64,000 bases of DNA from positions 2,592,001-2,656,000 of the forward strand of contig OZ271918.1 of the NCBI GenBank assembly GCA_965602015.1, given 5' to 3'. Position numbers and translations under genes: made by a program. Shown one piece after another: positions 1-64,000 of the stretch. The DNA comes from Salinispira sp. GTDB taxonomy: Bacteria; Spirochaetota; Spirochaetia; DSM-27196; Salinispiraceae. The notes under the pieces were generated by a model. It had not been told where the DNA came from. It did no database searches and saw only the letters and a list, made by a program, of their open reading frames with translations. Within the stretch, counting starts at the first letter, position 1; each line of letters starts with the position of its first letter.

Positions 1-1
1 A

Positions 2-94
2 ATTGGAGAAATACTGCCGCATCTCGCGGTGCTCTTCCTGTTCGGCGTAGTTTTTCAATTGCTGAGCTCATGGAGACCTGTGGACATCGCCTGA
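2..94 (+). CDS. 3' end of a membrane protein (possibly an ABC-2 type permease), partial
   Basis: Open frame IGEILPHLAVLFLFGVVFQLLSSWRPVDIA* with one hydrophobic helix; lies directly upstream of a two-component pair. Confidence 0.45.
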   Translation: MGEILPHLAVLFLFGVVFQLLSSWRPVDIA

Positions 95-116
95 TGGAAT
101 AGATAGAGTTGTTTTC

Positions 117-1241
117 ATGGAAACGCGGGAAACCGCTATAGCACAGGTGGTTGTAAAGGGCGGAGTGTGGCTGGCTTTATTGGTCACCCTCCAGCCGCGC
201 ATTGCCCAGGATTACTTGCCCGGATTGCTTTTGACGCTTATCCTGTTCGGAATTGCGGCGGAAATCGCCAACTCCCGCTTCCTTCCCTCAAAAGGACCAA
301 CGCTGGCTAAATGTGCGGCGTTTGTGGTATTGGGGGCGGTTGATCCGGCGTTTTCCCTCCTCATCATTTCAATCGCTTTCGATATTGCTCACAAAGGACC
401 GGTTCCCCTAACTGCGGCTGCCATTGCTGGGGCGATTGTTTTCGCTCCAGGTGAGATCTGGGTACCTACAGCATTGGCAGCCTTGCTTGCCGCTGGGCTG
501 GGTTGGTTCGCACGATCCAACTATGAAAAAGCTCAATCTCATCTGCGAACGATAGACAATGAACGAGCATTGCGGTACCGGAGTGAACAAATGCGTGCAA
601 AACTTGACGAGAAAACCCGAGAACTGATTCGGGCGACCGAGCATTCCGAGCGCAATAGGATAGCTCATTCGCTGCATGATGACCTTGGTCATCGGCTAAC
701 TGGTGTGCTAATGCAGCTCGAAGCGGCCCGAACTCTTGCAAAATCTGATCCGAATCGTTCTGCACACAGCCTCGAGACAGCAATTTCCGCATTGCGCGCG
801 TCCATGACTGCAGTACGCGAGGCGGTGTATGACCTCCGGCCACGATCAGCGCCGCTGTCTGATGAAATTCGGCGGATTTGTCTATCATTCCGTCCATGTC
901 CGGTGCGCTTACACATAACAGATGAGCTTTCCAATCTTGATGAAGCGGTACAAAGTGCGATCCTCGGGGTAATACGCGAGCTTCTCACTAATGCAGCTCG
1001 ACATGCTGGGGCAGAACTAATCCATTTGCGCATTCAGATAGTAAGCTTTGAACATGATAGCAATCGACTGAGTTTACAATATCGCGACGACGGCGTGGGA
1101 GCTACGACAATACGTCAGGGAATGGGGCTCACTGGTTTACGCCGAAGAGTAGAAACCCTTGGCGGCACGGTGGCCTGTAGAGGCAATCGGGGATTCTCGG
1201 TCGATGTAGAAATCCCACTTCAAGGAGCTGCACTTGGGTAA
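117..1241 (+). CDS. Membrane sensor histidine kinase, HisKA_3 (NarX/DesK/LiaS-like)
   Basis: N-terminal TM helices; ERNRIAHSLHDDLGH H-box; ELLTNAARHA N-box; DDGVG and GMGLTGLRRRV G-boxes. Confidence 0.93.
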   Translation: METRETAIAQVVVKGGVWLALLVTLQPRIAQDYLPGLLLTLILFGIAAEIANSRFLPSKGPTLAKCAAFVVLGAVDPAFSLLIISIAFDIAHKGPVPLTAAAIAGAIVFAPGEIWVPTALAALLAAGLGWFARSNYEKAQSHLRTIDNERALRYRSEQMRAKLDEKTRELIRATEHSERNRIAHSLHDDLGHRLTGVLMQLEAARTLAKSDPNRSAHSLETAISALRASMTAVREAVYDLRPRSAPLSDEIRRICLSFRPCPVRLHITDELSNLDEAVQSAILGVIRELLTNAARHAGAELIHLRIQIVSFEHDSNRLSLQYRDDGVGATTIRQGMGLTGLRRRVETLGGTVACRGNRGFSVDVEIPLQGAALG

Positions 1242-1914
1242 AATTTTAGTCGCGATTTGTGATGATGATTGTTTGGTACGCGATGGGTTGGGAGCAATCG
1301 TAAACGCCCAAGATGACATGAGCCTTATTGGCACGGCTGCCGATGGCGACGAGGTCGTAGCAATCTGCCAAAAGAACCGACCTGATGTTGTAATAATGGA
1401 CATCCGAATGACCGGTACCGACGGTGTCACTGCAACAAGTCGAATCAAGGCCCATGATCCGACAATAAAAGTCGTTATTCTCACCACATTCCATGATTCC
1501 GACTATGTACGTGGCGCCATGGCCTGCGCGGTGGATGGATATTTACTTAAAAACTCGCCGACGGAAGTGATTCTCGAAGCAGTCCGAACCGCTCACATAG
1601 GCGCAGCCACATTCCAATCAGAGATTGCAGTGACCGTCGGAAAAATGATTTCAAATACTTCAGCCCCGTCGAATGACAGCCGGTTAATGGAGTTGCTATC
1701 GCCCCGAGAGCGGGAAATCCTAACGATCATTGCAGAAGGTTTTTCAAACAAGGAAATCGCAGCGCACCTGCAGCTGTCCGAAGGTACGGTACGCAACTAT
1801 ATTTCGAAAATGTTTGAGAAAACCGGGGCTCGTGACCGAACGCAACTGGCAATTCTTTACTATAAAGGCAACCGCGACAGCCCGGGCACTGACGCAAATG
1901 CGCGCCGGATTTAA
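1234..1914 (+). CDS. NarL/LuxR-family DNA-binding response regulator
   Basis: Receiver domain (CDDD, MDIRM, LTTF, YLLK) plus LSPREREIL...SNKEIA...SEGTVRNY HTH; overlaps the kinase stop. Confidence 0.95.
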   Translation: MGKILVAICDDDCLVRDGLGAIVNAQDDMSLIGTAADGDEVVAICQKNRPDVVIMDIRMTGTDGVTATSRIKAHDPTIKVVILTTFHDSDYVRGAMACAVDGYLLKNSPTEVILEAVRTAHIGAATFQSEIAVTVGKMISNTSAPSNDSRLMELLSPREREILTIIAEGFSNKEIAAHLQLSEGTVRNYISKMFEKTGARDRTQLAILYYKGNRDSPGTDANARRI

Positions 1915-1933
1915 TATATATAATTTTCTCGAT

Positions 1934-1962
1934 TTGACGGTTGTTACATGCAAGTATACAAT
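1934..1962 (+). promoter_or_regulatory. Sigma70-like promoter for the pullulanase
   Basis: TTGACG (1934-1939), 17 bp, TACAAT (1957-1962). Confidence 0.55.
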
Positions 1963-2026
1963 CGCCGGGACTCGCAGGATTTCAAATCACATCACTGCAG
2001 AGTAAAAAAAACTGAAGGATGGCTCG

Positions 2027-4834
2027 ATGATTCGAAAGAACAATCGGAACACTGTTTTTACGCATAAAGGCCTTGTAGCGGCAATCGCGGCCCTACTGGC
2101 GTTCACCGCATGTCAGACCGCCGGGACGGATCAGGACATATCTCAGGCAGCTGGCTCTACGGAACCGGTTTTAACCGCTGAACAGATGCCTCCAATTCCC
2201 GAGGGGCACTTACGGGTGCACTACGTCAGGAACGACGAGGTGTACGACACTATGGTGCTGTGGCTTTGGAATGATACCACCTGGGAAGGCGTCAGCTGGC
2301 CCGAGGGTCTGGAAAAAATCGGCGTCGGGCCATACGGGGCTTTTTACGATGTTCCGCTGGCGGAGAATCCCGCAACCCTTGGGATGGTGGTTGTCGATAA
2401 GCTCCTGGGCGATCCGGGTAAGGACGGGGGCGATAAAACTTTTCAGCTCCTCAACCGCTACAATGAGGTCTGGCTTCGTCAGGGAGATGATGAAGTCTAT
2501 GTCAGCTCAAATTTCGAAAAGCCCATTGGAATTACCGGCGCAAGGGTCCTGGCCGACAATGTCGTTTCCGTTATCTTCGTCACCACTCAGGGGCTCGATG
2601 AGGCGGCGGTACTCGATCAGCTTTCAGTAACCACCCAGGGCGGCGACCCACTTGAAATAACGCAGCTTGAGTTCCTCCGGGACCGGCGAACCGTTCTGGC
2701 GACCGTAGAGGGGGCAGGAGACAGTGCACCGCTTAATGTCGGTTTTGAAGACCGGGTTCTGCTGGCAAATAAGGGCTGGGAATTCATTGATTTCACCTAC
2801 GGATACGACGGCGAACTGGGAGTCTTTTTGAACGAAGACAACAGCGCGACGCTGAAAATGTGGTCCCCAACGGTGGCAAACGTTCAGGTCGTTCTATACG
2901 ATAAAGACGATGCCGAATTTGTAGTTAGAGACGATATCCAAATGACTCTCGGCGATCGGGGGGTGTGGTCAGTAACCCTCAATGAGAGCAACACCGGAAT
3001 TGCCGACTTACGGGGATATTTCTACCACTACAAGGTTGATGCGAACGGCGACGGCAGGGCCCGTTTGGCTCTTGATCCCTATGCGCCGAGTCTCGCCGCA
3101 TATAATTCCACCCGGACGAATGAGCTTGCGAAGGCGGCGATTGTCGATATCGGAGACATCGGACCCGAGCTCGACTTCGCCGACATTGCCGGGTTCGAAA
3201 AACGGGATGACGCGATAATCTGGGAAGCCCATGTGCGGGACGTCACCTCTGATCCTTCAATAGAAAACATGCTCACTTCCCGCTTCGGAACCTATACGGC
3301 GGTTATCGATAAGCTGGACTACGTGCAATCGCTTGGCGTCACCCACATCCAACTGCTTCCCGTGATGTCGTTCAGATTCGGCGATGAAAGCCGGAACGCC
3401 GAACGGGAGCTCGAATACAATGCCAAGGACGCGAATTTTAATTGGGGATACGACCCGATGAGCTATTTCGCCCTTTCAGGGATGTACAGCCAGGATCCCT
3501 CGGATCCCGAAGCCAGGATTGAAGAATTCAAAACCCTCGTTCAGGCCATCCACGACCGCGGCATGGGCGTAATTCTCGACGTGGTGTACAACCACACCGG
3601 CGACATGCGGGTGCTCGAGGATCTTATGCCCGGGTATTATCATTTTTCCGATGCCGATGGAACTCCACGCTCCTCCTATGGCGGCGGAAGGGTCGCCACC
3701 ACCAGGAGAATGGGCCGCAAGCTTATTCTGGACTCCATCCGCCACTGGCTGGAGGAATATAAAGTCGACGGTTTCCGTTTCGACCTCATGGGCGATATGG
3801 ACGCGGAAACCGTACAGCAAATCTGGGATATGTCCGTGGAAATCAATCCGGACGTGGTGATGGTCGGTGAAGGCTGGAGAACCTATGTTGGCGATGCCGG
3901 CGACCCGCGTCAGGCTGCGGACCAGGATTGGATGCAGTTCACTTCTTCAGTTGGCGTTTTCAGCGATGAGTTTAGAAACGAATTAAAATCCGGCTTCGGC
4001 AGCGAAGGCCAGCCCCGGTTCATCACCGGCGGACCGAGAAGCATCCAGCAGATTTTCGAGAATGTAAAAGCTCAGCCTCGCAACTTCGTGGCTGACGAGC
4101 CCGCGGATGTGGTCACCTATATTGCGGCACACGACAACCTCACCCTGCACGATGTAATTGCTCAATCCTCAAGACTTGACCCAGATGTCCCCGAGATGTC
4201 TGAAGAAATCCATCGACGGATACGATTAGGCAACGGACTGTTACTCACCAGCCAGGGCATTGCATTCCTCCATGCCGGACAGGAATACGGAAGAACGAAG
4301 CAATGGAGAGCTCCGGGCCGACCTCAGGACAAGGGAACATCTATGACCCTGGCCGACGGTACGCCGTTCACCTATCCGCATTTTGTGCATGACAGCTACG
4401 ACAGCTCCGACGCGATTAACATGATCGAATGGCAAAAGGTGCTGGATTCCGATGCATATCCCTTGCACAGCTCCACAGTTTCGTACACCGCAGGCCTCAT
4501 TGCTCTCCGCCGAAGTTCCGATGCCTTCCGCCTGGGCAGCAGAGACATCATAAATCAAAACGTGTTGCTGGTTGATGTTCCAGAGCAGAGGGGCACTGAC
4601 TTGATAATGGCGTGGACAGCCGAAGGCACCGACGGACAGCGCTTCCTCATGCTGTTTAACGGCGATACCGTTGAACGACGCTTCAGTCTGGACATCGAGC
4701 TGGATGAAGCCGAGCTTCTGGTAGACCGGGAACAGGCCGGAACGACGGCCATTAGCAATCCGGCTGGCGTGGAAGAAACGAGAAACGGGGTTGCCCTGGC
4801 TCCCCTCACCTTTGCGGTGTATAAACTAAACTAA
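2027..4834 (+). CDS. pulA: Pullulanase (GH13) lipoprotein with N-terminal CBM41-like and CBM48-like domains
   Basis: Lipobox LAFTAC; LRVHY..LWLWND CBM41-like region; FNWGYDP pullulanase signature; DVVYNH, DGFRFDLMG, GEGW and AHDN catalytic motifs. Confidence 0.93.
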   Translation: MIRKNNRNTVFTHKGLVAAIAALLAFTACQTAGTDQDISQAAGSTEPVLTAEQMPPIPEGHLRVHYVRNDEVYDTMVLWLWNDTTWEGVSWPEGLEKIGVGPYGAFYDVPLAENPATLGMVVVDKLLGDPGKDGGDKTFQLLNRYNEVWLRQGDDEVYVSSNFEKPIGITGARVLADNVVSVIFVTTQGLDEAAVLDQLSVTTQGGDPLEITQLEFLRDRRTVLATVEGAGDSAPLNVGFEDRVLLANKGWEFIDFTYGYDGELGVFLNEDNSATLKMWSPTVANVQVVLYDKDDAEFVVRDDIQMTLGDRGVWSVTLNESNTGIADLRGYFYHYKVDANGDGRARLALDPYAPSLAAYNSTRTNELAKAAIVDIGDIGPELDFADIAGFEKRDDAIIWEAHVRDVTSDPSIENMLTSRFGTYTAVIDKLDYVQSLGVTHIQLLPVMSFRFGDESRNAERELEYNAKDANFNWGYDPMSYFALSGMYSQDPSDPEARIEEFKTLVQAIHDRGMGVILDVVYNHTGDMRVLEDLMPGYYHFSDADGTPRSSYGGGRVATTRRMGRKLILDSIRHWLEEYKVDGFRFDLMGDMDAETVQQIWDMSVEINPDVVMVGEGWRTYVGDAGDPRQAADQDWMQFTSSVGVFSDEFRNELKSGFGSEGQPRFITGGPRSIQQIFENVKAQPRNFVADEPADVVTYIAAHDNLTLHDVIAQSSRLDPDVPEMSEEIHRRIRLGNGLLLTSQGIAFLHAGQEYGRTKQWRAPGRPQDKGTSMTLADGTPFTYPHFVHDSYDSSDAINMIEWQKVLDSDAYPLHSSTVSYTAGLIALRRSSDAFRLGSRDIINQNVLLVDVPEQRGTDLIMAWTAEGTDGQRFLMLFNGDTVERRFSLDIELDEAELLVDREQAGTTAISNPAGVEETRNGVALAPLTFAVYKLN

Positions 4835-4868
4835 ACGAGTGCCGAAAGGTCTCTAAGCAACAAGCAGG

Positions 4869-4894
4869 ACCCGCCGGCTCTTGCCGGCGGGTTT
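4869..4894 (+). terminator. Rho-independent terminator after pulA
   Basis: ACCCGCCGGC-TCTT-GCCGGCGGGT perfect 10-bp stem followed by a T-rich tract. Confidence 0.75.
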
Positions 4895-4923
4895 AGTTTC
4901 TATGAGTAAATGCAAAGCTCAAA

Positions 4924-5358
4924 TTATTGAGCTTCGTGCACATACACCCGCTTAAGAACCTGGACACCGTACGATGCAATCCCGGTCTCAATTATTGCCA
5001 AAATTGCGGTAAAAACGTCAGGAGAATCTGACATAATATTACCACCCCTCCTGAGAGCGGCTATGAAAATAAAAAGAAAAGCGTAGAAAGCAATTATAAA
5101 AGTAATAGAGAATACCAAAACCAATATCTCGCTTACTTTTAGATTCAGGTCCCAGCCCGTATTCCGGGGCAATGCCGCAACATAGCTCACAGTTATCGAG
5201 ATATATAACCCCATTATTGGCAACAAGACCGAGCCCAGGCTGATTACCCTTGATAGCCCGAGTTGATTGATTGATAAAAATAAATACGTCAGGACGGTTA
5301 TATGTCCAAACAACACGAGTAGTGATGAGATAAATGATGAAATTGACACCCTGTTCAT
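4924..5358 (-). CDS. Uncharacterised ~4-TM membrane protein (third gene of the AT-rich island)
   Basis: 144 aa with four hydrophobic segments; GGAGG RBS upstream; co-oriented 15 bp after the previous gene. Confidence 0.75.
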   Translation of the reverse strand: MNRVSISSFISSLLVLFGHITVLTYLFLSINQLGLSRVISLGSVLLPIMGLYISITVSYVAALPRNTGWDLNLKVSEILVLVFSITFIIAFYAFLFIFIAALRRGGNIMSDSPDVFTAILAIIETGIASYGVQVLKRVYVHEAQ

Positions 5359-5373
5359 CGTTTTTCCTCCTCT

Positions 5374-6405
5374 TTATTCAAAAACCTCAATGAGCACATC
5401 AGCGAGCGATCTGTTCTCTTCCTGCTCAGCAAGCCACCAGTTTTGCTTTCCTTCCTGATTCGGAACGCGCGGACTGCCGTTAGCAATCATCGTCATTACG
5501 AAAACAGAGAAATCGTCCTGATGCGCGACGACAATAATTTCATACAACCTCCAGCGATCACTATCGGAAAGCCCCAGATCGTCAAAAGCCCAAATCGGTT
5601 TTAGCTTAAAGTGAGCGTAATTTTCAGTGATGACAGGAGGTTCTCGGTACATCTTGCGGATGAAATTGGGATCAAAAACATCGCCATATGGCAAATCTCG
5701 TTCGGTCAAATATCTGAAATCCTGCTGACGAAGATACCGCGCAAGCTTATCTTCCGCTTGGAAGATGAATCTGGAGACTTCCTGCCCATCATAGGTGTAT
5801 GTCACTCCGGTTATTCCGAAAGGCCGACCGGATCCTGCACTGTTTCTGGCTTGTTGACTGACTGTGCTTCCGGTAACTATCCTAATTGGGAGAGGTCCGG
5901 TTCGTATGCCTATTCGATATAGACCAGAATCGTAATAGTTGTTGCTGACAAGTTCGAGTTCATCCAAGGAAAGTAAATCAACTTCATTTCCAAGAAGATA
6001 GTCGCCTTGAAGGAAATCCTGATTTAACAACCCGGTCTCAGAATCTAAAAACTCAGAAGGAAAAAAGGGTGTTAAATCCAGATCGGTTTCAAATAACTCG
6101 ATACGAGGAATTTCATTTGATTGGTCCTGCACCAGAGAGTTTATGATTCCTGCGACATTCGAATCGAATAGCGATCTGTTTCGTGCCAATAGGTTCACTT
6201 CATTAGGCGTGAGCATCCATTCTACATATGTATCTTCTTGGGTAGTGTCCTGGAAAAGCAGGAAGTCTGAATCAACGCGGAGCTCGGATTCAAAGTCCTG
6301 AGTAGGAATCCGTATTACATAATCTTCAAGTTCTGAATTTCCTTCCGGGAACAAGCTCATATGGGAAAACGCGATGACACACAGTAAGCAAACGATGAGT
6401 TTCAT
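5374..6405 (-). CDS. Uncharacterised secreted acidic protein (second gene of the island)
   Basis: 343 aa; signal-peptide-like N-terminus MKLIVCLLCVIAFSHMSLF; GAGG RBS; no recognisable catalytic motif. Confidence 0.75.
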   Translation of the reverse strand: MKLIVCLLCVIAFSHMSLFPEGNSELEDYVIRIPTQDFESELRVDSDFLLFQDTTQEDTYVEWMLTPNEVNLLARNRSLFDSNVAGIINSLVQDQSNEIPRIELFETDLDLTPFFPSEFLDSETGLLNQDFLQGDYLLGNEVDLLSLDELELVSNNYYDSGLYRIGIRTGPLPIRIVTGSTVSQQARNSAGSGRPFGITGVTYTYDGQEVSRFIFQAEDKLARYLRQQDFRYLTERDLPYGDVFDPNFIRKMYREPPVITENYAHFKLKPIWAFDDLGLSDSDRWRLYEIIVVAHQDDFSVFVMTMIANGSPRVPNQEGKQNWWLAEQEENRSLADVLIEVFE

Positions 6406-6414
6406 GGAATCACC

Positions 6415-7242
6415 TCAAGTATGTTCTTCATCCAGGTCCAAAGCGAGTTCATCGGTTGCATCAACGATGTCGAAAACGCCATCTTTCTGTAGAAGCTTTC
6501 GATCCTTCAATGAAAGACTGTCCAATGCTTCCGCCTCGGAACTCCCCATTAAGATTTTTTGCTGAATACTCTTTGGTCGGAGATGTCTTCTTGCCCTGAT
6601 AACAGATACCCGATAAGCAAGCGTTCCTCCCTCGGAACCATCGATCTCGTAACCCACGGATTTTTTCCAAACCACGGAAAAATCTGAATTGACATGAAAA
6701 TTCCGGATATTCGCATCGTTGTATTTTATTCCAACTTCACCGCCATTCGATCCGCTGTACACCAGGTAATATTTTTCAGCAACGACAATGCCTCGTACAA
6801 GATATGTGCTCGCGGGGAGGTCTCCTTCTACGAATGCTTGCAGCACCTTATCCCGCATATCGTTGATATTGCTAAGCGTGATCTGGTGCATGTTTTTCGC
6901 TTTTAGGAACAATTGATTCTTTGCGTTAAAGGTGATTTTCATTCCCAATTCTTTCTCACCCAGGAAGTCCATACCGGGCATGCTGCCATTGGCGTTAAAA
7001 ATAATATCCACGCCGGAGAGAGAGCTGATATTTCTGCTTACCTTCGTCCCAACGGTATAATTCTCTTTGCTTACTCCGAACTCAGAGCCATCCAGGATTT
7101 CCATTGAATCCCTTCTACGTCTCAAGACATCACCGATGCTTATGGTAGAATCGCCGGTACGCAACGGAATAAATCGTCTTCCGTAAATCGTTTTTATCTC
7201 TCTTCTGAGAAGTCCTGCTTGACGGATCGAAATACCAGCCAT
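6415..7242 (-). CDS. Putative bacterial gasdermin-like pore-forming protein
   Basis: 275 aa; the order of elements (FIPL..ISIGDVL; alternating beta hairpins; LSNINDMRDKVL helix; YLVRGIVVA; TLAYRVSVI; acidic tail DGVFDIVD) parallels bGSDM sequences as recalled from memory; GGAGG RBS. Confidence 0.6.
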   Translation of the reverse strand: MAGISIRQAGLLRREIKTIYGRRFIPLRTGDSTISIGDVLRRRRDSMEILDGSEFGVSKENYTVGTKVSRNISSLSGVDIIFNANGSMPGMDFLGEKELGMKITFNAKNQLFLKAKNMHQITLSNINDMRDKVLQAFVEGDLPASTYLVRGIVVAEKYYLVYSGSNGGEVGIKYNDANIRNFHVNSDFSVVWKKSVGYEIDGSEGGTLAYRVSVIRARRHLRPKSIQQKILMGSSEAEALDSLSLKDRKLLQKDGVFDIVDATDELALDLDEEHT

Positions 7243-7445
7243 ATTGCCTCCAATTCTAAAGATTTATATGATAATTATAAATTGTGATTTGCTATCCTGT
7301 TAGGTTCAGATAATGCAAAATTGAAAAAAAATAATTATTTATTTAATGGTGAATCCGAGTCTGAATATGTCTAGCTTATGAACTTCTCAGCAAGATTTCG
7401 GATGGGGCATAAGAAACTCTTCGGGCATGCAGATTGACAAGGATC

Positions 7446-8861
7446 TTACTGATCAACCGCTATCTGATTCTTGCCCCGCTCCTTGGCACGGTAGAGCTGG
7501 GCATCGGCCCGGGCAATGGCATTCTCGAGGTCTTCATCCGGCAGGTACTGGGCGATTCCCATGGACACACTGAAGGTTGCCGCGGGAGTGACTGATCCTG
7601 CCGATCGCTCGTGAATGTGTGCGGCGATTTTTTCACAGATTTCCCGGGCGCCGCGCATCGTCGTTTTTGGAAAGCCGAGAAGAAATTCATCTCCGCCCAG
7701 GCGCATAACAATATCGCTTGAACGAATGCTGTTGTTGACTGTCTTTGCCAAATCGGTCAGCACGAGATCTCCGGTATTGTGACCGTGCTTATCGTTTATT
7801 TCCTTAAAATTATCCACATCCAACATCGCCAGGGATAATGGTTCGCCATGGCGGTTGGCCAGCCCGCACTGCTGAGTCAGGAGGGTCATGCCCAGCCGCC
7901 GGTTAGCCAGTGATGTCAGATCGTCATGCAGGGCCTGATCCTCAAGTTCCCTGCTTAGTTGAACCAGGTTGAGCGATCTCTTTCTGAGTCGTATCTGCTG
8001 GAGGATAAGAAGCAAAAGGGAGAAGGCCGCAATGGGATACACCAGCAGCCGGGATTGCATTAACCGGGGGTCCAGAGGCGGAGAACTGCTTAACTCCATA
8101 ATCCAGGTGCCATTGGGTACCTGGATTGAAATACTAACCTCAGGATTATCGAACTCAGCGCCGTTGGAGAAAAAAAGCGGGGGCTCCGCCTGATCCGGAT
8201 CATCGCCGACAATCCGCACTCCAATGTCCCCGCCGCTGGTGTTCCTTACCCCATCGGGAAGCATTTCATCGACATATAAAATCGCCGTGGAAAATCCCCA
8301 GAAGCTGCCGGGGGAATCATCGGCAAAAATCGGCTTGCGGGCAATCACCGCCAGCCTGTCGTTCTGAATCAGCCGCAGCGGCCCGACGAAGGTCAGTTCC
8401 CTCGATTCTATGGCTCTGAGGGCGCCGTCGTTGCGACGCTGATCGGCCAAAAGATCATGGCCGAATGCGCCTTTATGCTCTTCCCATGGATATATGTAGG
8501 TGACCAGTCCGTCGGGTGCCAATTGCAGCGAGCCGATAAACGGACTTTGGGCGCTGATTTCCGCTGCCCAACTGTCAAATCGTTCGGGATCGTAATCGGA
8601 TTCCTCCAAGAGAATGTGAAGAGCATCGGTTGCGAAAATACCCTGTGAAATAGACTGCTGGAGCTGCTGGCCCCAGCTGGTTCCCAGTGAAAACAGGCTG
8701 TTTCGCAGTTGTGCCCGTTGATACCGCTGCTCGCTGCTGATGGCCGATTCGAATGTGATAACGAGCACGGCAAAGAGCCCTGTCAGAAATGCGCAGATAA
8801 GCACCAGCAGCCACAACGGCATAACGGATCGTTTTTGCTTGCTGCCTGCACGGTATTCCAT
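7446..8861 (-). CDS. Membrane diguanylate cyclase, CHASE + GGDEF
   Basis: TM-CHASE (LQLAPDG..YIYP..GHDLL..FVGPLRLIQ)-TM; DxLTxLxNRR; RSSD I-site and RLGGDEF; start reassigned to the ATG at 8861. Confidence 0.9.
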   Translation of the reverse strand: MEYRAGSKQKRSVMPLWLLVLICAFLTGLFAVLVITFESAISSEQRYQRAQLRNSLFSLGTSWGQQLQQSISQGIFATDALHILLEESDYDPERFDSWAAEISAQSPFIGSLQLAPDGLVTYIYPWEEHKGAFGHDLLADQRRNDGALRAIESRELTFVGPLRLIQNDRLAVIARKPIFADDSPGSFWGFSTAILYVDEMLPDGVRNTSGGDIGVRIVGDDPDQAEPPLFFSNGAEFDNPEVSISIQVPNGTWIMELSSSPPLDPRLMQSRLLVYPIAAFSLLLLILQQIRLRKRSLNLVQLSRELEDQALHDDLTSLANRRLGMTLLTQQCGLANRHGEPLSLAMLDVDNFKEINDKHGHNTGDLVLTDLAKTVNNSIRSSDIVMRLGGDEFLLGFPKTTMRGAREICEKIAAHIHERSAGSVTPAATFSVSMGIAQYLPDEDLENAIARADAQLYRAKERGKNQIAVDQ

Positions 8862-9069
8862 ACCATCAGTATATTCTTTTCCGTACGCATGTGGGTGGTT
8901 ACAGAAAAAGATCGTCAACGATTTCTGTTCGCTGAGGCTGACGTATCCCGATTTAAGCCAGCCGTCCCATAGCCAGGGCATCAGCAATACGCTATAGTGC
9001 GTTCTGTACCGTCGTTCACTGATATCAACCGGATGTAACTCATTATGAACGGCAAAAGCGGAAGGTTAT

Positions 9070-9573
9070 ATGTATTATAAATTCTCACGACTGGCAAAAT
9101 TTACCATCGTATTTACCATGATTTTAAATACAGCGGTGATCCTGCTGCACTCGTTTAATACCTATCGGATGATCGAAAGCAACAAGCTCATCATCGCAAA
9201 AATGGAAGAGCTAAATGTCCTGAGAGACACGGCAATCCGTTACCTCCAGAGAGAAGGCCATGATTTATTTGTCGGAGGCGAGTTTGCCACATTGGCGGGA
9301 ATAGTGCTCGGTCTGCTCGCCCTGTTTTCCCTGTATAAGTTCGCTCAGGATAACAGTTTCTTTTTTGCCATTGCAGCCTCGTTTTTTTGCCTGCTAACCA
9401 CCTTCGTGGGCGGCCTTCTGCTGTTTTATGTGATTTTCTCCGGAAAAAGCGAAGTAGCTATCGAAAGCGAAGAGCGGACCTATCGAAGTCAGTGGGAGCA
9501 GTTCATCAGCCGCAAAAGCAATGAACAGAGAGAAGACTCGCCTCCGCTTCACCACCCGCATAATCGGACATAA
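9070..9573 (+). CDS. Hypothetical membrane protein
   Basis: 167 aa with 3-4 TM segments; GGAAGG RBS. Confidence 0.7.
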   Translation: MYYKFSRLAKFTIVFTMILNTAVILLHSFNTYRMIESNKLIIAKMEELNVLRDTAIRYLQREGHDLFVGGEFATLAGIVLGLLALFSLYKFAQDNSFFFAIAASFFCLLTTFVGGLLLFYVIFSGKSEVAIESEERTYRSQWEQFISRKSNEQREDSPPLHHPHNRT

Positions 9574-9604
9574 AAACGCCGGCAATCCCGAGAGGTCGCC
9601 GGCG
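9572..9604 (-). terminator. Terminator of the opp operon (possibly bidirectional)
   Basis: CGCCGGC...GCCGGCG stem with a T5 tract on the minus strand. Confidence 0.55.
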
Positions 9605-9628
9605 AATCGTAAACAGGAAAATAAGCGC

Positions 9629-9856
9629 TTAGCCGAATATCCACATGGTGATGGCGTAGTACAAAAACAGTACCACAAGAGCCAGGGGCAATATTGTGGT
9701 GAATGCGGCGATAATCAGGGCGGGAAGATCGCCTTTATCGGTTTCGGTTTTCTCCCTCAGTTCCCTGAGAAGCTCCTTTTCTTCCGCGGCGGTTCGCCGC
9801 GGAGATTTTAAGGGGTTGCGCTTAAAAATGTCGCCGATTTTGAAGTCAGAACTCAT
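9629..9856 (-). CDS. Small membrane protein co-transcribed with oppF
   Basis: 75 aa; charged N-terminus and C-terminal TM (DKGDLPALIIAAF...); ATGA overlap with the oppF stop. Confidence 0.7.
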   Translation of the reverse strand: MSSDFKIGDIFKRNPLKSPRRTAAEEKELLRELREKTETDKGDLPALIIAAFTTILPLALVVLFLYYAITMWIFG

Positions 9857-11031
9857 ATTTTTTCACCGGCGTAGTGGCATGCCGCAAAATGGCCGGGCTC
9901 CACTTCCCTGAACTCCGGGACCTCCAGTTTGCACTTGTCCCTGGCTATGGGACAACGGGTATGAAACTTACATCCGGTGGGAACGATGATGTTGGATGGA
10001 ATATCTCCCTTAAGCAGAACCCGCCGTTTTTTCCTCGACTTCTCCAGGTCGGTTTCGGGAACCGCTGACATCAGCGCCTGGGTATACGGATGAAGGGGTT
10101 TTTCGTACAGTTTGCGCTTGTCGGTGAATTCAACCATATCGCCCAGGTACATAACCCCGACCCGGTCGCTGATGTGCTTAACAACGGAAAGGTCGTGGGA
10201 GATAAACAGATAGGCCATTCCGAACTCTTTCTGAAGGGTTTTTAAAAGATTGATAATCTGTGATTGGATCGATACATCCAGCGCGGAAACCGCTTCGTCG
10301 CAGACGATAAATTTCGGCTTCAACGCCAGGGCTCGGGCAATGCCGATTCTCTGCCTCTGACCGCCGGAGAACTCGTGGGGGTAGCGGTAGATCATATAAT
10401 CGTCGAGTCCGCAGGTCCGCATAATTTCTTTTACGTAGGTTTCGAACTCCAGGTTCCTCTTTTCGTATATGCCGTGTTCCAGGAGGGCCTCTCCGATGAT
10501 CTGCCCCACGGTTTGACGGGGATTCAGCGAGGAATAGGGATCCTGAAAGATAATCTGCATCTGGGTTCGAAGGGGAATCATCTGGGACTCCGAGTACTCG
10601 GAAATATCATCGCCGTCAAAGATAATCCGGCCGTCGGTGGGATCGTAAAGCTTGAGGATGGTGCGCCCGTAGGTTGACTTTCCGCAGCCCGATTCACCCA
10701 CAAGACCCACGGTTTCGCCCTCGTAAATGGAGATGCTGATGCCGTCATTGGCTTTTACATAGAGCTTTTCTCCATGCACCATGCGCAATGCCTTGTACTC
10801 CACCAGGACGTGCTTGAGGTCTTCATCGGCGACTTTCCCGGCTTCGAAATCTTCATAGAGATCGGCAAAGACCTCCTTGGGACGCTTGTTCGAAGGGGCT
10901 TCGGGATTCTTTTCCCGGTAGATCTCGAGAGCCTTCTGCTGAAGCCTCTTCAGATTCTTCTTTTCATTTCTCCGTTTCCCCGTGGGGAAATATTGTTTCA
11001 GTCCTTTGGACTCTAACAGCACTTTAGGCAT
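9853..11031 (-). CDS. oppF: Oligopeptide ABC transporter ATP-binding protein
   Basis: GESGCGKST Walker A; YPHEFSGGQRQR; DEAVSALD; C-terminal oligo_HPY with GCKFHTRC..C..C. Confidence 0.95.
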   Translation of the reverse strand: MPKVLLESKGLKQYFPTGKRRNEKKNLKRLQQKALEIYREKNPEAPSNKRPKEVFADLYEDFEAGKVADEDLKHVLVEYKALRMVHGEKLYVKANDGISISIYEGETVGLVGESGCGKSTYGRTILKLYDPTDGRIIFDGDDISEYSESQMIPLRTQMQIIFQDPYSSLNPRQTVGQIIGEALLEHGIYEKRNLEFETYVKEIMRTCGLDDYMIYRYPHEFSGGQRQRIGIARALALKPKFIVCDEAVSALDVSIQSQIINLLKTLQKEFGMAYLFISHDLSVVKHISDRVGVMYLGDMVEFTDKRKLYEKPLHPYTQALMSAVPETDLEKSRKKRRVLLKGDIPSNIIVPTGCKFHTRCPIARDKCKLEVPEFREVEPGHFAACHYAGEKI

Positions 11032-12016
11032 TTCTCGCTCCAGCTTCCGGATAAAAACATCTCACCAAATGATTCTTCTCGACCTCGACCAGCTCGGGTT
11101 TTTTGTTCCGGCACTTGTCGGTGGCAAACTCGCAGCGGGTGGAGAACCGACAGCCCTTTGGGAGTTTGAGCGGATGAGGAACACTGCCCTCAATCTGGTC
11201 AAGATAATCGACCTCTTCATCGAGCAGCGGGATGGATTTGAGCAATCCGTCTTTATACGGATGAGAGTATTTTGTCTTCCTGTCGAATATGGTGTCAACA
11301 TCGGCTCTTTCGACGATTTCACCGGTATACATTACTGCTACATCGTCAGCCAGTTCGGCAATGGCTCCCAAATCGTGGGTAATAAACATGATGGCCGTGT
11401 TGTGCTTTTTTTTCAGATCATTCATGAGCTTGAAGATCTGAGCCTGAATGGTTACGTCGAGGGCCGTGGTGGGTTCGTCGGCGATGAGCAGCTTGGGCTC
11501 ACATGCCAGGGCCATGGCAATCATCACCCGCTGCCGCATCCCTCCGGAGAGCTGAAAGGGGTAATTGTACGCCACGCTTTCGGGGTTGGGTATCTTAACC
11601 TCCTGGAGCATGTCCACCGCGGCGTTCCAGGCCTCGGCTTTTGTCATTCCCTGGTGGAGCATGAGCGGTTCGCTCAGCTGTCTGCCGATCCGGTGAACGG
11701 GATTCAGCGAGGTCATGGGCTCCTGGAAGATCATGGAGATCTGATTTCCCCGGATGCTCCGGATTTCGTCATCCTCAAGACGCACCAAGTTCTTGCCGTT
11801 AAAGAGGATTTTGCCGTCAACAACACGACCGGGATAATCAAGGAGATTTAATATGCTAAAAGCGGTAACCGACTTTCCGGATCCCGACTCACCGACGATG
11901 CCGAGGGTTTTTCCTTCCTCGATAACAAAATCGACGCCCTGTACAGCCTTAATAGTTCCTTTGCTGGTAAAAAAATAGGTATGTAGGTTCTTAACTTCGA
12001 GAAGATTACCAGTCAC
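11024..12016 (-). CDS. oppD: Oligopeptide ABC transporter ATP-binding protein
   Basis: [34 protein letters not shown] motif. Confidence 0.95.
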
Positions 12017-13042
12017 TTACGCGCCCCCTCTAACGGCAGCTTTTTCCATTTTTGCCGCCGCCTTCTCATCTCTTCTTCGCTGCCTGATTGCCTTCTTCTC
12101 CTTACGGCTGACATACACGGATTTCGGGTCGATGGCGTCCCGAAGTCCTTCGCCGATGAGATTGATGCTCATGATAAAAAGGAACAACATGCTTCCGGGA
12201 AAAACCCAAATCCACCAGAACTGGCGAAGGCTGGTACTGTTGGATGACGCCCTGGCGAGCAACGCGCCCCAGGTGGGAATCGGTTCGGTAACCGAGAGGT
12301 TGAGGAAGGACAGACCCGCTTCGCCGAGTATTGCCGCGGCGAAGGTAAGGGTGCCGGAAACCACCACCAGAGCCAGGACGTTGGGAATCAGATGCCGCAT
12401 GATCTGGTTGCGTTTTTTAATTCCCAGGGCCTTGGTGGCGATGATGAATTCCTGTTCCTTGAGCGACAGGATTTGCCCCCTGACAAGCCGGGCGAGCCCG
12501 GTCCAGCGGATGAAACCCAGAATGGCAATAATGACAAAAAGCCGCAGTTCCTCCGGGGCATCCCTGAACACCGCGGAAATGATAAAGGCCAGCGCGAGAA
12601 ACGGAAACGAATAAATAACCTCGGCGATTCTCATGATGACTTCGTCGATTTTGCCTCCGAAATACCCGGCAATGGCTCCCAGAGACACTCCGATGGTGAC
12701 GGACATAAACGTCGAGAGTATTCCAACCTGGAGGGATATCCATCCGCCCTGAAATACCCGAAAAATCGTGTTTCTGCCGAAACGGTCGGTTCCGAAGGGA
12801 TGCTGCAGGCTAGGAGGAAGATTCTTCAGCGAGGTGTCGGTATAGGCAAAGTCGTAATCGATTATGGAGGTGTAAATATGGGTGCCGACAATAAGCGCAA
12901 CGATAATTACAAACATCCAGAATCCGAACATTGACAGGCTGTTGCTCTTGAATTTTTCTATGATTTGTCTGGTCGGCGAAAGAATGACTTCATCGGACTT
13001 GCTGAATTCCTTCGCAGTTGATTCCTGAGTTGCTTTTGACAT
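12017..13042 (-). CDS. oppC: Oligopeptide ABC transporter permease
   Basis: HPFGTDRFGR; EFIIATKALG EAA-like loop; PTWG. Confidence 0.95.
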   Translation of the reverse strand: MSKATQESTAKEFSKSDEVILSPTRQIIEKFKSNSLSMFGFWMFVIIVALIVGTHIYTSIIDYDFAYTDTSLKNLPPSLQHPFGTDRFGRNTIFRVFQGGWISLQVGILSTFMSVTIGVSLGAIAGYFGGKIDEVIMRIAEVIYSFPFLALAFIISAVFRDAPEELRLFVIIAILGFIRWTGLARLVRGQILSLKEQEFIIATKALGIKKRNQIMRHLIPNVLALVVVSGTLTFAAAILGEAGLSFLNLSVTEPIPTWGALLARASSNSTSLRQFWWIWVFPGSMLFLFIMSINLIGEGLRDAIDPKSVYVSRKEKKAIRQRRRDEKAAAKMEKAAVRGGA

Positions 13043-14073
13043 TATTTTACTTTCCCCTCTCTGATTCTCGGGTCGACGATCATGTAGCCGATATCGATGA
13101 AAATATTGCCCAGCAGGGTCAGCAGACCGAAGAACAGGATTGCAGTCTGGAGAATTGCCCTGTCCTTGGCACCGTAGGCCACGTTGAGCAGGAATCCCAT
13201 TCCGTGGTAGGCAAAGATTTTTTCAACGATAATCGAACCGCCGAACAGAAGCGGAATATACAAGCCGATGAGGGTTACCACCGGGATTAAGGCATTTTGG
13301 AACGCGTGCCGGTAAATTACGATTTTCTCCGCCAGGCCCTTGGCCCGGGCGGTTCGGATATAATCGGCCTGCAGAACCTCTATCATGGCGGCCCGAATGT
13401 ATCTCACAAGTCCGGCCAGGGAAGTGAGAACCACAACGGTCACCGGCAGCACCAAATAATGCCAATCTGGCCGGACTCCCCGGGGGTCGGACATTCCGGA
13501 GAACGGCAGGAGTCTCAGCTGCACCACGAAAAGCAGAATCAGCAATAAGGCGATAAAAAACGACGGGAGTGAAATCCCCACAATCGATGTGACGGTCACG
13601 GTTTTATCGTAGAGTTTGTTTTTTTTGATGGCCGCGGTAATCCCCACCGGTATAGCTATGAAAAAGGCGATGATAAATCCGAATATGTTTACCCTGAATG
13701 AGCGGGCGATGTGCACACCGAGGAAGTCGTTGACAGGCCGGTTGTATCTGATTGAGTAACCAAACTCCCCTTCAAGGAGTGTGTCTCTCATCCAGATAAA
13801 ATACCGTTCGAACATCGAGCGGTCGTAGCCCAGAAATTGCCTCATGGTTTCAACATATTCATTCCGCTCTTCGATGGTCATCGCGGCGGTTACTTCAGGA
13901 TTTATCATCGTCATAACCGGGTCGCCGGGTATGGAATTTATCAGGATAAATATGATTATGGTAATAATGAATAGGGTCGGAATTAAGGTGAGGAAGCGCT
14001 TGCCAATATAGATTACATAGGGGAGCAACGTTTCGAGGACCGTTTTGGACCCTCTTATATCTTTAGTCTCCAT
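13042..14073 (-). CDS. oppB: Oligopeptide ABC transporter permease
   Basis: IPGDP; DYIRTARAKG; GSIIVEKIF. Confidence 0.95.
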   Translation of the reverse strand: METKDIRGSKTVLETLLPYVIYIGKRFLTLIPTLFIITIIIFILINSIPGDPVMTMINPEVTAAMTIEERNEYVETMRQFLGYDRSMFERYFIWMRDTLLEGEFGYSIRYNRPVNDFLGVHIARSFRVNIFGFIIAFFIAIPVGITAAIKKNKLYDKTVTVTSIVGISLPSFFIALLLILLFVVQLRLLPFSGMSDPRGVRPDWHYLVLPVTVVVLTSLAGLVRYIRAAMIEVLQADYIRTARAKGLAEKIVIYRHAFQNALIPVVTLIGLYIPLLFGGSIIVEKIFAYHGMGFLLNVAYGAKDRAILQTAILFFGLLTLLGNIFIDIGYMIVDPRIREGKVK

Positions 14074-14099
14074 TTATTGTCCTCATAGTCTAGAAAGTA

Positions 14100-14129
14100 A
14101 GACCACTGCCACTTTCATGGCAGTGGTCT
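14100..14129 (-). terminator. Intercistronic hairpin between oppA and oppB
   Basis: AGACCACTGCCA-CTTTCA-TGGCAGTGGTCT perfect 12-bp stem; typical SBP mRNA stabiliser or partial terminator. Confidence 0.65.
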
Positions 14130-14157
14130 CATCCCTATCTAATTGCTAGAGAAAGTG

Positions 14158-15933
14158 TTATTTCCAGTTCGCATCCAGAATTGCACGTGCCCATGGCCAC
14201 AGAGCGTTGGTATTGAAGTTTTCAATATCAGCGGTGTAGAGGTCGTGATAGTTGTTGGAGTAAACGGGAATGATGGGTACTTCCGCATTGAAGGTAGAAA
14301 CGTACTTCCTCCAGTTTTCGCGATACTCATCGGCGCCGGTGATGGGGTGAGCATTTTCGATGTCATCCATCAGTTGCAGCCACTCCGTCTCGGTGTAGGT
14401 ATTGCCGCCGGTGAACCGGGGGCCGTTGTTGGAAGGCTGTCCCCAGGGCATGATGGTGTCGGGGCCGTAGTCCGCTTTGGGGTTGGACTTGATGGTGTAA
14501 CCGATACCGCCGACGAATGCGTGGTACTGACGCTCTTCGGTGGTGTCGCCGATCCAGTGACCGTACATTACCGGCCAGTCGAGGGATACCAGGTTTACGT
14601 CGAAGGGAAGACGGGATACATAGTCGTCATTCCATACGAGGTTGTAGGTGTCCGCCCAGAACGCGGTAAAGGCGATGCGAATCTGGAGCGGTTCGCCCTG
14701 CCACAGGTAACCGCTGGTCGCATTTCCGGTGAAATCGGCGTACGGACCGTCGGTTCGTGCTACGGCGGCGTCGAGAAGCTCAACGGCCCGGGCGATGTTC
14801 GCCGCTTCATCGAATTCGCCATTGGCATCGACGATGTCGTAGTTGATAAGCGAAGCCTCGAAACGGCCGACCGCAGCGGTTCCCACAAGGTCCTGCTCAT
14901 CGTCATCGTACATCATCCACTGGTTCTTGGAGTAGGGACCCTGGGAAGCAAGGCCGAATTCTCCGAGGAACAGGTCGATTACCGCAGGGCGGTTAAAGGT
15001 GAATGCGAATGCCTGGCGGACTTCGGTGAGCTGGAAGGCTTCGAAGTCGGTATGGAGCACCATGGTACCCCCGCCATGGCGGTAGTAGTCATTGTAGGTG
15101 AGGAAATCCGCAGCTTTTGCAGCTTCAATTTTCTCCGCTTCTACGGTCCGAGCGAGCAAATCGACTTCGCCCTGAAGGAGCTGGTCGAGTTCGGTTTCGC
15201 TGGGGGTGTAGCGGACGATGACGTCGGTAATAGCGGGCTTCTGGCCGATGAAGTCATCGAAAGCAGTGAGAACGACATACTCGGGCTCGACGTACTCGAC
15301 TATCTGGTAGGGACCATAGCCGATGGCATCGCTGATGTTGGCCTTCACGTACTCTTGAACGGTCTGACCGGCAGCGGATGCGCCTGCGGTGATGGTGTCT
15401 TCCGGAAGGATATAAACTTCGTAGAATACCGATGCGTCAGTAGTGTAGATAACCTTATCGAGGGTGAAAGTGATGGTGTTGGCCGCTTCATCGATATCGA
15501 TATTCCTGACGTAGTCTGACATGTTCGAAGTACCGCCGGTAGCCTGGAGGGCTTCGTCGTCCATGTAGAAATCATAGGTGAATTTGATGTCGCTGACAGT
15601 CAGCTCTTCACCATTGTGGAAGGTAACTCCGTCGACAATTTCGAAGGTCCAAACGGAAAGATCGTCGCTGACGGTCTTGTTCGCCACCAGGGGTGAATCT
15701 ACGACTTCGCCGCGAATGTTATCTTCCATAAGACCGAAGGCAAATACCAGCTGCCTGATGCGGTAGTCATAGGTGGAGTTGCCCCAACCCTCATGGAATT
15801 CGCCAGTGATTTCCGCCGAGTTGGCGATAAACGGACGCTGCTCGACAGCTGCGGCTTCGGATTCACCGGCTGCCCATGCGCTGCTAACGACGAGCACTGC
15901 AATCAGCAGCATAAGTAAAGTCTTTTTCATCAT
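14158..15933 (-). CDS. oppA: Oligopeptide ABC transporter substrate-binding protein (family 5)
   Basis: Signal peptide; WTFEIVDGVTFHNGEELTVSDIKFTY family-5 motif; GYGPY; VRQAF. Confidence 0.92.
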   Translation of the reverse strand: MMKKTLLMLLIAVLVVSSAWAAGESEAAAVEQRPFIANSAEITGEFHEGWGNSTYDYRIRQLVFAFGLMEDNIRGEVVDSPLVANKTVSDDLSVWTFEIVDGVTFHNGEELTVSDIKFTYDFYMDDEALQATGGTSNMSDYVRNIDIDEAANTITFTLDKVIYTTDASVFYEVYILPEDTITAGASAAGQTVQEYVKANISDAIGYGPYQIVEYVEPEYVVLTAFDDFIGQKPAITDVIVRYTPSETELDQLLQGEVDLLARTVEAEKIEAAKAADFLTYNDYYRHGGGTMVLHTDFEAFQLTEVRQAFAFTFNRPAVIDLFLGEFGLASQGPYSKNQWMMYDDDEQDLVGTAAVGRFEASLINYDIVDANGEFDEAANIARAVELLDAAVARTDGPYADFTGNATSGYLWQGEPLQIRIAFTAFWADTYNLVWNDDYVSRLPFDVNLVSLDWPVMYGHWIGDTTEERQYHAFVGGIGYTIKSNPKADYGPDTIMPWGQPSNNGPRFTGGNTYTETEWLQLMDDIENAHPITGADEYRENWRKYVSTFNAEVPIIPVYSNNYHDLYTADIENFNTNALWPWARAILDANWK

Positions 15934-15977
15934 TATTCCTCCTTAGATGATGAGACTTAAGAAATAAGTTAGCAATC

Positions 15978-16006
15978 ATAATAGGACCGTTTATTTATAC
16001 TGTCAA
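15978..16006 (-). promoter_or_regulatory. Sigma70-like promoter for oppA
   Basis: Minus strand TTGACA (16006-16001), 17 bp, TATTAT (15983-15978). Confidence 0.65.
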
Positions 16007-16082
16007 CGTACCCGGTAGCGAGTATGGTGAGTCAGTGCAGTTGTTTCAGCAGGTTGACGGATGATGGCGGGAGGGGGCAATG

Positions 16083-16190
16083 TTATGTTGTAGCGTGATT
16101 TTTGATCCGCGTCCTTAGTTCACGTCGTAGGATTCGGCTATGAGGATGGATGGATTCGGCGGGCACTAGCCCATCGGTTTTTGATGACAT
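16083..16190 (-). CDS. Possible 35-aa small ORF
   Basis: GAGGAG RBS then MSSKTDGLVPAESIHPHSRILRRELRTRIKNHATT*; no homology recognised. Confidence 0.25.
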   Translation of the reverse strand: MSSKTDGLVPAESIHPHSRILRRELRTRIKNHATT

Positions 16191-16397
16191 GTCCACTCCT
16201 CGGCGGATAACCGTTTATGTATAACTACTGATCGACAGGAGCCGTGGGTGCTGATACATCAATCAGAATGCCGCTGGGATCCTGGATAAGCATCCGACGC
16301 TGTCCATATGGCAAATCCCTCGGTGCTTCGATAATGGAAATGCCGAGCTTCAAGTATTAAGGATAATATGGATTCACATCACCACATAGGATACTTA

Positions 16398-17216
16398 TTA
16401 TCTCTCCATCTCCATCGGTCTTTTTTCTCCAGCCCATTCGGACATTGATCCGTCGTAGACGGCGACATTATCATAGCCGTTGATGAGCAGGGCGATGGCG
16501 TTGACGGTGGCGGCGATGCCCCCTCCGCAGTAGGTGATTACCCGCTCTTTCTTTGTAAAAGGTGTCATTTTTTCGGTGAGTTTCTCCGCCGGAGACAAGT
16601 AGCCGTTTTCTATGAGATCGTCGGCGGGAACCGTGCTCGAACCGGGAATTATCCCCTCCCCGGGGGTCACCCAGGACAGGGTGTACTGCAATTCGGTATT
16701 GGCATCGCCTACGGCAGCGTCGACCTGCTGCAGATTGGCAAACATGCCGGGCCTGATTTTCGCTGTAAACGAGCCTGGTTTATACCGGCGTTCGCCGGAT
16801 TCCAGCCTTCCCCCGGCCCTCTTCCAGGCATCAAGCCCACCGTCGAGAATCCTCACGTTGTCATGGCCCGCATAGGTAAGCACCCACCAGGCCCTGGCGG
16901 CGACCTCAAAGCGGCCGGCGGAATACACCACCACTTCATCACTATTGGAAATTCCCGCGTTCCCAACCTGATCCGCCAGGGGATTTTCAGGCAGAACCAT
17001 GTACGGGTAGGGATTGTCGGCGTCGGAAAACTCCCGGTGGTCGAAAAACGCGGCCCCGGGGATATGAGCCTGAAGATATCCCTCAAATGCCCCGGGCTTA
17101 CCCGCATCATCATCATCGATGACAAATACGATACTCGCATCAAATATTTTGAGATTCGGCTCATCGATGCGGCGTACTAGTTCATCCGCAGATATCAGAA
17201 TGTCTTCTCTTTTCAT
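16398..17216 (-). CDS. Tandem-domain rhodanese / 3-mercaptopyruvate sulfurtransferase
   Basis: HIPGAAF; AARAWW; LDGG; YCGGG active-site loop; YDGSMSEW. Confidence 0.92.
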   Translation of the reverse strand: MKREDILISADELVRRIDEPNLKIFDASIVFVIDDDDAGKPGAFEGYLQAHIPGAAFFDHREFSDADNPYPYMVLPENPLADQVGNAGISNSDEVVVYSAGRFEVAARAWWVLTYAGHDNVRILDGGLDAWKRAGGRLESGERRYKPGSFTAKIRPGMFANLQQVDAAVGDANTELQYTLSWVTPGEGIIPGSSTVPADDLIENGYLSPAEKLTEKMTPFTKKERVITYCGGGIAATVNAIALLINGYDNVAVYDGSMSEWAGEKRPMEMER

Positions 17217-17384
17217 ACGCCCTCAAATTCTCCTCATGGATTCCTCTAATACAAGGCGCTACCTGCACAGCGCACCGGACTTGGTAAACCATTAAATCTT
17301 TGTCGTGCCACTGCAAAATAGACCTGACGCTCTATACCTGTGATGCGCTGTCCAGGCTCCGGAATGCCGACCCAACCGTAATCA

Positions 17385-18005
17385 TTATACGTCCCAGTTC
17401 AGAGGGAAGTACATTACAGCCCGTTCCTCGATTCTGACAAAGGGTAATTCGTTTCCATCTTCATTAAGATCGAAAAGTTCGACTATCTCGAACAGCCGCC
17501 CTTCATCATAATCATACTCCTGAGTTATGCGAAAGCGGTTATACGGCGCAAGCCGGTGAACCCCCTCAGCATCGAGTTCCAGCACGGCCCTGGTGAAGTC
17601 CTTTGAAGAGATACCCTCCCCTGCGCCGTAACTGGAGCGCAAAGTGATCCCATAGTTGTCCCCGGTGGATCCCAAATCATACTCGATAAAAAAGAAATGT
17701 TGCTGATCCGCTGGTCCGGCGCTCCCATCGTACTCTTCGTGGGTCCGGTTTTGAATCTTCAACGATTCCCAGTGGGTTTCATACCTGAACTGTCTCACCA
17801 GGAAGTCATAATCCTGGGAGGGGGTTCGAACCCACTCCCCGCCTTTGTATCTAAAAGTTACCCCGGTTCCAACCCAGACGATCCGCTCATTGGCGCCATC
17901 TTGAGTACCCTCGCTGAGAATACTTCCCTCAATAGTACCGGCGCAGGATGCCAATGCACCGAGGGCGGCTAACAGCAACGCGATTCTGATCGTTACACTC
18001 TTCAT
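17385..18005 (-). CDS. Uncharacterised beta-rich lipoprotein
   Basis: Lipobox ALASC; aromatic, beta-strand-rich mature region; divergent from a TetR gene. Confidence 0.75.
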   Translation of the reverse strand: MKSVTIRIALLLAALGALASCAGTIEGSILSEGTQDGANERIVWVGTGVTFRYKGGEWVRTPSQDYDFLVRQFRYETHWESLKIQNRTHEEYDGSAGPADQQHFFFIEYDLGSTGDNYGITLRSSYGAGEGISSKDFTRAVLELDAEGVHRLAPYNRFRITQEYDYDEGRLFEIVELFDLNEDGNELPFVRIEERAVMYFPLNWDV

Positions 18006-18018
18006 ATCTTACTCCCTT

Positions 18019-18071
18019 GTAAGCAATGCTTACGTTGACACTATAGTAAGCATTGCTTACACTGTAGTCAA
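18019..18071. promoter_or_regulatory. Twin TetR operators and overlapping divergent promoters
   Basis: GTAAGCA-N-TGCTTAC at 18019-18033 and 18046-18060; plus strand TTGACA-17-TACACT (18035-18063); minus strand TTGACT-17-TACTAT (18071-18043). Confidence 0.85.
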
Positions 18072-18080
18072 GAGGTTTGA

Positions 18081-18632
18081 ATGAAAAAACCATCGGTCAG
18101 ACAGGCACTGCTCAATGCAGGCTTGGAGATCCTTGAAAACGGACGACGCATAGAGGAATTAAGTCTGCGAAGCATAGCAGAAAGCATAGGAGTCTCTTCC
18201 GGCGCTCCCTACCGGCACTTTAAAGACAATCGGCATTACATCGCCGGGCTCGGGGTAGAAGGATTTAGCGCCCTGATTAATGAGATGGACACAGCAGACT
18301 CTCTGGAAGATCTGGGAAAGTGTTACATCGACTTTGCCTGGCGAAATCCGCTTTTATATGAAGTGATGTTCTATTTTCCCGCTTGCGAACTTTCCCAGTT
18401 TCCCGAACTGGCAACTCTGGCTGAAAGGGCATACGAGCTTTTGAAAGATGCAGTGGAGAAGCACACCGGTATTCGGGGAATAAGACTGTCAGTCGCAAGG
18501 GCGAGCCAGGCGGCATGGGCCTATGTCCACGGATTGGCCGGACTAGGGGCAAACGGCCTACTGGACTTCCGGCCTGAAGACAAACAGGAAATTCTCGATG
18601 AATTAAGCACAGCCCTTACCCGGGGGTTGTAG
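18081..18632 (+). CDS. TetR/AcrR-family regulator (WHG-type C-terminus)
   Basis: LSLRSIAESIGVSSGAPYRHF HTH; AWAYVHGLA. Confidence 0.92.
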   Translation: MKKPSVRQALLNAGLEILENGRRIEELSLRSIAESIGVSSGAPYRHFKDNRHYIAGLGVEGFSALINEMDTADSLEDLGKCYIDFAWRNPLLYEVMFYFPACELSQFPELATLAERAYELLKDAVEKHTGIRGIRLSVARASQAAWAYVHGLAGLGANGLLDFRPEDKQEILDELSTALTRGL

Positions 18633-18773
18633 CAGAGCCGGAGTTATGACCATCGATTACATGTTTTATACTCTGCAATATTATAATACCCAAGGCAACA
18701 TCGCCGGTGCGCCGGCCTGCGTGCCTCCAGATGATAACCATTGTCACGGTTGGAACACTCCATGCAAAGGAAA

Positions 18774-19373
18774 TCACCCGTCAATAGCAATAAAAATACT
18801 TGAGAGTAAAAAATCAATGGTGTTCTTCGCGGTGCTCACCGAAACCTGTTGATCCCCGGCTTCAACCGATCCGGCCCGCAGACTGATCTGATTCAATGCC
18901 CCCGAAAGCGCCTGAGCTAAGGTCTCTACGCTTATCTTCTGCGAATGAGGAATTAGTTCCTTCAGGCCTTCTTCCAGCGCTGAAGTGGTACCTCGATAGT
19001 CGAGTTTTTGCCACTCATCGACGCCAAGCACTGCCGGGGCATCTATCATGACGATCTGGCGATATTCCGGGTTCTGGGTCCCTTCAATAAAAACATGACA
19101 CCCCTTCCTCAGACCATCCCGGGGATCCTGACTGTATTTTGCGGTTTCCATAATTTTTTGACCGAGTTCGTCGACAATCTGCTCAAGGACTGCCCGGAAC
19201 AGGCCCTGCTTCCCGTTAAAATGATGGTAGAGAGCGCCGCGGGTAACTCCCGCCTCAGAGGAGAGCTCCTCCAGTGCTACCGAATCGAATGACTTTTCGG
19301 CAAACAGCTGTCGGGCTGCCTGGATGAGGGATCGTTTTGTCTGTTCTGCGTCTTCTGCTGTTCTGCGTGCGAT
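18774..19373 (-). CDS. AcrR-like TetR regulator with ATC at the expected start codon (possible start-loss pseudogene)
   Basis: Frame open from ATC at 19373 (ARRTAEDAEQTKRSLIQAARQLF...GVTRGALYHHF); in-frame TGA five codons upstream; no ATG/GTG/TTG before the HTH. Confidence 0.8.
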   Translation of the reverse strand: MARRTAEDAEQTKRSLIQAARQLFAEKSFDSVALEELSSEAGVTRGALYHHFNGKQGLFRAVLEQIVDELGQKIMETAKYSQDPRDGLRKGCHVFIEGTQNPEYRQIVMIDAPAVLGVDEWQKLDYRGTTSALEEGLKELIPHSQKISVETLAQALSGALNQISLRAGSVEAGDQQVSVSTAKNTIDFLLSSIFIAIDG

Positions 19374-19494
19374 GCCGAGACTATATCATGCCCGGGAGTG
19401 CTGGGACAATTAAGGCACAACACGGCCTTAGATAAATTGCATATTCATGAGGGCCGGATTCGCTCGTAAACACTGGATAAAATCCAATAAGGCG

Positions 19495-19541
19495 TTGACG
19501 AAATCACAAGAAATACTTATTTTACATACATACTGTATGTA
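19495..19541 (+). promoter_or_regulatory. Promoter and AcrR-type operator upstream of the VOC gene
   Basis: TTGACG-17-TATTTT; palindrome TACATACA-TAC-TGTATGTA (19523-19541), with half-sites like the E. coli AcrR operator. Confidence 0.75.
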
Positions 19542-19567
19542 TATTACAATAAATGCAGGAGGCACAT

Positions 19568-19984
19568 ATGGCGCTTACCAGTTCATATCCGGTATTACTT
19601 TCTGATAAAGTAGAAGAAACCGCCAGGTTTTACATTGAGAAACTTGGGTTTGAAAAAAGTTTTAGCTCAGATTGGTATGTAAGCATGAAAAATACCAGCG
19701 GTGAGACGAGCTTTGAATTGGCAGTTCTCCAATATGATCACGAGACCATCCTGGAAAAATTCCGCAAGAGGGGTGAAGGTGTCTTGTATAATTTCGAAGT
19801 GACTGATGTGACGGCGGAATATGAGCGCTTATCGAAAGATCCGGAGGTCAGCATCATACTGAAAATTCGCGATGAGGCCTTTGGACAACGTCATTTTATT
19901 ATGGTGGATCCATCGGGAAACATGATTGATGTTATAGAAAACATTCCTCCCTCTGAAGAGTTTTTGGCTCAGTACCGGGAATAG
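19568..19984 (+). CDS. VOC / glyoxalase / bleomycin-resistance family protein
   Basis: FYIEKLGFE; RDEAFGQRHFIMVDPSGNMIDVIE; AGGAGG RBS before ATG 19568. Confidence 0.9.
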   Translation: MALTSSYPVLLSDKVEETARFYIEKLGFEKSFSSDWYVSMKNTSGETSFELAVLQYDHETILEKFRKRGEGVLYNFEVTDVTAEYERLSKDPEVSIILKIRDEAFGQRHFIMVDPSGNMIDVIENIPPSEEFLAQYRE

Positions 19985-20160
19985 TTAATATAATCAGGGA
20001 GTAACTAAAACGATCAATCATTGGTAGTCCCTAAACGGGAGACCAGGTCTCTTGGCCGGGGATTTTACGGAATCCAATCAGCCGGTCTCAAGGCGCTTTT
20101 GAGTCGATTGTGGCGGCGAAATAGTATTAGCCCTATAGATTAGAAGTACGGAGGCCTTAA

Positions 20161-20946
20161 GTGGCTAAAAAACTCAAGCTGTATTGCAACATCGAGCTGG
20201 CGATGCGACTGGCTGAAAAGTTTGAAGGCTATGTCCCGTTCAATACAAAGGGTTTTCTCGATGGTCTGGAAAAAGAACTCAATGCACTGGAATTAAGGGG
20301 GCGGGTCTACCTTATGGCCGACCGTATCCATTCAGCTTTTGGCAGGGAGCTCAACCCGGAGGCCAGGCTCGATGCCGTTCAATCGATTCTCGGCCCACCG
20401 CTTGAGGGTGAAGAGGGGATGTTTAATTATGGTTACTGGCTGATGCCGGTTGCCGCCTACCTTGAGCGCCATTGCCTGGCAACCCCTGAGAAAACCCTCG
20501 AGGTGATGGCCGAATTGACAAAACGCCATACAGGAGAATACTGCATCCGCCCGTTTATAGAAGAGCATTATGATTATACCATGTCGAAGATTTCAGAATG
20601 GTCCAACTCACCGAACGTCCATGTCCGCCGCTTGGCCAGCGAGGGTATCCGTCCCAGGCTGCCGTGGGCAAGAAAACTGGAGCGCTTTATTAATAATCCC
20701 CAACCGGTTCTGGAAATTCTGGAGAGCTACGAGCACGAGTTGTCGTCATTTGTCTGCACCTCGGTAGGTAATAATCTGGGGGACATAGTAAAGGACAACC
20801 TCGATGCGGTGCTACCCTTGCTGGAGAAGTGGCTTCAAAGCTCAGCGCCAAAGGCCCGATGGATGGTCAGGCACGCCGTGCGAACCCCCAGAAAAAAAGG
20901 CGTTGATTGGGCGATTGATATTCATACCCGGAGTCTGTCAGGGTGA
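20161..20946 (+). CDS. HEAT-repeat DNA alkylation repair protein, AlkC-like
   Basis: LTKRHTGEYCIRPFI; HVRRLASEGIRPRLPW; SVGNNLGDI. Confidence 0.85.
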   Translation: MAKKLKLYCNIELAMRLAEKFEGYVPFNTKGFLDGLEKELNALELRGRVYLMADRIHSAFGRELNPEARLDAVQSILGPPLEGEEGMFNYGYWLMPVAAYLERHCLATPEKTLEVMAELTKRHTGEYCIRPFIEEHYDYTMSKISEWSNSPNVHVRRLASEGIRPRLPWARKLERFINNPQPVLEILESYEHELSSFVCTSVGNNLGDIVKDNLDAVLPLLEKWLQSSAPKARWMVRHAVRTPRKKGVDWAIDIHTRSLSG

Positions 20947-20954
20947 AAAATAGA

Positions 20955-21097
20955 TAGTGCCCCGAAAACAGCTGATTTAAACCCTCTAACTTATCTATCG
21001 GACATAGTTTAACCGCCGTCAACTGCGCACAAAGGCAAATAACTCGGTTAATCATTCTCGAACAACGTGTTACCACACCCAAATCAGCTGTTTTCGG
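20955..21097. repeat. MITE-like element with terminal inverted repeats, right end clipped by IS3
   Basis: Left end TAGTGCCCCGAAAACAGCTGATTT (20955-20978); right end AAATCAGCTGTTTTCGG (21081-21097) is a perfect 17-bp inverted copy abutting the IS. Confidence 0.55.
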
Positions 21098-21135
21098 TGA
21101 ACCGCCCCGGGAATCCCGGAGAGTGTTTTGTATGA

Positions 21136-22071
21136 CTACAGCCCGCTGGCTGCGTCTTGCAGTTGATCATAATATGCCTTCTCAAACTCTGCCGGAGGCA
21201 TATATCCCAGGATTTCATAAATCCGTTTATTGTTGTACCAGCTTACCCATTCCAGCGTAGCAGCCTCAATAGCATCCAGGTTTTTCCACGGTCCTTTACG
21301 GTAGATCATTTCGGATTTGTACAGTCCGTTTATGGTTTCAGCCAGCGCGTTGTCATATGAGCTGCCTACACTCCCAACAGATGGGGCAATGCCTTCTTCT
21401 GCTAAGCGGTCAGAATACCGGATTGACAGATACTGGCTCCCACGATCACTGTGGTGGATCAGCCCATTTTCAGGTTGCCTTGCCCACAGGGCTTGTTCCA
21501 GAGCATCCAGCGTCAGCTCTGCGCTCATGGACCTCGAGGCACGCCATCCGACGATCATTCGTGAAAATACATCGATGATAAATGCCACATATACAAAACC
21601 CACCCAAGACGCGCAATAAGTGAAATCCGCCACCCACAGCTGATTCGGACGGTCGGCACTGAATTCCCTGTGCACCAAATCGAGCGGACGTTCATTTTTC
21701 GGGTCCGGTACTGTGGTTCGCACCTTGCGGCCTCGTATGACGCCTTTAAGCCCCATGACAGCCATGAGACGGGCCACGGTACATCGTGCGATCTGGAATC
21801 CTTCTCGCTTCAGCTGGTGCCAGACCTTGCGAACGCCGTAAACCTCATAATTCTCATCCCAAACCCTCTGGATCTCTGGCTTCAGGATTTCATCGCGCTT
21901 TACCCTTGCGGGAGCTGTTTCAGGGTGTTTTACTCGCTTTTTCTGTTCGTAGTACACCGAAGGAGCGATTGGCACCTGAGTACAAATCGGCTCGACCCCA
22001 TAGTCATCGCGGTGTTCATCAATGAAGCAGACTATTTCTTGTGTTGGCGGTCGAGCTCCGCCTTCGCGAAA
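21136..22071 (-). CDS. IS3 transposase OrfB (DDE), expressed through a -1 frameshift
   Basis: YGVRKVW; LWVADFTY; HHSDRGSQY; SYDNALAETING; frame open back to the T-TTC motif at 22071-22068. Confidence 0.92.
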   Translation of the reverse strand, partial: FREGGARPPTQEIVCFIDEHRDDYGVEPICTQVPIAPSVYYEQKKRVKHPETAPARVKRDEILKPEIQRVWDENYEVYGVRKVWHQLKREGFQIARCTVARLMAVMGLKGVIRGRKVRTTVPDPKNERPLDLVHREFSADRPNQLWVADFTYCASWVGFVYVAFIIDVFSRMIVGWRASRSMSAELTLDALEQALWARQPENGLIHHSDRGSQYLSIRYSDRLAEEGIAPSVGSVGSSYDNALAETINGLYKSEMIYRKGPWKNLDAIEAATLEWVSWYNNKRIYEILGYMPPAEFEKAYYDQLQDAASGL

Positions 22072-22075
22072 TATG
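21980..22075 (-). ncRNA. ALIL-type pseudoknot -1 frameshift stimulator
   Basis: U-UUC slippery tetramer, then hairpin GGCGG-AGCUCGA-CCGCC whose loop is complementary to the downstream UCGAGC (21995-21990). Confidence 0.7.
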
Positions 22076-22358
22076 CGGAAGCCAGACGTAGAATCTCATT
22101 GGCTTTCTTGAGCTCCCGGTTCTCCCGCTCGAGCTCCTTGATTCGCTTCTTCTCGTCGGTTGTAAGTCCCTCCCGACTACCATTATCTTTCTCGGCTTGG
22201 CGAACCCACCGCCGTAACGTCTCTGCAGTACAGCCTATCTTTTCAGCTATCGACTCAATTGCGGCCCACTGAGAATCATATTCACCTTTGGCGGCGAATA
22301 CCATGCGGATTGCCCGCTCCTTAACTTCCTCAGAAAACCTGCTGTTTTTCTTTACCAT
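22032..22358 (-). CDS. IS3 transposase OrfA
   Basis: RFSEEVKERAIRMV; IAEKIGCTAETLRRWVRQ HTH; ELERENRELKKANEILR leucine zipper. Confidence 0.95.
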   Translation of the reverse strand: MVKKNSRFSEEVKERAIRMVFAAKGEYDSQWAAIESIAEKIGCTAETLRRWVRQAEKDNGSREGLTTDEKKRIKELERENRELKKANEILRLASAYFAKAELDRQHKK

Positions 22359-22408
22359 GACTCCATCCTCTCACAAGATTTTGTCTCCGGTAAAGCCGGG
22401 GCGGTTCA

Positions 22409-23239
22409 AAAGTCGTAATAAAAAGAACGAAAAAGCAGACTGACCGACTTGAAGCTCTCAGCAAGTGGCAGGCCCATCTGGCAGGCGCGGGAATCGCCAC
22501 CATTCAGCCCATAAGTTTTAGGGGCAACACCTATAAAACAGTCGATGAAGAGAACTGGGTAGTTTACCCTTTTATAGAAGGCGATCATTATTCCGGAACA
22601 AGCGATCAAATTGAGCGGGCTGGCGACCTGCTGGGCCGCATCCACAAGGCAAGTACTACTGCATTTTTTAGCCACGGCTTTAGCTGGGACAATTACGACG
22701 ACGAGTTTTACCAAGAGGTAGCTGGCGTCATCGAAAGCATAGGTAAAAACTATGCGGAACAGACCCAAAGCCCTGAGTTTCTGCGACTGTTTGCCGATTT
22801 ATCGACCTTGCACTCCCAAAAGTGTGACGGCCTATCCAAGGTCGACCTTCCAACAGTTGATGGCCACTGGGACTATAAGGCTGGCAACCTTATTTACAAC
22901 GGTGAAAAAACTACCGTAATCGATACTGATAATGCGGGCCATATCCCACGGCTCTTCGATTTGGCCCTTGCACTGCTTCTTTTTCATACCGCTGAAGACT
23001 ACGCCCCCGCCAGGGTCTTTACCCCAGAGGAATGGCAGTTTTTTTACCGGGCATACGCTCAACACGTCCAGCTCACGGCACTAGAAAAGGATACCTGGCA
23101 GCAATTTTTACTGTTTGTATATATGGATGAAGTACTCTGGGCAATCAGCGACCTGGATGAGGATGAACCGCAAAGGCAGAAGGATTTTATGACTTCACTT
23201 GTGACCTTTGATTATCAGTCATATACCTTGGACTTTTAA
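22409..23239 (+). pseudogene. 5'-truncated APH/choline-kinase-like phosphotransferase
   Basis: Frame open from the first base after the IS (KVVIKRT...LGRIH...HWDYKAGNL...IDTD); start codon and N-terminal strands missing. Confidence 0.8.
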
Positions 23240-23500
23240 CATTCTCTCACTGGCGGTCATGTTCTCGCAGTCTGCCAGGGTCCAATCTTCCCGAACTGCA
23301 GTGCTCTCTCCGTGAAGGGGCATATCCACCAGGTAGATCCTGAGGTTTGTTACTGCGCCGATCACTTCGGCATAGAGCCGGCTATCGAGGTAGACTCCGT
23401 AGAGAATAACCACCGGCATGTCTCCGCGGGTACCCAGTTCCCTTATGTGAATATCACCAATACCAGTTTGAATCGTTCTCCTTTTCTCGGCTGAACTCAT
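23219..23500 (-). pseudogene. N-terminal fragment of an alpha/beta hydrolase
   Basis: PVVILYG...LVDMPLHGES pattern; ends before the nucleophile elbow. Confidence 0.65.
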
Positions 23501-23537
23501 GCGTACTTCTCTTTCGCGGGTAAAAAGCGTTTCTCGA

Positions 23538-23905
23538 TTATCGCCTCGAAGCGCTTCTGAGGCATAAGAGCTTTAAAAAGGGAAGAGATCGGGCGAGACT
23601 GCCGACGAAATAGCCGTACCTCTGCGTAGGATTTTCCAGGATCTTTTCCACCGTTCGCACCACATCTGCAATCTCAACCGGGCTTTTTTTCCTGTCATGG
23701 CGCATACGAGCGACCAGTTGTTTCAACGGCCCGGGAAAATGCCTGGCGAAGTAACACCTCATCACCAAGCTCCATGACGACCATGGGGTACGGCCGGTCA
23801 GTGACCGGTGTACTGCTGGTGCTAATGACCGAAAAACCCCGCTGATGAAGCCGATCGGCAATACCTTTTCCGATGCCCGAACCGGCGACGGTTAATACTT
23901 CATTA
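23538..23905 (-). pseudogene. Degraded short-chain dehydrogenase remnant
   Basis: VLTVAGSGIGKGIADRLHQRGFSV Rossmann start in one frame; SDR-like tail (VVRTVEKILENPTQRYGYFVG) in another; central catalytic part absent. Confidence 0.55.
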
Positions 23906-24024
23906 CTTCTCTATCTCCCTCCTGCTCCCTGGGCAATTATCCAGGGCGAAATCATAAACGAACTGAAACTGGGCGCGAATGCTCGAAAAGCGTTGTAAAT
24001 CTCAGCGTATCTGACTAACACAGA

Positions 24025-24318
24025 TCATACATGGGGCTTCCCCATACAGTCGAGATAGGTAAAATCGGAAAATCTCGCTGAGAACTGCGATTCTTCCGGA
24101 CTGAAGGCGTATACTCCGAATCGAACGATTTTATTTCCCACCTTAACCGGGGGATTACTTTTGGCCATGACCTCTGTCGTCTCGCCGAGGCAGTGAACCA
24201 ATGGTCGCTGTCCTGAGAAATCAACGGCCCGCATTGATCGAATCTGGATGAATAGGAAAAGCTCGTCTTCATCTCCGGGCTTAAAGTCCCGAAGCCGGCA
24301 GGGCTCACTCGGCGGCAT
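24025..24318 (-). pseudogene. Chimeric remnant (GNAT-like start joined to a DUF1349-like end)
   Basis: MPPSEPCRLRDFKPGDEDELF then FGVYAFSPEESQFSARFSDF; too short for either family. Confidence 0.4.
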
Positions 24319-24715
24319 CGACGGTTCTCGCCGGCGCTTTGGGAGAGTACAAAAAAGCCAAATAGGCGAAGCCGATGGCAAGCAGCGCCATTACGAAGAA
24401 GGGGGCCCACATTACCCGGGAGAGCAGCCCGGATGACAGACCGCGATACAGGGCAAGGGCAATAACAACAAAAGACAGGGTGTTTGCCAGAACAAGCGGC
24501 TTGTTATAGATTCCCCCGATTGCAGCTCTCCGCGTCATCCAGTTTAGAAGTCCCAAACCGAGACTCAACCCCGCATCAATCTGTAAACTGAAAGCTAGGG
24601 CTTCATCTTCTCCCATACCCATGATTGAAGCCGACTCATCGGGAATAAAATTTAAGAGAACCCCAAGAATAAACAGCACAATTGCGGCAGCGGTAATCAT
24701 GATTTTTCCGAACAC
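24305..24715 (-). CDS. Hypothetical 4-TM membrane protein
   Basis: 136 aa hydrophobic; LNWM...GGIYNKPL; GAGGAG RBS. Confidence 0.75.
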   Translation of the reverse strand: MFGKIMITAAAIVLFILGVLLNFIPDESASIMGMGEDEALAFSLQIDAGLSLGLGLLNWMTRRAAIGGIYNKPLVLANTLSFVVIALALYRGLSSGLLSRVMWAPFFVMALLAIGFAYLAFLYSPKAPARTVDAAE

Positions 24716-24843
24716 GATGATCTCCTCAAGTAGAAAGCTACGATAATAATGACTCAGTCGAGTGCGTAAAAACAGGATAGCTGCATGCGCTGGAAGGTGA
24801 ATCCTTGCAGATTATCCTGAGTGATTCTATCATTATAACTATC

Positions 24844-25542
24844 ATGACTAAAAGCGATGTGTTTGCTCTTCTTGAAGAGAATAAGAACCAGAAGGGCATT
24901 GATAACTGGGATGAAAGTAAAAACGGGAATTTACACAGTTACGGCCTGGGACTGACAGCCCTGAGGAAGATGGCAAAAAAAATCGGACGGGATAGCCGGC
25001 TGGCTGCCGATTTGTGGGACAGCGATTGCCACGATGCCCGAATTATATCGCTGCTCATTGACGATCCGAAAACCATAACCCGCGAGCAGGCGGAATCTCA
25101 GGTTGAACAGCTTGAAGGCGGATATCTTGCCCATGTCTTTTCATCCTGCGACGCAACCCTCGGAAAGGCACCCTTCGTCAGGGAGTTGGCGGATGAATGG
25201 ATTCAAAGCAGCGACGCGATGCGCCGTTGCTGCGGATACGGCCTGCTGTATGAGCTTTCGAAATCAAAAAAGAAATCAGCCCCTTCCGACGGGTATTTTC
25301 ACAAACATCTTGAACACATTGAAGATAGCTATCAAAATGCCGACGTTCCGCTTTTGATGTCGATGGGCACAGCCCTGTTGGGGATAGGCAAGCGGAACCT
25401 GGAGCTTCATGCCCACGCTCTCCGGATTGCACGATTGATCGGCCCGGTGGATTTCAACCAGGAGGGTCAAAACTGCGACCCTATGGACGTGGCCAAGAAT
25501 CTCACCAGCGACGCGGTTCTCAAAATGATGGGGCTCGCCTGA
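24844..25542 (+). CDS. HEAT-repeat DNA alkylation repair protein, AlkD-like
   Basis: SYGLGLTALRKMAKKIGRD..LA..LW.SD.HDARII; WIQS...RR.CGY; start reassigned to ATG 24844. Confidence 0.8.
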   Translation: MTKSDVFALLEENKNQKGIDNWDESKNGNLHSYGLGLTALRKMAKKIGRDSRLAADLWDSDCHDARIISLLIDDPKTITREQAESQVEQLEGGYLAHVFSSCDATLGKAPFVRELADEWIQSSDAMRRCCGYGLLYELSKSKKKSAPSDGYFHKHLEHIEDSYQNADVPLLMSMGTALLGIGKRNLELHAHALRIARLIGPVDFNQEGQNCDPMDVAKNLTSDAVLKMMGLA

Positions 25543-25589
25543 ACATAAACCAGTGCCCAAAGCTTGTGGAATGCCGGCCTAAGCGCCGG

Positions 25590-26354
25590 TCAGCCGCGGG
25601 TGCCTTCTGATACCAGCAGGTTAAACAGATACTCGCCAAGCAGGGCCAAAGAGACGATTACCAGTGTGCCCGAAAGCACCAGGGCCGAGTTTCGAAGGGT
25701 CAGGCCGCTCATGATTATGGTTCCCAGGCCGCCGGCTCCGATAACCGCCCCGATGGAAGCGGTTCCCAAATTGAGAATATAGGCATGGCGGATCCCGGTC
25801 AGAATGAAGGACCGGGCCTGGGGAAACTCAACCATAAACAGCCGCTGCGTTTCGGTCATACCCATTCCCGTTGCCGCATCGATAATTGCCGGGGAAATGC
25901 TGCTGAATCCCACGATGGTGTTGCCCACTACGGGGAACAGTGAATATAAAAAGAGGGCAAACAGCGTGGGTTCCCACCCGAATCCCAGAAATGGAAAAGC
26001 GAGTATTATGACCGCCGACGGGGGGAAGGTTTGAATAAACGCATTGATTTTTTGAAGAATCGCCTGGAAATCCCGACCCCAGCTTCTGGTAACCACAACC
26101 CCGAGCACCAGGCCGATAAAAACCGAAAGGGCCGTTGCGGCGAGGGTGAGCACCAGGTGGGTGCCCGTCATTTCCAGCAGACTGACCCGGCTGTGCAGGA
26201 AGCTGTCCTCCCCGGGATACAGGGCGGACAGCAGGAACTGCTGCACATCGGGAAATGCAACAAAAACGATGATGAAGATGAGAAGAAACAGGTGCAGTCC
26301 GGCGGCAAGAGGCCCTTTGACCTTACTGGATGCTGATTTTTCGAATACTTTCAT
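25590..26354 (-). CDS. yehW: Osmoprotectant ABC transporter permease (YehW/OsmW-like)
   Basis: QTFPPSAV; DAATGMGM EAA loop; IGAGGLG. Confidence 0.85.
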   Translation of the reverse strand: MKVFEKSASSKVKGPLAAGLHLFLLIFIIVFVAFPDVQQFLLSALYPGEDSFLHSRVSLLEMTGTHLVLTLAATALSVFIGLVLGVVVTRSWGRDFQAILQKINAFIQTFPPSAVIILAFPFLGFGWEPTLFALFLYSLFPVVGNTIVGFSSISPAIIDAATGMGMTETQRLFMVEFPQARSFILTGIRHAYILNLGTASIGAVIGAGGLGTIIMSGLTLRNSALVLSGTLVIVSLALLGEYLFNLLVSEGTRG

Positions 26355-27390
26355 ATCGCACTTCACCTATCAGGGCGCCGTTCTCATCGACAACCGGAAC
26401 CGCCGGCAGCCCGAGGCTCAGAATCCGGCTCATGCATTCCTTCAGCGAGGAGTAGGCCACCACGCATTGACCCGACATGTCCACCGGTCGTCGGACCTGT
26501 GTTCCGTCTATCAGCGCGACGCCCAGCACTGGTCTTCCTTCGGTGTCGACCGTCCAGTGAACCCTTCCCTCCTCGGCCGGAGCTTCCGCTTCGCCGTAAT
26601 CGGCGCTCGAAAGTGAGCGGTCGGCGGTAAACAGGGTCAGCCGTTTTATGGCCCGGTCTGGTCCGAGAAACTGTTCGACGAACTCGTCGGCGGGATTCGC
26701 CAGGATTGCTTCCGGAGAATCGGCCTGCACCACCCGGCCGGCCTTCATGATAACCAGATGGTCAGCCAGGCGAACCGCCTCTTCAAGATCGTGGGTGACG
26801 AATACCACGGTCTTTTTCAGCTTTCGCTGTATCCTGATAAACTCATCCTGGAGAATTTCCCGGTTCAGCGGATCCACCGCACCGAAGGGCTCATCCATCA
26901 ACAGCACCGGCGGGTCCGCCCCAAGGGCCCGGGCAACGCCGACCCGCTGGCCTTCCCCGCCGCTGAGTTCGTGGGGATATTTGTCCGCATAGATTTCCGG
27001 ATCGAGCTTCACCAGCGAAAGCAATTGCCCACAGCGCTCGTTACGCCTCTGGGGGTCCCAGCCGAGCAAACGGGGAACCAGGGTGACATTCTGGCCGACG
27101 GTCATGTGTGGAATGAGGCCCACGCTTTGAATGGCGTATCCCATCTGCCGGCGCAGTTCGTTGGGATCCTGCTCGAGAATATCGGTTCCCCGGTAACGGA
27201 TGCTGCCTCCGTGGGCCTTCACCAAGCCGTTTATGCTTCTGAGGGTCGTTGACTTGCCGCAGCCGCTTGGACCGATAAAAACCGTCACCCGGTTCTCCGG
27301 AATTTCGAGGCTAATGCCCTCGAGAGCGACGGTGGAACCGTAGCGCACTTCGAGATTCCGGATTGAAATTGCCGTTGTTGCATTATTCAT
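26323..27390 (-). CDS. yehX: Osmoprotectant ABC transporter ATP-binding protein (YehX/OsmV-like)
   Basis: GPSGCGKST; LSGGE; LMDEPFGAVDP; C-terminal CBS-like PVVDENG. Confidence 0.9.
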   Translation of the reverse strand: MNNATTAISIRNLEVRYGSTVALEGISLEIPENRVTVFIGPSGCGKSTTLRSINGLVKAHGGSIRYRGTDILEQDPNELRRQMGYAIQSVGLIPHMTVGQNVTLVPRLLGWDPQRRNERCGQLLSLVKLDPEIYADKYPHELSGGEGQRVGVARALGADPPVLLMDEPFGAVDPLNREILQDEFIRIQRKLKKTVVFVTHDLEEAVRLADHLVIMKAGRVVQADSPEAILANPADEFVEQFLGPDRAIKRLTLFTADRSLSSADYGEAEAPAEEGRVHWTVDTEGRPVLGVALIDGTQVRRPVDMSGQCVVAYSSLKECMSRILSLGLPAVPVVDENGALIGEVRYESIRKISIQ

Positions 27391-28564
27391 GTTGCGCTCC
27401 GGGAGTAAGTTGACGCCTCAGAACCGGGGGACTGAGCTGCCAAATCGATATAGATAATAGCTTATCGGAAATGATGGTGAGGGTGATGATGAGGAACATC
27501 CCCAGCAGCACCATGTCGGACGATGCCTGTCCGAGTCCTTCGAAGACAAAAACCCCCAGTCCGTCACCGCCGATAAGCTTCGCGAGGGTCGCATTGCCGA
27601 GGGTCTGAATGAGGGCAACCCTGATGCCGTGGAGAATAACCGGCGTGCTCAGGGGTATGCGGATCAGCCGCCACAGTTGTCGTTCGCTCATCCCCATTCC
27701 CCTGCCGGCGCCGATGACCTTTTTATCAATTGACGACAGGCCGGAAAAACTGTAGCGGATAACCGGATACAGGCCGTACACGCTCAATGCAATAATCGCC
27801 GGAGCGTTGCCGATGCCCCTTATGCCCATCTCGCGTAAGGCGGGCAGGGCCTGAGAGAGGGCCGCGAGGGGGGCGATCATCAAGCCGAAAAGGGCTATGC
27901 TGGGAATGGTCTGTAAAATGTTGATGACGGGAAAAAGCGCCTGGCGGACCGTTTTTTTTGAAAATGCGAGAATCGCCGCGGGTATCCCGATGACACTGCT
28001 GATGCCGACGGATGTCAGGGTAATGCGCAGGTGATTACCGAACTCGAGCAACAGCCTTCGACGCTGGTTTACCGCCTCCATTACTATGCCCAAAGATTGG
28101 AAGCTCCCCCGGGCGGCAAAAAATACGACCGCGGAGGCAATTACCAGCAGACAGGCGGCAATAGCCCCTGAACGCATCCCCGAGGAAATCACCGTCACCA
28201 GCCCGGCGAGAATATACAGGTATACCCCGAAGCCTATGCCCACTCTTCCGATATCACCTATTTGCGAGGCAAAAGCTATTTCGACGGTAGAGAGCACATA
28301 CAGAGCGAGAGCCGTCGGAATGCTGCCCTGGATTATCAGGGCTGGAGCATGGAGGCCGGGGGATGCGGATTGGTAGAGCAGAATGAGGAAGGCCGGAGAG
28401 AGCAAGGCGGGAAGCCAAAACGGGGCTCCCCCCTCAAAGAGGGAAAACGCCGCGGCCGCCGCCACTCTGTTGGGCCGAATGTCGAACCAGGGGAAAATAA
28501 AACTGGCGGCGTAGAGCAGCGCCGCCAGTATGACGATTTTCCTCCGCTGAGCGGACGGATTCAT
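27383..28564 (-). CDS. yehY: Osmoprotectant ABC transporter permease (YehY-like)
   Basis: RPNRV N-terminal motif; QTIPSIALFGLMIAPL; GRGMGM. Confidence 0.88.
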   Translation of the reverse strand: MNPSAQRRKIVILAALLYAASFIFPWFDIRPNRVAAAAAFSLFEGGAPFWLPALLSPAFLILLYQSASPGLHAPALIIQGSIPTALALYVLSTVEIAFASQIGDIGRVGIGFGVYLYILAGLVTVISSGMRSGAIAACLLVIASAVVFFAARGSFQSLGIVMEAVNQRRRLLLEFGNHLRITLTSVGISSVIGIPAAILAFSKKTVRQALFPVINILQTIPSIALFGLMIAPLAALSQALPALREMGIRGIGNAPAIIALSVYGLYPVIRYSFSGLSSIDKKVIGAGRGMGMSERQLWRLIRIPLSTPVILHGIRVALIQTLGNATLAKLIGGDGLGVFVFEGLGQASSDMVLLGMFLIITLTIISDKLLSISIWQLSPPVLRRQLTPGAQHE

Positions 28565-28567
28565 GAT

Positions 28568-29527
28568 TTACAGAAAGCCGTTGCTGCGCAGGTAATCCTC
28601 GGCGACCGCCCGGGGATCTTCTCCGTTGACCGCAATGCGGGCGTTCAATCCCTGAAGAGTTACCAGATCGAGGCTGAGAAATACCGGTTCGAGTATGTCG
28701 GCGATTTCAGGATAGGCCTCAAGTACAGCGCCTCTGATTCGGGGAGCCGGCTCATACACTATTTGACTGCCCAGCGAGTCGTCCATGACCACCAGGCCGA
28801 GGGCCGCAAGCTGTCCGTCTGTGCCGTAGGCCATGGATGCGTTTACCCCTTCCTCTCCGCTGGCCGCTGCCTGTGCGGTGAGGGCCGTATTTCCGCTCGA
28901 GAATATAAGAAGCTGATCTTCAGCCATCTCAAAGCCGTAGGTCTCTTCGAAAACCTTCAAGCCCGCATTGCCTGACACGAACTCCTCGCTCCCAGCAAGC
29001 TTAACGTCGCCGCCGGCGTTCACGAACTCCGCCAGGTCCTCCAGGGTCGCCAGGTTTTCGGCCTGGGCAAGGTCGGAGCGGAGGGCGATGGCCCAGGTAT
29101 TGTTGGCCGGTGCCGGAGTGAGCCAGAAAATGTCATTGGCTGCATTGTCCAGCTCCTGAACGGCGTTGTACGCGCTCTCGGCCTGACGCCAGATAGCCTC
29201 TTCGGTCTCTCCGGAAAAAAGCCAGAATCCGTTGCCGGTGTATTCGGGATACACATCGATCTCTCCCGCCGTGATTGCTTCCCATACGATTGGCGTGGTT
29301 CCCGTCTGGGTGCGGTCGACCACATCGAATCCGTTTTCCTGCAGCATAAGGACGATAACATTGCCCAAGAGCGCTCCCTCGGTGTCGATCTTCGATCCGA
29401 CGGTTACCGGCCCCTTGAGCTCTTCAGCGGCTTCTCCGCCGCCGCCGGCAAATAGGGGAGATACTAGAGCTGCCGCCAAAATAAAGACCATTGCTGCACG
29501 TCTCACATCATTTTTCCGAAAAATCAT
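28568..29527 (-). CDS. osmF: Osmoprotectant ABC transporter substrate-binding protein (OsmF/YehZ)
   Basis: VGSKIDTEGALLG; YPEYTGNG; APANNTWAIA; AYGTDG. Confidence 0.92.
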   Translation of the reverse strand: MIFRKNDVRRAAMVFILAAALVSPLFAGGGGEAAEELKGPVTVGSKIDTEGALLGNVIVLMLQENGFDVVDRTQTGTTPIVWEAITAGEIDVYPEYTGNGFWLFSGETEEAIWRQAESAYNAVQELDNAANDIFWLTPAPANNTWAIALRSDLAQAENLATLEDLAEFVNAGGDVKLAGSEEFVSGNAGLKVFEETYGFEMAEDQLLIFSSGNTALTAQAAASGEEGVNASMAYGTDGQLAALGLVVMDDSLGSQIVYEPAPRIRGAVLEAYPEIADILEPVFLSLDLVTLQGLNARIAVNGEDPRAVAEDYLRSNGFL

Positions 29528-29729
29528 TCAAGCCTCCTTGTGACTATAAAAAGAATACTAGGTGGGCAAAAAAAAGGCAAAATAATCACCTGGTGAGTGG
29601 GTCGTTGTATTGCATGGACGGCGCCGGGCAGTTTCCTTCTGCACATGAGGACGGTATATTGCAGATACCGCCTGTATCGATGCGATTAACGGCAGGCGGC
29701 TGATTCTCAGAGAAAGCGAGGTATACGAC

Positions 29730-30743
29730 ATGAAAAATAACAGAGTCGGTAACAGCGGAATGATTGTCAGCGAGTTTACCCTGGGAACCATGCTGTTCGG
29801 CGAGGAAAGCGGCCGGAGCACACCGGAGACTGATGCCATAAGGATGGTTCACGCATACCTCGACAAGGGCGGTAATCACATCGATACGGCTAACGTGTAC
29901 GCCGACGGTCGCAGCGAAGAGATCATCGCAAAAGCTCTTGTTGGAGGCAAGCGGGACCAGGTGAGCATCGCCACCAAGGTGCGATTCGGCGGCTCGCCGG
30001 AAATCGATCTCGGCGGCGGTCTGAGCCGACGGATGATAATCAAGCATGCGGAAGAAAGCCTCCGACGTTTAAACAGCGATGTGATCGACCTCTATTACAT
30101 GCATGGCTGGGACCCGGCCACGCCCATTGATGAAAGCCTGCAGGCCTTCGACGACCTGGTTCGATCGGGAAAGGTGCGGTACATCGGGGTAAGCAACTTC
30201 AAAGCATGGCAGGTAATGCAGGCATTGGGTCTGAGTGGACAAAACGGCTGGGCGAGGATGATTGCCGGTCAGTATCAGTACAGTCTGGTGGTACGGGACA
30301 TAGAGCACGAGTATAAAAGTCTGTTTGAACAGCAGGGCGTGGGCTGTATGCCCTGGGGCCCTCTCGGGGGAGGGTTTCTCTCCGGCAAGTACCGCAGGGA
30401 GCAGGCTCCTGCAGAAGGCAGAATTTCCCAGAGCGGCGAGGACCTTGAAGAATCCTGGGCCCGAAGGGCGACGGAGCGAAACTGGAAGATTCTCGATGCG
30501 GTGGAGCACATAGCCCGGGAGCGAAACGCGACAATTCCCCAAATCTCCCTGGCGTGGCTTAAGGCACAGCCGATGGTCAGCAGCGTCATCATTGGGGCGC
30601 GCACCCTGGCCCAGTTCGAAGATAACATCGGGGCAGCCGACATCACCCTTGACGCCGATGAGCTGGAAACCCTAGACGCGGTCAGCGCATTGCCCGATCT
30701 GTACCCCTACCGAATGATGAAGGCCTATGGGATGGACGGCTAA
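29730..30743 (+). CDS. Aldo/keto reductase
   Basis: LGTM; IDTANVY; IATK; IDLYYMH; GVSN; PWGPLGGG. Confidence 0.95.
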   Translation: MKNNRVGNSGMIVSEFTLGTMLFGEESGRSTPETDAIRMVHAYLDKGGNHIDTANVYADGRSEEIIAKALVGGKRDQVSIATKVRFGGSPEIDLGGGLSRRMIIKHAEESLRRLNSDVIDLYYMHGWDPATPIDESLQAFDDLVRSGKVRYIGVSNFKAWQVMQALGLSGQNGWARMIAGQYQYSLVVRDIEHEYKSLFEQQGVGCMPWGPLGGGFLSGKYRREQAPAEGRISQSGEDLEESWARRATERNWKILDAVEHIARERNATIPQISLAWLKAQPMVSSVIIGARTLAQFEDNIGAADITLDADELETLDAVSALPDLYPYRMMKAYGMDG

Positions 30744-30816
30744 TTACCGGTAGCAAAAAATCCGTCCGCCGGTGTTTATACACAAGATCTTTATTCAGAT
30801 CGTTATTTGGGTGGAC

Positions 30817-31380
30817 ATGATGAAAACATTTATCGGACTGGCGCTTCTGGCAGGACTTGCATTTTTATCCCCGATTTTCGCCGACGGTGAGTCGGAGAAC
30901 TTTCCGGGCAGCGCGATGGTAATGACAGACTGGGCTGACCTGAAGGGATTCAGAGAAATCAGCAATCAAACAAGCGCAGACGTCATTATCCAGCCCAGAG
31001 AAGACTGGAATGTGGAAGTCACCGGACCGGAAGCCCAGCTGGGGCGATTGGGCATCGCGGTACGGTGCGACGCCCTTATCATCATGAAAAAATCCGGACT
31101 TGCAGGCACCGGCTGGTTAGACGACATCCGAATATCCATTTCACTTCCAGAACTTCGCTCGCTTCGAGTCAACGATTCTGGAGACGCCACCGTACAGAAG
31201 GTCATTGAAACTGAACATCTTACTCTGCACACAAACGGATCGGGTAACATCATCGCCCAAGCCCGGAGCGAGTCGCTTGCCGCAAGGACCAGCGGCAGCG
31301 GCAATCTTACTTACCTGGGGACTCCAGATGAAATCCTCAGCCGGGAAACCGGAAGCGGGCGGGTGCGAAACGCCGAGTAA
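30817..31380 (+). CDS. Secreted DUF2807 / GIN-domain beta-helix protein
   Basis: Signal peptide; repeated xGSG motifs (NDSGD, NGSGN, SGSGN, TGSGR); YLGTP. Confidence 0.75.
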   Translation: MMKTFIGLALLAGLAFLSPIFADGESENFPGSAMVMTDWADLKGFREISNQTSADVIIQPREDWNVEVTGPEAQLGRLGIAVRCDALIIMKKSGLAGTGWLDDIRISISLPELRSLRVNDSGDATVQKVIETEHLTLHTNGSGNIIAQARSESLAARTSGSGNLTYLGTPDEILSRETGSGRVRNAE

Positions 31381-31382
31381 GG

Positions 31383-32018
31383 TTAGTTGCTCACCACCGG
31401 CGCACGGCGAACGTACTCGGACTGCTCGAGTTCCCGAAGCATTGCCTGCGAAAGATCTCCACGGCTGAGTTTGGGAGCGGTACCCTTTCCAAGATATCCG
31501 TAGCGGACTGGTTTTTTTCCTGCCGGCTCGTCGGTGAGCATGGGAATTCTGACCATAGTCCAATCAATATCGTTCGCGCTTCTAATAAGTCCCGCGGTTT
31601 TTACCCCATCTTCCCACGCGGACTTTGCAATGAGCCTGATGAGGCCGCCCATTAAAGACCCCACAAAGGTCTTACCGTCGTGCTCATCACCCACCCCGGC
31701 TCCGGCGGACATAACCAGGGGCTTCACCCCGTGTTTTTTCATTCCTTCAATGACATTTTGCATTGAGCGGTAAAAAGTCAGGGGCTGGGCCTTCGGATTC
31801 ACTCCGAGCAGGCTGATAACCGCATCACATCCCTCAATGGCAGAGACCACATCATCGCTGTGAAGTGCATCGCCTTGGGTGATGCGCAAATTGGGGTGAT
31901 CAAAACCGATTTTCTCAGGGTTTCGGGCAAAAGCTTGAACTTTATGCCCCTGTTCGAGGGCATCCTTGAGAAGCAGCAATCCGGTTTTACCGGTTGAGCC
32001 GAATACTGTAATGTTCAT
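31383..32018 (-). CDS. NAD(P)H-binding oxidoreductase (flavin reductase / BVR-B-like)
   Basis: ITVFGSTGKTG; DWTMVR; SRGDL. Confidence 0.9.
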   Translation of the reverse strand: MNITVFGSTGKTGLLLLKDALEQGHKVQAFARNPEKIGFDHPNLRITQGDALHSDDVVSAIEGCDAVISLLGVNPKAQPLTFYRSMQNVIEGMKKHGVKPLVMSAGAGVGDEHDGKTFVGSLMGGLIRLIAKSAWEDGVKTAGLIRSANDIDWTMVRIPMLTDEPAGKKPVRYGYLGKGTAPKLSRGDLSQAMLRELEQSEYVRRAPVVSN

Positions 32019-32046
32019 GTCGACTCCTGGGGTACTACTTATTTTT

Positions 32047-32142
32047 GTTGTGTACGCAATAATATGGTTTGAAATAGGAACCAGGTCAAGCAGATTTGAT
32101 TGACCTATAGAACAAAACCACGTATATTATTGCGTACGCAAC
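32047..32142. promoter_or_regulatory. Mirror-image divergent promoters with palindromic operators (probably MarR)
   Basis: TTGCGTACGCAA (32130-32141) and TTGTGTACGCAA (32048-32059); 18/19-nt inverted match; TTGACC -35 on each strand. Confidence 0.75.
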
Positions 32143-32158
32143 TATATTAGGAGATTGT

Positions 32159-33019
32159 ATGAATGATAAGTATTTCGTAACCGGGGCAACGGGAAATGTG
32201 GGGGCTGAAGTTGTTTATCACCTGACGGCCAAAGGGAAGCATGTCATCGCCGCCAAGCTGGCGCACGAGACCACCACAGATCGGGAAAACCTGGAATACC
32301 GCGTTTTTGACTTTACCGATGAAAAAACCTGGGAAGATTGTATGGACGGCGTGAACAAGGTGTTTCTCATGAGACCCCCGCATATCTCGAACATAAAACG
32401 GGATATGTACCCCTTTTTGCGTTTTCTGGCTCAACGCGGAGTAAAACAGATAGTATTTCTATCGGTTCAGGGAGTAGAGGGCAACAAGATGGTTCCCCAC
32501 TATGATGTGGAGCAGGCATGCCTTGAACTGGCGCTTCCCTACACCTTTGTGCGTCCCAGCTTTTTTATGCAGAATCTTACTACGACCCACCTTGATGAAA
32601 TCAGGGATGAAAAGCAACTCATGATCCCCGCCGGCAAAGGGCGAACCAATTTTATTGATGTGAGGGATATCGGAGAAATAATGGCGAAGATGTTTTTTGA
32701 CGACAGCCATATTCGCCGAGCCTACACGGTTACCGGGCAAACCAGCTTCAGCTATTCGGAGGTCGCTGCAAAACTGAGTGAAGGCCTGGGAGAAGAAATC
32801 AGGTACGCGAATCCCGGGGCGTTGCGCTTTATTGGGTATCATCGTAAAAAAGGAAGAAAACTGGCGATGACCCTGGTGATGCTCGCGCTGTACACCATCG
32901 TTAGGCTTGGAAAAGGGGATATCAGCACCGACACGTCAGAGCTTATTCTTGGCCGCAAGCCTCGAACTCTCGATGATTTTATCTCGGACAATAGAAACCT
33001 GCTCTTGGGGCAGGAGTGA
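32159..33019 (+). CDS. NmrA-like atypical SDR oxidoreductase
   Basis: VTGATGNVG; RPSFFMQN; FIDVRDIG. Confidence 0.9.
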   Translation: MNDKYFVTGATGNVGAEVVYHLTAKGKHVIAAKLAHETTTDRENLEYRVFDFTDEKTWEDCMDGVNKVFLMRPPHISNIKRDMYPFLRFLAQRGVKQIVFLSVQGVEGNKMVPHYDVEQACLELALPYTFVRPSFFMQNLTTTHLDEIRDEKQLMIPAGKGRTNFIDVRDIGEIMAKMFFDDSHIRRAYTVTGQTSFSYSEVAAKLSEGLGEEIRYANPGALRFIGYHRKKGRKLAMTLVMLALYTIVRLGKGDISTDTSELILGRKPRTLDDFISDNRNLLLGQE

Positions 33020-33133
33020 TAGCCGCCTCATTTCCGCAGAGCGTGATTCGCCAGTATGTATTCTCTGTTCGTTCCGGCTGTAAACCAGCGTCCAATCGCC
33101 GTATACTGTGATACGATATAGTGGATAGCATAT

Positions 33134-33607
33134 ATGAGAGAAGAAGAAATCAGTCCGCAAGAAAACCGCATGCCTCTGCCCGGGCTCGACGACGATGACC
33201 CGGGCTTTGGCTTGTGGATTTCCATCATCAACAGAAGCGCCTTGAGCTATTTCCAGTTTTATCTTCGGGACATAAAGGTCGGTCCCGGACAACAGGCCTA
33301 CCTTTTGGCGATCCGACCCGATGAAACCATTAAGCAGGAAGAGCTGGTCAAGCGCCTTCGGGTGGACCGGGCAAACGTTACCCGGGCGCTTCAGAGCCTC
33401 GAAAAAGCCGGTCACATTACTCGCCAAAGCGATCCTGGAGATAAACGGATAAAGAACATCAGTCTGAGTAAAAAAGGCGTACAAGTACGGTCGCAGGTGC
33501 GCGAGGTAGCCAAAGGCTGGATTGAAATCCTGAAATCCAAGGTGAGCCCTGATGAGTGGGATCAGGTTCAACAGATTCTCGGTAAAATCGCCCGTGGACT
33601 GGAATGA
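33134..33607 (+). CDS. MarR-family regulator
   Basis: QEEL...DRANVTRALQSLEKAGHI.R..DPGDKR. Confidence 0.92.
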   Translation: MREEEISPQENRMPLPGLDDDDPGFGLWISIINRSALSYFQFYLRDIKVGPGQQAYLLAIRPDETIKQEELVKRLRVDRANVTRALQSLEKAGHITRQSDPGDKRIKNISLSKKGVQVRSQVREVAKGWIEILKSKVSPDEWDQVQQILGKIARGLE

Positions 33608-33679
33608 CCCGGGTAGTTCCGTAAAGATAAGTCAGGCGATCGGTCAGCGAGCCTCAACAAGGGTAGTCAGGACCACAGA

Positions 33680-33703
33680 AAATCAGCTGTTTTGGGGGCA
33701 CTA
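33680..33703 (-). repeat. Further copy of the 24-bp element terminus
   Basis: Reverse complement TAGTGCCCCCAAAACAGCTGATTT matches 20955-20978 at 23/24 positions. Confidence 0.7.
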
Positions 33704-33708
33704 ACTGC

Positions 33709-35805
33709 CTATGTGGTTGTGAATGAGTTGAACTGTTCCGCCAGACCCTTTGCCAGACCTTCTAATTCCTTCCCGATTTCCTTGAGCTTTTTCATTTCAT
33801 CGACAAGCACGCTTGCCTGATCATTAATATTCGCCACGCCGGTGGACACTTCCGACGACTGCTCGCGGATGGTGGTCAGGGAGTTGCTGGTCATTTCGAC
33901 GCCTTTTCGGATTTCAGCGGAACCCTGATGCACCTGATTGGTGACGTTGTTTATTTCCTGGGTGGCATCCATGATCTGCTTTCCCCCGAGCGTCAATTCT
34001 GAGACCGACTGCTCAATCTCGTTGAAGGCGTTTACCGTCGATTGAACCTCCGCAGCGATGAGCTCGAACGATGTAATCGAGCCGCTGACGCTCTTGTTTG
34101 TGTTTTCAACGGCTGATGTGACCTCACTGATGAGGTTGGAGATGGCGCTGGAGGAATTCCCCGCTGTTTCGGCGAGCTTCCGTATTTCCTCGGCGACCAC
34201 CGCGAACCCCCGGCCCGAATCCCCCGCATGAGCAGCCTCGATGGCGGCGTTCATGGAGAGCAGGTTCGTCTGGGAGGCGATGTCATTTATCGCCGTTGCC
34301 ATGTCCTGAATGCGCTGCACGTTATCCACCACGATGGAAAACTCTTTAGAGGTTTCTTCGATGCTGTTCTGGCCCTCCTCGGCGGTGGCTTTTAGCTTGA
34401 GGGTGGATTCGTACTTCGTACTGGTGATGGAACCCACATTGGACAGGGAGGCTATCATCTGATTGATGGCCGCGGTGGATTCTTCGACCATGGCCGCCTG
34501 GCTGTTTATGAGGTTGTCGAATGAAACGGTGTTTGATGAGATTTCCTCAACCGCGCTGGCGCTCTCGGATATTCCCGAGTTCATTTTCTTGAGTTGTTCT
34601 TCGATATCGCTGATACTGTCATCGATGTCCTGGGTTGAGTTGACGGCGGTACTGCTGCTTTGAGACAGTTCGCTGCTGGAATCGCCAATGGTGTGTACCG
34701 CACTTTGAATATCGATTATTAACGCCTGCAGCTTTTCGACGAAGGCATTAAAATACCCCGCAACGGTTCCGATTTCATCTTTGGAACTCAGGGATATCCG
34801 TCTGGTAAGGTCCGCATCGCCTGAGGATATTTCCTGGAGGGAATCGCCGAGCTGTCTCAGGGGCCGGATGATCCGTCGGATAATCACGACCAGGCTGGTA
34901 AACAGCACAAAAAGCGAAACCAGGGCGGTCACCAATAGGGACACGACGATGGGAGTCAGCCTGTCAAGGTAAAAGGCGGTGGGGGTGGTGGTGACCACAA
35001 GCCCGACATCGGTCTCGCGGAAACTGGCGAAGAAATCCGTGTCTCCCAGGCTGTATTCCAGGGTCCCGCTTCCCTGCTCGAGTATGTCCTGGGCATATTC
35101 AAGGTCTGAGTAGGACTCGCCCACCAGCGTACCGTCGGAATGATACAAAACCTCGAGACTTTCGGGGTCAACAATGTACGAAAATGCCCCGCCCCGGTAG
35201 GGGTAGTTGGCAATGAGGGTCTGGGGACTGCTGGTTTCTATGAGCTGCTGAAGTTCCTCGGGCCTGACGCCGATCTGAAGCAGGCCGCGCTGATTCTCAA
35301 GGGGGACTCCGATGTACTGAAAGAGCACGCCGTCTACCGCCCGGAATTGGGGTTCCTGGGCAAGCTCGAAATTTTTGTCATCGATCATTCTGAGGAAGGG
35401 CCGGGTTTGATCGTTGGTATTAAAATCAAATCCGTAAAAACCCGAGATTGACCCGGCGTACAGAATTCCGTTTTCATCGATTACGTGTATTTCATCGACC
35501 TGCACCAGTTCGGCGATGCCCTGCATAAATGCCTCATCGGGTTCCTCCGGTGGATTTTCGAAAATAAAGGCGATGCTTCGGGCGATTCTCAAATAATTGG
35601 TATTCAGGGATTGTCGGAGCACTTCTATGTCATCGGCGGATTGATCAAGCCGCGAGGTAATATCGTCGAGAATGCCGTTCATCGCCAGTTCCATCTGGGT
35701 CCGGATTTCCCGGGAAATGTTGGTGTAGGCGATAAGGCTTACCACGAAGAGGGCTGCCAAAAGAAGGATAGACACAGGCACGATTATCTTGTTCGAAATT
35801 TTCAT
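33709..35805 (-). CDS. Methyl-accepting chemotaxis protein (Cache-like sensor, HAMP)
   Basis: Two TMs; [46 protein letters not shown]. Confidence 0.96.
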
Positions 35806-35897
35806 CGGAAATGCTCCTCATATAAATATAAGGGATGCCCGACAAAAATGCCCAGAAATCAATGAGGAGCCCCGCGGCAAGACAGGCTTCTGTGCAG

Positions 35898-36419
35898 TTA
35901 GCGGCTTCGTTCCAGCCGTATGCCAACCTGACCGGCATAATTGGTTTTTGAACCTTCGATATACACCCGGATCGACTGACCGAGGGCCGAAAAGTTTGCG
36001 GCGGGTGCCCGGCTGCCGTCAGGAGTATAGCCTCCCACCGCGTCGTAGAGCGAGGTATGCTCCGCATAATCATAGTCTACCTGGGCGGGTTCGCTATCCG
36101 GGTCATAGGGCACATTGTCGGCCTGAAGTACCATAAACCAGACTGCTTCTATGGGATTCTCAACACCTGAAGCGCCGTGACGGTCGGCATTATAATCATC
36201 GACCACATACAGGGCGTAGCTGTTTCCCTGGGTAACGGAAAAATCGATGGTTAGGGTTTCTCCGGCTGACAGGTCGACCACCAGCCATTCATTAAGTGCC
36301 AGTTCTTCCTGACGTGAGCCTTGTATTGCCGAATTGATTTCTTCCATTTCGAGGGCGGAAATGCCCAGTGCCAGTATCAAAACTGCAATTAATCCGATTA
36401 CAAATCGCTTATTACTCAT
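35898..36419 (-). CDS. Secreted protein made of one copy of the domain repeated in the YfcC tail
   Basis: Signal peptide from ATG 36419 (GGAGG RBS); DLSAGE...YALYVVDDYN...YIEGSKTNYAGQVGIRLER. Confidence 0.85.
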   Translation of the reverse strand: MSNKRFVIGLIAVLILALGISALEMEEINSAIQGSRQEELALNEWLVVDLSAGETLTIDFSVTQGNSYALYVVDDYNADRHGASGVENPIEAVWFMVLQADNVPYDPDSEPAQVDYDYAEHTSLYDAVGGYTPDGSRAPAANFSALGQSIRVYIEGSKTNYAGQVGIRLERSR

Positions 36420-36535
36420 TCTTCCTCCGTGGATACATACCTGTTCTTCCCTAATTACAGAAGGCGGACTGGACGTTAGCCCTACCCGCTCCTCCATAAT
36501 TGCGCTTCTGCCAAAAATAATTCAAGCCCTGATCA

Positions 36536-39382
36536 TCAGGGCAGACGCTCGAGACGCAGGGCAAACTGACCGCTGTATTCCTCCTTGCTTCCCTCGATAT
36601 ACAGCGTCAGGCTCGAGGAGCCGGGGATGACCCGGGCGGAGGGTTCATTATCCGTTGCGCTGTAGCCCCCGTCGGCATCGTATGCGCCTGTGTATTCCGG
36701 CTCAGCATATACATCGGCATCGAGCAGACCGTCCTCATCAAAGAGGGCGAACCACAGGGCCTGAACCGGTGTATTGAGCTCGACGGAGAGCACCTCGGCG
36801 CTGTAGGAATCGGCGACGAACAGTCCGTACTGGACGCCGGGCTCAACGGAAAACCGGTACAGCCGGGCCTGACCGGCTGCAAGTTCCGAGGCGATCCATT
36901 CTCCGGTTCGGGCCTCAACAGGCGCTCCGCCGCGGGAAGCCAGCAGCCCGGCTGCGGATATGCTGACGCCATCTGGCGCTTCGCCTGGCTCATCCCCGAA
37001 AAGCCGATAATCACCTTCAAGGAGCGCATAGGCATAGGAGCCGGCGTAGCCATCGTTGTATCCCCGTATATCAACCACGGTCACCTCGGCGCTGGCAGTA
37101 AATACCGCTGCTGGCGGGGCAATATCAACTTCATTGCCCAGGGGGGCGACCCCGGCCGCCTTGTCTTCATCGTATTGCTGGTACACCGAGCGGGGGTACG
37201 GGGTTTGACCATCGGCCTCATAGATATGGAACTGATACGCCCGCAGCACCTCGCTTTGGGGAATGACATAGGCATTCTGACGGTTATTGTACGAATCGAC
37301 CAAATACAGCCGATACGCCGTACCCGGTTCGGTGCGGAATTCAATGGTCTGCTGTTGACCGGCTTCCAGACGCCCGATGCGGAACTCGAGCGGACTGCCC
37401 TGGGGGAGCGTCGACAGGATCTTCCTGCTGGAAAAGAGGGAGGGGTCGAGGCTCCCCCTGGGTCCGGTTACTACAAGTGCCAGGGCGCCGGCGTAGCTGC
37501 TCTGGTATCCCTCGATTTCCAGGACAATGCGGTCATCTTCGGGGATTATTTGCGCCGCCGCATCGGCGGATTCCGGAGTCACCCCTCCGCCGGCCTCCTG
37601 TACCGCATAGGAATCGGAATACTCCCGGCTGCCGTCGGCGGTGAAAGCCCTGAAGACCAGGGCCCGAATGGCGTCTTCCTCGGGGAGGGTATTCTCATAA
37701 AAGCTCCGGTTATAACTGTCGACCAGAATTATTTCGTGGGGCTGCCCGGTTTCAACCGGAACGCTGATCCGCAGCCGCTCGCCGGCTTCCAGTCGGTACA
37801 CCCCGTCCAGGGAGGCGGCGGACAGTTCGCCGGGTGCCGACAGGCTCGCAGTCCCGCCGGCTTCGGTCCAGTCCGGTCCCAGCACCGCCCCCCCGAGCAC
37901 TGCGAAGACGATGGCCAGCGTGGAAAGCACAAACAGGGCGCTTTGCAGCGCAAGCTGGCTTTTTACCCAGCGCAGCCAATCCAGCCTGGCCACCGCCAGA
38001 ACCCCCATGAGGGCGGCGGATGTGGGTACGATCATATTGGTAAACCCGTCCCCCAGCTGGAAGGCCAGAACGGAAACCTGCCGGGATACTCCGGCGTACT
38101 GGGCGAGGGGCGCCATGAGCGGCATGGTGAGGGCGGCCTTTCCCGAACCCGAGGGCACGAAAAAGTTGAACGCCGCCTGAAAGAGGTACATTACCCAGGC
38201 CGACAGGACCCGGGGCAGCTGTCTGAGGCCGTTGCCCGCCCCGTATAGGATGGTATTGAGCATATTGGGCGCCGTCGGGTCGCCCGGGTCGCCTCCGAGA
38301 GTCAGAATAATCAGTATGCCCTTTGCCATGCCGACGATGAGGGCCGCGCCCAATAGATCCCTGGCGCCGGACACAAATGATTCGGCTATGACCGAAACGC
38401 TCATGCCGTTGAGCTTGAAAATTACCCCGATGACTCCGGCAAGCAATCCCATAATAAAAAACTGGGTGGCGATCTCCGGAATGTAATACTCGGCCAGGGT
38501 GACGCCCAGGGCCACCCAGATTATTCCGGCGAGGACTATCAGCAAAACCAGGGCGTGACCGGTTGTAAAGCCCTGCTCCGCACCGCCCGGGCCGGAACCC
38601 CTGTTTTGGTCGCGGAAATACGCGTCGCTTTCCCAGCTCAGCGAACTCTCGGGATCCTTCGCGATTTTACGGGCGTACCACATGGTGAAGCCCGTCCCGA
38701 GGAGGGTAAACAGGATAAAAAGCAGGACCCGGTACCCGAGACCCGAAAGCACGGGGATTCCGGCGATTCCCTGGGCGATGGCAATGGAGAACGGGTTCAT
38801 CCAGCTTGAGGCGAATCCGATCTGGGTTGCCCCGTAGGTCACCAAGACCCCGGTTATGGCGTCGTAGCCGAGGGCCACCACAATGGGTATGACGATCATG
38901 GCGAAGGGAATGGCTTCCTCCCCCATGCCGAAAGTCGCTCCTGCGAAGGAGAAGATCAAAAAGAGAACAGGGATGAAGGCAATCCGGGCTCCCCTCAGGC
39001 GTTGAATTACCCGGTGCATCGCAGCCTCAATGGCGCCGGTTTTGATGATGATGCCGAACGCGCCCCCGATCACCAAAATAAAAACCACTATTGACGCCGA
39101 GTCCACGATACCCTGAAAGACATAATTGAACAGACCGACGCCATGATACGCGCCAAAAAGGGGCACTCCCCGGGTCTGCGGTCGGCCCCCGGCGCCGGAG
39201 AGAAACTCGAAGCTGTCGGGGTCGATGCTCACCCTCTCGTCCAGCTCCATGCGCTGAGGGTCCCACACATAGTTTTCTAGGACGTCGAATTTGCCCACCG
39301 GCACGATGTAGGTGAGAATCCACGCGGCAAGCACGACGAAAAAAATAACCACAAAGGTGTTCAGTGTTTTAGCCTGTTTCAT
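36536..39382 (-). CDS. yfcC: YfcC-family (basic amino acid / dipeptide antiporter) protein fused to a C-terminal three-repeat extension
   Basis: GATFGMGEEAIPF; SSWMNPFS; PSGSG.AALTMPLMAPL; AFQLGDGFTN; ~450 extra soluble residues after the last TM. Confidence 0.88.
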   Translation of the reverse strand: MKQAKTLNTFVVIFFVVLAAWILTYIVPVGKFDVLENYVWDPQRMELDERVSIDPDSFEFLSGAGGRPQTRGVPLFGAYHGVGLFNYVFQGIVDSASIVVFILVIGGAFGIIIKTGAIEAAMHRVIQRLRGARIAFIPVLFLIFSFAGATFGMGEEAIPFAMIVIPIVVALGYDAITGVLVTYGATQIGFASSWMNPFSIAIAQGIAGIPVLSGLGYRVLLFILFTLLGTGFTMWYARKIAKDPESSLSWESDAYFRDQNRGSGPGGAEQGFTTGHALVLLIVLAGIIWVALGVTLAEYYIPEIATQFFIMGLLAGVIGVIFKLNGMSVSVIAESFVSGARDLLGAALIVGMAKGILIILTLGGDPGDPTAPNMLNTILYGAGNGLRQLPRVLSAWVMYLFQAAFNFFVPSGSGKAALTMPLMAPLAQYAGVSRQVSVLAFQLGDGFTNMIVPTSAALMGVLAVARLDWLRWVKSQLALQSALFVLSTLAIVFAVLGGAVLGPDWTEAGGTASLSAPGELSAASLDGVYRLEAGERLRISVPVETGQPHEIILVDSYNRSFYENTLPEEDAIRALVFRAFTADGSREYSDSYAVQEAGGGVTPESADAAAQIIPEDDRIVLEIEGYQSSYAGALALVVTGPRGSLDPSLFSSRKILSTLPQGSPLEFRIGRLEAGQQQTIEFRTEPGTAYRLYLVDSYNNRQNAYVIPQSEVLRAYQFHIYEADGQTPYPRSVYQQYDEDKAAGVAPLGNEVDIAPPAAVFTASAEVTVVDIRGYNDGYAGSYAYALLEGDYRLFGDEPGEAPDGVSISAAGLLASRGGAPVEARTGEWIASELAAGQARLYRFSVEPGVQYGLFVADSYSAEVLSVELNTPVQALWFALFDEDGLLDADVYAEPEYTGAYDADGGYSATDNEPSARVIPGSSSLTLYIEGSKEEYSGQFALRLERLP

Positions 39383-39383
39383 C

Positions 39384-40871
39384 TCAATCCTCCGAAGCCA
39401 CGCTGACGTTCACCGGCTCGATATCCAGATACACATGAAAGGCGGAGAAATGAGCCCGTCCGGAAAAAACCTTGCGGCCCCAAAAGCCGTTGCTGTCAGG
39501 GCCCTTATAGAATCTCAGCATAACTCCGTCTCCCGGCTCGACGCCCCTCAGGAGATTGCGGTCGTCGAATGCGAAACCGAAGTTTTCATCGGCTTCGTTG
39601 TCCAATAAATCCTGAATCATGTGGTACGTCAGGGCATCAGGAGCGAAAACATTACCATTGACCGGTGGCTCGAGGGCGGAGAACTCGTCTCCCCGAAGGG
39701 AATTCTCTTTGTAGTCCGCAAAATAGAACTGGTATTCCCGGTAATCGAAGCGGTCTTTCTCCTCGATATACGAAAGGCGGATTCCCGTGGCCCGCATGGG
39801 CGCCAGTTGTTCGAATTGGGCGGCGCGCAAATCGATAATGACCGCCCCGCGCTCACCGACCACTTCAACGCTGCCGTCTTTGACGATGAGGGCGGTGTTT
39901 TCGTCAATGCCGACCCCGAGCTCTATGCCCCTGTCGGCCATTGCGGCAATTAAGCGGCCGAAACGCCCCCGCTTCAAAAAATGCTGGTCGGCCATAACCT
40001 CCGGCCAAAAGCCCAGCCCCTTGGTGAGAAACACCCGGTCATCCCGGTCATCGTAGTAGGGGTCGTCATCGGTGGCGCCCTGCAGCAGGGCTCCAAGGCT
40101 CGATCCGCCGTCGATCATGGGGTCGGACATGATCGCCGCGCCGGCGCTGGTTCCGCCGATGACTGCTCCGTCACGGTAAAGCCGGCGGATCTCTTCCAGT
40201 ACCGGGCCGTCGCTCCAGCTCCCCGAATCATCCTGAACCATCAACAGGTCGCGGATTCGGCCCTGCCACCCCCCGGTGAACCAGATGCCGGTCACCCCCC
40301 GAAGGGCGGAGATGATTTCATCGGAACCCATGACCCCCTGCTCGCGCTTCAGAGCTCTGGCGGCCCGAACGAGCTCCCGCTCCCGTGCTTCGCCTCCGCC
40401 GCTCTTGGAAAGTTCCTCCGTGAGTATGCTGAGCACTTCGTCGGAGGCACTCTTTCCCCCGTAGCGCCAGTAGGATTCGTCGAGTTCAAGGGTTTGAATG
40501 TCATCCCGGTCGGCAATAGGAAGAACGATGATCCTCTGCTCAGGTACGCCGTAACGGGAGAAAATCCCCCGGTAGTACGAAGCCGACTGAGCAGGGGTTC
40601 CGCTGGCTCCGGGGAATATCGCGATTCGGGCGTGAACCGGCCCTCCGGCCAGCTCTATGAATTCGGTAAACAACGCCGAGTTGTCCGCCTCTACCGCCCC
40701 GCCGGCGATTACCAGACTTCCCAAAGGTGACCCGTCAACCGGAGCATGCCGGGGCCCGGAACAGGCGGGCAGTATAATAGAAGCCAGAACAACAGAAGCC
40801 AGAACAAACACTATTGCAGGGGAAAGCGGGCCGGTTCTCTGCCGCAGCGGGTTAGCTGGATTGGCAAACAT
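39384..40871 (-). CDS. Cyanophycinase (peptidase S51) lipoprotein
   Basis: Lipobox ILPAC; IAGG; FTGGWQ; GGTSAGAA (Ser); DQHFLKRGRFGRL (His); GIDENTA (Glu). Confidence 0.9.
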   Translation of the reverse strand: MFANPANPLRQRTGPLSPAIVFVLASVVLASIILPACSGPRHAPVDGSPLGSLVIAGGAVEADNSALFTEFIELAGGPVHARIAIFPGASGTPAQSASYYRGIFSRYGVPEQRIIVLPIADRDDIQTLELDESYWRYGGKSASDEVLSILTEELSKSGGGEARERELVRAARALKREQGVMGSDEIISALRGVTGIWFTGGWQGRIRDLLMVQDDSGSWSDGPVLEEIRRLYRDGAVIGGTSAGAAIMSDPMIDGGSSLGALLQGATDDDPYYDDRDDRVFLTKGLGFWPEVMADQHFLKRGRFGRLIAAMADRGIELGVGIDENTALIVKDGSVEVVGERGAVIIDLRAAQFEQLAPMRATGIRLSYIEEKDRFDYREYQFYFADYKENSLRGDEFSALEPPVNGNVFAPDALTYHMIQDLLDNEADENFGFAFDDRNLLRGVEPGDGVMLRFYKGPDSNGFWGRKVFSGRAHFSAFHVYLDIEPVNVSVASED

Positions 40872-41150
40872 GTAACACCTCCGGATTTTTCTCTGTAGTA
40901 TACACGCGCGGGGCTGCTAGCCCGCAATTATTACGACTATAGTAGTAGTAACCATAATATCCTGACGACCGCCCAGGGGCAAGGGCGGGTGACAGGGTGA
41001 AATTCACTCTATTTCCGAGACCCGGGGTATTGCCCGATTTCATGTATTATAGTAATCCTATGCACCGGCATTGTTCGACAGCGATTGCACTCCAAAGCCG
41101 GTAAATCTTTACAAAGGGGTCAATTACCATTTTGCCCCGCGAGGTGTCCT

Positions 41151-41690
41151 GTGGAACCAGCGATCATCGTCGTCCTCACCATTATCCTGGTGCTTTCCGT
41201 TAAAACCGGCATGGACGTTCTCTTCCTTGCGAAAATCGACGCATTCAACCGGGGTAATCGACTCTATTACATAATGGTCAGTTTTGTAGAAACCGCATTC
41301 GGTATCTTCGGCCTGTCCCTGGTCCTTCAAAAAGTCAGCAGCAATTACCTGTACATTTTTGCCTATGCCTTCGGCGCAGTTGCCGGCGGACTGATCAGCT
41401 CCAAAATAAAGGCCAAGCTCGATGACCGGCTTGATGGTCAGCGGAAGTTCTTTGCCAGAATAACCCTCGAGGAACACATCGATGAGGAAGATCTGGTGGA
41501 AAAGCTCAGAGAAGGTAATTTTGATTTTGTGGTGAAAAAGGAGCATTACCTCACCGGTCAGACCCGAACGGTTATCCAGGGGAGCCTGGATGACAGAAAG
41601 CGGATGTGGCAGTTGAAGGATATTCTGCGCGGCCGACCGGGCAAGCATCTGGTAATCCTGCGCGCCGAGGACATTTACTTCCTGCACTAA
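41151..41690 (+). CDS. DUF5698/UPF0316-like membrane protein
   Basis: TM region with SFVET and YIFAYAFGAVAG plus a soluble C-terminal domain; GAGG RBS before GTG 41151. Confidence 0.6.
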   Translation: MEPAIIVVLTIILVLSVKTGMDVLFLAKIDAFNRGNRLYYIMVSFVETAFGIFGLSLVLQKVSSNYLYIFAYAFGAVAGGLISSKIKAKLDDRLDGQRKFFARITLEEHIDEEDLVEKLREGNFDFVVKKEHYLTGQTRTVIQGSLDDRKRMWQLKDILRGRPGKHLVILRAEDIYFLH

Positions 41691-41815
41691 ATCTGCGGGC
41701 AGCATTCCCGGGGCGATTAGCCCGACGGCGGCCGTTCGCGCCCGGGGACGAGGACTTCTTTTGTACCTCGCTTTGCCGTCGGGGTTTATGTCTTCCCGAT
41801 GTGAACCGATAAGGA

Positions 41816-41998
41816 GTGCAAGAGGTGCGCATTATGGAAACCACGGCCCCGATAGACGCCGAGGGCAATTGCCCGTTCACAAAAGATGAGGATGCCATTC
41901 CGTTTCTCGAAGCGGTAGAGGAGCGGCCCGCTGAACCTGAGGATACCCTCCTGGCCATCATACAGGGCTTCCTCGAACCGACGGGTTATCGGCAGTAA
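41816..41998 (+). CDS. Small acidic hypothetical protein
   Basis: 60-aa ORF with AAGGAG/AGAGG RBS-like sites; no motif. Confidence 0.35.
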   Translation: MQEVRIMETTAPIDAEGNCPFTKDEDAIPFLEAVEERPAEPEDTLLAIIQGFLEPTGYRQ

Positions 41999-42105
41999 AA
42001 CACGGGGCAATTATGTCCTGACAATCCGTCAGGGTATTCGCCTCGCCAATGGGCAGGACATATCACGCGAACGCAGAGCCGGTGATTCGGGCTGCGGGCC
42101 AGGGC

Positions 42106-42966
42106 CTATTGATCCATACTGTCCACAAAGCGCTTATACTTTTTGTCTTCTTCCAGGATGTGTTTCACCGTCCAGTCCCTGAGAAATACTATGATTTCAT
42201 CGGTCAGGTTGATTTTTCCCGTTTTTAACTTCTGAGCGAAACCAGAAACTTCTCCAACGAAGTATTTATGCAGTTCCTGGTGATCGTGCAGGAGAGGATA
42301 GGCGTTTTTGGCCATATGCTCCTCTTCATAGGAAAAGTGATACTGGGTGTAATACAGAAGCTTTTTGATAATGATCGGCAGGAACAGCTGTTTCCTGGCT
42401 TCGCTGGTATGCTGCAGGTCGTTGGTTTGCTGAAGGATGGCGATGAGCTGCTTGTGCTGATCATCTATCGCCTTGATTTCCAAGCCGAGCTTTTTCTGCT
42501 GCCACAGATTGAGCACTTCGCTTCGGGAACTCTGGGCGGGAGAAAAATGCAGCTCCGGTACGATGTTGTTGGCTGCGAAATATCCGGCGTACTCCCGGTC
42601 ATCCCCATGTATATGCTTGAGAATCCATTCGACCAGGAAATCCTGCAGGTGCTCAAGGGGCATGTTGGGCTTCTCGCGATATTCGTCCAGGTATTGTTTT
42701 ATCTCTTTTCTGAAATTTTCGTGCAGCTCGAGATGTTCTTCCACATCCGGATATCCGTATTCCCGAAACAGTCCCTCTTCGCTGACGAAGTGAAAACCGG
42801 TGTAGGCATACAGGCGCTTGAGCACCTTGATTATCATCTCGCTATCCCTGCTTTCCGACTCAATCTCGTCGTGAAGCTGATTTGTGAGAATGAACAGTTC
42901 CCGATGCTGGCTGTCGATTACTTCAATATCGATGCCGTGCTGTTTCTGATCCCATTGAACGAACAT
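42106..42966 (-). CDS. Tandem two-domain bacteriohemerythrin
   Basis: Both halves have IDxQH, HFxxEE, HxxxH and HIxxxD di-iron ligands; start reassigned to ATG 42966. Confidence 0.92.
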   Translation of the reverse strand: MFVQWDQKQHGIDIEVIDSQHRELFILTNQLHDEIESESRDSEMIIKVLKRLYAYTGFHFVSEEGLFREYGYPDVEEHLELHENFRKEIKQYLDEYREKPNMPLEHLQDFLVEWILKHIHGDDREYAGYFAANNIVPELHFSPAQSSRSEVLNLWQQKKLGLEIKAIDDQHKQLIAILQQTNDLQHTSEARKQLFLPIIIKKLLYYTQYHFSYEEEHMAKNAYPLLHDHQELHKYFVGEVSGFAQKLKTGKINLTDEIIVFLRDWTVKHILEEDKKYKRFVDSMDQ

Positions 42967-42993
42967 GCTTACAGTATCGCCCAGCGCAGCCCG

Positions 42994-43063
42994 CGCTGCA
43001 AACCATACGCTGCAAACCATACGCTGCAAACCATACGCTGCAAACCATACGCTGCAAACCATA
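42994..43063. repeat. 14-bp tandem repeat, five perfect copies (CGCTGCAAACCATA)
   Basis: Exact copies at 42994, 43008, 43022, 43036 and 43050, plus a degenerate sixth. Confidence 0.97.
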
Positions 43064-43125
43064 CAGTGCAAGCATTGCGGGAAACCTCCAGGCATACTAC
43101 TGTAGTAGCGAGAACGGAGGTCCAC

Positions 43126-43845
43126 ATGAATGTACAGAGTACCGTGTTAGCCTTGGCAGCCGACAGCATAGCCGCAGTTGAGCGGGCAGAGGCGGCCCTC
43201 CCCTCCTCCGCGTTGGACAGTCCCAGCAGCTGGGAAACCTGGAACGCCGCCGACGCCCTGACTCATTGCGCCGAGTGGCTGTCAAAAGACCAATCCCGAC
43301 TGGGAAACCCCGGAGAACTTATTCCCATAATCGGTAGTCAGGAGCTCGAAGAGATGAACCGGGAGTACTATGAGAAACATCGGGGAAGCGATTGGAAGAC
43401 CGCAAGGTCGTATTTTACACACAAGGTCGAAGGGATCAGACAGATAATAGAGGCCGACGAAGATCCGGATTTGAGCCGTTTGCTGCATTACAGCGACGGG
43501 AGGACTCGCCCGCTGTGGTGGGGCGTCTCCGGACACCTGGGACTCCATGTTGGATGGCATTTGGGAATCATCCTCCGCCGCCATGAATTGGCAAGCCTGT
43601 CGGTTGAGTTGGTACAGGATTTTGTTAGCCGATCGCTCAGTTTGAGCGACGATCCTACATGGCGCTCGGCAAACCACTACGATTTGGCCGTAGCCTATGC
43701 CCAGGCCTCGCGACCTGAAGAAGCGGTTGAAGAGTTAAAAAAAAGTTTCTCCCTGTTCCCGCCCAATCGGGATATTGCACCGGAAGACGATGATCTGACC
43801 CCCCTTTGGAACCGGGCTGATTTTGTCGCGATTACAAGGGATTGA
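43126..43845 (+). CDS. DinB/ClbS-like four-helix-bundle protein with C-terminal TPR
   Basis: WNAADALTHCAEW; HxxxHxxWH; YDLAVAYAQ...EAVEELKKS...DDDLTPL TPR end; GGAGG RBS. Confidence 0.75.
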   Translation: MNVQSTVLALAADSIAAVERAEAALPSSALDSPSSWETWNAADALTHCAEWLSKDQSRLGNPGELIPIIGSQELEEMNREYYEKHRGSDWKTARSYFTHKVEGIRQIIEADEDPDLSRLLHYSDGRTRPLWWGVSGHLGLHVGWHLGIILRRHELASLSVELVQDFVSRSLSLSDDPTWRSANHYDLAVAYAQASRPEEAVEELKKSFSLFPPNRDIAPEDDDLTPLWNRADFVAITRD

Positions 43846-43854
43846 TAAGTATCC

Positions 43855-44433
43855 ATGGCTATGAGAACCCAAAACGCAAAAATACTTGAGAGCATCTACG
43901 AACGGGAAGGTCCCGGCGGCGCTTTTATCATCACCACCAGGGTGGATGATTATAGCGAGCTGTTTAACTACCTGGACCCTGCACCGTTCAGACGCCGGGA
44001 CCTGGACCAGGACTTTCTCAATTATGTAAACCAGTGCTCCGAGGAGATTCCCCTTGAATACCAGGTCTCGCTTCAGATTCAGCTGCCGGGCGACAAGCGG
44101 GATGAAGAGAAGGAAGAGCGGGTGCGCCGGGGCATTAAAAGCTACTATGTCCATTGGGACCTGGCTGAACAGAGAAAAATACACCGTTCCCACCAATACA
44201 GCCTGGTTTATGCGGTCATCGGGTTGCTGTTCATCCTTTCGGTCAACTTCATTGTCCCGGACATGGAATATCTTTCCACCCTGATCTATGAGGGACTGCA
44301 CGTCGGGGGCTGGGTGTTCCTCTGGGAGGCCTTTGCCGAGCTGGCGTTCAAGTCCAGGGATATCAGCCAAAATAAACGGCGCATACGCCGAGCCGCCGAC
44401 GCACCGATACGTTTTATTTCAGTAGACGCTTGA
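43855..44433 (+). CDS. Hypothetical protein with two C-terminal TM helices
   Basis: LFNYLDPAPFRRRDLD; EGLHVGGWVFLWEA. Confidence 0.8.
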   Translation: MAMRTQNAKILESIYEREGPGGAFIITTRVDDYSELFNYLDPAPFRRRDLDQDFLNYVNQCSEEIPLEYQVSLQIQLPGDKRDEEKEERVRRGIKSYYVHWDLAEQRKIHRSHQYSLVYAVIGLLFILSVNFIVPDMEYLSTLIYEGLHVGGWVFLWEAFAELAFKSRDISQNKRRIRRAADAPIRFISVDA

Positions 44434-44488
44434 AAAGCCAAACCCCCAGGATATATTATTTATTCCGTAATATTTAAGGGGGATCTCC

Positions 44489-45361
44489 ATGAGAAGAAAA
44501 ACCATTATGGCCGGAGGATTGGCTCTCCTGCTCCTTCTGACCTTTTCATCCTGCAATGTATTTGACGCGCTTTTCGGGCCGCCGCCGGTTGATGGTCAGG
44601 ACGGAATTTCCATACGCTGGAGGGGAAGCCTTCCTTCCGCACCGTCCGATCCCCAACTCAACGACGCATACTATAATACCAGTGACGGAACCAGTTACAT
44701 TTGGAACGGATCGGTATGGGATGTTCTTGCCATGGACGGTCTTGACGGCGCCGATGGTCAGGACGGGGAAAACCCTTATGACAACCTGCCGTTCGCTAAA
44801 GTGGAGGGGACCTTCAGTTTTTACGACGACGGAGTGTTTGTTGAAAATGCCATGCTGCGCCGTTATTACGTCCTCCTCGATGACGACACCAACCCGGCAA
44901 ACGGAGCTGTAGCCGTCAGCACCGGCACTACTCCGGACTTTATCGGGCTCTATGAGTTCTTCACCCCGTCCGATCGGGTCTATTTGTATTATGAGTTTTT
45001 TAACGTTCCCCCCGGGGAATACTTCGTCTATGCCTATATAGATGATTCCAGCGACTCCCTGCCTCAGGTTGGGCAGGACGCACCCGGTCCGCCGATTGAC
45101 GGAGGCGGACTCCCGCTGAGCGATTTGGCCAGCACCGGATTAGCTGATACCGTGGTTAGTGATGCGGGATTCGCCGGTGAATATATCGGGTTCTTCGGAA
45201 CCTTCAGCGAGGCCGATCTCGAGAACATTTTCTTTGGCCCGCGGGATCCAAACAGCGAGCTGATTGCCCCGGCTGGAGCCAACATCACCGTCAGTGGTCC
45301 GGGCCTTACGGTACTCGAAGATTTCAAGCTCATCAGCAACTTCACTCTGCCTCAGAACTGA
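44489..45361 (+). CDS. Acidic lipoprotein with short collagen-like GxD repeats
   Basis: Lipobox TFSSC; DGQDG...WRG...AYYNTSDGTSYIWNG..W...DGLDGADGQDG. Confidence 0.8.
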   Translation: MRRKTIMAGGLALLLLLTFSSCNVFDALFGPPPVDGQDGISIRWRGSLPSAPSDPQLNDAYYNTSDGTSYIWNGSVWDVLAMDGLDGADGQDGENPYDNLPFAKVEGTFSFYDDGVFVENAMLRRYYVLLDDDTNPANGAVAVSTGTTPDFIGLYEFFTPSDRVYLYYEFFNVPPGEYFVYAYIDDSSDSLPQVGQDAPGPPIDGGGLPLSDLASTGLADTVVSDAGFAGEYIGFFGTFSEADLENIFFGPRDPNSELIAPAGANITVSGPGLTVLEDFKLISNFTLPQN

Positions 45362-45378
45362 GCATGTGCAAATCCAGT

Positions 45379-45406
45379 ACGGCAGCCATACGGCTGCCGT
45401 TTTTTT
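45379..45406 (+). terminator. Rho-independent terminator
   Basis: ACGGCAGCC-ATAC-GGCTGCCGT followed by T6. Confidence 0.85.
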
Positions 45407-45421
45407 GTGTCGTGATTGCAT

Positions 45422-45739
45422 TTAAAAGCGATCCTGACGCCATACCTCTACGTCTTCCAGGTATACGATTCCCGGGTAGCGGCTAAAAACCTGGTTTACC
45501 ACGGCTTCGGCAATGGTTTCCGCCGTAGCCCGCTCCCGGACGATGACTTCGATTTTCACATTGGAAAAATCATCAACAACTGAGGCCCGGGAATCTATGG
45601 AGTGGTAATGGTGAAGTCCCCGGCCTCCTGCGGCCACCAGAGTATAGCCCTTGGCTCCCGATGCGCTGATGATTTTCTGAATTTCCCGCTCTACGAATTT
45701 TTCAGTGACTATGATTACCTTTAAGGCTTTATGAAACAT
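45422..45739 (-). CDS. sbtB: PII-like regulator SbtB
   Basis: KVIIVTE; GAKGYT..AGGRG; NVKIEVI; PGIVYLEDVEV; downstream of sbtA. Confidence 0.85.
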   Translation of the reverse strand: MFHKALKVIIVTEKFVEREIQKIISASGAKGYTLVAAGGRGLHHYHSIDSRASVVDDFSNVKIEVIVRERATAETIAEAVVNQVFSRYPGIVYLEDVEVWRQDRF

Positions 45740-45775
45740 GATTTCCTCCTGTTCGCACAAGGATACGCCGGGCTA

Positions 45776-46780
45776 TCACGGAAACACCGTGACTGCAAGC
45801 GAGTAAAACAGCGGAATCCCCACGGCAACCGCCATAGGGGTACCCAGACTGGTAGACGCTCCAATGTAGGCGGACGGATTTGCCCCGGGGATGCCTGCCC
45901 GAAGGGTCGGAGGGCCGGAGATATCCGAACTCGAAGCGGCAATCACCGAAAGTAAGACTACACCGCCGGGGCTGAAGCCCACCAGCCGGTTAGCAATGTA
46001 TCCAAGGCCGAACCCGATGAATCCGTGAACCAGCGGAGCCAACAGGGCATAGAGGGCAAACCAATGGGCCACATCCTTAAGTTCCCTCAGACGCGAATAG
46101 GCCTCCATTCCCAAAATAAGCATGAGGATTGACAGGAACCCTCTGAACAGCGGATCGTAAAAACTCTCCACCACCGAGTCGGGCCGGGCGAACAGTCCCA
46201 GGACAAGCCCCAATAGCATGGCCGACAGGGCTGATCCCCGGAGGCTGTCGAGGATGATCGTTCGGGCCTTTACCCGATGCTCCGCGCTATCTCCCTTCCG
46301 CTTTCCGTGCATATTCGCCATAACGATGGCCAAAATCAGCGCGGGAATGTCCATAAACGGATAGAGGGCCGGAACCCAGGCCTCGAAGTACATCGCCTGC
46401 TCCTCAAGAAGAACAATACCCGCCGCCATAGTCGATGCGCTCACCGCCCCGAAAAGTCCCGCGGTGGCCAACCCGTCTTGGGTATCTATTCCCGGCAAAA
46501 GGGCGAAGAACACCTTTCCAAGTACCACGATGAGAACGGCGCCCAGCATTGAAAGTAGGGCGGGCAGCAGCATGCTCCCGATATCAGCCTGTCGAATTTC
46601 AATGCCCCCGTCCATGCCGATCTTCATCAGAAGAACGAAAACGATAAACTGGTAAATGGACCCCGGAATACTGAGCTTGCTGCCCATGGCAGCCAACAGA
46701 GCGCCTCCGATTAAAAACGCCAGGGTCGGCGATTGCAATTGGGATAAGAAACGGCTCAAAAAATCCATCAAGGCTGGCAT
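45776..46780 (-). CDS. sbtA: Sodium-dependent bicarbonate transporter family permease
   Basis: LQSPTLAFL; FGAVSAST; LYPFMDIPAL; AASSSDISGPPTLRAGIP.ANPSAYIG. Confidence 0.9.
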   Translation of the reverse strand: MPALMDFLSRFLSQLQSPTLAFLIGGALLAAMGSKLSIPGSIYQFIVFVLLMKIGMDGGIEIRQADIGSMLLPALLSMLGAVLIVVLGKVFFALLPGIDTQDGLATAGLFGAVSASTMAAGIVLLEEQAMYFEAWVPALYPFMDIPALILAIVMANMHGKRKGDSAEHRVKARTIILDSLRGSALSAMLLGLVLGLFARPDSVVESFYDPLFRGFLSILMLILGMEAYSRLRELKDVAHWFALYALLAPLVHGFIGFGLGYIANRLVGFSPGGVVLLSVIAASSSDISGPPTLRAGIPGANPSAYIGASTSLGTPMAVAVGIPLFYSLAVTVFP

Positions 46781-46879
46781 GTATCATCTCCTTCTGCAAA
46801 TCCTTAGTAGATAGCGTGCACTCACCATACCTTACTTATTTTATCATCTTTATAAAAATTGATTATTGCAATCAAACCG

Positions 46880-46894
46880 TTCTATAAAATAGAA
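46880..46894. promoter_or_regulatory. LysR-type T-N11-A palindromic site
   Basis: TTCTAT-AAA-ATAGAA in the AT-rich sbtA/lysR divergent gap. Confidence 0.55.
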
Positions 46895-46901
46895 TGATAG
46901 T

Positions 46902-47795
46902 ATGCGGATTAACTACAACCACCTGCGGTATTTCTACTTCGTGGCCCATGAGGGACACCTGACCCGGGCTGCAGGCAAACTCCACATTTCCCAGTCTGCC
47001 CTTTCGGTCCAGATCAAGACCCTGGAAAATGACCTGGGTCACCAGCTTTTCACCCGTCAGGGACGGAGCCTGCAGCTCACCGAGGTCGGCAGGCTGGTGC
47101 TGGAGCACGCGGACGGAATTTTTCGAAGCGGAGAAGAGCTGCTGTATCAATTGGCCCACCATCGGGAGCTGAGCCGAAGGCTCTTCCGGGTCGCGGCTGT
47201 TACCACTCTTTCGCGCAATTTCCAGATTGAGTTTCTCGGTCCGCTTCTATCCAGACCGGACACCGAGCTGGTGGTCAGCTCGGCGTCCCTTGCAGATCTT
47301 CTCGCGCAGCTGGAGTCCCACCGAATCGACGCGGCACTGACCAATACCGCCCCTACCCGCGAAGCCGGCACCCCCTGGGTATCGCACCTGATCTCGAAAC
47401 AGCCCGTGGGGCTCATCGGCCCGGCGGATTTTAAGGATGATGGTCGCCCCCTGAAAGACCTGTTGAGCCGGGAGCCGCTGTTCATCCCGAGTCCAGACAG
47501 CAACATACGGCTGGCATTCGACGCCCTCATTGAGCGTATGGGCATAGCGGTGGACATAAAGGCTGAAGTGAATGACATGACCATGCTCAGGCTTTTCGCT
47601 CGGGAGGCAAAGGGACTGGCGATAGTCCCTCCCATTGTGGTCCGCGATGAACTGGAACAGGGAATACTGCGGGAGATCAGGGAATTCCCGGAAATTCAGG
47701 AGAGCTTTTATGCAGTCGTCTTAAAGCGCCGCTTCCCCAATCCGCTCCTCGATGTGCTTCTAAAAAAGGACGGGAAGAAGAAGGACGGGAAATAG
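46902..47795 (+). CDS. LysR-family regulator (NhaR-like)
   Basis: INYNHLRYF..VA.EG.LTRAA.KL.ISQSALS.QI; LTEVG. Confidence 0.93.
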   Translation: MRINYNHLRYFYFVAHEGHLTRAAGKLHISQSALSVQIKTLENDLGHQLFTRQGRSLQLTEVGRLVLEHADGIFRSGEELLYQLAHHRELSRRLFRVAAVTTLSRNFQIEFLGPLLSRPDTELVVSSASLADLLAQLESHRIDAALTNTAPTREAGTPWVSHLISKQPVGLIGPADFKDDGRPLKDLLSREPLFIPSPDSNIRLAFDALIERMGIAVDIKAEVNDMTMLRLFAREAKGLAIVPPIVVRDELEQGILREIREFPEIQESFYAVVLKRRFPNPLLDVLLKKDGKKKDGK

Positions 47796-47809
47796 GGCCG
47801 CGGGTCTGC

Positions 47810-48049
47810 TTAGGTTTTGAACTTTCCGAAGTTCTCCCGCAATTCATGCACCACACCGTCGAGATCCTTGCTGAGATCAAGCATTGAAGACATTGCCGCC
47901 ACGATTTCCGCTGAAGCCTCGCGGATGCTGACACTCGATTCATTGAGCAGCGAGCTCGACTCGAGAATCTGGGTAATTTCCTCGATGGCGCTCACATTTT
48001 CGTTGATGTTTGCGTCAAGGGAATCGGCCTGCCCACGAATGGATACCAT
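47810..48049 (-). pseudogene. Orphan C-terminal fragment of a methyl-accepting chemotaxis protein
   Basis: SAIEEIT methylation-helix pattern; ends LRENFGKFKT like MCP tails; only 79 aa. Confidence 0.55.
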
Positions 48050-48051
48050 GT

Positions 48052-49242
48052 TTAGCGGATCCGAGTTTTGTTCTCCCTCAATACCATTCGCAGCTTCCCC
48101 GCAGGATCCTCAAACAGCGAGGTGAACAGCATGGCGGCGATGACGTAGGGCTTGTACCCCGCCTGCCGGTAGAGCGGCACCCGGAACTTTTCAAACACCG
48201 CTGCCGAAACTTCTCCCCGGGCGCAGCTCACGCCGGAAATATCCGCAGGGAGGCAGTGCAGGTACAGGGCGTCATTGCTCAAGGCCATTTTTTCCTCGTC
48301 GCATTCCCAGTCAATAAACGCGCGGTTTTGCTCAAGCAGCCGGCCCTCCAGGGCTTTGATGCCCTCCATATTGCCGTTTCCATAGAGGGTGGTGCGCTCC
48401 TCCATGGCGGCGAAGGGGGCCCAGCTTTTCGGGTAGACCACATGAGCTCCTTCAAAGGCCTCCTCCATGGAGTTGACAATGGTAAAACTCCCGCCGGAAG
48501 CCTTTGCCTGGTTTGCCGCAATCTCGGCGACCTCAGGCATGATTTCATAGCCCGGAGGATGCGCCAGGACCACATCCATGCCGAAGCGGGTCATCAGGCC
48601 GGCGACTCCCTGGGGCACCGAGAGGGGCTTGCCGTAGGAGGGGCTGTAGGCCCAGGTCATGGCGATCTTTTTCCCCTTCAAATCGCCGAGCTCATGACGC
48701 AGATGCAGGGCGTCGGACATGGTCTGGGTGGGATGGTCGATGTCGCACTGCAGGTTCACGATTGCCGGCCGCCCGGGCAGAACGCCGTCGGCGAATCCAT
48801 CGTCGAGGGCCCTGGCAACCTCCCGCATGTATGCGTTTCCCCGGCCGATGTACATGTCGTCCCGGATGCCGATGGCGTCGGCCAGGAAGGAGATCATATT
48901 CGCGGTTTCCCTGACGGTTTCGCCGTGGGCAATCTGGCTTTTTCCCTCATCCAGATCCTGGACTTCCAGGCCCAGCAGGTTGGCGGCGGAAGCATAGCTG
49001 AAGCGGGTACGGGTACTGTTGTCCCGGAACTGGCTGATGGCCAGGCCCGAATCAAAGACCCGGCTGCTGATATTTGCATCACGCAGGGCCTTGAGGGCGT
49101 CGGCGCATAAAAAGAGGGCCTCCAGATCGGCCGGTGATTTGTCCCAGGTGAGCAGGAAATCTTGCCGGAAAAGGCCTTCAGCTCCGGTTTCTTCCAGGCG
49201 TTTGATAATTGCTTCGATTGATGTGTGTTCTCTGCTGTTCAT
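48052..49242 (-). CDS. ygeW: Knotted carbamoyltransferase YgeW
   Basis: FRDNSTRTRFS; NLQCDIDHPTQ; WAYSPSYGKPLSVPQG; HCLPADI. Confidence 0.95.
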   Translation of the reverse strand: MNSREHTSIEAIIKRLEETGAEGLFRQDFLLTWDKSPADLEALFLCADALKALRDANISSRVFDSGLAISQFRDNSTRTRFSYASAANLLGLEVQDLDEGKSQIAHGETVRETANMISFLADAIGIRDDMYIGRGNAYMREVARALDDGFADGVLPGRPAIVNLQCDIDHPTQTMSDALHLRHELGDLKGKKIAMTWAYSPSYGKPLSVPQGVAGLMTRFGMDVVLAHPPGYEIMPEVAEIAANQAKASGGSFTIVNSMEEAFEGAHVVYPKSWAPFAAMEERTTLYGNGNMEGIKALEGRLLEQNRAFIDWECDEEKMALSNDALYLHCLPADISGVSCARGEVSAAVFEKFRVPLYRQAGYKPYVIAAMLFTSLFEDPAGKLRMVLRENKTRIR

Positions 49243-49260
49243 TCTGGCTGCTCCTGTGTC

Positions 49261-49345
49261 GCCCATTGGGCTTCTTTGCCCATTGGGCTTTTTTGCCCAC
49301 TGGGCTTTTTTGCCCGCTGGGCTTTTTTGCCCGCTGGGCTTCTAT
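49261..49345. repeat. 17-bp tandem repeat, five copies (GCCC[AG][TC]TGGGCTTTTTT)
   Basis: Units at 49261, 49278, 49295, 49312 and 49329; each has GCCC-N3-GGGC plus a T-rich tract; the last overlaps the xdhD stop. Confidence 0.93.
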
Positions 49346-52218
49346 GCCGGAATTGTGCCCAGGGCCTTGAGTATCTTCTCCGGGCTGAAAGGCCAGCTCC
49401 GCATCCAGACGCCGACGGCGTCGTATATCGCATTGGCTATTGCCGGGGCGGCCCCGTTCACCGAAATCTCCGCGATGGACTTGGCGCCGAAGGGGCCGTA
49501 AGGATCGTCAGTCTGTACCAGAATGGCCCGGAAATCCTTCGGGATATCGCCGATCATAGGCACTCCGTAACTTCTCAGATCGGTAGTCAGGCAGCGCCCG
49601 TTTTTATCGAACTTCATTTCTTCGTACAGGGCGTGCCCCATCGATTTGACCACCCCGCCGTACATCTGACCGAGGGCGTATTCGGGATTCACGGGCATCC
49701 CGGCATCCTGCAGAGCGTAGTACTTTTGAACCTCAACCCGCCCGGTCCGGGTATTCACCGCTACCTGCACAAAGTGAGCGCCGTAGGGAAACGAGAAGTC
49801 TCCGGTGGTAAAGCTGGCGGTGGCCACCAACTGGCCCCGGCCTTCTCCGCTCTGGCTGTCCCGGGCGATATCGTGAAAACTGAGCTCGCCTCCGGGTCCC
49901 CGGACCCGTGAGCCGCCGAGATATTCGATCTCTTCCGGCGTATCTCCCAGAATGGCCGCCGCCTCGGCGATGATCATTTCCTTCATTTTAATGGCGGCGT
50001 TACGGGCGGCGCCGCCGGAAAAGTAGGTTCCCGAAGAGGCGTAGGCTCCCGTATCGAACGGCGCGGCGTCGGTATCTCCCGACTGGACGGTGACCAGATT
50101 CAGGTCGACCTTAAGCACCTCGGCGGTCATTTTGGCCGATACCAGGTCCAGACCCGTACCGATATCCGCTCCGCCGGACTGAACAACGAAGGTTCCGTCC
50201 CCCAGCATTTTCACGGTGGCATGGGCCGAGTCGAGACCGGGCAAGCCGGATCCCTGCTGGATGGTGGCAAAGCCCTTGCCGATTTTAATGTCTGGATCGT
50301 CGCTATTTTCCGGTTTGCCCCAGCTGATAAGCTCGGAGCCCTGCTCGAGGGCGGGGCCGAGCCCGCAGCTGGCTGCCGGAGCCGGTTTTCCTTCCCGGCC
50401 CTCCCCCAGGCAGCGGAGAATCTCAAGCATTGCGCCTTCGCGGACCCGGTTTTTTTCCACCAGGTCCATGTGATCCATGCCCAGTTCAACCGCCAACTCC
50501 CTAATGGCAACCTGAAGGGCGTAGTTTGCCTTTGGAGCGCCGTATCCCTGGTAGGCACCGGTCGGCGGTCGGTTGCTGTAGTATGCCGTGACATCGAACC
50601 CCGCATTCTCGCAGAGGAAGAGCGGCAGGCTCTTGGACACTCCATTCATGGGAACAGTCAGGGCGTGGGCCCCATAGGCCCCCTGATTTGATTCGACGTT
50701 CATGTACATTGCGGTGAATGTGCCGTCTTTCTTCGCCCCAAGCTTCACGCGGATGCGCATGGGTTTGCGCGTGGAGCAGCCGATAAACTCCTCCTGGCGG
50801 GAATAACTCTGGTACACCTCCCGTCCGGTCTTGTAGGCGGCGAAGCCCACAAGGTCATCCAGAAGGATGTCCTGCTTGGAGCCGTAGCCCCCTCCGACCC
50901 GTTCCTTAACGACCCGCACCCGGTTTTCCGGCAAATCCAGAAGGGTGGCTACAATGCGCCGGAGATGATAGGGGACCTGGGTAGATGCGTGGATGATCAA
51001 CCGGTCGCCCTCCATCCGCGCCAGGCTGGTGTGGGTCTCAAGCGGGGTGCACTGAATCTGGGTGGTCTCGTAGCTTCTTTCAATAATTACATCGGCCTGA
51101 GCGAAGCCCTTCTCCAGATCGCCGATGCCGCCGGATACGCTGGCGGCGATGTTCCTGGAGGGCCGCCCGCCGATGGGAAACTGGTACAGCACCTCTTCCT
51201 CCGCGGCATCGGCTCCCCGGTTTTGCTTATCCAGGTCGCCGGGGGCCCCGTCGATATATCGCGCCGTGCCTCCGTGGATAAGCGCCGCGCCGGGCGACTG
51301 CACATCATCCAGTTCCAGCATCACCGGCAGCTCCCGGTAGGTCACGTCGATGAGGGTCAGGGCCCGGGCTGCGATCTCCTCGGTTTCCGCCACCACTGCC
51401 GCCACCCGGTCACCGACGTGGCGCACCTTGCGGGAGAGCAGCATCCGGTCATACGGCGAGGGCTCGGGAAAACCCTGCCCCGCCTGGGAGTAGGTTTTCT
51501 GGGGAACATGCTCGTGGGTAAACACCGCCACAACTCCATCGAGGGCCAGGGCTTTGGAGGCGTCGATGTGTTCGATCCAGGCGTGGGCCAGGGGGCTGCG
51601 GAGAACTTTTAAAATGCAGGTGTTGGGGCTCCGGCGGTCCTCCACAAATACCGGTTCGCCGGCCACCATGCGGACCGCATCGGGCTTGATTCCCGGCTTT
51701 CCCACATGGCTCAGTTCAGGACCGAAACTGGGGATTTCCGGCGGCAGGTATGACGGATCCCGCAGTCGGCCGGCGGCAAGTTCGACGGCGTCGAAGAACT
51801 GCCGGTACCCGTTCGAGCGGTTGAACATGCCGGAAAGGGCGTCGGCAATGGCCTCACGGTCGGGCGCCGGGTTTCGCTGCAACAGCTCATAGATGAGCAG
51901 GGCGGCTGCCGGTGAGTTGTATCCCGACTGGACGCAGCCCGCATCGAGCATGGACTGCTGTATGACATGAAGGCTCCGGCCGGTTTTAAGGAATTCCACG
52001 GTTTTAACGTCCCTGCCTTCGAGCTGGGGGGCCAGCAGGATATTCGCCCCTACGGGGCGGCCGTCCAGGAGCACGGTATCCGAGCCGGCGAAGCCGAAGC
52101 TGTCGTCGCTGTTGCGCACGGACCAGATTCCCAGGCGCTGCAGGTATGCCTGGGCGCTTTCACCGGGGCCCGCCGGTGCGCTGATTGATTTTCCGTTAAG
52201 GGTGAAACTCACGTTCAT
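49342..52218 (-). CDS. xdhD: Molybdopterin-dependent oxidoreductase XdhD (fused N-terminal ferredoxin-like domain)
   Basis: SVRNSDDSFGFAGSD N-terminus; GQGFPEPSPYD; GGGYGSKQD; AYQGYG; GAKSIAE; 958 aa. Confidence 0.9.
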   Translation of the reverse strand: MNVSFTLNGKSISAPAGPGESAQAYLQRLGIWSVRNSDDSFGFAGSDTVLLDGRPVGANILLAPQLEGRDVKTVEFLKTGRSLHVIQQSMLDAGCVQSGYNSPAAALLIYELLQRNPAPDREAIADALSGMFNRSNGYRQFFDAVELAAGRLRDPSYLPPEIPSFGPELSHVGKPGIKPDAVRMVAGEPVFVEDRRSPNTCILKVLRSPLAHAWIEHIDASKALALDGVVAVFTHEHVPQKTYSQAGQGFPEPSPYDRMLLSRKVRHVGDRVAAVVAETEEIAARALTLIDVTYRELPVMLELDDVQSPGAALIHGGTARYIDGAPGDLDKQNRGADAAEEEVLYQFPIGGRPSRNIAASVSGGIGDLEKGFAQADVIIERSYETTQIQCTPLETHTSLARMEGDRLIIHASTQVPYHLRRIVATLLDLPENRVRVVKERVGGGYGSKQDILLDDLVGFAAYKTGREVYQSYSRQEEFIGCSTRKPMRIRVKLGAKKDGTFTAMYMNVESNQGAYGAHALTVPMNGVSKSLPLFLCENAGFDVTAYYSNRPPTGAYQGYGAPKANYALQVAIRELAVELGMDHMDLVEKNRVREGAMLEILRCLGEGREGKPAPAASCGLGPALEQGSELISWGKPENSDDPDIKIGKGFATIQQGSGLPGLDSAHATVKMLGDGTFVVQSGGADIGTGLDLVSAKMTAEVLKVDLNLVTVQSGDTDAAPFDTGAYASSGTYFSGGAARNAAIKMKEMIIAEAAAILGDTPEEIEYLGGSRVRGPGGELSFHDIARDSQSGEGRGQLVATASFTTGDFSFPYGAHFVQVAVNTRTGRVEVQKYYALQDAGMPVNPEYALGQMYGGVVKSMGHALYEEMKFDKNGRCLTTDLRSYGVPMIGDIPKDFRAILVQTDDPYGPFGAKSIAEISVNGAAPAIANAIYDAVGVWMRSWPFSPEKILKALGTIPA

Positions 52219-53081
52219 GCCCTGCCTCCCCTGCCGCCCGGCGCAGAATGGTCTGCGGCGTTGAGTACTTCGAACACCGCATCGGCGATACGGGTGGCAT
52301 TTATATAGCGCTTGTATTCCGCCGATCCGAGAATGTCTGCCCTGGGCGAAATCGAATCGGCAATCGCCGACTCTATAACGTCCCGTTTAGGTCTGGCGCC
52401 GGAGCCGGCGTTTTTATTAAGCAGGTCCTCCACCGCCGGGAGCCGAATGCTGCGTTGGGCCACGCAGCCGGCGGCCACGATGAAGCGGCGAATGCCGTCT
52501 GTCTCTCGTATGCCCACCGCCGCGGAAACCACCGGGAGGGCAAGTTGGGACCGGGACTCCTTCACTGCGACGCAGGGAGCCGAAGGGTTGGGAACCAAAA
52601 TTTCACGAATAAGAAAACCAGCGGGGTCTTCGAGGTACTCCTCAAGCGACCTGTCCGCCGGCGATCCGTCGGGAGCAATGCCATGTAGTCGGGCGGCCAG
52701 CGCCAAGAGTGCGGGAATTATGTAGGAGTCGCTGCGCCGGGCCGCAACATTTCCGCCGATGGTAGCCTGATTTCTCACATTTCGCGTGGGAATGAAGCCT
52801 GCGGCAATCCGCAGCGCCGGCGGAATATCCTCATGGTCCGCCAGATCCTGAAGGCTGGCCATGGCGCCGATCCGGAGGGCGCCGGATGTATCGCCGGTAA
52901 TGTGCGCCAGATCGAGGTTTTGCAGACTGACCAGCCGCTGTTCCTCATCGAACCAGCGGGGATCAGCGGCGATGCGGGCTCCGTTGTTGATCTGGGTTCC
53001 TCCGGCCAGGATTATGTAACCCTTGTTCATCAGTTCCCGCGCCTGGGCGAGATCCTCGGCAATCACGAATTCGGCAATCAT
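52215..53081 (-). CDS. ygfM: Molybdopterin oxidoreductase FAD-binding subunit (YgfM-like)
   Basis: LAGGT; RIGA; VRNQATIGGN; GSAEYKRY; coupled to xdhD. Confidence 0.8.
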   Translation of the reverse strand: MIAEFVIAEDLAQARELMNKGYIILAGGTQINNGARIAADPRWFDEEQRLVSLQNLDLAHITGDTSGALRIGAMASLQDLADHEDIPPALRIAAGFIPTRNVRNQATIGGNVAARRSDSYIIPALLALAARLHGIAPDGSPADRSLEEYLEDPAGFLIREILVPNPSAPCVAVKESRSQLALPVVSAAVGIRETDGIRRFIVAAGCVAQRSIRLPAVEDLLNKNAGSGARPKRDVIESAIADSISPRADILGSAEYKRYINATRIADAVFEVLNAADHSAPGGRGGRA

Positions 53082-54628
53082 AAGACACCTGCCTTTTTAT
53101 ACATACGCTGGGCAGCCTCGCCGGCCCGGCGGCGGATTTCTTCCTCGTCCACGGCCTGCCTTTGTCCCGACGCTCCGGGGCCGCAGAGTCGGCCGTCCTT
53201 CACCACGCACACTCCGTTCACCACGCTGTGTTTTACCTCGTGGTTGTATCCTGAAAAGATGATGGCGGCCAGAGGATCAGAGAGGGCGCCGGCGTACTCC
53301 ATTTTATCAATTGAAAACATGGCGATATCCGCCGCCCATCCGGCTTCAATCCTTCCAACTCTATTATATCCCAGCAGTGAGGCTCCCTTCATGGTTCCCA
53401 TATCCAGAACCTCCTCCAGGGTCAGGGCCGACGCGCCCTTGGTAACCCGCTGCAGCATGAGGGCATTTCTCAGCTCGCCGAGCATGTCCGACGAATCATT
53501 GGATGCCGAGCCGTCGACTCCCAGGGCCACGGGTATTTCCATGCGTCGCATTTCCCGCACCCGGCAGATTCCCGAGCCGAGGCGCATGTTCGACGTGGGA
53601 CAGTGGGTAATCTTGGTACCGGTTTCCCGAAGCTCCTCGAGCTCCCGGTCGGAAAAATGAATTCCATGGGCGAACCACACGTCGGGCCCGAGAAAATCGT
53701 CCCGGGCCATCATTTCGAGGGGCCGCACCCCGTATTCCCGAAGACAGTAGTTGTTTTCGTCTTCGGTCTCGGCGAGATGGGTGTGCAGCAGCACCCCGTG
53801 GTTGCGGGCCAGGGCTGCCGAGGCTGACATGAGCTCTTCGGAAACGGAAAAAGGACTGCAGGGAGCCAGAACCACCTTCCTCATGGAGATAGGGGAGTCG
53901 TCGTGAAATTCGTTGATGACCCGCTCGCTGTCGTCCATGATTTCCTGCTCGGTCTGTACCACCGAGTCCGGGGGCAATCCGCCGTCCTTCTTCGAACGGC
54001 TCATGGACCCCCGGGTCGGCGAAAAACGAATGCCGGTGGCCCCGGCGGCCTGGAACTGAAGAGCCATAATGTCATCGTCAACCGAGCGGGGGTAGAGGTA
54101 GTGATGGTCGGTGGTGAGGGTGCAGCCGGTTTTTAACAGTTCAGCGGTCGCCAAGGCGGTCGACCAGTAAATGGCGTCCCGGTCCAGGTGCTTCCACACG
54201 TCGTACAGGTAGACAAGCCAGGTGAAAAGCTTTGCGTTCTGGACCGCCGGCAGGTTTCGGGTAAGGGTCTGATAAAAATGATGGTGGGTATTCACCAGCC
54301 CGGGGATAACCACGCAGTCCCCCGCATCGATCTCCACCGAGCCCGCCGGGGCCGACAGATTCCTGCCCACCGCGCGTATCACCGGCCCCTCGATGAGGAT
54401 ATCCGCTCCCCGCATGACCCCGGGCCGCAGTCCGGCTTCTTTGCCGGCAGCGGGACCGGAGGCGGCGGCGGAACTGGTGCCGGTGGCGGAACCGGAGGCC
54501 GCACCAATGCCTGAGCCCGGCTTATTATCTCCGCCGGCGCCTGTCCCGTCGATAGCAGTCCCGTCGGCCGGGCTCCCCTGCCAGAGATAGTAGCAGTTGC
54601 GGATTATTATGCTGCTCTGAGCTGTCAT
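53078..54628 (-). CDS. 8-oxoguanine-deaminase-like amidohydrolase
   Basis: NTHHHFYQTLTR; APCSPFSV; HTHLAET; HCPTSNMRLGSG; GVDGSASND. Confidence 0.88.
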   Translation of the reverse strand: MTAQSSIIIRNCYYLWQGSPADGTAIDGTGAGGDNKPGSGIGAASGSATGTSSAAASGPAAGKEAGLRPGVMRGADILIEGPVIRAVGRNLSAPAGSVEIDAGDCVVIPGLVNTHHHFYQTLTRNLPAVQNAKLFTWLVYLYDVWKHLDRDAIYWSTALATAELLKTGCTLTTDHHYLYPRSVDDDIMALQFQAAGATGIRFSPTRGSMSRSKKDGGLPPDSVVQTEQEIMDDSERVINEFHDDSPISMRKVVLAPCSPFSVSEELMSASAALARNHGVLLHTHLAETEDENNYCLREYGVRPLEMMARDDFLGPDVWFAHGIHFSDRELEELRETGTKITHCPTSNMRLGSGICRVREMRRMEIPVALGVDGSASNDSSDMLGELRNALMLQRVTKGASALTLEEVLDMGTMKGASLLGYNRVGRIEAGWAADIAMFSIDKMEYAGALSDPLAAIIFSGYNHEVKHSVVNGVCVVKDGRLCGPGASGQRQAVDEEEIRRRAGEAAQRMYKKAGVL

Positions 54629-54657
54629 GGTACCTCCCATGGCCTTGTCATCAGCCC

Positions 54658-56133
54658 TTACGAATAGCTCGCGATGCGATTATTGAAGTCGATAATGAGC
54701 CGGTCAATGCGGGAAGCGCTGTCGTAGATATCCTGCCAATAGCTGCGTTCATACCACTGGCGGTTGAGGTCGGCCATATCCTTTCCCTGCTGCTCGACCC
54801 AGGTGTAGTACTTCAGGTTATGCACCCGCTTCCTCTCCGGATAGGTCAACTCCTGCATCCAGTCCACTCCCACGTCCTGCAGCAGCTGGTAGTCCGCAAG
54901 GGCGTCATCGCGCCGGTAGGAACCCCGTTCCCCGCGAAGTTCCGCGAGGCGGGAGGTATACATCTGCTCCGAGTCGGTAAAAACCGTCATAAGCACATCG
55001 TTCTCATCCATTTCATAATACTTGGCCATTTTGATTACCGTCAGAAGATTGCAAATTCCGCTGATACCCAGGAGCCACAACTGCTCCAGAACTTCGGATT
55101 TTACGCCCCGTTCGCCGAGGTACTTCTGCCCCTCATCCTCGTTAAAAAGCCTCAGCAGCCTCATGCTGGCCTCATCATCCACCGCCACAACCATGTCGGT
55201 ATTTCGAACATTGTGTATCCAGGGCACATGCTTGTCGCCGATTCCCTCGATCCGGTGACCGCCGAACCCGTTGTTCAACAGGGTGGGGCATTGTTGGGCC
55301 TCGCTGACCGCCAGAACCGAGCCGGGAAAGCGGCTTTTCATGTACTCCCCAGATGCGGTGGTCCCCGCCGATCCCGAGCTGATGCCCGCGCCGGCGAAGC
55401 GCTGCCCCGGCTCCGCCAGTCTCAGAAACAGCTTCTCCATTGCCGGTCCGGTGACTTCGTGATGCCACAGGTGATTTCCCAGCTGTTCAAACTGATTAAA
55501 AATAAAGATGGACTCGCCGCGCTGGGCATCGAGTTCATGGCATTTGTCGAAAATTTCCTTCACATTGCTTTCGCAGCCCGGGGTCGCGATGGTCTCGTCA
55601 GCCATGGTTTTAAGCCAGGTGAAGCGCTCGGCCGACATTTCCTCCGGAAGGATGGCGATTGATTTGCAGCCCAAGAGCCGGGAAATATAGGCTCCCCCTC
55701 GGCAGTAATTGCCGGTGGACGGCCAGACCGCCATATTGCGCTCCGGGTCGAACTGACCGGTTATCAGGGTGGGCGCCAGACAGCTGTATGCCGCACCGAC
55801 CTTGTGGGCTCCGGTGGGAAACCAACGTCCCACCAGCGCGATAATCCGTGCCTTGACCCCGCTTATTTCCGGCGGTATTTCTATGTAATTCGGTCCAGCG
55901 TATTCACCGGCTCGCAGGTTCTTGCCCGGGTCCGGGGCGTTTTCCCAGGTGATGCGGAACAGATTCCGGGAATGAACCTCGTCGCGGCCGATTCGGGAAA
56001 GCTGGGAAACGATGTCGCCGGGTATGCTGGAGGGGTCGCGCATCTGAGCGAAGGTGGGGAGTATGATGTTCCGCTCTGCGCATCGCCTGGCATTGCGCTC
56101 AATTTGCTTCTCGTGAAGGCTGAGGTCGATCAT
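54658..56133 (-). CDS. PLP-dependent fold-type II enzyme of unknown specificity
   Basis: FPTGAHKVGA (PLP Lys); PSTGNYCRGG; SGSAGT; HRIEGIGDKH. Confidence 0.85.
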   Translation of the reverse strand: MIDLSLHEKQIERNARRCAERNIILPTFAQMRDPSSIPGDIVSQLSRIGRDEVHSRNLFRITWENAPDPGKNLRAGEYAGPNYIEIPPEISGVKARIIALVGRWFPTGAHKVGAAYSCLAPTLITGQFDPERNMAVWPSTGNYCRGGAYISRLLGCKSIAILPEEMSAERFTWLKTMADETIATPGCESNVKEIFDKCHELDAQRGESIFIFNQFEQLGNHLWHHEVTGPAMEKLFLRLAEPGQRFAGAGISSGSAGTTASGEYMKSRFPGSVLAVSEAQQCPTLLNNGFGGHRIEGIGDKHVPWIHNVRNTDMVVAVDDEASMRLLRLFNEDEGQKYLGERGVKSEVLEQLWLLGISGICNLLTVIKMAKYYEMDENDVLMTVFTDSEQMYTSRLAELRGERGSYRRDDALADYQLLQDVGVDWMQELTYPERKRVHNLKYYTWVEQQGKDMADLNRQWYERSYWQDIYDSASRIDRLIIDFNNRIASYS

Positions 56134-57098
56134 TCTTTGACTCCTAACATTCTCAGGAATTCCTCGAGGCCGTTCAGAGCGACGGCTTTCCGATATGCCG
56201 CGGTGGACCGCTGATCATCAATTGGTCTGATATGGGCTTCGGCAATCCGGCGGGCCGCTCGAATCCCCGCGCCGGCAGCCACCGCTTCCTCGAGCTCAGC
56301 GATGCGTATAACCCGGGGCGCCACCGCGCCGAAGGCGAAGCGGAAATTATCTATCCGGCCGTCGGGTTTCGCACCCCCCGCACGGTTCTGCTCCGCGTCG
56401 GAAAATCCCTCTCGCTGGTCCTTCGAGGGTACTGCCAATCCCGCCAACGCCACCCTGCTCAATGCGTTAGCCCGGCGTGTGCCGGCCTTCCGGTAATAGC
56501 TGTATGGGGCAGGGCCGGCGGGTTCACGGTTCTTTATGGAAGCCTCTTTGGGTACTCCGCCTGTTACGGGCTGCGGCGGGAGGTGAAACAGGGGTATGCG
56601 GATATGTGAGATGATCTCGTCATCGGCCAGCACCGTTCTCCCCGGTCCGGTGGCGAAATCCGTCACAGAAACCGACCGGCTTCCTCCGGGCTTGAGCAGG
56701 GTGAGGGCCGCATCCAGGACTGCCAGGGGGGGAACACTGTCGGCAGCCGGGGAGGCGTTGGCGATATTGCCGCCCAGGGTCGCCCGGTTCCGTATTGCCC
56801 AGGCGGCGTGAAGCTCCAGGGCCTCCAGCAGGGGTGACGGACAATCGGGGTGGCCGATAATGTCGTTGAGGGGTAGCGCTGCTCCGATGACCAGCTCATC
56901 GGCTTCCCGGCGGATGCCGCAGAGTTCGCTAACCCTGTCCAGAAAGAGTATCTCCCCGGGTATACGGTGCCCGGTTCCGGTGTATCCCCGATGTCGCACC
57001 ATCAGATCGGTACCCCCGGCGAAGGGCCGGGCCCCCCGGCCGGCGCGGATTTCCAGGGCCTCGTCGAGGGACCGGGGCCGGTAATACACCTGACTCAT
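56130..57098 (-). CDS. xdhB: Xanthine-dehydrogenase-family FAD-binding subunit
   Basis: [48 protein letters not shown]; start reassigned to ATG 57098. Confidence 0.88.
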
Positions 57099-57604
57099 AG
57101 CCTGACCTCCGTTCCCTCTTCCCGGATAATTCGGGCCGCAAGCTGTATGCCGTCGACTATCATGTCGTATCCCGTACACCGGCAGATATTGCCGGCAATG
57201 GCGGTCCGAATTTCCTCTTCGCTTGGGTCGGAATTGAGGGTAAGCAGATCCGCGGCGGCCATCATCATCCCCGGAGTGCAAAAGCCGCACTGAGCCGCGT
57301 GGGTCTCGGCAAACGCCCTGCTCAGAATCTTGCCCGCGGGCAGTTCCCTGACACCTTCAATGGTAATAATGCTCGCGCCGTCAGCCAACACTGCGGGAAT
57401 CAGGCAGGAGTTCACCAGCCGGCCGTCGTAAAATACCGAACAGGCCCCACACTCGCCTTCACCGCAGCCCTCCTTGCTTCCCGGGAGCACGGCAATATCC
57501 CTCAATAGATCGAGGAGCCGCAGGCTGGGAGCACAGCTGATTTCCCGGTCCTCCCCGTTTATGCGAACATGCAGGTCTATTTTTTTCCTGACATTCCCGT
57601 TCAT
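57095..57604 (-). CDS. xdhC: Xanthine-dehydrogenase-family 2x[2Fe-2S] subunit
   Basis: [10 protein letters not shown]...[19 protein letters not shown]. Confidence 0.93.
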
Positions 57605-59913
57605 GAAGCTCCTCCGTTTCCCCCGATGCTTCCCCCGATTTTTCCGCCGGGATGTACCCCGGGATGTACCCCGGGATGTACCCCGGTATTAGCGTCAGAA
57701 GGTCCGCCGGCGGCCAGCTCCATTATCTTCTCGGGACTGAGTGGGATGGCGTGGCAGCTGCGGCCGATGGCCTGCTCGACTGCGGCGGCAAAGGCCGCAT
57801 GACCGCCGTCATGGACTATTTCGCCCATCCCCTTGGCGCCGAAGGGTCCGAACTGATAGGGATTGTCGATGGTTTCGCTGACCGTTCGGGGAAAATCCAG
57901 GCTGGTGGGCACAATGTAGTCCGCCATGCTTACCTGTCGAAAAACCCCCGTTTCATCGGTGTCGAGTTTTTCCAGGTAGGCGTATCCCAGGGCCTGGCTC
58001 ATGCCCCCCTGGATCTGCCCGTGTACCACCCGCTCGTCTATGGGTACTCCCACATCGTACAAGGCCCAGATGCCCGTGGTTTCCACCTCGTAGCTCACCG
58101 GGTCCACCTCTACTTCGACCACATTCACCCCCCAGCCGAAGGCCCCGTAGGCATCTCCGGACAGCAGATTCTGATCCCATTTAAGTCCCGGCGGCATTGA
58201 ATACCGGGCCTCGGTTTCCTGGACCTCGCCGTCCTTCCAGCTGTCCCTCAGTTTCTCCGCCGCCTGCTGGACCAAAAAGCCTACCACCATGATAGTTCTG
58301 CTGGCCACCGTGGGACCGGAATCGGGAACCAGGTCGGTATCCGGATTATCGAAGCGGATGTTTTCCGGTTCGATTCCCAGGATGATGCCGGCGATTTTCC
58401 GGAATGTGGTCTTCGGTCCCTGGCCCATATCAATTGATGCCACCAGGATGGATACCTCTCCCTTGGCGCTCTTGCGGATTTTCACCCGGCCCTTGATGAT
58501 GGCCTGTTCGCCGTCGCCGGTGAATCCGCAGCCGTGGACGAACATGGACATTCCGATGCCCTTCATTTTGCCCCCGCTGCCCGCCGGGGCGTCGGCGACG
58601 GAATCCCGGAGCATACGCCGGGAGTTTTGATACTGCGCCCGTTTGACGTCGTAATCCGAAAGCTGGCGGATGCGGTCAATAAGCTGGTCGAGGATTATTT
58701 CATCGCGCATCATGCCTCCGGTGACCGTGGGGTCTCCCTGTCTGAGAAACAGCGGACGGCGAAGGGCCAGGGGCTCGACGCCGAGCCGGGAGGCGATGTA
58801 ATCCATGTGGCGCTCAAGGGCGAAAATCGCCTGGGGCGCCCCGAAACCCCGGAAGGCTCCCGACGGAACCGTGCTGGTAGCCACGCCCCTGCCGTGGATG
58901 CGCACCGCGGGGAAATTATACACCCCGGTGCAGGTGAACATGGCCCTTTGAAGTACGATGAGGGTATAGCTCTCGTAGGCCCCTCCGTCCAGCAGGATTT
59001 CATAATCCATGGCGAGGATGCGGCCCTGGCCGTCGACGGCGCTGCGGATTTTGATTCGGGAAGGATGGCGCTTGCTGGTATACAGCAGATCTTCGCTGCG
59101 GTCGAAGACGCAGTGCAGCGCCCTCCCCTGCGCAAGGGCAGCCACCGCCAGGGGAGCTCCCATAATTTCCGGATAATCTTCCTTCCCCCCGAAGCCCCCG
59201 CCGGTTGTCGCCTGAACTGCCTGCACCTCGTACGCTTCACCCAGAACGTGCTGTACAGCATGCTTCACATAAAAAGGGCACTGCATGGACCCGTGCACCT
59301 TCACCTTGGAACAGTTGTCCAGCGGGGTGACCACCAGTCCCTGGGGTTCCATGTACATCTGCTCTTGAAATCCCGTCTCGTAGCTTCCCTCGATAATGCG
59401 GTCAGCTTTTGCAAAGGCGGCTTCGACGTCGCCCTTTTTCACCGTCAGGTCTGCGTAGATATTGTCTTCCCCGTGGATAGGACCGCCCACGCAATCCAGT
59501 CCCGCGTCCAGACCGATGGCCGTCGGTAATTCGTCGCAGACCAGTTCAAAACGGGTTAACAGTTCGTCGAGAATCACCGGATCCGGACCCGCCAGCACAC
59601 CGATTATCTGGCCGCGATAACGGACTTCGTCCTCGGCGAATGCCGGCCAGTCGCTTTTGATCAAGGCGATGCGGTTGGTCCCGGTCACCGCCGATCGGTC
59701 GGTATACTCGTATCCCTCGGGCAGCTCGGGTATGCGGATTTCCCGTATCTTCCCCCGACTCACCGGGGACCGGAAAAATCGGGCATGCACCAGCCCTTCC
59801 CGGGAGAAATCGTCGATGTAGGGCTCCCGGCCTTCGGCCTTGTCAACCGCATCAATGCGGGGGATGCTCCTGGATATCTGCGCCCGCTGTTTCACGGGAT
59901 CAGGTTTTGTCAT
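57601..59913 (-). CDS. xdhA: Xanthine-dehydrogenase-family molybdopterin-binding subunit
   Basis: GGGFGGKE; KRHP; AFRGFG; DMGQG; TVASR; GAKGMGE. Confidence 0.92.
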   Translation of the reverse strand: MTKPDPVKQRAQISRSIPRIDAVDKAEGREPYIDDFSREGLVHARFFRSPVSRGKIREIRIPELPEGYEYTDRSAVTGTNRIALIKSDWPAFAEDEVRYRGQIIGVLAGPDPVILDELLTRFELVCDELPTAIGLDAGLDCVGGPIHGEDNIYADLTVKKGDVEAAFAKADRIIEGSYETGFQEQMYMEPQGLVVTPLDNCSKVKVHGSMQCPFYVKHAVQHVLGEAYEVQAVQATTGGGFGGKEDYPEIMGAPLAVAALAQGRALHCVFDRSEDLLYTSKRHPSRIKIRSAVDGQGRILAMDYEILLDGGAYESYTLIVLQRAMFTCTGVYNFPAVRIHGRGVATSTVPSGAFRGFGAPQAIFALERHMDYIASRLGVEPLALRRPLFLRQGDPTVTGGMMRDEIILDQLIDRIRQLSDYDVKRAQYQNSRRMLRDSVADAPAGSGGKMKGIGMSMFVHGCGFTGDGEQAIIKGRVKIRKSAKGEVSILVASIDMGQGPKTTFRKIAGIILGIEPENIRFDNPDTDLVPDSGPTVASRTIMVVGFLVQQAAEKLRDSWKDGEVQETEARYSMPPGLKWDQNLLSGDAYGAFGWGVNVVEVEVDPVSYEVETTGIWALYDVGVPIDERVVHGQIQGGMSQALGYAYLEKLDTDETGVFRQVSMADYIVPTSLDFPRTVSETIDNPYQFGPFGAKGMGEIVHDGGHAAFAAAVEQAIGRSCHAIPLSPEKIMELAAGGPSDANTGVHPGVHPGVHPGGKIGGSIGGNGGAS
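57647..57686. repeat. In-frame 12-bp tandem repeat (GVHP x3) in the xdhA tail
   Basis: CCGGGATGTACC x3.3. Confidence 0.9.
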
Positions 59914-61073
59914 AGTTCAAGCCCCTTCGCAGCGGAATCGATATCTTTCAGACCGCTGCCGGTAATCAAGATGACTACCCGTTCACTTTTACCTAGTTCT
60001 TCCCTCATGGACAGGTATCCCGCCCAGGCCGCCGCCGCCGACGGCTCGGCAAATGCTCCGGCGAGAGAAGCCAGCTCCCGCTGGGCCGAGAGAATTTCCC
60101 CGTCGCTGACGGTGAGCATTCGGCCCCGGTGCTTGCGAAGTTTGGCAAGGGCAAGGCAGCCCGCCTGGGGGAGCTCCACGGAAATCGAATCCGCCAGGGT
60201 GGTACAGGCCCGGCGCTGGGTAAAATCTCCGTCCTGCCACGCCCTGGTGATAGCCGACGAGCCCTCGGCCTGGACGCCGACTATCCGGGGCACCCGGTCG
60301 GAAAGACCGAGGACCATCAGGTCTTCAAAACCTTTGTACAGCCCTGAAAGTATCACCCCGTCCCCCACGGGTAAGAAAACCGTGTCTGGAATGCCGATTT
60401 GGGCGGCGAGTTCGAAACTGACGGTTTTTTTCCCTTCTGTGGTAAGGGGATTGTAGCCAGTGTTCCTGGAGAGAGCTCCGCTGCTTTGGATATACTCGAG
60501 GGACCGGGCAAACGCATCGTCATATGTCCCCTCAACCAGCTGGAGGCGGGCGCCGTATTGGGCTGCCTGGACGATTTTTCCCTTCGGGGCCGAGGCCGGG
60601 AGAAAGAGGGTAACTTCAAGACCTGCGGCCGCGCCGATGCAGGCCATGGATGACCCGGCGTTGCCCGTTGATGCCAGGGCAATTTCACCGATACCGTGAT
60701 ACGCCGCCTGGGCGGCTACCAGATAGCTGGCCCGGTCTTTCAGCGAACCGGAAGGCATGGACGCCTCGTACTTTATCCACAAATCAGCCTGGGAGTAGCG
60801 GCTGCGAAGCCGCTTCGCCGGCCAGACCGGAGTATCCGGCAGGGGAATATCCGGAAAAAAACCCGAGGGCACCGGCAGACAGCCGTTGGCACGCCAGTCG
60901 GATCCGGCGGGTAAGGTATCTGCGGGCTCTGGAATCATTTCCACTTCCAGAATGCCCTTCGGGGGCCGGCCTGCTTCCAGGCCTGCGTCGGGGGAACAAT
61001 GCCCGCAGAGCATCACCAGGGAGTCGACGGGCCAGCTGGCCCCGCAATTGTTGCAGCGCAGGCGAAAATTCAT
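59910..61073 (-). CDS. Threonine-synthase-like PLP enzyme with an N-terminal zinc ribbon
   Basis: CxxC...CxxC; SGSLKDRAS; ASTGNAG; EGKKT; PVGDG; ITGSGLKD. Confidence 0.88.
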   Translation of the reverse strand: MNFRLRCNNCGASWPVDSLVMLCGHCSPDAGLEAGRPPKGILEVEMIPEPADTLPAGSDWRANGCLPVPSGFFPDIPLPDTPVWPAKRLRSRYSQADLWIKYEASMPSGSLKDRASYLVAAQAAYHGIGEIALASTGNAGSSMACIGAAAGLEVTLFLPASAPKGKIVQAAQYGARLQLVEGTYDDAFARSLEYIQSSGALSRNTGYNPLTTEGKKTVSFELAAQIGIPDTVFLPVGDGVILSGLYKGFEDLMVLGLSDRVPRIVGVQAEGSSAITRAWQDGDFTQRRACTTLADSISVELPQAGCLALAKLRKHRGRMLTVSDGEILSAQRELASLAGAFAEPSAAAAWAGYLSMREELGKSERVVILITGSGLKDIDSAAKGLEL

Positions 61074-61076
61074 TTG

Positions 61077-62306
61077 TCAGCCGACCTCCAATGCCAAAGG
61101 CAGGGCGGCGTAGAACGCAGAGCAAATTTCCAGGTCAGCCACTCGGTTGATTTCATTAGGCGCGTGGGCCTGATTCTCGTCTCCGGGTCCGAAACCCACA
61201 GCCGGTATTCCGTGGCGTCCGGTGGTGGCTACCAGATTCGTCGAGAAGGTCCACTTGTCCACAACCGGTTCGTCGTCAAAGAGGCTGCGGTAAGCGGAAA
61301 CCGCAGAGCGGACAATCTGATGATCCTCGTCGATTTTCCAGGTGGGAAAGTACAACTCCTGGCCGTAGTCCGCGTCCTTCCAGCCCCGTTTTTCGTACCT
61401 CGGCATGCGCACGTCGATATCCGCCGGGTCGTCGTCGGTGGCATCGGCCACCCGACTTCGCACCTGTGAGATCGCGGATTCGGCCGTCTCGCCCCAGGTG
61501 AGGCGGCGGTCGAGGTAGAGCATGGCGGTATCGGGCACAGCGCACTGGCTGGGACCGGCGACCTTCATCTGGGAAACCACGATGCTGCCCTTTCCGAGGA
61601 AATTCTCATCATCGGGCTGGAGTTCTTCATTCAGTTTTTCCAGAGCCAGGGCCGCTCGGGAGGCCTTGTATGCCGCGCTCACTCCCCGTTCGGGAGCCGA
61701 ACCGTGGGCCGAAAGCCCCTTTAGCCGCAGCTCCATCTCCATCCGCCCACGGTGACCGCGGTAGATCCGGCAACTGGTCGGTTCGGTGGAGACCACAAAG
61801 TCGGGCTTCAGCCCCTCTTCCTCAATGAGGTACTTCCAGCACATGCCGTCGCAATCTTCTTCCATGACCGTAAAGGTGAAATAGACCGCAAAGGGCCCGC
61901 GGTAACCCGACTCGCTTAGCATCCGGGCTGCGGTAATCATGGCTGCCGCGCCTCCCTTCTGATCGCTGGTTCCCCGGCCGTGCACCAACCCGTCCGCCAC
62001 ATGCCCGGAGAAGGGATCAAAGTCCCACTGGCTAACATCGCCGGTTTCCACCGTGTCGATATGCGCGTCAAAGGCGATGCTTTTATCCCCGTCCCCGACT
62101 TTTAAAATCAGGCTGCCCAATCCGTCTATCCGGTAGTCGTTCAGCTTGTTTTCATCCAGGATGGCTGCGATTTCCCGGATCACCGCCTCTTCCTGTCCGG
62201 AGTAACTCTTCACCTTCACGATGCGGCTGAGAACGTCTGCGCTGAAATCCCGGTAGGCCGCGGCCTGCTTTTTGAACTCCCCTATTCGCATCTCATGTTG
62301 TTCCAT
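61077..62306 (-). CDS. ygeY: YgeY-family M20 hydrolase
   Basis: DAHIDTV; GRGTSDQKGG; MEEDCDG; HGSAPERG; DRRLTWGET; KWTFSTN. Confidence 0.93.
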   Translation of the reverse strand: MEQHEMRIGEFKKQAAAYRDFSADVLSRIVKVKSYSGQEEAVIREIAAILDENKLNDYRIDGLGSLILKVGDGDKSIAFDAHIDTVETGDVSQWDFDPFSGHVADGLVHGRGTSDQKGGAAAMITAARMLSESGYRGPFAVYFTFTVMEEDCDGMCWKYLIEEEGLKPDFVVSTEPTSCRIYRGHRGRMEMELRLKGLSAHGSAPERGVSAAYKASRAALALEKLNEELQPDDENFLGKGSIVVSQMKVAGPSQCAVPDTAMLYLDRRLTWGETAESAISQVRSRVADATDDDPADIDVRMPRYEKRGWKDADYGQELYFPTWKIDEDHQIVRSAVSAYRSLFDDEPVVDKWTFSTNLVATTGRHGIPAVGFGPGDENQAHAPNEINRVADLEICSAFYAALPLALEVG

Positions 62307-62340
62307 TCCTCAGTTCTCCTTGTGTAGTTCAATGGGCTTC

Positions 62341-63822
62341 TTACGGCCTGATGCCGTTGATTTTTTTCCAGACTTCCCCGGCGCGTTCTGCGGCCTCTGC
62401 GTAGACCGCCTTCTCATCAAAGGGGAAATGCCGCCCCTCCATGACCAGGACGCCGTTGATAATGACACTGTCCACGCTGGAGGATCCCATTCCAAAAGCC
62501 AGGTGACCGGCAAAATTTCCCGCATCAAGAGGCGCCGGACTGGCGTAATCCAGTATGGCGATGTCCGCCGCATATCCCGGAGCGATGCGACCGAATTTCC
62601 CGCCGAAAATCCTCTCGAGAATCTCGTTTCCCCCGCCGAGCATGGAGATCATGTCTCCGGGAAACCACGGACCCCCGGCGTCCCGGTGCTTAAACGCGGC
62701 GAATTTGAATTCCTCGAACATATCTGCCCCGATGCCGTCGGTCCCGAGTCCGAGATTGCGGAATTTCGGCAGTTTGGCGTTGTAACCCACGGAGTTATTC
62801 ATGTTGGATCGGGGATTATGAGCCAGGAAGGTATCGCTGTCGTTAATCAAATCGATTTCATGATCTTCAAGAAACAGTCCGTGAACCAGAATGCTTTTTG
62901 GACCCAGCAGCCCGAAATCCCCCAGGCGGGGGATAAGATCTTTGCGGTGAACCGCGTGGGAATGGGCCGGGTCATAGCGGTCTTCGGCCACATGGCAGTG
63001 AAATCCGCTGCCGCTGGCCTGGCAGAGATCGCCCAAACGGCGCAGGGCCTCATCCGGCAGGGTGAACGGCGCGTGACCTCCGATGTGGCTGCGGACCGCC
63101 GGTCCCCGCCGTCCCGCTGCGGCAAATGAGGCGGTTTTTTCAGCGAATCGGGCGTTTTCCTCAATGCCCAGTTCCATTCCCTCAACGCCGTTCCGGTCGC
63201 TGACCTCGTAGCAGCTGGCCCCTCTCAAGCCGGTGGTAATAAAGCCGTCGGCGATGGCGTCCAGGCTTCCCATGATAAAATTCGGCGACGAATGATGGTC
63301 GATCACCGCGGTGGTGCCCGCGCGGATGGCGTCCATCGAGCAAATCAGGGATGAAAGCCTGATATCCTCTTCATCGAGGGCCCGATCCATGCGCCACCAC
63401 AGCTGAGCGAGAATGGACGGGAAGTCGGGGGTCGCACCGATATCCGCCACGATTCCCCGGGCAAGCCCCGAGTAGTAATGGTGATGGCTGCAGACCATGC
63501 CGGGAATCACCAGTTTCCCGGCGGCGTCGATTATTCTGACCTCCGGGTTTGAAGCCCCTTTCGCGGAGGATGGGTTCGCGCCAGGGCCCAGCGCGGTGAC
63601 CGCTGCCCGGCCCGGCGGTGAACCCGCCGCTGTTTCAGCCGCATCGCCGGCTGATGAACCCGGCGCCGTACCCGATGGATTGCCCTGCTGACCGGCGTCC
63701 AGGGGGACCTCGCCCGCCGGGGCCACCGATTCGATTTCACCGCCGTTGATAATTATGTCGTAATGCTCAAGGGCTTCGCCGTGAAAGGGGTTGAGTATCC
63801 GCGCATTGTGAATTCTGATCAT
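62341..63822 (-). CDS. ssnA: SsnA-family aminohydrolase
   Basis: CSHHHYYSGLARG; LWWRMDRAL; IDHHSSP; GGHAPFTL; HNPRSNMNN.VGY; LGTDGIG. Confidence 0.92.
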   Translation of the reverse strand: MIRIHNARILNPFHGEALEHYDIIINGGEIESVAPAGEVPLDAGQQGNPSGTAPGSSAGDAAETAAGSPPGRAAVTALGPGANPSSAKGASNPEVRIIDAAGKLVIPGMVCSHHHYYSGLARGIVADIGATPDFPSILAQLWWRMDRALDEEDIRLSSLICSMDAIRAGTTAVIDHHSSPNFIMGSLDAIADGFITTGLRGASCYEVSDRNGVEGMELGIEENARFAEKTASFAAAGRRGPAVRSHIGGHAPFTLPDEALRRLGDLCQASGSGFHCHVAEDRYDPAHSHAVHRKDLIPRLGDFGLLGPKSILVHGLFLEDHEIDLINDSDTFLAHNPRSNMNNSVGYNAKLPKFRNLGLGTDGIGADMFEEFKFAAFKHRDAGGPWFPGDMISMLGGGNEILERIFGGKFGRIAPGYAADIAILDYASPAPLDAGNFAGHLAFGMGSSSVDSVIINGVLVMEGRHFPFDEKAVYAEAAERAGEVWKKINGIRP

Positions 63823-63998
63823 GGCAATACCTCCCCGCTGGCTTTGCCGTAGGAAAACAGTTCGGGTCTGGTCGCCCTGAGCCGGGTAAAAATCATGTCA
63901 AACTGACGGCGCTCAGTGCTGATTCCGCTCCCCGCTGCATATGATTCGCTCACCTCGGGGCTTTCCGGCGGACGGCGGCGGGAAACACCCCCAAAACG
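63819..63998 (-). CDS. 3' end of an upstream gene, partial (possibly YgfK by context)
   Basis: Open frame ending ...IFTRLRATRPELFSYGKASGEVLP* with ATGA overlap onto ssnA; identity inferred only from the usual ygfK-ssnA order. Confidence 0.45.
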   Translation of the reverse strand, partial: RFGGVSRRRPPESPEVSESYAAGSGISTERRQFDMIFTRLRATRPELFSYGKASGEVLP

Positions 63999-64000
63999 CT

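Follow-up and report, generated by a model that had tools for sequence, protein, structure and literature searches.

A gasdermin gene of an apparently rare clade, lying without an adjacent caspase-type protease in a low-GC segment of a Salinispira genome

The reference systems in which a bacterial gasdermin (bGSDM) is paired with a protease are those of Runella, Bradyrhizobium and Vitiosangium (PDB 7N50-7N52 and 8SL0; NF051890) and the CARD systems (PMC10312443). In the described bGSDMs a short C-terminal peptide is the autoinhibitor and the cut falls within a loop that is exposed and about 12 aa long; the bacterial gasdermins tested in the literature considered here are all opened by a neighbouring protease. 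It may be noted that the founding study (Johnson et al., bioRxiv 10.1101/2021.06.07.447441) found a protease adjacent in 43 of 50 bGSDMs and absent in the other 7, a minority left unexplained, so that the claim of a preliminary description of the present locus, that described bGSDM loci carry a cognate protease, has to be softened. Pyroptolysins (bioRxiv 10.64898/2026.10.05.756811) are proteins of 325-400 aa with a CDC-like beta-sandwich; their targets are sterol membranes, on which they act from outside. Cleavage-independent gasdermins are described for eukaryotes, namely Trichoplax GSDM and Neurospora RCD-1 (PDB 8JYW and 8JYZ; PMC13475620).

The locus studied here was analysed within a stretch of 64 kb (the window) and consists of three ORFs on the - strand: gene 1 (P0001, 6415-7242) for a gasdermin-fold protein of 275 aa, gene 2 (P0002, 5374-6405) for an orphan acidic protein of 343 aa and gene 3 (P0003, 4924-5358) for an orphan membrane protein of 144 aa. 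The intergenic gaps are only 9 and 15 bp, and a Shine-Dalgarno-like stretch (GGAGG, GAGGT and GGAGG, respectively) lies 5′ of every ORF. Flanking genes are a pullulanase gene and a CHASE-GGDEF gene; the pullulanase gene is convergent with the operon, and a G+C-rich hairpin (4867-4894, no strand assigned) that is terminator-like on both strands separates the two. The GC content of the segment 4901-7440 (no strand assigned) is 42.9% against 53.8% genome-wide, a value as low being found in 1.9% of equal-sized windows, and the GC3 of the three genes is 0.45-0.47 against a median of 0.64 for ORFs of at least 400 aa (1.2% as low). The three tightly spaced, co-oriented, AT-rich genes with ribosome-binding sites that had been described are real, and the GC and codon-usage scan proposed with them marks the segment off from the genome. 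We consider that 4901-7440 was likely acquired horizontally. No integrase ORF was found at its edges, and the one edge repeat, a 15-nt pair of 80% identity (4909-4923 and 7312-7326), is 1 of 18 similar short families and is not evidence. An empty-site comparison failed, the island flanks having no synteny in the three relatives tested. Promoter-like sites are at the chance level (5 found against 5.6 expected).

A profile search, language-model features and the predicted fold all identify gene 1 as a gasdermin, in agreement with its preliminary reading as gasdermin-like. When the three proteins were scanned as single sequences, no significant match came from Pfam, PADLOC, NCBIfam, PHROGs or PDB, PADLOC being one of the defence-system checks suggested beforehand. 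On searching PDB with a profile of 41 rows, bGSDMs were the top 5 of 7 matches (E 0.0014-0.03). The top Atlas feature matches are clusters bearing Bact_GSDM (0.97-0.98), with a recognition value of 1970 that is below the 2300 mark and weak alone. For the predicted model (pLDDT 92), gasdermins fill the top 8 Foldseek rows and the top 14 VIA rows; the best structural match has Z 8.7 and rmsd 4.3 over 154 aligned residues, with a modest Foldseek TM of about 0.3. P0001 has no match to the NCBIfam model NF051890 (prok_gasdermin, cut-off 100 bits); a member of its clade, L025, reaches 14.6 bits, and 8 of the 41 alignment rows are weak matches (best E 0.0084). The N-terminal region is basic (net +7 over residues 1-45), and no hydrophobic signal segment was found in the protein. 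Gene 1 is without any Cys, and a Cys within the first 10 residues is present in 2 of the 19 N-terminally complete rows of alignment A1. In the public annotation the gene is called from Met47, as a form of 229 aa (P0004); homologues and the ribosome-binding site support Met1 as the true start. This is the only gasdermin gene counted in the genome, and searches of 60 relatives and of 400 genomes of its own phylum did not recover gene 1. A word-index search returned only self-matches, and the same search missed relatives of gene 1 that are 44% identical.

In the predicted layout the core extends to about residue 217 and is followed by a module (218-256) predicted to fold as three helices, a last strand (257-261) and a tail; the acidic helical end carries a net charge of -8 over residues 257-275. 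The length of the module is fixed in the clade, the distance from Tyr210 to Asp261 being 52 residues in 24 of 26 rows, whereas relatives have a variable linker at this place. In the alignment the last strand and acidic end correspond to the C-terminus of distant relatives. The structure aligner places the strand where the active Vitiosangium fragment ends, which makes it tentative to count the strand as inhibitory. The strand is followed by a tail of 9-25 residues, and the segment preceding it is predicted to be folded. No low-confidence loop was seen between residues 191 and 270 of the model (block means 94-98); a cut site is therefore not evident, as the model has no loop like the exposed one of described bGSDMs.

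The clade of gene 1, which comprises 27 of 47 tree rows on one branch with support 100/100, falls far below the NCBIfam gasdermin cut-off and is apparently rare and undescribed. A motif scan, which finds members carrying the motif and lets motif-less ones escape, gave 23 loci; 11 false positives were dropped and two loci (L022 and L039) are one, leaving 11 distinct loci. Ten of these could be placed in the tree and 9 of the ten share one Bacteroidota-rich subclade, so the 11 loci are not independent. A stricter motif had no match among viral contigs, and none of the three genes had a match in a plasmid collection. Restriction-type genes are near only two of the loci (L019 and L018), the clade loci lying mostly outside defence islands. 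In a comparison of 11 genes, synonymous sites have reached saturation or come close to it while the proteins are 34-80% identical; the solo genes are intact and have stayed under purifying selection over a deep divergence. A pseudogene status of gene 1 was rejected by this substitution analysis.

The absence of a caspase, CHAT, trypsin or subtilase in or near the three genes, as first noted by eye, is borne out by library scans: no protease matched in the three genes (Pfam, NCBIfam, PADLOC, PHROGs), and none did in 11 other scanned window ORFs, the GGDEF gene or the 9070-9573 gene. The genome has no CHAT gene and two C14 genes, about 206 and 468 kb away. Both C14 proteins have signal-like N-termini and one is tied to a sigma/anti-sigma-like pair (calls made by eye); on these grounds and for their distance they were rejected as cognate activators, and no activating protease for gene 1 was identified in this genome. 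At the relatives' loci, none of 48 scanned neighbour ORFs (10 of the 11 loci, the remaining one, L035, being read by eye) has a C14, CHAT, S8 or trypsin Pfam match, with short flanks at L029, L037, L021 and L035. Peptidase-like neighbours occur at single loci: a CHAP-like protein (L022), a glutaminase (L037), an alpha/beta hydrolase (L023) and, at L035, an ORF that we take by its motif to be peptidase-C15-like. A complete genome (G061) has an intact clade gene and no C14, CHAT or A4-family gene anywhere. As a control, the 2 distant gasdermins present in 400 genomes both adjoin a caspase- or CHAT-like gene (CHAT call by eye). Simple loss of the protease at this locus, raised earlier as a possibility, does not hold, because such a protease was likewise not found at any of the 11 distinct loci of relatives; the missing caspase is a trait of the clade.

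In three of the 11 loci (L024, L037 and L018) the operon contains instead a protein of an unnamed family, here A5, marked by a conserved Gln/Cys/His/Asp set, in which the Cys and the Asp are invariant in all 9 sequences and the Gln and the His each occur in 8 of them. By this motif A5 is a putative Cys protease, which may be of papain/calpain type, and a candidate new gasdermin activator; searches of Pfam, NCBIfam and PDB gave it no convincing match. The background is 7 matches in 690 partly overlapping genome draws, and a Fisher test for adjacency gives p 3e-4, an overstated value as the family was defined from the same loci and kin are not independent. A blind search also placed the family beside an unrelated gasdermin. 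A possible third gasdermin lineage, next to a fragment of A5 (L058), was not confirmed, with an NCBIfam E of 0.065 and an hhalign probability of 0.4%. L019 is without A5 despite a gasdermin 80% identical to that of L037, so gain or loss of the partner is rapid. A5 was not found in the present genome, nor was any remnant of it in the other clade loci.

Genes 2 and 3 probably travelled as passengers with gene 1 on the acquired DNA. P0002 is acidic (pI 4.3), as the preliminary description had it, and its secretion is likely on the basis of an N-terminal hydrophobic stretch resembling a signal peptide. Residues after position 9 include no Cys, which excludes the Cys type of the cryptic protease that had been considered for it and leaves the Ser and Asp types; the sequence also has no HExxH. 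Its Atlas match (0.87) is to clusters auto-named PdaC-domain and is a lead only, and its single-sequence model (pLDDT 35) is uninformative. For P0003, proposed to have four transmembrane segments, three are clear and the fourth is below the threshold used; its match to PHROG_2524 is weak (E 0.011). Searches for homologues of the two genes gave only self-matches, although they were less sensitive than those for gene 1 and the word-index blanks are weak. Neither gene was found in 200 genomes, and none of the 11 distinct clade loci carries either (best P0003 match E 0.09-0.6), so the three genes do not co-occur in these loci and the exported and membrane proteins are not borne out as parts of a conserved system.

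We regard the chances as about even that gene 1 is a stand-alone suicide pore without an adjacent caspase-type protease, kept closed by its tail and opened by a protease from elsewhere, with genes 2 and 3 as passengers; the non-canonical route or distant protease suggested initially is the best reading. By analogy with the bGSDM family, the C-terminal strand and acidic tail would hold the pore shut. A cut by an unlinked host or phage protease, the weakest step, would free it, and gene 1 would then form a membrane pore and kill the cell; we infer this autoinhibition, pore formation and an anti-phage role from the same analogy. In the three relatives whose operons contain it, the A5 protein may be the releasing protease. 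Alternatively, and this we think unlikely, the three-helix module would recognise a phage protein or some other cue and, on binding it, detach the inhibitory tail from the core, so that no protease would be needed. The fixed length and well-ordered prediction of the module, the lack of any recurring protease at 8 of the 11 loci and at this one, the G061 genome with neither C14 and CHAT nor the A4 family, and the cleavage-independent gasdermins of animals and fungi are in line with such a sensor. The model of gene 1 is also closer to pore-state gasdermins (Z 8.7) than to closed bGSDM crystals (Z 5.5-6.1), but an AlphaFold conformation is no evidence for the resting state; moreover, conservation is lower in the module (0.28) than in the core (0.34-0.37), and 3 of the 11 loci do have the putative Cys protease. 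An extended form of this idea, which we entertain as a tentative possibility, is that caspase control was dropped, that the C-terminal module senses a phage cue and opens the pore directly, which would make it the first cleavage-independent bacterial gasdermin, and that the partner, at loci which have one, belongs to a hitherto unrecognised papain-like protease family serving several unrelated gasdermin lineages.

If A5 were the cognate activator, the loci without it, including the present one, would be dormant leftovers. The operon positions of A5 set against its low background, and its lack at L019, fit this rather improbable explanation, yet the solo genes are intact under purifying selection, neither this genome nor the other loci hold any remnant of A5, and its protease activity is assigned by motif with no family or PDB match. 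The tight operon spacing and common foreign base composition would agree with a three-gene unit in which the exported and membrane proteins detect signals from the envelope or a phage, or confer immunity, and regulate the gasdermin, and unrelated small membrane or signal-bearing genes do flank L018, L021, L022, L024, L025 and L029. These genes, however, form no recurring family across distinct clade loci, and with genes 2 and 3 at none of the 11 loci and without homologues in any search (less sensitive though these were) we hold such a unit to be very doubtful. Least probable of all is an antagonism toxin released against other cells like pyroptolysins or CDC-like proteins, with the neighbours serving export or immunity. 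Pyroptolysins have the gasdermin fold and are mostly solitary genes, CDCL chains do rank behind the gasdermins among the structural matches (Z 5.1-5.5) and exported proteins are frequent among the neighbours; against this, gene 1 has no signal segment and no beta-sandwich targeting domain, and no immunity gene recurs.

The clade offers a testable set for the protease-less minority of bGSDMs, having intact single genes, a distinct C-terminal module and one complete genome without C14 or CHAT, and it points to A5 as a candidate new family of gasdermin-activating proteases. Surveys based on NCBIfam or PADLOC libraries would miss it, since it lies below the NCBIfam cut-off and has no PADLOC match. 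Compared with the reference bGSDMs, gene 1 is without an adjacent C14, CHAT, trypsin or subtilase gene, is far below the NF051890 cut-off, has a fixed-length predicted helical module in place of the variable linker and lacks the N-terminal Cys for palmitoylation, which is typical and not universal (Gillisia and most of the distant relatives analysed also lack it). It shares with them the gasdermin N-terminal-domain fold, a size of about 270 aa with no large C-terminal domain, a short C-terminal extension with an acidic end and a cytoplasmic character. With pyroptolysins it has in common the gasdermin-like domain and the mostly solitary gene, whereas its 275 aa have no CDC-like beta-sandwich and the C-terminal region is predicted as helical plus one strand. 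Unlike Trichoplax GSDM and RCD-1, it has no Cys for a disulfide switch and is a single gasdermin gene for which no heterodimer partner was found; like both of these, which are among its top five structural matches, it is a single-domain gasdermin with no linked protease.

Single-sequence scans of gene 1 (P0001, 275 aa, window 6415-7242, complementary strand) gave no match. Clusters bearing Bact_GSDM held the top ranks for it in the ESM Atlas (0.97-0.98), and searching 1.84 billion representatives without an index returned 42 matches, 23 of them at E <= 1e-10, its own truncated call counted. When a profile built from 41 of these sequences was run against the PDB, the top five entries were bacterial gasdermin (bGSDM) chains. 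With the AlphaFold2 model (pLDDT 92, pTM 0.89), gasdermins filled the top 8 rows in Foldseek and the top 14 in VIA, CDC-like proteins ranking under them; the best structural match was 8SL0, the Vitiosangium active oligomer (Z 8.7, rmsd 4.3, 154 aligned). Judged by profile and model, gene 1 is a gasdermin. In the public protein collection it appears only as a 229-aa form starting at Met47, without the conserved N-terminal helix.

A 47-row tree, built after setting aside P0024, the 1399-aa P0034 and all fragments <230 aa, has a long branch (1.51, support 100/100) that parts the 27 close relatives from the other rows, so that gene 1 belongs to a distinct clade. The NCBIfam gasdermin model does not match P0001, and one clade member scores 14.6 bits where 100 are needed. 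The clade is rare, with no member in 400 own-phylum genomes and none in 400 genomes from the class to which G061 (a relative's complete genome) belongs, among which two distant gasdermins were seen. A scan with a degenerate motif yielded 8 loci in genomes and 15 in metagenomes; 12 of these 23 hold true clade members, at 11 distinct loci because L022 and L039 are one locus. Named clade loci are from Bacteroidota, and L035 is a GC-rich metagenome contig. In a comparison of 11 genes, synonymous sites are at or near saturation and the proteins are full length and 34-80% identical; the genes are therefore maintained.

P0001 has no Cys at all, so an N-terminal palmitoyl group is impossible; the Gillisia bGSDM likewise lacks the N-terminal palmitoylation Cys, and 2 of 20 distant relatives have a Cys within the first 12 residues. 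By sequence comparison the missing Cys is not special to P0001, and the C-terminus is the distinctive part. In the distant relatives the last long core strand is followed by a linker of variable length (identity 0.13 vs 0.23-0.26 in the core), then by a short strand that leads into an acidic end. Among clade members, 24 of 26 rows have a length of exactly 52 residues for this interval; its identity is 0.28 vs 0.34-0.37 in the core, and it is predicted to fold into three helices followed by a strand and an acidic helix (pLDDT 94-98). In described bGSDMs the cut lies in an exposed loop of ~12 residues preceding an inhibitory peptide of 16-29 residues, and PMC13475620 gives bGSDM C-terminal peptides of 17-67 aa. 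We infer that the clade carries a folded module in place of the flexible cleavage loop and retains the inhibitory tail. The structure aligner matched the last strand of gene 1 to the point where the active Vitiosangium fragment ends, which makes any division into pore domain and inhibitor provisional.

No C14 (caspase-family), CHAT, S8 or trypsin family was found among 48 scanned ORFs, these being the nearest neighbours at 9 distinct loci and the shared L022/L039 genes, together with one clade gasdermin and two ORFs of dropped loci; L035 neighbours were judged by eye. The two distant gasdermins found in the class of G061 served as a control, and each adjoins a protease-like gene, caspase-like in one case (NCBIfam E 1e-14) and CHAT-like by eye in the other. 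G061 itself has an intact clade gene and no C14, CHAT or A4-family gene genome-wide, C14 or CHAT was not found in the relative's genome G062, and three other genomes have C14/CHAT elsewhere; these genome-wide checks targeted C14 and CHAT types. Counting against a protease-free reading are neighbours seen at single loci, namely a CHAP-like gene on the opposite strand (L022), a secreted glutaminase gene (L037) and an alpha/beta hydrolase gene (L023) near the clade gasdermin, and an ORF at L035 that from its motif we take to resemble peptidase C15, and also the short flanks at L029, L037, L021 and L035. The protease absence noted in the preliminary description was borne out, since neither the operon nor the 13 further ORFs of the window that were scanned matched a protease family. 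By the neighbours scanned at relatives' loci, lack of a caspase characterises the clade and is not a simple local loss. The own genome has no CHAT gene; its two C14 genes (L010:1417-2352 and L011:1402-3561) lie ~206 and 468 kb from the operon, and both proteins have signal-like N-termini by eye. The latter gene comes after sigma-factor-like and anti-sigma-like genes.

Genes of a family without a library match (alignment A5) lie directly upstream of the gasdermin at L024 (8672-9247) and L037 (1297-1872), and second downstream at L018 (6492-7217). The three proteins are related (192-242 aa; 190-270 aa in the whole family), and a blind search of 400 genomes added 6 members. Cys and Asp are present in 9 of the 9 rows and Gln and His in 8, a set known from papain/calpain-type proteases. 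Four of the blind matches begin with a signal-like N-terminus and a fifth is without Gln and His; no gasdermin lies within 1.5 kb of any of these five. The sixth (L046:1459-2214) is two genes upstream of an unrelated gasdermin (119.5 bits, above the NCBIfam cut-off), and 9 neighbouring ORFs scanned there gave no protease family match. All 4 members with the full set and no signal-like N-terminus are in gasdermin operons, of two unrelated lineages. Two further 145-genome samples gave one stop-containing A5 fragment, which adjoins an unconfirmed gasdermin-like gene. By these residues and positions, A5 is a candidate new activating protease partner in some relatives; the own genome has no member of the family.

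The L046 gasdermin (105-803, the same as L057:4871-5569; NCBIfam-positive, 233 aa) stops a few residues past its last predicted strand, so that a C-terminal inhibitory peptide seems absent; the 163-aa helical-looking gene between it and the A5 gene might encode an inhibitor in trans. At L058 the gene for the 240-aa gasdermin-like protein (2517-3239, weak match, E 0.065) lies between a nuclease-metallopeptidase fusion and the A5 fragment (3290-3460, contig end). The L024 pair is placed between two near-identical 143-aa exported-protein genes (9269-9697 and 7092-7520), suggesting insertion or exchange via recombination between the copies. L018:1558-7821 looks like a defence island, the clade gasdermin leading co-oriented genes for two small membrane proteins, the A5 protein and a membrane patatin, with a GmrSD-type endonuclease further on.

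The layout first described for the island holds, with three ORFs, gaps of 9 and 15 bp and RBS-like sites, flanked by a pullulanase gene whose hairpin is terminator-like on both strands and by a CHASE-GGDEF gene. The segment is indeed AT-rich (42.9% GC vs 53.8% for the genome; only 1.9% of equal windows are as low) and its GC3 is among the lowest 1.2% of long ORFs, from which the island is likely acquired DNA. Nothing convincing as an att-like repeat was found at its edges, and synteny of the region is absent in the three relatives compared. A 15-nt direct repeat, 80% identical, at both low-GC edges (4909-4923 and 7312-7326) may be chance. An IS-type transposase gene (integrase-core and HTH_21, 21139-21975), 14 kb from the operon, sits between two DNA-alkylation-repair-like genes.

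Homology, clade, selection and neighbourhoods are observed and the fold of the module is predicted; that gene 1 forms a pore and acts in defence, and what triggers it, are presumed. The preferred reading, to which we give about even chances, is a stand-alone suicide pore, which the C-terminal strand and acidic tail would keep autoinhibited and a protease supplied in trans would free; this protease would be the A5 protein in three relatives and an unlinked host or phage enzyme in the own genome. That the helical module senses a cue directly, without a cut, is unlikely. More doubtful still is that gene 1 is the orphaned remnant of a gasdermin-A5 pair.

The three-gene system of the preliminary description is highly improbable and is not supported: homologues of gene 2 (P0002, 343 aa, 5374-6405, complementary strand) or gene 3 (P0003, 144-aa membrane protein, 4924-5358, complementary strand) occur at 0 of 11 distinct clade loci, six-frame searches included (best E 0.09-0.6). 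For genes 2 and 3 the protein collection, plasmids and 200 own-phylum genomes gave self-matches only, at a sensitivity below that of the gene 1 search. Several relatives are flanked by membrane or exported genes with no recurring family, consistent with variable cargo regions. Hydrophobic at its N-terminus and with a pI of 4.3, the 343-aa protein contains no Cys past residue 9 and no HExxH; its structure model was unusable, and it may be a protease of the Ser or Asp type. If the protein is exported, its location would be wrong for cutting a cytoplasmic gasdermin. Least probable is an outward-acting toxin.

In Johnson et al. (10.1101/2021.06.07.447441), 43 of 50 bGSDMs adjoin a protease, so protease-less ones are on record, and Table S1 may include clade members. 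Unannotated gasdermin clusters, reported in PMC10584675, could include the gene 1 clade. Neither a caspase-less clade of bGSDMs nor a papain-like gasdermin partner was found described in the accessible parts of this and further gasdermin literature (PMC10153256, PMC10312443, PMC13475620, 10.64898/2026.10.05.756811, PMC10989679, 10.1101/2025.09.30.679545), mostly without subscription journals. What stands is a clade of caspase-less gasdermins whose C-terminal module is altered, with a candidate new protease partner in some relatives.
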